This document shows, in pieces, positions 1 to 30,074 of a stretch of 30,074 nucleotides of DNA. Each line of letters opens with the position of its first letter. Positions within the stretch are counted from its first letter, which is position 1. Source of the DNA: Campylobacterales bacterium (lineage in GTDB: Bacteria > Campylobacterota > Campylobacteria > Campylobacterales > JALSKU01); NCBI GenBank assembly GCA_027038335.1, contig JALVWI010000191.1:6270-36343 (forward strand). Direction: 5' to 3'. The notes beneath the pieces were generated by a model. It made no database searches and was not told where the DNA came from. It saw only the letters and a program-made list of their open reading frames with translations. The position numbers and the translations under genes are program-made.

Positions 1-494
1 TGTAAGAAGTATAGTCCAAGAGCTAAAGCTAAGATAGAAAGTGCAAAGTAGAGCATCTCTTGTGCTCCATTGTATTCGGTATGCAAAACTCTTTTAAAAA
101 AACTTACTACTAAAACCATTACAATAACTTTTGCTATTTTATCTTTTAATTGATCAAGGCTTTTTATCTCCAATATTTTACTTGTTTTATCATCATTACT
201 AGCTTCATCAATTTCACTGATAAAAAGCTCATACAATCCAAAAGCAAATATAAATAAAACAACTGCTATCAAGTATAGATCAACTGCACCTATGATGGTG
301 GATACAAGATTTTCATGAAGTTTTGGAGGATGAGAATGAGCAAAAAGAGCTTTTATGGTAAATATCGATATAGAGTATATATCAAGACTTGCTATGATAA
401 AAAGTACTATTGCACCCAAAAGTCCAAATATAACTGAAAGTAAAACTATATATCTACTTCTCCAAATAAATCCCTCAAAAATTTTTTCAAGCAT
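1..494 (-). CDS. yqhA: YqhA/UPF0114-family integral membrane protein, 3' end cut by the window edge (absent from the ORF track)
   Basis: Manual translation from ATG at 494: MLEKIFEGFIWRSRYIVLLSVIFGLLGAIVLFIIASLDIYS...IIGAVDLYLIAVVLFIFAFGLYELFISEID...IKSLDQLKDKIAKVIVMVLVVSFF..., open to base 1. The ATG overlaps the asd TAA (TAATG). Confidence 0.85.
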   Translation of the reverse strand, partial: MLEKIFEGFIWRSRYIVLLSVIFGLLGAIVLFIIASLDIYSISIFTIKALFAHSHPPKLHENLVSTIIGAVDLYLIAVVLFIFAFGLYELFISEIDEASNDDKTSKILEIKSLDQLKDKIAKVIVMVLVVSFFKRVLHTEYNGAQEMLYFALSILALALGLYFL

Positions 495-1528
495 TATTCG
501 CTCTCTAATTCTATCCATTTTAGTGCAATTCTTACAGCATTTGTAGCTGCTCCTACTCTTAATTGATCTGCAACATTAAAAAAATGCAAGATATTGCTCT
601 CATATAAATCTTTTCTAATTCTACCGACATAAGTTATATCTGTATCAGTTGCAATGATAGGCATTGGATATATGCCATTTGCCAAATCATCCATAACTTC
701 AACATTTTCAAAATTATTGAGTGCACCTTTTACTCTATCAATATCAATATCAACCCCATCTCTAAAAGTAACACTTATAGACTCACTATGACTTCTTAGA
801 ACCGGAACTCTTACACAAGTTGCGGCAAGTTCAAAATTTTTGTGAAGTATCTTTTGAGACTCGTTTACCATCTTCATCTCTTCTCTAGTGAAACCGTTTG
901 GTTGAGGAGTATCTATCTGAGGTATAACATTGAGTGCGATTTGGTGCATAAAAGCCTCTTTTTTACTCTCATCAAGTCTAAAAGCAAAAAAGTCTTGCAT
1001 CTGTTTTACAAGCTCCTCCATACCTTTTTTGCCTGCACCGCTAGTTGCTTGATAGGTGCTAACATCCACTCTTTTTATACCGTACAAATCATCAAGGGGT
1101 TTTAAAGATAAAACCATTTGTATGGTAGAGCAGTTTGGATTGGCTATGATGCCTTTAACTTTCCAAGCACTTATATCTTCCGGATTGACTTCAGGAACGA
1201 CCAAAGGTACATCTTCATCCATTCTAAAATGACTTGAATTGTCTATGACAACAGCTCCACTTTCAGCGGCTATCGGGCAAAATTTTGCAGAGATACTTCC
1301 ACCGGCACTAAAAAATGCTATATCAACTTCCTCTTTTTCAAAAATATCTTCTGTAAGCTCTTTTACTTTATAAGTTTTTCCAAGAAGCTTTACCTCTTTA
1401 CCGACACTGTTTTTACTAGCTAACGGTATAAGATTTGCCACCGGAAATTTTTGCTCTTCTAATATCCTAAATATCTCTTCACCCACAGCACCGGTTGCTC
1501 CGACTACTGCTACATTAAATTTTTTCAT
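494..1528 (-). CDS. asd: Aspartate-semialdehyde dehydrogenase
   Basis: VAVVGATGAVG nucleotide-binding motif, IIANPNCSTIQM catalytic Cys motif, STYQATSGAG, RVPVLRSHSES, DQLRVGAATNAV. Confidence 0.98.
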   Translation of the reverse strand: MKKFNVAVVGATGAVGEEIFRILEEQKFPVANLIPLASKNSVGKEVKLLGKTYKVKELTEDIFEKEEVDIAFFSAGGSISAKFCPIAAESGAVVIDNSSHFRMDEDVPLVVPEVNPEDISAWKVKGIIANPNCSTIQMVLSLKPLDDLYGIKRVDVSTYQATSGAGKKGMEELVKQMQDFFAFRLDESKKEAFMHQIALNVIPQIDTPQPNGFTREEMKMVNESQKILHKNFELAATCVRVPVLRSHSESISVTFRDGVDIDIDRVKGALNNFENVEVMDDLANGIYPMPIIATDTDITYVGRIRKDLYESNILHFFNVADQLRVGAATNAVRIALKWIELESE

Positions 1529-1540
1529 TTTCTCTCCTGC

Positions 1541-1598
1541 TTCGTAACTCGTGATTAGAAATTTATTCTCAATCCTAAATCCTAAAACCTAAATCCTA
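1541..1598. repeat. Heptamer tandem repeat (AATCCTA AATCCTA AAACCTA AATCCTA, 1571-1598) with a degenerate opposite-sense arm (TTCGTAA CTCGTGA TTAGAAA, 1541-1561)
   Basis: Read directly from the sequence. 1558-1597 matches 8445-8484 at 37/40 positions. The array overlaps the last codons and the TAG of flgR. Confidence 0.85.
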
Positions 1599-2737
1599 CT
1601 TTCTAAAAATAAGTCATCTTTCGTTATGGTATCATTTTCGCTCAATATTATAGCTCGCTCAATAACCGATATAAGTTCTCTGATATTTCCCGGCCAATTA
1701 TATCTTAAAAGTTCATCCATAGCTTCATCACTTATAATTTTATCATTAAAACTATACTTTTGGCAAACTTTTTTTAAAGTTTTATTTGCTATATCTTTTA
1801 TCTCATCTTTTCTTTGCCTTAAAGGAGGGATTTTTATAGGGATAGTATTTAGCCTATAATACAAATCTTCTCTAAAATTTTTTTCTTTTATTTTTTCCAA
1901 AATATCGGCATTTGTAGCTGAAATTACTCTGATATCTATCTTTACAGGTTTTTGACCGCCTACTCTTGTAAGTTCTCTCTCTTGTAAAACTCTTAAAATT
2001 TTAGGTTGCAAAGATAAAGGCATTTCGGCTAATTCATCTAAAAATATTGTTCCTTTGTTCGCTAATTCAAAATATCCTTTTTTTTGAGTAGTAGCATCTG
2101 TAAAAGCCCCTTTTTCATATCCGAAAAGTTCACTTTCTAGTAGATTGTCCGGAATTGCTGCCATATTTATAGCAATAAAAGGTTTTTTTGTTCTTTTAGA
2201 ATTACTGTGAATATATTTTGCAAACAATTCCTTGCCAACTCCACTTTCACCCAAAAGTAGTATGCTAGCATCACTCATCGCAGCTTTTTTTGCAATTTTT
2301 AGAGCATTTTCTAGTTCTTTCGAGTTACCTAAAAAAAGAGGATCTTTATCAGTTTTGTAAGAACTATTTTTTGTGAGAGTTTTTTGTCTTCTTGCTTTTA
2401 CTCCTCTTTTTATAGCTTTTATGAGAGTATCAATCTCAAAAGGTTTTGTCAAAAAGTCTTTTACTCCAAGTCTTATAGCCTCAATGGCACGATTTAGTGT
2501 GGCATTGCCCGTTATGACAATGATCTCAAAATCACCCTCAAGTTTTTTTATGAATTCTATACCGTCAAGTCCGGGCATATTTATATCTGTTATAATAAGC
2601 TCAAAACTATTATCTATCTTTTTCAGAGCTTCTTTTGCATTTTTAAAAGTAACTATCTCAAATTCACTATACTCTTCAAGTGAAAGCTCAAGTGATTTTC
2701 TCATATTGATATCATCTTCAACGATAGCTATCTTCAT
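1589..2737 (-). CDS. flgR: Sigma-54-dependent response regulator FlgR (receiver + AAA+, no C-terminal HTH)
   Basis: Receiver motifs (IVEDD, ITDINMPG, KPF), Walker A GESGVGKE, ESELFGYEKGAFTDA, FLDE, REDLYYRLN, WPGNIREL. It sits between flgQ and asd, as in Campylobacter. Confidence 0.9.
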   Translation of the reverse strand: MKIAIVEDDINMRKSLELSLEEYSEFEIVTFKNAKEALKKIDNSFELIITDINMPGLDGIEFIKKLEGDFEIIVITGNATLNRAIEAIRLGVKDFLTKPFEIDTLIKAIKRGVKARRQKTLTKNSSYKTDKDPLFLGNSKELENALKIAKKAAMSDASILLLGESGVGKELFAKYIHSNSKRTKKPFIAINMAAIPDNLLESELFGYEKGAFTDATTQKKGYFELANKGTIFLDELAEMPLSLQPKILRVLQERELTRVGGQKPVKIDIRVISATNADILEKIKEKNFREDLYYRLNTIPIKIPPLRQRKDEIKDIANKTLKKVCQKYSFNDKIISDEAMDELLRYNWPGNIRELISVIERAIILSENDTITKDDLFLESRI

Positions 2738-2753
2738 TTTATCCTCTATTTGA

Positions 2754-2791
2754 TTAGTAATTGGTAACTCTTAATTTTTAATTTTTAATTT
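2754..2791. repeat. Short heptamer repeats at the flgQ-flgR junction: TTAGTAA TTGGTAA (2754-2767) and (TTAATTT)x3 (2771-2791)
   Basis: Read directly. The TTAATTT triplet encodes the flgQ C-terminus KLKIKN*. Confidence 0.55.
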
Positions 2792-3175
2792 TTCAAAGGT
2801 ACTTATGATACCAAAACCATTATTAAATTTAACTGTGAACCTGATAGGTTCTGATTTGATAGTTATTTGTGAAAATGATTTATTTATAGTATTTATAGAG
2901 TTTGAGTTTACAAATATACTCTGTTTTTTAAAACATTTCAAAAGTTTATATCTATATTGTTTTAAATATTGTAGTGTGGAGGCATTTATGCTTTTTTTTG
3001 GTAGAGTGCATATTTTTTTTGTTGGCTTATTGCTCAACACCATAGCTTTTGATATATATATTTGTTCATTTGTAATATATGAGTTTTGAGTGCAGAGTTT
3101 ATAAGATAATATAAACTCTACATCAGCTTTTAAAAAAGTATAAAAAAGTATTAGTAAGAAAAAATTCTTTGCCAA
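2771..3175 (-). CDS. flgQ: Putative FlgQ (secreted motility accessory protein)
   Basis: 134-aa ORF with TTG start and signal-peptide-like N-terminus (FFLLILFYTFLKA). The assignment is mainly positional (between flgP and flgR). Confidence 0.6.
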   Translation of the reverse strand: MAKNFFLLILFYTFLKADVEFILSYKLCTQNSYITNEQIYISKAMVLSNKPTKKICTLPKKSINASTLQYLKQYRYKLLKCFKKQSIFVNSNSINTINKSFSQITIKSEPIRFTVKFNNGFGIISTFEKLKIKN

Positions 3176-3672
3176 GTTTTACTATCTATTTTTAATTCCA
3201 TTTTGACTCTATAAAGCCCGTTCTTATATGAACTATCAGCAATGTAAGCATCTTTTATAAGTCCATCAACTTGAGTGGTTATGCTAGAGTTCTTTAGTGC
3301 CGCATCTCTTACTGTATCTTTTGCATTTACCTTAACTCCATAAAGCTTTGCACCTAGTTGTCTATATGCGTCTGCAACAGCAGCTCTTTTTGCTAAAGCC
3401 AAAGCCTGAGCAGGAGAGATAGTATTTCGTGGAGCAATTCCTTCTCCGACAACAACAAAATCTTTCATAGGCATAGCTCTTAAAAAAGATAGTTCTTTTT
3501 TCTTTATCTGAATATTTCTATCCACTGGACTTACTGTCTTTTTAGCCTGTATAACTTTTTGTTTTTTTGGAACAGGTTTTTTAGGCATTGGTGTATCTGT
3601 GGATGTAATACATCCGGTAAAAAATATACCAAGCATTACCATACTTATGATCAATAAACCTCTAAATTTCAT
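3151..3672 (-). CDS. flgP: LPP20-family flagellar lipoprotein FlgP
   Basis: Lipobox FFTGC. The segment VGEGIAP.NT.S.AQALALAKRAA..DAYRQL..KLYGVKVN.KDTV.DA and the C-terminal GLYRV..ELKID...W..IFSY match FlgP as I recall it. It lies immediately downstream of gyrA. Confidence 0.85.
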   Translation of the reverse strand: MKFRGLLIISMVMLGIFFTGCITSTDTPMPKKPVPKKQKVIQAKKTVSPVDRNIQIKKKELSFLRAMPMKDFVVVGEGIAPRNTISPAQALALAKRAAVADAYRQLGAKLYGVKVNAKDTVRDAALKNSSITTQVDGLIKDAYIADSSYKNGLYRVKMELKIDSKTWQRIFSY

Positions 3673-3712
3673 TTTTTCACCTTTGCGATAATTTAATCTC
3701 TATATTTTTGCA

Positions 3713-3730
3713 AAGCAAATACTATTCCTT
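3713..3730 (-). promoter_or_regulatory. Sigma-54 (-24/-12) promoter for flgP
   Basis: Minus strand AAGGAATAGTATTTGCTT has GG-N10-GC spacing with a Campylobacterota-type GGAA...TTGCTT core. It overlaps the gyrA TAG and lies about 40 bp upstream of the flgP ATG. Confidence 0.65.
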
Positions 3731-6241
3731 TTTTTCATTTAGCAAATTTAGAATGTTGCTATTATTTGCTTCAGAGATAACATCTTCTGTGTCAAGTTCA
3801 CTCTCTTCTTTAGGACATCTTGCGATACTAACAACATAATCTTCGCCTTCAATATTGACTATCTTTACTCCGCTAGTATTTCTTCCGGCTTTTCTTATGC
3901 TTTTCATATCTACTCTTACCATTTTACCTTTTGAGGTAAGCACCATAAGATCTTTGCTTTCGTCAACTATAACTACTCCGACCAAATCTTTTGTTTTAGG
4001 AGTTAATTTCATAGCTATGACACCTTTGCCGCCTCTTTTTTGCAGTCTATACTCTGATGCTGTTGTTCTTTTACCTACGCCTTTTTGACTAACGCTTAAA
4101 AGTTCTTCCTCGTCATTATAGATGATCGTAGCACCTGTAACAAAATCACTCTCTTCCTTAAATCTTATACCGGTAACTCCTTTAGCGGTTCTTCCCATCT
4201 CTCTAACATCATTTGCATTAAATTTAATACACATACCTTTTCTAGTAATGATAAAAAGATATTTTGCTTCAGGCATAACTATCTTAGCTGTCACAAGAGA
4301 GTCATCTTCGTTGAGTGTTATGGCTCTTACTCCTACACTTCTTATATTGCTAAAATCACTTAGATTTGTTTTTTTAACAAGTCCTTTTTGTGTAAAAAAT
4401 GCTAATGATTTATTTTCGTCAAAGTCTGTTGTCGGTATGATCTCCATGATCTTTTCGTCAGGTTGGAGATTTAAAAGGTTAACTACGGCTTTTCCTTTTG
4501 CGGTTCTGCTACCTTCTGGAATTCTATAAACTTTTAGCCAATACAGTTGACCTCTATCAGTAACAAACATAAGAGTATCGTGGGTATTGGAAACAAAAAA
4601 GCTCTCTATAAAGTCATCATCATAAGTAGTAAGAGCTGTTTTTCCTTTTCCGCCTCTTTTTTGTTTTTCATACTGTTTAAGTGCAACTCTTTTTATATAG
4701 CCTCTATGAGTGATGGTAACCACCATAGGCTCGTTTGGTATCAAGTCTTCTATATCTATCTCACCATAATCATCTACTACTTCAGTAAGTCTTGGTGAAC
4801 TAAATTTATCTTTTACTTCTATAAGTTCATCTTTTATAAGTTTATTTAGCAACTCTTCACTTTTTAGTATTGCACTTAGTCTTTCTATCTCTTTTAAAAG
4901 TTCTTTAAGTTCATTTTCTATCTTTTCTCTTTCAAGTCCGGTTAGTCTATTTAGCTTCATATCTAGTATAGCACCGGCTTGTATCTCACTTAGAGAAAAG
5001 TTATCCATCAGTGCAGATTTTGCTGTTTTTGTATCTTTACTCTTTTTTATGATAGCGATAATTTCATCAATGTTATCAAGAGCTATTTTTAAACCCTCTA
5101 AGATATGAGCTCTAGCTTTTGCTTTTTCAAGTTCATAGATAGTTCGTCTTATAAGAACGGTTTTTCTATGTTTTAAAAATAACTCAAGAAGTTCTAAAAG
5201 ATTAAATACTTTAGGTTCTTTATTTTCTATAGCAAGTAAAATAATACCGAATGTTACTTCAAGATTGGACGATTTATAAAGGTTATTTAAGATGATTTCA
5301 CTCATTGCATCTTTTTTAAGTTCTATTACAACCCTGATACCGTCTCTATCACTCTCATCTCTGATCTCTGAAATGCCATCTATCTGTTTGTCCTTAACAA
5401 GTGAGGCAACTTGTTCTATAAATTTAGACTTATTTACCTGATAAGGAAACTCATCTATAACTATGACATCCTTATGCCCCTTTTTTTCTATGTGGGTTTT
5501 GGCTCGTATTTTTATGCGACCTCTACCGGTATTGTAAGCATCGATGATACCTCTTTTGCCAAAGATAACTCCACCGGTAGGAAAATCAGGAGCTTTTACA
5601 AAATTGGTCAATTCAGATATCTCACATTCTGGATTATCTATGAGATACAATAAAGCATCTATAACTTCTCCAAGATTGTGTGGAGGAATATTGGTAGCCA
5701 TACCTACTGCGATACCGCTTGAACCGTTTATGAGAAGGTTTGGTATCCTACTAGGAAGCACATCAGGTTCACTCATACTATCATCATAGTTCGGTATAAA
5801 ATCAACTGTTTCTTTATCTATATCTTTGAGCAACTCTTCACTTAAAGATGTCATCCTAGCTTCAGTATATCTCATAGCCGCAGCATTGTCACCATCTATT
5901 GAGCCGAAGTTTCCCTGTCCATCTATAAGAGGAAGTCTCATAGAAAAAGGTTGAGCCATTCTGACAAGTGCATCATATACAGCATTGTCACCGTGTGGGT
6001 GGTACTTACCGATAACATCACCGACTATCCTAGCTGACTTTTTATAAGCAGCTCTTGAGCTGAGGTTTAGTTCACTCATCGCATAAAGTATTCTTCTATG
6101 TACCGGTTTAAGACCATCTCTAGCATCAGGAAGTGCTCGACCTATGATGACACTCATAGAGTAGTCAAGATAGCTCGTTTTTATAGAGTCTTCTATATTG
6201 ATATCTTGTATGTCTTGATTTTGTTCAAAAATATCGTTCAT
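3722..6241 (-). CDS. gyrA: DNA gyrase subunit A
   Basis: [45 protein letters not shown] catalytic Tyr, GyrA-box QKRGGKG. The ATG at 6241 is preferred over the TTG at 6247 because of the upstream AAAAGG. Confidence 0.99.
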
Positions 6242-6315
6242 TACCAACCTTTTGGAAGTTTAAAATATATTTATTTTATCCAAAAAATCCATAACATATG
6301 CTTAAATCATTTATT

Positions 6316-6342
6316 TAGGGGTCAGGTGATAGTAATAGTACT
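6316..6342 (+). repeat. Inverted repeat, gyrA-proximal copy (TAGGGGTCAGGTGATAGTAATAGTACT)
   Basis: Exact reverse complement of 7158-7184. Contains the TGA stop and the last six codons of the nuclease gene. Confidence 0.97.
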
Positions 6343-7101
6343 GTTTCTTTTTATGATGGCACTTACGGTAGGTTGTGAAAGTTTAAGTAATTTTGCTATC
6401 GTATGTTGTGAATAGCCGTTTTTATATGCTTGGCATATTTTTTTATTTCTCTCTTTTATATTGTCTATATTTGAGAAAAATTTTTGCAATTTTTTTATAT
6501 CAGTTTTATTCTCTTTTTGTGTAGCTTCTATTAGCATAGAGGCTTTTTGCAACTCTTTTAATATATCTTTATCTAAGGGTGAGTTTAAAAAGTTTTTTAT
6601 TTCTTTACTTTTATGGAAATTTTTAACTAACCAAGAGTTTTTCAAACAAGGGGGTAGCTCTAAATCATTTAAGATATAGTAAGCACTTTGATAGGGGTAT
6701 TCACCGATATCGTTTACAATTTTTGCTTTTATAGGGTTTTGTTCTATATACAATATCAATGAGTATAGATATGCTTCATCTGTTACATACCATGATTTGT
6801 ATCTTCCTTGCCATAAATGACCTGCTCTTTTATATTTTTTATTAAAATATATCGCATAATTCATATTTATTTGTCTCATAAATTTTGATAATTCTTCATT
6901 TTTGGTTTCTAGTAAGAGGTGATAATGATTGTTCATGAGAGAAAAGCTATGTAAATTTATATCAAAGCTTTTTGCATAATCGCATATCAACTCTTCAAAT
7001 TTCTTAAAATCTTCTTTTTCATAAAATACTACTCTTTGCTCTACTCCCCTATTTATAATGTGGTAAAAACCCGGTATATCAACTCTTGGTTTTCTTGGCA
7101 T
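6322..7101 (-). CDS. REP-associated tyrosine transposase-like (TnpA-Y1/RAYT) HUH endonuclease with a C-terminal helix-turn-helix
   Basis: MPRKPR...YHIINRG N-terminus, HUH motif H59-Y60-H61, GHLWQGRYKS, putative catalytic Y118 in YIEQNP, HTH-like GYSQHTIAKLLKLSQPTVSAII. RBS AAAAGGAAA. Confidence 0.9.
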   Translation of the reverse strand: MPRKPRVDIPGFYHIINRGVEQRVVFYEKEDFKKFEELICDYAKSFDINLHSFSLMNNHYHLLLETKNEELSKFMRQINMNYAIYFNKKYKRAGHLWQGRYKSWYVTDEAYLYSLILYIEQNPIKAKIVNDIGEYPYQSAYYILNDLELPPCLKNSWLVKNFHKSKEIKNFLNSPLDKDILKELQKASMLIEATQKENKTDIKKLQKFFSNIDNIKERNKKICQAYKNGYSQHTIAKLLKLSQPTVSAIIKRNSTITIT

Positions 7102-7157
7102 AGTATTTCCTTTTGATTAAATAATTGTATAAAATAGTTTACAATGAATTTACTTAA

Positions 7158-7184
7158 AGTACTATTACTATCACCTGACCCCTA
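7158..7184 (-). repeat. Inverted repeat, comF-proximal copy (AGTACTATTACTATCACCTGACCCCTA)
   Basis: Exact reverse complement of 6316-6342. Lies 6 bp from the comF stop codon. Confidence 0.97.
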
Positions 7185-7190
7185 TATAAA

Positions 7191-7763
7191 TTATTCTCTT
7201 GCATCTGCTAGAGTTAGAGCAAATAAAACATTAACTCCATTTTCTTCCAATATTTTTTTAGCTTCTTTTATAGTAGAGCCCGTCGTAATGATGTCGTCAA
7301 TAATGATGGCATCTATATTTGAGTGGTATTTGTATGTAAAATTTCTAGGATTATTTTGTCTAAATTGTAGAGATTTACCTGAATAATTTATCTTATTTTT
7401 AGCCCTTAAAGCTGAGTGAACAGGTGTTATATAGGTTGATTTTAGATATTTGTTAAGTATAGCAGTATGAGAGTAACCGTTTTTTGCATGATCATCACAT
7501 GCAAAAGAGTAAGTTTTATTTATAAACTTAAATTCTTTACCAAATTTTCTGAAGCTTTCTTGTGCTAAGATACGATATATGAAATATCCTACAAATTTAT
7601 GTTTTGTTAGGATAAGATTTTTGACAGCACTATATTTATAAAAACTATATACTTCAAAATCATTTTCAATCACTCTTTTATATAAAGACGGTTTTAAAAA
7701 CTCCTTTTTACATTTTTTGCATATATGACTAAAAGAAAATGCCCCACATATCAAGCAGTACAT
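7191..7763 (-). CDS. comF: ComF/CtsW-family phosphoribosyltransferase-domain competence protein
   Basis: N-terminal CxxC...CxxC (CLIC, CKKC) and PRPP-binding IIIDDIITTGSTI. Positioned between the lipoprotein gene and gyrA, like Campylobacter ctsW. Confidence 0.85.
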   Translation of the reverse strand: MYCLICGAFSFSHICKKCKKEFLKPSLYKRVIENDFEVYSFYKYSAVKNLILTKHKFVGYFIYRILAQESFRKFGKEFKFINKTYSFACDDHAKNGYSHTAILNKYLKSTYITPVHSALRAKNKINYSGKSLQFRQNNPRNFTYKYHSNIDAIIIDDIITTGSTIKEAKKILEENGVNVLFALTLADARE

Positions 7764-8339
7764 TTAAATATCAGATAAATTTTTTATAATTAGCTTTATA
7801 CTGTCGTTTAAAAGAGCCTCTATCTGTTTTTGAAAAGTCTCATTACTTACTGTTAAACCATTATATTTACTGATATTTTCTGAGATAGTTTTTGTTATAG
7901 TTTCATTACCTTTTTTGATGATAAGTTGCAAAGAGATAGTTCCTGTTAGGTTTTCCTTTATCAATTCACTCTTATTGAATGTTACAAATAATTTATTTAG
8001 CACAAGATTTATCTTAAAAGTAGCATTTTTAGGATTTGTAACCATAATAAAACCATTTGCGTTTAAAGCCTTTTTTAAAGCATTTTTATACCAAACTCCA
8101 AAATTTACATTTGAAGTGGTATATCCAAGGTTGTCGCCATCATTATTTGTAACAACGGCAACTATCTTTTTATTGGTTCTTTCGTCTTTAAAGGAGTTTA
8201 TATATACACTTTTGTGAGTATTTTTAAAACTTAGAAAGCTTACTTGATATGGTTTTATATCTATAGAGCTACTTTTATAAGAGCAACCTGAGAGTAAAAA
8301 TATTCCTATTGTAACAAATACTAAACCTAATTTTCTCAT
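7764..8339 (-). CDS. YajG-like lipoprotein (occupies the mapA position of the Campylobacter locus)
   Basis: Lipobox LLSGC after MRKLGLVFVTIGIF, and a DERT motif. The start is moved from 8378 to the ATG at 8339 (or 8342) because of the AAAGGAG RBS. Confidence 0.7.
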   Translation of the reverse strand: MRKLGLVFVTIGIFLLSGCSYKSSSIDIKPYQVSFLSFKNTHKSVYINSFKDERTNKKIVAVVTNNDGDNLGYTTSNVNFGVWYKNALKKALNANGFIMVTNPKNATFKINLVLNKLFVTFNKSELIKENLTGTISLQLIIKKGNETITKTISENISKYNGLTVSNETFQKQIEALLNDSIKLIIKNLSDI

Positions 8340-8357
8340 CATGTCTCCTTTGAAGCC

Positions 8358-8417
8358 AAATTTTGCAATAGACTTCATTACATTAGCACTACTACAACAA
8401 AGTCTATTGCAAAATTT
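8358..8417 (-). other. Long hairpin: perfect 18-bp inverted repeat plus 7 further pairs on the minus strand
   Basis: AAATTTTGCAATAGACTT (8358-8375) and AAGTCTATTGCAAAATTT (8400-8417) are exact reverse complements. The function is unknown. Confidence 0.85.
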
Positions 8418-8485
8418 AGGTTTAAAGGATTTGAGTTTTAGGGTGAAATTAATTCTAAATACTAAATCCTAAAACCTAAATCCTT
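8414..8485. repeat. Heptamer-based imperfect palindrome (REP-like): five AATCCTA-type units (8451-8485) facing inverted units (8414-8445)
   Basis: Units AATTCTA AATACTA AATCCTA AAACCTA AATCCTT. The left arm ATTTAGGTTTAAAGGATTTGAGTTTTAG is complementary. Homologous to 1558-1597. Confidence 0.85.
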
Positions 8486-8496
8486 TACTCCTTCAT

Positions 8497-10290
8497 TTAG
8501 TCTATCTTCAATACGGATAAAAAAGCTTCCTGCGGAAGTTGTACTTTGCCTATGGCTTTCATTCTTTTTTTACCTGCTTTTTGTTTTTCAAGCAGTTTTC
8601 TTTTTCTGGTTATATCTCCACCGTAACATTTTGCGGTTACATTTTTGCCCATTGATTTTACTGTTTCTCTTGCTATTATTTTATTGCCGATACTGGCTTG
8701 TATGGCTACTTCAAAAAGTTGTCTCGGTACTAACTCTTTCATAGTTTTTACAAGTTCTCTTCCTTTGCTCCCAGCTTTATTTTTTGGAACTATGATGGAA
8801 AGTGCATCTACTATTTCTCCAGCTACTCTTACATCAAGTTTTACTAGATCTCCCTCTTTGTAACCGATAGGCTCATAATCAAAACTTGCATACCCTTTTG
8901 TACTTGATTTAAGCTTATCATAAAAGTCCATCACTATCTCATTCATGGGAAGTAGATACTCTAAAAGTACTCTATCAGTTGTGATATAGTCCATATTTTT
9001 TTGAATTCCTCTTTTGTTGTTTAAAAGAGTTATTATGTTACCTAAAAATTCATTAGGAGTTACAATGGTAGCTTTTACATAAGGCTCGTAAATCTTTTCT
9101 ATCTCATTTACAGGAGGAAGTTCGCTTGGATTTTGTATCTCTATGGTAGTTCCATCGGTTTTTTCAACCTTATATATAACAGTAGGGGCAGTTGCTATGA
9201 GGTCTATACCAAACTCTCTTTCAAGTCTTTCTTTTATAACCTCCATGTGTAAAAGACCCAAAAAACCAACCCTAAAACCAAACCCTAAAGCTGCTGAAGT
9301 TTCTGGCTCATAAGAGATACTAGAGTCATTTAGTTGAAGCTTATCAAGTGCATCTCTAAGATCTTCAAATTTGTCTGTTTCTATGGGATAAATCCCTGCA
9401 AATACAAAAGCTTTTGCTTCCTGAAAACCTTGTATTGCTTTAGCGGTAGGATTTTTGGCATCTGTTATAGTGTCTCCTACTTTTACATCACCTACATTTT
9501 TAAGACCAAGTATAACGATACCTATCTCACCTGTTTTGATACTTTTTGTATCTATCTGCTTTAGAGGATGAGGGTATTTAAGTCCTAAAACTTCATGTTT
9601 TTTTCCGGTACTTACAACAAGTACTTCTTCACCTTTTTTTATCTCTCCGTCAAAAACTCTCACGAGTGCCAATGCTCCAAGATAATTATCAAACCAACTA
9701 TCATATATAAGAGCTTTTAAAGGAGCTTTTTCATCACCGTTTGGCGGTGGGACTTTTTCTATTATGGTATGAAGTAACTCTTTTATACCTATACCGCTTT
9801 TTGCACTAACTTCCAAAGCTTCAGAACAGTCAAGTCCTATGGTGTGCTCTATTTCCTCTTTTACTCTTTTTGGATCAGCTGCAGGTAGGTCTATCTTATT
9901 GATGATAGGGATGATTTCAAGGTCGTGTTCGAGTGCTACATAAACATTTGCTATGGTTTGAGCTTCTACTCCCTGAGAGGCATCTACAACTAGTAGGGCA
10001 CCTTCACAAGAGCCTAAAGACCTACTTACTTCATAAGAAAAGTCAACATGACCGGGAGTATCTATGAGATTTAGGATATATTTTTGTCCGTTTTCTTCAT
10101 AATTTAGTCTAACAGATTGAGCTTTGATGGTGATGCCCCGCTCTTTTTCTATATCCATAGTATCCATCACTTGAGAGCTCATCTCTCTATCGCTGATGGC
10201 ACCGCATTCACTTATAAGTCTATCAGCAAGTGTACTTTTGCCATGATCTATATGAGCTATGATAGAAAAGTTTCTAATATTTTGTTGCAT
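8497..10290 (-). CDS. lepA: Elongation factor 4 (LepA)
   Basis: [53 protein letters not shown]. Confidence 0.99.
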
Positions 10291-11219
10291 TAAACAAATA
10301 ACCCATTTACACTTTCATTGTGATATACTCTTCTGATAACTTCAGCAAATAAAGGTGCTACGCTTAAAACTGTTATTTTGTTACTATTTGATTTTAAGGG
10401 GATGGTATCAGAAACTATCAATTCATCAAGTTCGCTTTTATCTATCCTCTCATAAGCTGGACCGCTTAAAACTGCATGAGTACAACATGCCATAACACTT
10501 GAGGCACCTTTTCCTTTTAAAACAGAAGCTGCTTTTGTGATAGTTCCGGCAGTATCTATCATATCATCTACTAAAATGACATCTTTTCCTTCTACATCAC
10601 CTATGATATTCATTACTTCGCACTCATTTGCCTTTTCTCTTCTTTTGTCAACTATAACCATATCGACACCAAGTTTTTTAGCAAATGCTCTAGCTCTTGC
10701 AACTCCTCCTATATCTGGGCTTGCAATGATAGGATTTTTGAGATTTTTTCTCTTAACATAGTCCAAAAATATAATGTTACCATACAAATTATCAACAGGT
10801 ATATCAAAAAATCCCTGAATTTGACCGGCATGCAAATCTATAGTAACAACTCTGTCGATCCCCGCTGTTTGTAAAAGATTGGCAACAAGTTTAGCTGTGA
10901 TAGGAACTCTAGGAGCAGCTTTCCTATCTTGTCTAGCATATCCAAAATAAGGCATGATAGCAGTTATAGAGTTAGCCGAACTTCTTCTAAGAGCATCGGT
11001 CATGATAAGTATCTCCATAAGAGTATCATTGGCCGGTGCACAAGTGGGTTGTACCACAAATACATCTTTGCCTCTTACACTTTCGCTTATTTGCACACCT
11101 ATTTCACCATCACTAAATCTCCTGATAGTAGCATCTGAAAGCGGTAAAGTTAAATGTTTGGCAACTTTTTTTGCAAATTCCTCATTGGCAGTACCCGAAA
11201 AGACTTTATATCCTCTCAT
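10290..11219 (-). CDS. prs: Ribose-phosphate pyrophosphokinase
   Basis: [57 protein letters not shown]. The stop overlaps the lepA ATG. Confidence 0.99.
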
Positions 11220-11251
11220 TTTATTGATCCTTATAGATAAAATATGGGTGT

Positions 11252-11257
11252 ATTATA
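11252..11257 (-). promoter_or_regulatory. Probable sigma-70 -10 box for prs-lepA
   Basis: TATAAT on the minus strand about 32 bp upstream of the prs ATG, in the short nitroreductase-prs gap. Confidence 0.5.
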
Positions 11258-11264
11258 CTTTATA

Positions 11265-11900
11265 CTACTTAATAAACTCATAAACTTCATCAGCTTTAAG
11301 TCTTATCCTTTTTGGTTGAGGATTTACTCTATATCCAAACGGTAGTAGTAGTGCTATTTGAAACTTTTTTATATCAAGATTTAAAATTTTTTCCACCTCT
11401 TGTCTATCCATTCCTTCTATCGGACAAGAATCTATACCTTTTACCGCAGCAGCAGTCATCATATTTGCAGAAGCTATATAACACTGTTTTGAACTCCATG
11501 CATAAAGTGTCTCATCATTTTCCAATATGCCTGTTTTTTCCAAATGACTTTTATAGAGTTCTACATACTTTTTTATCATATCCTGAGGTAAGTCTCTTCT
11601 TTGAAATCTTTTAGTAGGTATTCCACTTTGAGGTTTTAAACTATCAATAGCCGCAAGGATGACAACAAGATGTGAACAAGTAGTTATCTGAGGTTGATCC
11701 CAACAGTGCGGTCTTATCCTTTTTTTAAGCTCATCATTTGTGATAACTAAAAATTTCCACCCCTCTTGACCAAAAGATGAGGGAGAGTTTCTTCCTGCTT
11801 CTAGGATAAATAATATATCTTCATCATTTATCTTTTTTGTTTCATCAAATAGTTTACACGCATGTCTAAAATCCATCGCTTCTTTAAAACTTTTATCCAT
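11265..11900 (-). CDS. Nitroreductase-family NAD(P)H-dependent flavin oxidoreductase (NfsB/FrxA-like)
   Basis: FRHACKLFD, GRNSPSSFGQEGWKFLVI, DQPQITTCSHLVV, GIDSCPIEG, LPFGYR. Confidence 0.9.
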   Translation of the reverse strand: MDKSFKEAMDFRHACKLFDETKKINDEDILFILEAGRNSPSSFGQEGWKFLVITNDELKKRIRPHCWDQPQITTCSHLVVILAAIDSLKPQSGIPTKRFQRRDLPQDMIKKYVELYKSHLEKTGILENDETLYAWSSKQCYIASANMMTAAAVKGIDSCPIEGMDRQEVEKILNLDIKKFQIALLLPFGYRVNPQPKRIRLKADEVYEFIK

Positions 11901-11912
11901 TAAATATCTCCT

Positions 11913-12230
11913 TCAAGTAAAAAATATAGCTAACCATATAGTAGTTTGCTCTAAAGCAGTATAACTTACTCTATGCTTTTTATGCTTTGGTATAAGAAGA
12001 TAATCTCCACTCTTTAAAGTAACTATTTTATCTTCAAACTCGATCTCTGCTTTTCCCTCAAATAGTAAAACAAATTCATTCTCCTCTTGATCATACCAAA
12101 AATCTACAGCTGAGGTTTGACCGTAAGAGACAATTCTTTCTATTTTAATATCTCTATTTTGAAATAGAGTATTAAAAATCTCCTTCTTGCTTGTTGGCGG
12201 AATATTATCAAAAATATTACTCAATTTCAA
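11913..12230 (-). CDS. Cupin-domain protein
   Basis: IKIERIVSYGQ...WYDQEENEFVLLFEGKAEIEF...GDYLLIPKHKKHRVSYT cupin pattern. TTG start overlapping the yaaA end. Confidence 0.85.
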   Translation of the reverse strand: MKLSNIFDNIPPTSKKEIFNTLFQNRDIKIERIVSYGQTSAVDFWYDQEENEFVLLFEGKAEIEFEDKIVTLKSGDYLLIPKHKKHRVSYTALEQTTIWLAIFFT

Positions 12231-12957
12231 AAGTTAACTCTTTTTTATTTTTTATCTCTTTTATCTCTTTGATTTTTAGATTGTTAAACTCTATTTGCAT
12301 CAATTCTTTCTCATTTTTAGGCTGATATATTGCCAATTCTCTTGCTATTTTTCCACGATATGCTTTTGCCCAATGACTTACGACTTTAGAGTTTTTTAAA
12401 AATTTAAAAGTATAGTATTTTTTGCTAGGAAGATAAAATTTTTCATAAAAAGTTGCTCTTAAGTCTATAACAAGTTCGTTTTTAAGATATTTATCCAAAG
12501 AGAATGAAAACTCTTTTTTATAAAAGTTTTCAAAAGCAAAGTTTTCAACCCTCTCACCCTGCTTAAGTTTATAATAAGGAATACAAGTTTTTGCTAAGAT
12601 TGGACCAAAAAGGTTGGAAAATATTATCATATTATTATCTAAAAATTCCTGTTCACTCTTTCTTAAAGTAGGATATGAAAGGTACTCATATCCTACTCCG
12701 TTATATCTTAGTATTGCTTTTTGTGTTTTATCTTTAAATATATCTATATCTTCAAGAGTTTTAAGTAATTTTTCATTTTTTATACCAAAAAGTTTTTTTA
12801 GTTCATCTTTAGAAGCATTATTTATAAAATTTTGATATTTTTTTGTGGCAAATCCTCGTTTTTTTATAAGTTTATCAAATAAAAAAGTTTCCAATTGCAA
12901 ACTATCACAAGAACTTTCTAGAGATTTTGATTCACTTGGTGAAAAAAGTATTTTCAT
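12217..12957 (-). CDS. yaaA: YaaA/DUF328-family peroxide-stress protein
   Basis: ILFSPSESK, AILRYNGVGYEYL, IFSNLFGPI...IPYYKLKQG, VVSHWAKAYRG. Confidence 0.85.
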   Translation of the reverse strand: MKILFSPSESKSLESSCDSLQLETFLFDKLIKKRGFATKKYQNFINNASKDELKKLFGIKNEKLLKTLEDIDIFKDKTQKAILRYNGVGYEYLSYPTLRKSEQEFLDNNMIIFSNLFGPILAKTCIPYYKLKQGERVENFAFENFYKKEFSFSLDKYLKNELVIDLRATFYEKFYLPSKKYYTFKFLKNSKVVSHWAKAYRGKIARELAIYQPKNEKELMQIEFNNLKIKEIKEIKNKKELTFEIE

Positions 12958-12980
12958 GTAATAATTCCTATTTTTGTAAA

Positions 12981-12989
12981 ATTATATCA
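12981..12989 (-). promoter_or_regulatory. Extended -10 promoter (TGaTATAAT) for yaaA-cupin-nitroreductase
   Basis: Minus strand TGATATAAT about 23 bp upstream of the yaaA ATG, with an AGGA RBS in between. Confidence 0.65.
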
Positions 12990-13017
12990 AAATATTTTTC
13001 AATATCTTATAATTCTA

Positions 13018-13046
13018 TTGACATTATTGGAAATTTAAAGTATAAT
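13018..13046 (+). promoter_or_regulatory. Consensus sigma-70 promoter of the tRNA-tuf operon
   Basis: TTGACA, 17-bp spacer, TATAAT, about 21 bp before tRNA-Thr. Confidence 0.9.
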
Positions 13047-13067
13047 TTCACCTCATTTTTAAGAGGT

Positions 13068-13143
<76 letters not shown>

Positions 13144-13199
13144 TTTTCTTAAAATTTGAGACAGTGTTTGACCAGATATAATATAGTAAACGGCAATAG

Positions 13200-13285
13200 G
13201 GTGAGATACTCAAGCGGCCAACGAGGGCAGACTGTAAATCTGCTGGTTTTTACCTTCGGAGGTTCGAATCCTCCTCTCACCACCA
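13200..13285 (+). tRNA. tRNA-Tyr(GTA)
   Basis: GGTGAGA/TCTCACC, GCAGA-CTGTAAA-TCTGC, long variable arm, encoded CCA. Confidence 0.97.
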
Positions 13286-13294
13286 TTACTATAA

Positions 13295-13371
13295 GCGGGA
13301 GTAGCTCAGTTGGCTAGAGCATCAGCCTTCCAAGCTGAGGGTCGCCGGTTCGAGCCCGGTTTCCCGCTCCA
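13295..13371 (+). tRNA. tRNA-Gly(TCC)
   Basis: GCGGGAG/TTCCCGC, TCAGC-CTTCCAA-GCTGA, encoded CCA. Confidence 0.97.
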
Positions 13372-13492
13372 TATCAAAACTGGGAGCTGTTGTAAGAAAA
13401 TTTGATCTTTCGCAAAAGTATCACATTCTGCAACTTTTTAAAGCCCCTCATTTTTGATATTTGGTTTTTTATTGGTAGTTATATGAGAGTTT

Positions 13493-13567
<75 letters not shown>

Positions 13568-13663
13568 TTACAATTTAGAAAAAGAAAGTTTCGGCCGAAG
13601 CTTTTAACTTACATATCTATGCCAAAGATGTAAGTAAAAACAAAATTACCCACGGAGGAAAAG

Positions 13664-14863
13664 ATGGCAAAAGAGAAATACGAAAGAACCAAACCACATG
13701 TAAACATAGGTACCATAGGTCATGTTGATCACGGTAAAACAACTTTAACAGCTGCAATTTCTGCGGTACTTGCTGAAAAAGGTCTTGCTGAAAAAAGAGA
13801 TTTTGATCAGATAGATAATGCTCCAGAAGAGAGAGAAAGAGGTATTACTATCGCTACTTCTCATATAGAGTATGAAACAGATAATAGACACTATGCTCAT
13901 GTTGATTGTCCCGGACACGCTGATTATGTTAAAAATATGATCACAGGTGCTGCACAAATGGATGGTGCTATACTAGTTGTTAGTGCTGCTGATGGTCCTA
14001 TGCCTCAAACTAGAGAGCACATACTACTTTCAAGACAAGTCGGTGTTCCTTATATAGTAGTTTTCATGAACAAAGCTGATATGGTTGATGATGAAGAACT
14101 ACTTGAGCTAGTTGAAATGGAGATAAGAGAATTGCTTGACGAGTATCAATTCCCCGGAGATGATACACCAATCGTTGCAGGTTCAGCTCTTAAAGCTCTA
14201 GAAGAAGTAAAAGCCGGTCAAACAGGTGAATGGAGTGAAAAAATACTTGAACTTATGAAAGAAGTTGATGAGTATATTCCAACTCCAGAAAGAGATACTG
14301 ATAAAGATTTCTTGATGCCTGTTGAAGATGTTTTCTCAATCTCAGGAAGAGGAACAGTTGTAACAGGTAGAATCGAAAGAGGTGTTGTAAAAGTTGGAGA
14401 TGAGATAGAAATAGTAGGTATCAAGCCAACTCAAAAAACAGTTGTAACCGGTGTTGAAATGTTTAGAAAAGAGCTAGACCAAGGTGTTGCCGGTGATAAC
14501 TGCGGTGTACTTTTAAGAGGAACTAAAAAAGAAGATGTTGAAAGAGGAATGGTACTTTGTAAACCGGGCTCAATAACTCCTCATACTAAATTTGAAGCTG
14601 AAGTTTATATCTTAACTAAAGAAGAGGGTGGAAGACATACTCCTTTCTTTAACAATTATAGACCTCAATTTTATGTAAGAACAACTGATGTTACAGGTTC
14701 TATCACATTACCGGAGGGTACTGAGATGGTTATGCCGGGTGATAATGTAAAGATTTCTGTTGAATTGATTGCTCCAATCGCTATGGAGGAAGGTACTAGA
14801 TTTGCTATCAGAGAAGGTGGTAGAACAGTCGGTGCCGGTGTTGTTTCAAAAATAATAGAATAA
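13664..14863 (+). CDS. tuf: Elongation factor Tu
   Basis: [54 protein letters not shown]. Confidence 0.99.
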
Positions 14864-14876
14864 TTTATTTTATTTT

Positions 14877-14898
14877 ACGGGGCTTATGCCCCGTTTTT
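14877..14898 (+). terminator. Intrinsic terminator after tuf
   Basis: ACGGGGC-TTAT-GCCCCGT followed by TTTT. Confidence 0.8.
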
Positions 14899-14920
14899 AT
14901 ATTGATATTAAGGATATTGA

Positions 14921-15079
14921 ATGAGAGTTAAGATCGGTTTAAAATGTACAGAATGTGGTGATATAAATTATACAACTACAAAAAATAGTAAAACTCATTC
15001 TGAAAAATTTGAAGTAAGAAAATATAGTCCAAGACTCAAAAAACATACACTTCATAAAGAAGTTAAGTTAAAATCATAG
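14921..15079 (+). CDS. rpmG: 50S ribosomal protein L33 (52 aa; absent from the ORF track)
   Basis: Manual translation: [60 protein letters not shown]. Confidence 0.97.
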
Positions 15080-15101
15080 TTTTAGATTTATTCTAAAAAA
15101 T

Positions 15102-15178
15102 AGGGCAGTAGCTCCAATTGGTAGAGCGCCGGATTCCAAATCCGATGGCTGGGGGTTCGAGTCCCTCCTGCCCTGCCA
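15102..15178 (+). tRNA. tRNA-Trp(CCA)
   Basis: AGGGCAG/CTGCCCT, CCGGA-TTCCAAA-TCCGA, encoded CCA. Sits in the usual rpmG-trpT-secE position. Confidence 0.96.
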
Positions 15179-15194
15179 CCGTAAGGATATATAT

Positions 15195-15374
15195 ATGGAT
15201 AAAATAATAAGTTACATAAAACATTCAAGAGCTGAATTAACAAAAGTAATATTTCCTACTAAAGAACAAGTTAGAAATGCTTTTGTATCAGTAGTGGTAG
15301 TTGTAACAGTTGTTGCTATGTTTTTAGCTTTGATTGATTTGATTATGTCATTTACACTCTCACACATAGCATAG
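15195..15374 (+). CDS. secE: Preprotein translocase subunit SecE (59 aa; absent from the ORF track)
   Basis: MDKIISYIKHSRAELTKVIFPTKEQVRNAFVSVVVVVTVVAMFLALIDLIMSFTLSHIA*, with the EL.KV.FP motif and one TM helix. Confidence 0.96.
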   Translation: MDKIISYIKHSRAELTKVIFPTKEQVRNAFVSVVVVVTVVAMFLALIDLIMSFTLSHIA

Positions 15375-15387
15375 GAGAAGGTTCAAT

Positions 15388-15918
15388 ATGTCGTTAAAAT
15401 GGTATGCAATTCAAACCTATGCAGGAAGTGAACAAAGTGTAAAAGAGGCTATAAAAAATTTAGCCGTTCAATATGGTATAGAAGATAAATTGGGTGAAGT
15501 AGTAGTTCCGACTGAAGATGTTATAGAGATAAAAAACGGTAAAAAAAAGATAAGTGAAAGAAGTTTATATTCCGGATATGTTTTTGCTCAAATAGATCTT
15601 GATACAAATTTTTGGCAAAAGATACAATCACTTCCAAGAGTGAGTAGATTTATCGGAGAATCAAAAAAACCTACACCACTTACTGATAAAGATATAGAAC
15701 TTATACTTGAAAAAGCTAATAAAAAAGGTGATCCTAGACCTAAAGTTTCATTTGATGAAGGTGAAAATGTTAGGATTATTGAAGGACCTTTTGCAAACTT
15801 TATAGGTGTGGTCGAAGAGTATGATATGGAGCATGGAAAATTAAAACTTAATGTTTCCATTTTTGGAAGAAGTACTCCTGTGGAGATACTTTATTCACAA
15901 GTTGAAAAAATTATATAG
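15388..15918 (+). CDS. nusG: Transcription factor NusG
   Basis: WYAIQTYAGSE NGN domain, KOW motif VRIIEGPFANFIG, VSIFGRSTPVE. Confidence 0.99.
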   Translation: MSLKWYAIQTYAGSEQSVKEAIKNLAVQYGIEDKLGEVVVPTEDVIEIKNGKKKISERSLYSGYVFAQIDLDTNFWQKIQSLPRVSRFIGESKKPTPLTDKDIELILEKANKKGDPRPKVSFDEGENVRIIEGPFANFIGVVEEYDMEHGKLKLNVSIFGRSTPVEILYSQVEKII

Positions 15919-15930
15919 CAAAGGAAAGAA

Positions 15931-16356
15931 ATGGCTAAAAAAGTTACAGGTGAAATAAAGCTTCAAATTGAAGCCGGCAAAGCAAATCCTTCACCACCTG
16001 TTGGACCGGCACTTGGTCAACAAGGTGTAAACATAATGGAGTTTTGTAAAGCTTTTAATGAAAAAACAAAAGATATGATGGGATTTAAAATTCCTGTTGT
16101 TATCACTGTTTATGCTGATAGAAGTTTTACTTTTATTACAAAACAGCCACCGGCTTCTGATCTTATCAAGAAAGCTGCAAATATCAAAAAGGGAAGCGAT
16201 AACCCTTTGAAAAATAAAGTTGGAAAACTTACTCGTGCTCAAGTTGAAGAAATTGTTGCAAAAAAAATAGCAGATCTCAATACTAAAGATGTAGCTGCCG
16301 CTTCAAAGATCATTGAGGGTAGTGCTAGAAGTATGGGCATAGAGATAGTTGACTAA
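15931..16356 (+). CDS. rplK: 50S ribosomal protein L11
   Basis: [28 protein letters not shown]. Confidence 0.99.
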
Positions 16357-16366
16357 TATACCCCAA

Positions 16367-16388
16367 CCACATGGGATAATGTGGAAGC
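16367..16388 (+). promoter_or_regulatory. Hairpin in the rplK-rplA spacer, candidate L1 autoregulatory site
   Basis: CCACAT-GGGATA-ATGTGG stem-loop followed by AAGC. The position fits L1 feedback, but the full motif was not verified. Confidence 0.3.
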
Positions 16389-16411
16389 AAAAAAAATGCG
16401 GAGAAAAATAG

Positions 16412-17116
16412 ATGGCAAAAAAGATTTCAAAAAGATTTCAAGAATTAAACAAAAGATTTGATAAAAATTCAACTTATCAAAAAGATGAAGCAGTAGAAGT
16501 TGTTAAAAACTTAGCTTCAGCTAAATTTGATGAGACTGTAGAGGTTGCACTTAAACTAAATGTAGATCCTAGACATGCTGATCAAATGGTAAGAGGTTCA
16601 GTTGTTCTTCCTGCGGGAACAGGTAAAAAAGTAAGAGTTGCGGTAGTAGCAAAAGATGCAAAAGCAGACGAAGCGAAAGAGGCTGGAGCAGATTTGGTCG
16701 GTGCTGAAGAATTGATACAAGATATTCAATCAGGTAAAATAGACTTTGATGTACTTATTGCAACACCAAACATGATGGGTTTGGTTGGAAAAGTAGGTAG
16801 AACTTTAGGACCAAAAGGTTTGATGCCAAATCCTAAAACCGGAACAGTTACTATGGATGTTGCTCAAGCTGTAAAAAATGCTAAAGGCGGACAAGTTAAT
16901 TTTAGAGTTGATAAGCAGGGAAATATTCATGCAGGAATTGGTAAAGCAAGTTTTACAAAAGAGCAATTGAATGATAATCTAACTACTTTTATAAGAGCAA
17001 TAAACAAGCATAAGCCCGCATCTTCTAAAGGAAGATATATAAAAAATGCAGCTTTATCTTTAACAATGAGTCCGTCAGTACAGTTAGATGTACTTGAACT
17101 AATGGATATAAAATAA
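16412..17116 (+). CDS. rplA: 50S ribosomal protein L1
   Basis: [42 protein letters not shown]. Confidence 0.99.
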
Positions 17117-17125
17117 TTAATCTTA

Positions 17126-17181
17126 AAACTGAAGACAGCAGGTTGGGATACTCCTTATCCCTATAAATCCCGCCGAAGTTT
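17126..17181 (+). promoter_or_regulatory. L10 leader (L10/L12 autoregulatory RNA)
   Basis: AAACT-GAAGACAGCAGG...CCCGCCGAAGTTT has the AGACAG(C/U)AGG...CC(U/C)(A/G)CCGA(A/G)G signature directly upstream of rplJ. Confidence 0.8.
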
Positions 17182-17202
17182 GATGTTTTGAAAGGAGAAA
17201 AA

Positions 17203-17694
17203 ATGCTAACAAGAAGTCAAAAAGCTAAGATTATCGACAATCTAGCAAATGAGTTCAAATCTGCCGGTGCAGTTGTAATCTGCGGATTTACCGGAATAAC
17301 TCATAAGCAACTTGAAGCTTTAAGACAGCATGCTGATGAAAATAATACAAAAGTTAGAGTTGTAAAAAACACTTTTGTAACATTGGCTGCCGAAAAAGCA
17401 GATATGGACAAAATAAATGTTGTTGAAAACAATCTTGCAATTTGGTCTGATGATCAAATTTCAGCATGTAAAGTTGCTGATAAATTTGCAAGTGCCAACA
17501 AAGATAAATTTGTTATAAAAGCCGGTTATCTTGAAGGAAAAATTGCTGATGTTGCTACGATCAATGCAATGGCTAAATTACCTAGTCGTGATGAATTACT
17601 TGGTATGTTGCTATCTGTTTGGACTGCACCTGCAAGAAACTTTGTTACCGGACTTGATAATTTACGAGCTAAGCTTGAAGAAAATGCTGCATAA
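17203..17694 (+). CDS. rplJ: 50S ribosomal protein L10
   Basis: MLTRSQK..., VRVVKNT, AKLPSRDELLGMLLSV. The start is moved to the ATG at 17203, after AAAGGAG. Confidence 0.97.
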   Translation: MLTRSQKAKIIDNLANEFKSAGAVVICGFTGITHKQLEALRQHADENNTKVRVVKNTFVTLAAEKADMDKINVVENNLAIWSDDQISACKVADKFASANKDKFVIKAGYLEGKIADVATINAMAKLPSRDELLGMLLSVWTAPARNFVTGLDNLRAKLEENAA

Positions 17695-17741
17695 AGCAGT
17701 ATAAACCACAAATTAAGAATAAATAAAAAAAGGATGTAAAA

Positions 17742-18116
17742 ATGGCAATAACTAAAGAAGATGTATTAGAGTATATCTCAAATCTTAGTGTATTAGAGCT
17801 TTCTGAACTTGTAAAAGAGTTTGAGGAAAAATTTGGTGTTTCTGCTCAACCTACAGTAGTTGCAGGTGGAGTTGCAGGTGGTGAAGCAGCTGCAGCAGAA
17901 GAGAAAACAGAGTTTGATGTAGTGTTGACTGCAGCCGGCGATAAGAAAATCAATGCTATTAAAGCTGTAAGAGCTATCACCGGTCTTGGTCTAAAAGAAG
18001 CAAAAGCTGCTGTTGAAGAAGTTCCTACAACTTTAAAAGAGGGAATTTCTAAAGATGAAGCAGAAGAGATTAAAAAACAACTTGAAGAAGCAGGCGCATC
18101 TGCTGAAATCAAGTAA
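17742..18116 (+). CDS. rplL: 50S ribosomal protein L7/L12
   Basis: [37 protein letters not shown]. Confidence 0.99.
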
Positions 18117-18121
18117 GTAAA

Positions 18122-18148
18122 TCAATACGGGAGTATATCCCGTATTGA
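18122..18148 (+). terminator. Hairpin after rplL (terminator/attenuator candidate)
   Basis: TCAATACGGGA-GTATA-TCCCGTATTGA, an 11-bp perfect stem with a weak U-tract. Confidence 0.6.
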
Positions 18149-18187
18149 ATTTAGTATAAACCGTAATAATGGTGTTAATGGTTTTGA

Positions 18188-26906
<8,719 letters not shown>

Positions 26907-26916
26907 GATATAGGTG

Positions 26917-26980
26917 ATAGACGGTATTCTTTGTTATATCTTAATTTAAGCTATAAAAAGATAAAATACCGTCTATTTTT
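26917..26980 (+). terminator. Long hairpin with T-tract after rpoC
   Basis: ATAGACGGTATT/AATACCGTCTAT 12-bp perfect outer stem, further inner pairing, then TTTT. Confidence 0.6.
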
Positions 26981-27026
26981 GGATAATTGTATCCATTAAA
27001 ATAAAATTTATAGTAAAGGAAAAGAT

Positions 27027-27398
27027 GTGCCTACCATCAATCAATTGGTAAGAAGAGAAAGAAAAAGGGTGATCAAAAAGTCAAAATCACCTGCACTTGT
27101 TAAGTGTCCTCAAAGAAGAGGTGTTTGTACAAGAGTTTATACTACAACTCCAAAAAAACCTAACTCAGCTCTTAGAAAAGTAGCAAAAGTTAGACTTACT
27201 TCAGGATTTGAAGTGATAAGCTATATCGGAGGTGAAGGACACAATCTTCAAGAACACTCTATCGTACTAGTTAGAGGCGGAAGAGTAAAAGATTTACCCG
27301 GTGTTAAGTATCATATCGTAAGAGGTGCTTTGGATGCTGCGGGTGTTGCAAATAGAAAAGTTGCTAGAAGTAAATACGGTACTAAAAGACCAAAATAA
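27027..27398 (+). CDS. rpsL: 30S ribosomal protein S12 (GTG start)
   Basis: [31 protein letters not shown]. Confidence 0.99.
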
Positions 27399-27467
27399 TA
27401 ACTATAGCTAAACAGGTTTAGTCTTTATGGCTAATACTTGAGTAAATTTAATATTGAAGGAATATAA

Positions 27468-27935
<468 letters not shown>

Positions 27936-27947
27936 TAAAAGGAAAAT

Positions 27948-30029
27948 ATGATGGCAAGAAAAACACCCATTCAAAGAGTTAGAAATATAGGAATTGCTGC
28001 CCATATAGATGCAGGAAAAACAACAACAACCGAGAGAATTTTATTTTATACCGGAATCAGCCATAAAATAGGCGAAGTTCATGACGGTGCAGCAACAATG
28101 GACTGGATGGAACAGGAAAAAGAGAGAGGTATAACTATCACTTCTGCTGCAACTACTTGTTTTTGGAAAGATCATCAGATAAATATCATAGATACTCCCG
28201 GACACGTTGATTTTACCATAGAAGTTGAAAGAAGTATGAGAGTACTTGACGGTGCTGTTGCAGTTTTTTGTGCAGTCGGCGGTGTGCAGCCTCAAAGTGA
28301 AACTGTATGGAGACAAGCAAATAGATATGAAGTTCCAAGAATGGTTTTTGTCAATAAAATGGACAGAGTCGGAGCTGATTTTTATGAAGTTGAAAGACAG
28401 ATAAAAGATAGACTTAAAGCCAATCCTGTTCCTATTCAACTTCCAATAGGTGCTGAAGATAATTTCAAAGGCGTAGTTGACCTAGTTGAAATGAAAGCCT
28501 ATGTATGGGAAGATGAAGCTGCTATGGGATCAAAATATGAAGTAGTTGATATTCCCGAAGATCTTCAAGAAAAAGCTGAAGAATATAGAGAAAAACTTAT
28601 CGAAGCTATCTCAGAAACTGATGATGAACTTATGGAAAAATATCTTGCCGGTGAAGAGTTAACGGTAGAAGAGATAAAAAAAGGTATAAAAGCAGGTTGT
28701 TTAAGTCTTGATTTGGTTCCTATGACTTGTGGAACTGCATTTAAAAACAAAGGTGTTCAGCCACTTTTAGATGCAGTTGTGGATTATATGCCGGCTCCTA
28801 CTGAAGTTGCTCACATAAGAGGTGAGTATGAAGATGGAACAAAAACAGAAGTTAAATCAACAGATGACGAACCTTTTGCAGCACTAGCATTTAAGATCAT
28901 GACTGATCCTTTTGTAGGACAGTTAACTTTTATAAGAGTTTATAGAGGTGTGCTTGAGAGTGGAAGTTATGTTTATAATACTACAAAAGGCAAAAAAGAG
29001 AGAGTCGGAAGACTTTTGAAAATGCACTCTAACAAAAGAGAAGAGATAAAAGAGCTTTATGCCGGTGAGATTGGTGCGGTTGTAGGTCTTAAAGATACTC
29101 TTACAGGAGATACTCTTGCAGACGAAAAAGATAAGGTAATATTAGAAAAGATGGATTTTCCTGATCCGGTTATCTCTGTTGCTGTTGAGCCAAAAACTAA
29201 AGCTGATCAAGAAAAAATGGGTATAGCACTTCAAAAACTAGCTCAAGAAGATCCTAGTTTTAGAGTTCAAACTGATGAAGAGAGCGGTCAAACTATCATC
29301 AGCGGTATGGGTGAGCTTCACCTTGAAATACTTGTTGATAGGATGCTTAGAGAGTTTAAAGTTGATGCTGAAGTAGGTCAGCCTCAAGTTGCTTATAGAG
29401 AAACTATCAAAGCACCGGTTGACCAAGAGTATAAATATGCTAAGCAAAGTGGCGGTAGAGGTCAATATGGACATGTATTCTTGAAGTTAGAGCCGATGGA
29501 GCAAGGAAGCGGATATGAATTTGTTAATGCTATCAAAGGCGGTGTGGTTCCAAGAGAATATATTCCTGCAGTTGATAAAGGTGTTCAAGAAGCTATGCAA
29601 GGCGGCGTTTTGGCAGGATATCCTGTAGAAGATGTTAAAGTTACACTTTATGATGGTAGTTACCATGATGTTGACTCATCTGAAATGGCATTTAAGCTTG
29701 CAGCTTCTATGTGTTTTAAAGAGGGAGCAAGAAAAGCCAATCCTATCATCCTTGAACCTATTATGAAAGTTGAAGTTGAAGTTCCTGAAGAATTTATGGG
29801 TGATGTTATAGGAGATCTTAACAGAAGAAGAGGTCAAATAAACGCCATGGATGAAAGAGGCGGAAATAAAATCGTTGATGCTTTCGTTCCACTTTCAGAG
29901 ATGTTTGGATACTCAACTGATCTAAGAAGTTCAACCCAAGGAAGAGCGACATACTCTATGGAATTTGACCATTATGATGAAGTTCCAAAAAATGTAGCTG
30001 AAGAAATTATCAAAAAAAGAAACGGATAG
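27948..30029 (+). CDS. fusA: Elongation factor G (start may be the second ATG, 27951)
   Basis: [51 protein letters not shown]. Confidence 0.99.
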
Positions 30030-30037
30030 GAAAGATT

Positions 30038-30066
30038 AAAGCGGAGAGCAAAGAGCTTTCCGCTTT
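30038..30066 (+). terminator. Intrinsic terminator ending the str operon after fusA
   Basis: AAAGCGGAGAGC-AAAGA-GCTTTCCGCTTT stem-loop. Confidence 0.75.
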
Positions 30067-30074
30067 CTGTATGT

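Follow-up and report, generated by a model that had tools for sequence, protein, structure and literature searches.

A probable TIRtron between gyrA and comF in a Campylobacterales bacterium: a single-copy TIRYT gene framed by its cognate inverted repeats

Introduction

TIRtrons and the TIRYT genes which they carry were named by Di Nocera, De Gregorio and Rocco in 2013 (BMC Genomics 14:522, PMC3733652), who gave GGGGWSAS as the end consensus of the main type of terminal inverted repeat (TIR). The same authors also described ends which overlap the 3' end of the gene and, in some members only, copies of the ends that are scattered through the genome singly, as dimers or in groups. In the classification of Quentin, Siguier, Chandler and Fichant (2018, PMC6006769) class-2 TnpA-Y1 proteins bear the signature Y---NP, and subclass 2.1 is characterised by the motifs NH[YF]H or NHVH, W[EQ], and YIELNP or Y[IV]HLNP. 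A subgroup of subclass 2.1 possesses C-terminal HTH_23, HTH_28 or Bac_DnaA_C tails and has a median length of 238 aa. Subclass 2.1, which about 15% of the strains in that survey possess and which corresponds to the Group 1 RAYTs of Bertels, Gallie and Rainey (2017, PMC5581495), was found by Quentin et al. to have no REP-like repeats near its genes.

Here we describe a unit that lies between gyrA and a comF-like gene in a window of 30,074 nucleotides from a Campylobacterales bacterium, the window being the whole stretch of DNA that was analysed. A first-pass annotation had put this unit forward as a candidate for an undescribed system and proposed a distinct class of HUH element. Since a family with these ends is already in print under the names TIRtron and TIRYT (PMC3733652), it is not undescribed. 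We consider it very probable that the unit is a TIRtron, consisting of a single-copy TIRYT gene (TnpA-Y1 subclass 2.1, Group 1 RAYT of Bertels et al.) framed by cognate 25-nt TIRs. Hence, the locus adds a tidy example of a kind published in 2013 rather than a new system.

Results

A repeat search reveals two inverted arms at positions 6305-6342 and 7158-7195 which are 38 nt long, 95% complementary (36/38) and 815 nt apart. They enclose the perfect 27-nt core TAGGGGTCAGGTGATAGTAATAGTACT at 6316-6342 and its exact reverse complement at 7158-7184, so that the perfect 27-bp repeats noticed at the outset are real and extend further, to the full 36 of 38. A perfect 27-nt inverted pair within 1.9 kb of DNA of 32% GC is far beyond chance. 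An assembly artefact, like a chance origin, is ruled out, as separately assembled genomes of sister species and contigs from four public runs contain the arms as well. The left arm, on the gyrA side (6318-6342, plus strand), consists of the head GGGGTCAGG, a T, the tandem words GATAGT AATAGT and a final ACT. The right arm, on the comF side (7158-7182, minus strand), is its exact reverse complement. The outermost eight nucleotides, GGGGTCAG at 6318-6325 with the complement at 7175-7182, fit the GGGGWSAS end consensus of PMC3733652. Immediately outside the arms a TA is present on both sides, as annotated before: at 6316-6317, where it adjoins GGGG, and at 7183-7184, as identified from the sequence and from the comparison of arm copies.

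Read on the minus strand, the left arm encodes the final six codons of the TIRYT gene (STITIT) together with its TGA stop (6322-6324), which falls within the head of the arm, while the inner end of the right arm is located 56 nt upstream of the ATG. Two sister species possess orthologous units whose left arm is 92-96% identical. The right arm is identical at 25/25 positions in 3/3 orthologous units, and only 0.7% of the 25-nt windows of the unit are equally conserved. The 23 subterminal nucleotides inside the right arm (7135-7157), which belong to the 5' untranslated region of the TIRYT gene, are nearly invariant in the three-way alignment of orthologous units; indels occur in the stretch which separates them from the ATG. 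These 23 nt may hold a promoter or a site bound by a protein. A consensus scan of the right arm and these 23 nt for a minus-strand promoter upstream of the ATG yielded no convincing candidate. A TACAAT noted before sits on the plus strand. Folded alone, an arm reaches only -0.7 kcal/mol (z -0.55) and thus forms no hairpin, and no REP hairpin with a GT[AG]G foot flanks the TIRYT gene.

The TIRYT gene (6322-7101, minus strand; TnpA-Y1 subclass 2.1-like) is the only long open reading frame between the arms and encodes 259 aa. Both its length and the residues assigned to it at first, H59-Y60-H61 and Y118 within YIEQNP, are confirmed, the complete motifs being N58-H59-Y60-H61, W97-Q98 and Y118-I-E-Q-N-P123. 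Behind an HUH/Y1 core (about residues 6-140) come a helical linker and, towards the C-terminus, a probable helix-turn-helix (HTH; about 215-253). The protein is matched by Pfam Y1_Tnp at E 3.4e-16. Together with the failure of the single arm to fold, this match bears out the description of the unit as a RAYT-like HUH/Y1 gene enclosed by TIRs instead of REP hairpins. The best of several weak C-terminal HTH matches is HTH_23, whose 20.0 bits (E 5.9e-4) fall short of the cut-off of 24.6, and PF13384 occurs among the precomputed domain matches of several homologues. In the AlphaFold model (pLDDT 85.4) the C-terminal helices span residues 215-227, 232-239 and 243-253. A Foldseek search with this model returned E. 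coli TnpAREP as the top match (4er8_A, E 3.9e-7, TM 0.71 by target), followed by the ISDra2 and IS608 transposases. Searching solved structures with the sequence of the single protein gave nothing useful and a profile of homologues was needed, which matched 4er8 at E 9.9e-5 and, weakly, HTH proteins. Model and matches show a protein with a predicted TnpAREP/IS200 HUH-Y1 fold, intact HuH and Tyr motifs and a probable C-terminal HTH.

This fold and the shared Pfam family, along with the name 'REP element-mobilizing transposase RayT' which JGI gives to some of the about 2,000 homologues retrieved with this protein, are what one would expect of a canonical IS200/IS605 TnpA element or of a classical REPtron, whose REP hairpins have a GTAG foot. 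We nevertheless regard either assignment as highly improbable. Both NCBIfam scores remain below their cut-offs (REP_Tyr_transpos 66.9 bits versus 80, transpos_IS200 26.2 bits versus 55), the tyrosine motif reads Y---NP instead of Y---Q, and neither a hairpin in the single arm nor a GT[AG]G foot is present. No tnpB-like open reading frame adjoins the TIRYT gene, as stated from the beginning, and high-identity multicopy occurrence is likewise missing. The classical REP/REPIN with GTAG was rejected on the score below the RAYT cut-off and the unfolded single arm, and IS200/IS605 on the missing tnpB, the 26.2 bits against 55 and the mere 44% identity between paralogues.

TIRs also frame most related genes. 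Flanking inverted repeats were found at 54 of the 68 Campylobacterota homologue loci with enough flank, their heads being almost without exception (G)GGGTCAGG, and ends of the same kind occur in other genera. The recurrence of GGGGTCAG-type ends around similar genes, put forward initially, is thereby verified. Typically, one end lies 30-57 nt before the ATG and the other abuts or overlaps the stop codon. In contrast to the heads, the tails are variable, usually forming a tandem pair of 6-7-nt words: near-perfect tandem words are present in 47% of 45 distinct tails, compared to 5% in shuffled sequences and 17% in controls taken from the flanks. The recognition helix of the HTH sorts with the tail word. 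Partial Mantel correlations amount to 0.37 between tail and HTH given the core and to 0.17 between tail and core given the HTH, although this covariation is confounded by shared ancestry, an effect that the permutation test does not remove.

The end of the unit is not confined to its two termini. In the whole 1.45-Mb genome the 25-nt arm has 13 matches at up to 3 mismatches, whereas the reversed control pattern has none. These copies, which we refer to as family A, comprise three doublets (C85:2131-2180, C166:6920-6963 and C240:438-491) and about five singles. The doublets measure 44-54 nt and are predicted to fold as DNA hairpins of 22-26 bp (-25 to -30 kcal/mol, z -11 to -14). The absence of REP doublets annotated initially holds for the window but not for the genome, where these tight inverted doublets of the same arm exist. 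In 11 of the 13 family-A arm copies a TA is found next to GGGG, but in none of the arms of a second family (B, see below), which suggests that the TA either belongs to the family-A repeat or is the target preferred by it. The search for further copies in this genome, suggested at the outset, yielded copies of the arm (about 13) and no second copy of the gene-bearing unit. The proposal that the ~870-bp unit itself is the mobile entity is not supported: each type is single-copy, and it is the arm which has been multiplied, as singles and doublets.

Individual doublets differ between species. G000 and G002 have the C166 doublet, which is missing from the same site in G007, while the C85 doublet is shared by G000, G002 and G007 and missing in G008, G003, G010 and G001. 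At filled sites the sequence adjoining the doublets differs as well. Presence in one species and absence from another could also result from deletion. GGGGTCAGG is counted 8-30 times in those members of the genus which have a TIR-flanked gene, compared to 0-3 times in controls, and once in G001, whose assembly is 100% complete and which has no homologue. Arm copy number goes along with the presence of the gene. The small size of the repeat families (about 13 and about 7 copies) indicates that activity is low or ancient.

A paralogue on contig C26 of the same genome, 44% identical to the TIRYT described here, has private ends, GGGGTCAGGGTTCAACTTTTAACTTTTT, which combine the same GGGGTCAGG head with a different tail. 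This end (family B, about 7 copies) is again dispersed: C239 bears a doublet, and C273 and C55 bear singles. A third paralogue, of the C67 type and syntenic across the genus, has kept its HTH but no longer possesses ends or catalytic residues, which implies that the family can persist for DNA binding alone. We tentatively propose, as a possibility rather than an expectation, a two-part recognition by TIRYTs: the invariant GGGGTCAGG head may be recognised by the HUH/Tyr core and the tandem 6-7-nt words immediately behind it by the HTH, the words being a private address that separates the repeat families of paralogues, and the family may also shed catalysis and ends and persist as a DNA binder of the C67 type. 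Neither the tandem-word rule nor a decayed paralogue is found in the available text of PMC3733652 or PMC6006769, figures aside.

Such a paralogue raises the question of full domestication, in which the protein would chiefly be a sequence-specific DNA-binding regulator or a hairpin-processing factor, with the ends, one of which lies upstream of the gene, serving as operators, the dispersed copies having a regulatory or structural role, and no transposition. The conservation of the HTH accords with this idea, as does the finding that the right arm and the 23 subterminal nucleotides upstream of the ATG form the most conserved part of the unit; moreover, RAYT groups behave like housekeeping genes (Bertels et al. 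2017, PMC5581495). We still deem full domestication unlikely. Across the TIR-flanked clade the HuH, W and Tyr motifs remain intact and hardly vary, an argument for catalysis being in use; close species differ by gains or losses of doublets, and the presence of the gene is mirrored in arm copy number.

The unit adjoins comF in three species (G000, G002 and G007). Outside its arms, which are 92-100% identical, the orthologous units share only about 80% of their nucleotides, a difference that points to constraint on the arms and not to youth. Occupation of the same site at this level of identity implies that the unit has not moved for a long time; it has stood beside comF since before the split of the three species. 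A recent insertion, which the lack of mismatches between the arms had suggested at first as an alternative to active homogenisation, is thus not supported. In G001 gyrA and comF are directly adjacent, and in six other congeners they are close together. These seven empty sites indicate that the unit has been inserted, or precisely lost, at least once. While the comparison with relatives did provide the empty sites hoped for, it failed to fix the ends and any duplication: in alignments of filled and empty sites for the unit and two doublets the flanks, which are too diverged (about 80%) and contain additional indels, allowed no TA duplication and no precise ends to be established.

We inspected four hydrothermal-vent metagenome runs from three studies at the level of Logan contigs, in which rare variants are invisible. 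The depth of the gene body equals that of the comF flank in three runs (275 versus 266, 202 versus 209 and 72 versus 59), the fourth (X7) being too shallow to judge. The arm bins have 2 to 39 times this depth, with a mean factor of about 10. No contig joining gyrA to comF without the unit is present among the contigs of these runs, where rare variants would not appear. Apparent joints from 6340 to 7162 were rejected as excision products because 33 unrelated letters separate the arms. They represent other arm-loop-arm copies and hence give no direct sign of current movement in contigs which hide rare variants.

These observations bear on the reading that the ~870-bp gene-plus-ends unit is an active autonomous insertion sequence which moves as a whole via pairing of its distant ends. 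In favour of it, the arms coincide with the limits of the unit, seven congeners have an empty gyrA-comF site and the TIRYT family is patchily distributed among genera. However, there is one copy per type and genome, with paralogues only 44% identical, the same site is occupied in three species at about 80% nucleotide identity, gene body and flank are equally deep in the vent metagenomes where no contig bridges gyrA and comF, and the arm has been multiplied but the gene has not. We hold this reading to be rather improbable, albeit somewhat less so than full domestication.

Discussion

For the preferred reading, a TIRtron, the known behaviour of E. coli TnpAREP and IS608 TnpA suggests a mechanism. 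The single-stranded DNA on which the enzyme would act in trans would probably be that of the replication fork, where the two arms of a doublet, or those of the gene-bearing unit, would pair into a hairpin. The GGGGTCAGG head, situated at the foot of the stem, would be the place where the HUH/Tyr site recognises and nicks. The HTH would read the variable tail, which usually consists of two 6-7-nt words in tandem, and would so provide each paralogue with its own repeat family. The gene-bearing unit would now be a resident, vertically inherited enzyme source and not a jumping insertion sequence.

Tandem-word tails which match the HTH lead to a concrete prediction of what determines the specificity for the ends. 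TIRtrons are common, yet in the literature searched we found neither a biochemical or genetic test of any TIRYT nor later mechanistic work on TIRYTs or subclass 2.1. The present locus suits such a bench test since it offers clean ends, filled and empty sites in sister species and natural miniature two-end copies, and the second paralogue with its different end constitutes a built-in specificity control.

Among described systems, IS200/IS605 TnpA (IS608, ISDra2) shares with the present protein the HUH/Y1 fold and, presumably, the single-strand chemistry. In contrast to IS200/IS605, which has no TIRs, the unit has TIRs but neither subterminal hairpins nor tnpB, is not multicopy and shows Y---NP instead of Y---Q. 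E. coli TnpAREP with REP/BIME and the Pseudomonas REPIN-RAYT system (4er8; Bertels & Rainey 2011) come closer: 4er8 is the best structural match, a single-copy, vertically inherited gene is flanked by the repeat which it supposedly spreads, doublets form long hairpins, and each paralogue has one repeat family. Here, however, the GT[AG]G foot is missing, the single unit is not a palindrome, the protein carries an extra helical and HTH tail of 120 aa, copy numbers are in the tens rather than the hundreds, and the NCBIfam RAYT score is below its cut-off.

With subclass 2.1 the protein has in common the NH[YF]H, W[EQ] and Y---NP motifs and a length near the median; low copy number, low within-genome identity and epsilon-proteobacterial prevalence are shared with subclass 2.1/Group 1, and flanking 16-mers are modestly repeated as in Group 1 (about 12 occurrences there). 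The assignment is made by motifs, among which the tyrosine motif, YIEQNP, has a Q where L stands in the consensus. Unlike the ends of the subclass 2.1 genes in PMC6006769, those of the present unit are repeated in the genome as hairpin doublets; as no REP-like repeats were recorded in that survey, dispersed copies are evidently not universal. The closest match is the TIRtron of PMC3733652, which likewise comprises a RAYT-like Y1 gene with flanking TIRs in place of REP hairpins, GGGGWSAS in the ends (GGGGTCAG here), an overlap of one end with the 3' end of the gene, end copies which form a family of moderate abundance as singles and dimers, and several paralogues per genome, each with its own ends. 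Nothing essential differs; the host lineage is new, a hydrothermal-vent Campylobacterota population as judged by the names of homologues and runs. What the present locus adds to the knowledge of TIRtrons is orthologous occupancy in three species, doublet polymorphism, the tandem-word tail and a catalytically decayed paralogue.

Inverted repeats and the enclosed gene

The RAYT-like gene of this unit (TIRYT; together with its arms, a TIRtron) lies between gyrA (3722-6247, minus strand), whose start faces it, and a comF-like gene of the phosphoribosyltransferase type (7191-7763, minus strand), whose end faces it. It is the single long ORF (6322-7101, minus strand, 259 amino acids) between two inverted repeat arms of 38 nt (6305-6342 and 7158-7195), which are 95% complementary and 815 nt apart. 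Their perfect core, TA followed by GGGGTCAGGTGATAGTAATAGTACT, extends over 6316-6342 and recurs as its exact complement at 7158-7184. The first-pass annotation, which had described inverted repeats around one HUH/Y1 ORF, was accurate in this respect since arms, core, ORF and motifs were all found again. The final six residues of the protein (STITIT) are encoded by the left arm in its minus-strand reading, and the TGA stop codon corresponds to the TCA of GGGGTCAGG, the conserved head of this arm.

The ORF matches Pfam Y1_Tnp (E 3.4e-16) and harbours intact catalytic motifs, namely N58-H-Y-H61, W97-Q98 and Y118-IEQNP. A profile of 24 homologues matches E. coli TnpAREP (4er8, E 9.9e-5), whose structure (4er8_A) is also the best match of the AlphaFold model (pLDDT 85.4; E 3.9e-7, TM 0.71 by target), followed by the ISDra2, IS608 and IS200 transposases. 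The C-terminal 45 residues are modelled as three helices; HTH matches of the C-terminus are weak, with HTH_23 staying under the Pfam cut-off, and the protein falls below the cut-offs of both the RAYT and the IS200 equivalogs of NCBIfam.

Residence of the unit at a single site

The gyrA-comF spacer (6248-6317; loci L040-L050) is a variable spot in the genus and is empty in seven species. In one of the relatives (G001) the two genes abut, with 2 nt between query positions 606 and 1492, and in six others (G003, G004, G005, G006, G009 and G010) they are adjacent or close. G009 has about 180 additional nt in this spacer, and a different gene comes after gyrA in G008. Two further species (G002 and G007) possess an orthologue, 82-84% identical, which adjoins comF with an unchanged right junction, while additional DNA separates the TIRtron from gyrA. 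At the left junction in G002 (L041 on C106, ~570-625) the arm head is partly duplicated in tandem along with 8 flanking nt (two copies of AGATTTCAGGGGTCAGGTGATAG), and a short repeated TAGATATG-like word is seen at the right junction (~1470-1500).

Alignment of the three units reveals that the interior is only 79.5-83.7% identical, compared to 92-96% for the left and 100% for the right arm; the subterminal 23 nt (7135-7157) are nearly invariant. An orthologous unit in three species whose arms are conserved above the interior means that it predates their split and that the arms match perfectly because of constraint, and not, as initially suggested from the lack of mismatches, because of a recent insertion.

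In contigs from four hydrothermal-vent runs (three studies) the unit is found at about 99% identity. The depth of the gene body equals that of the comF flank in the three comparable runs, the fourth (X7) being too shallow, while arm-bearing bins show a 2- to 39-fold greater depth, with a mean of about 10-fold. The notion of an active insertion sequence made up of the whole gene-bearing unit is thus weakened, as the unit is single-copy, occupies an orthologous position in relatives and does not exceed its flank in depth. Joints from 6340 to 7162 were considered as excision products and rejected, as 33 unrelated letters in between assign them to other arm-loop-arm copies. In one run (X1) the gyrA side (5900-6300) reaches a depth of 556, about twice that of the TIRtron (275) and the comF side (266), which may be due to a co-occurring relative sharing the gyrA sequence or to some cells differing at the junction.

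One Logan contig covers exactly 6313-7184, as assemblers are expected to do at repeated ends. Many TIRYT homologues are present on contigs of just 0.9-1.3 kb. Since assemblers break at such ends, metagenome-assembled genomes probably contain too few TIRtrons and too few members of their repeat families.

Dispersed arms and doublets

The window corresponds to C191:6270-36343 of the studied assembly (1.45 Mb, 315 contigs, 89% complete, 32% GC), in which the 25-nt arm has 13 matches at up to three mismatches, as opposed to none for the reversed control. Arms of the window type (family A) are hence not private to the TIRYT gene. Three sites, C85:2131-2180, C166:6920-6963 (a perfect 44-nt palindrome) and C240:438-491, are doublets of two tightly inverted arms, the remaining ones outside these being singles; TA adjoins GGGG in 11 of the 13 copies. 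Computed folding of the doublets as single strands yields hairpins of 22-26 bp (-25 to -30 kcal/mol, z -11 to -14), and no fold for a lone arm (-0.7 kcal/mol, z -0.55).

The C166 doublet is present in the studied genome and G002 and lacking at the corresponding intergenic site of G007. The C85 doublet is shared with G002 and G007 and is not found in G008, G003, G010 and G001. Judged from these sites, doublets appear to move, or at least to come and go between species. The flanks of filled and empty doublet sites have diverged too far for their exact ends or a target duplication to be placed. Pure domestication of the unit is weakened by this turnover and by the conservation of the catalytic residues.

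Paralogues

Two further TIRYT homologues are encoded in this genome, each 44% identical to the window protein. The first (C26:712-1784, L010) forms a second TIRtron whose 28-nt ends combine the GGGGTCAGG head with a different tail (family B); its own inverted repeat is GGGGTCAGGGTTCAACTTTTAACTTTTT and, as in the window gene, the stop codon lies inside the head. Family-B copies occur elsewhere: C239 carries a doublet (140/201), C273 and C55 carry singles. Behind the C26 gene a run of N precedes a duplicated 3' end plus arm, which resembles an artefact of scaffolding at the repeat.

No inverted-repeat ends were found at the locus of the second paralogue (C67:9310-10068, minus strand; L009:1501-2259; 43-49% identical). 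Its orthologues (L035, L018, L036, L017, L020, L038, L021 and L022) make this type syntenic in nine genus members, entire 3.7-kb loci aligning at 74-83%. The HuH motif is decaying (DRYY, DHYY, THYL, ESYQ) and most members have H or F in place of the tyrosine, while the HTH is almost invariant. By its sequence, this type looks like a domesticated, catalytically dead TIRYT derivative.

Relatives and tandem-word tails

A TIRYT homologue is present in 24 of 60 related genomes, in several genera flanked by inverted repeats which start with GGGGTCAGG and diverge thereafter. The expectation that such ends recur around homologues was borne out in 54 of 68 Campylobacterota loci whose flank reached 150 nt or more (Sulfurovum, Sulfurimonas, Arcobacter, Sulfurospirillum and others). 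Here, the upstream arm typically stops 30-57 nt ahead of the ATG, and the downstream one touches the stop codon or extends over it. In members of the genus, GGGGTCAGG is seen 8-30 times per genome carrying a TIR-flanked gene, compared to 0-3 times for controls, and once in the 100% complete G001, which is devoid of a homologue.

The tail behind GGGGTCAGG(T/G) usually consists of two tandem copies of a word of 6 or 7 nt, in related loci TGATAA, ATGCTA, TAATGC, TGACAA, GATAAC, TCAAATT, TTAAACT, TTTGACT or TTGAATT, each twice. The window tail (6327-6339) reads GATAGT AATAGT, that of family B TTCAACT TTTAACT. Near-perfect tandems make up 47% of 45 distinct tails. Their share is 17% in neighbouring sequence and 5% in shuffles (Mann-Whitney p 3.5e-6, with the caveat that loci related to each other are not independent). 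Across L071-L150 the word varies by lineage, both copies changing together.

The recognition helix of the HTH sorts with the tail word: NQATVQR with ATGCTA, SQPAV(Y/H)G with GATAAT/GATAAC and SRSL(I/V)SK with GCGTTGAAAAT. In partial Mantel tests tail and HTH given the core correlate with r 0.37, tail and core given the HTH with 0.17, and tail and linker given the core with 0.22. Because shared ancestry remains in it, this covariation is a lead and not a result.

Comparison with known systems

If it works like TnpAREP and IS608 TnpA, the enzyme would act in trans on single-stranded DNA and nick where the conserved head forms the foot of the hairpin, while the HTH would read the tandem words and thereby provide specificity. 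Our literature search for later mechanistic work on TIRYTs or subclass 2.1 returned none. The window unit offers a clean test case for these widespread enzymes, whose catalysis is so far predicted; the match between tandem-word ends and HTH is one modest lead, the decayed paralogue another.

TIRtrons and TIRYTs were named in 2013 for RAYT-like genes with terminal inverted repeats, whose ends share a GGGGWSAS motif, may extend into the 3' part of the gene and form moderately abundant families of singles, dimers or groups, paralogues having separate families (Di Nocera, De Gregorio and Rocco, PMC3733652). The enzymes were equated with TnpA-Y1 subclass 2.1, i.e. Bertels Group 1, characterised by NH[YF]H, W[EQ], Y---NP and a C-terminal HTH_23/HTH_28/Bac_DnaA_C, and prevalent in epsilon-, beta- and delta-proteobacteria (Quentin et al. 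2018, PMC6006769). Flanking 16-mers of Group 1 are modestly repeated, with about 12 occurrences (Bertels et al. 2017, PMC5581495). Of the earlier interpretation, the RAYT-like gene with recurring inverted ends stands. A recent insertion is not supported by the orthologous units, and the undescribed class has to be abandoned, the family with these ends being in the literature (PMC3733652, PMC6006769). The features of the window unit fit the published descriptions, with weak matches for the C-terminal HTH; it is a further TIRtron, of a kind already in print.
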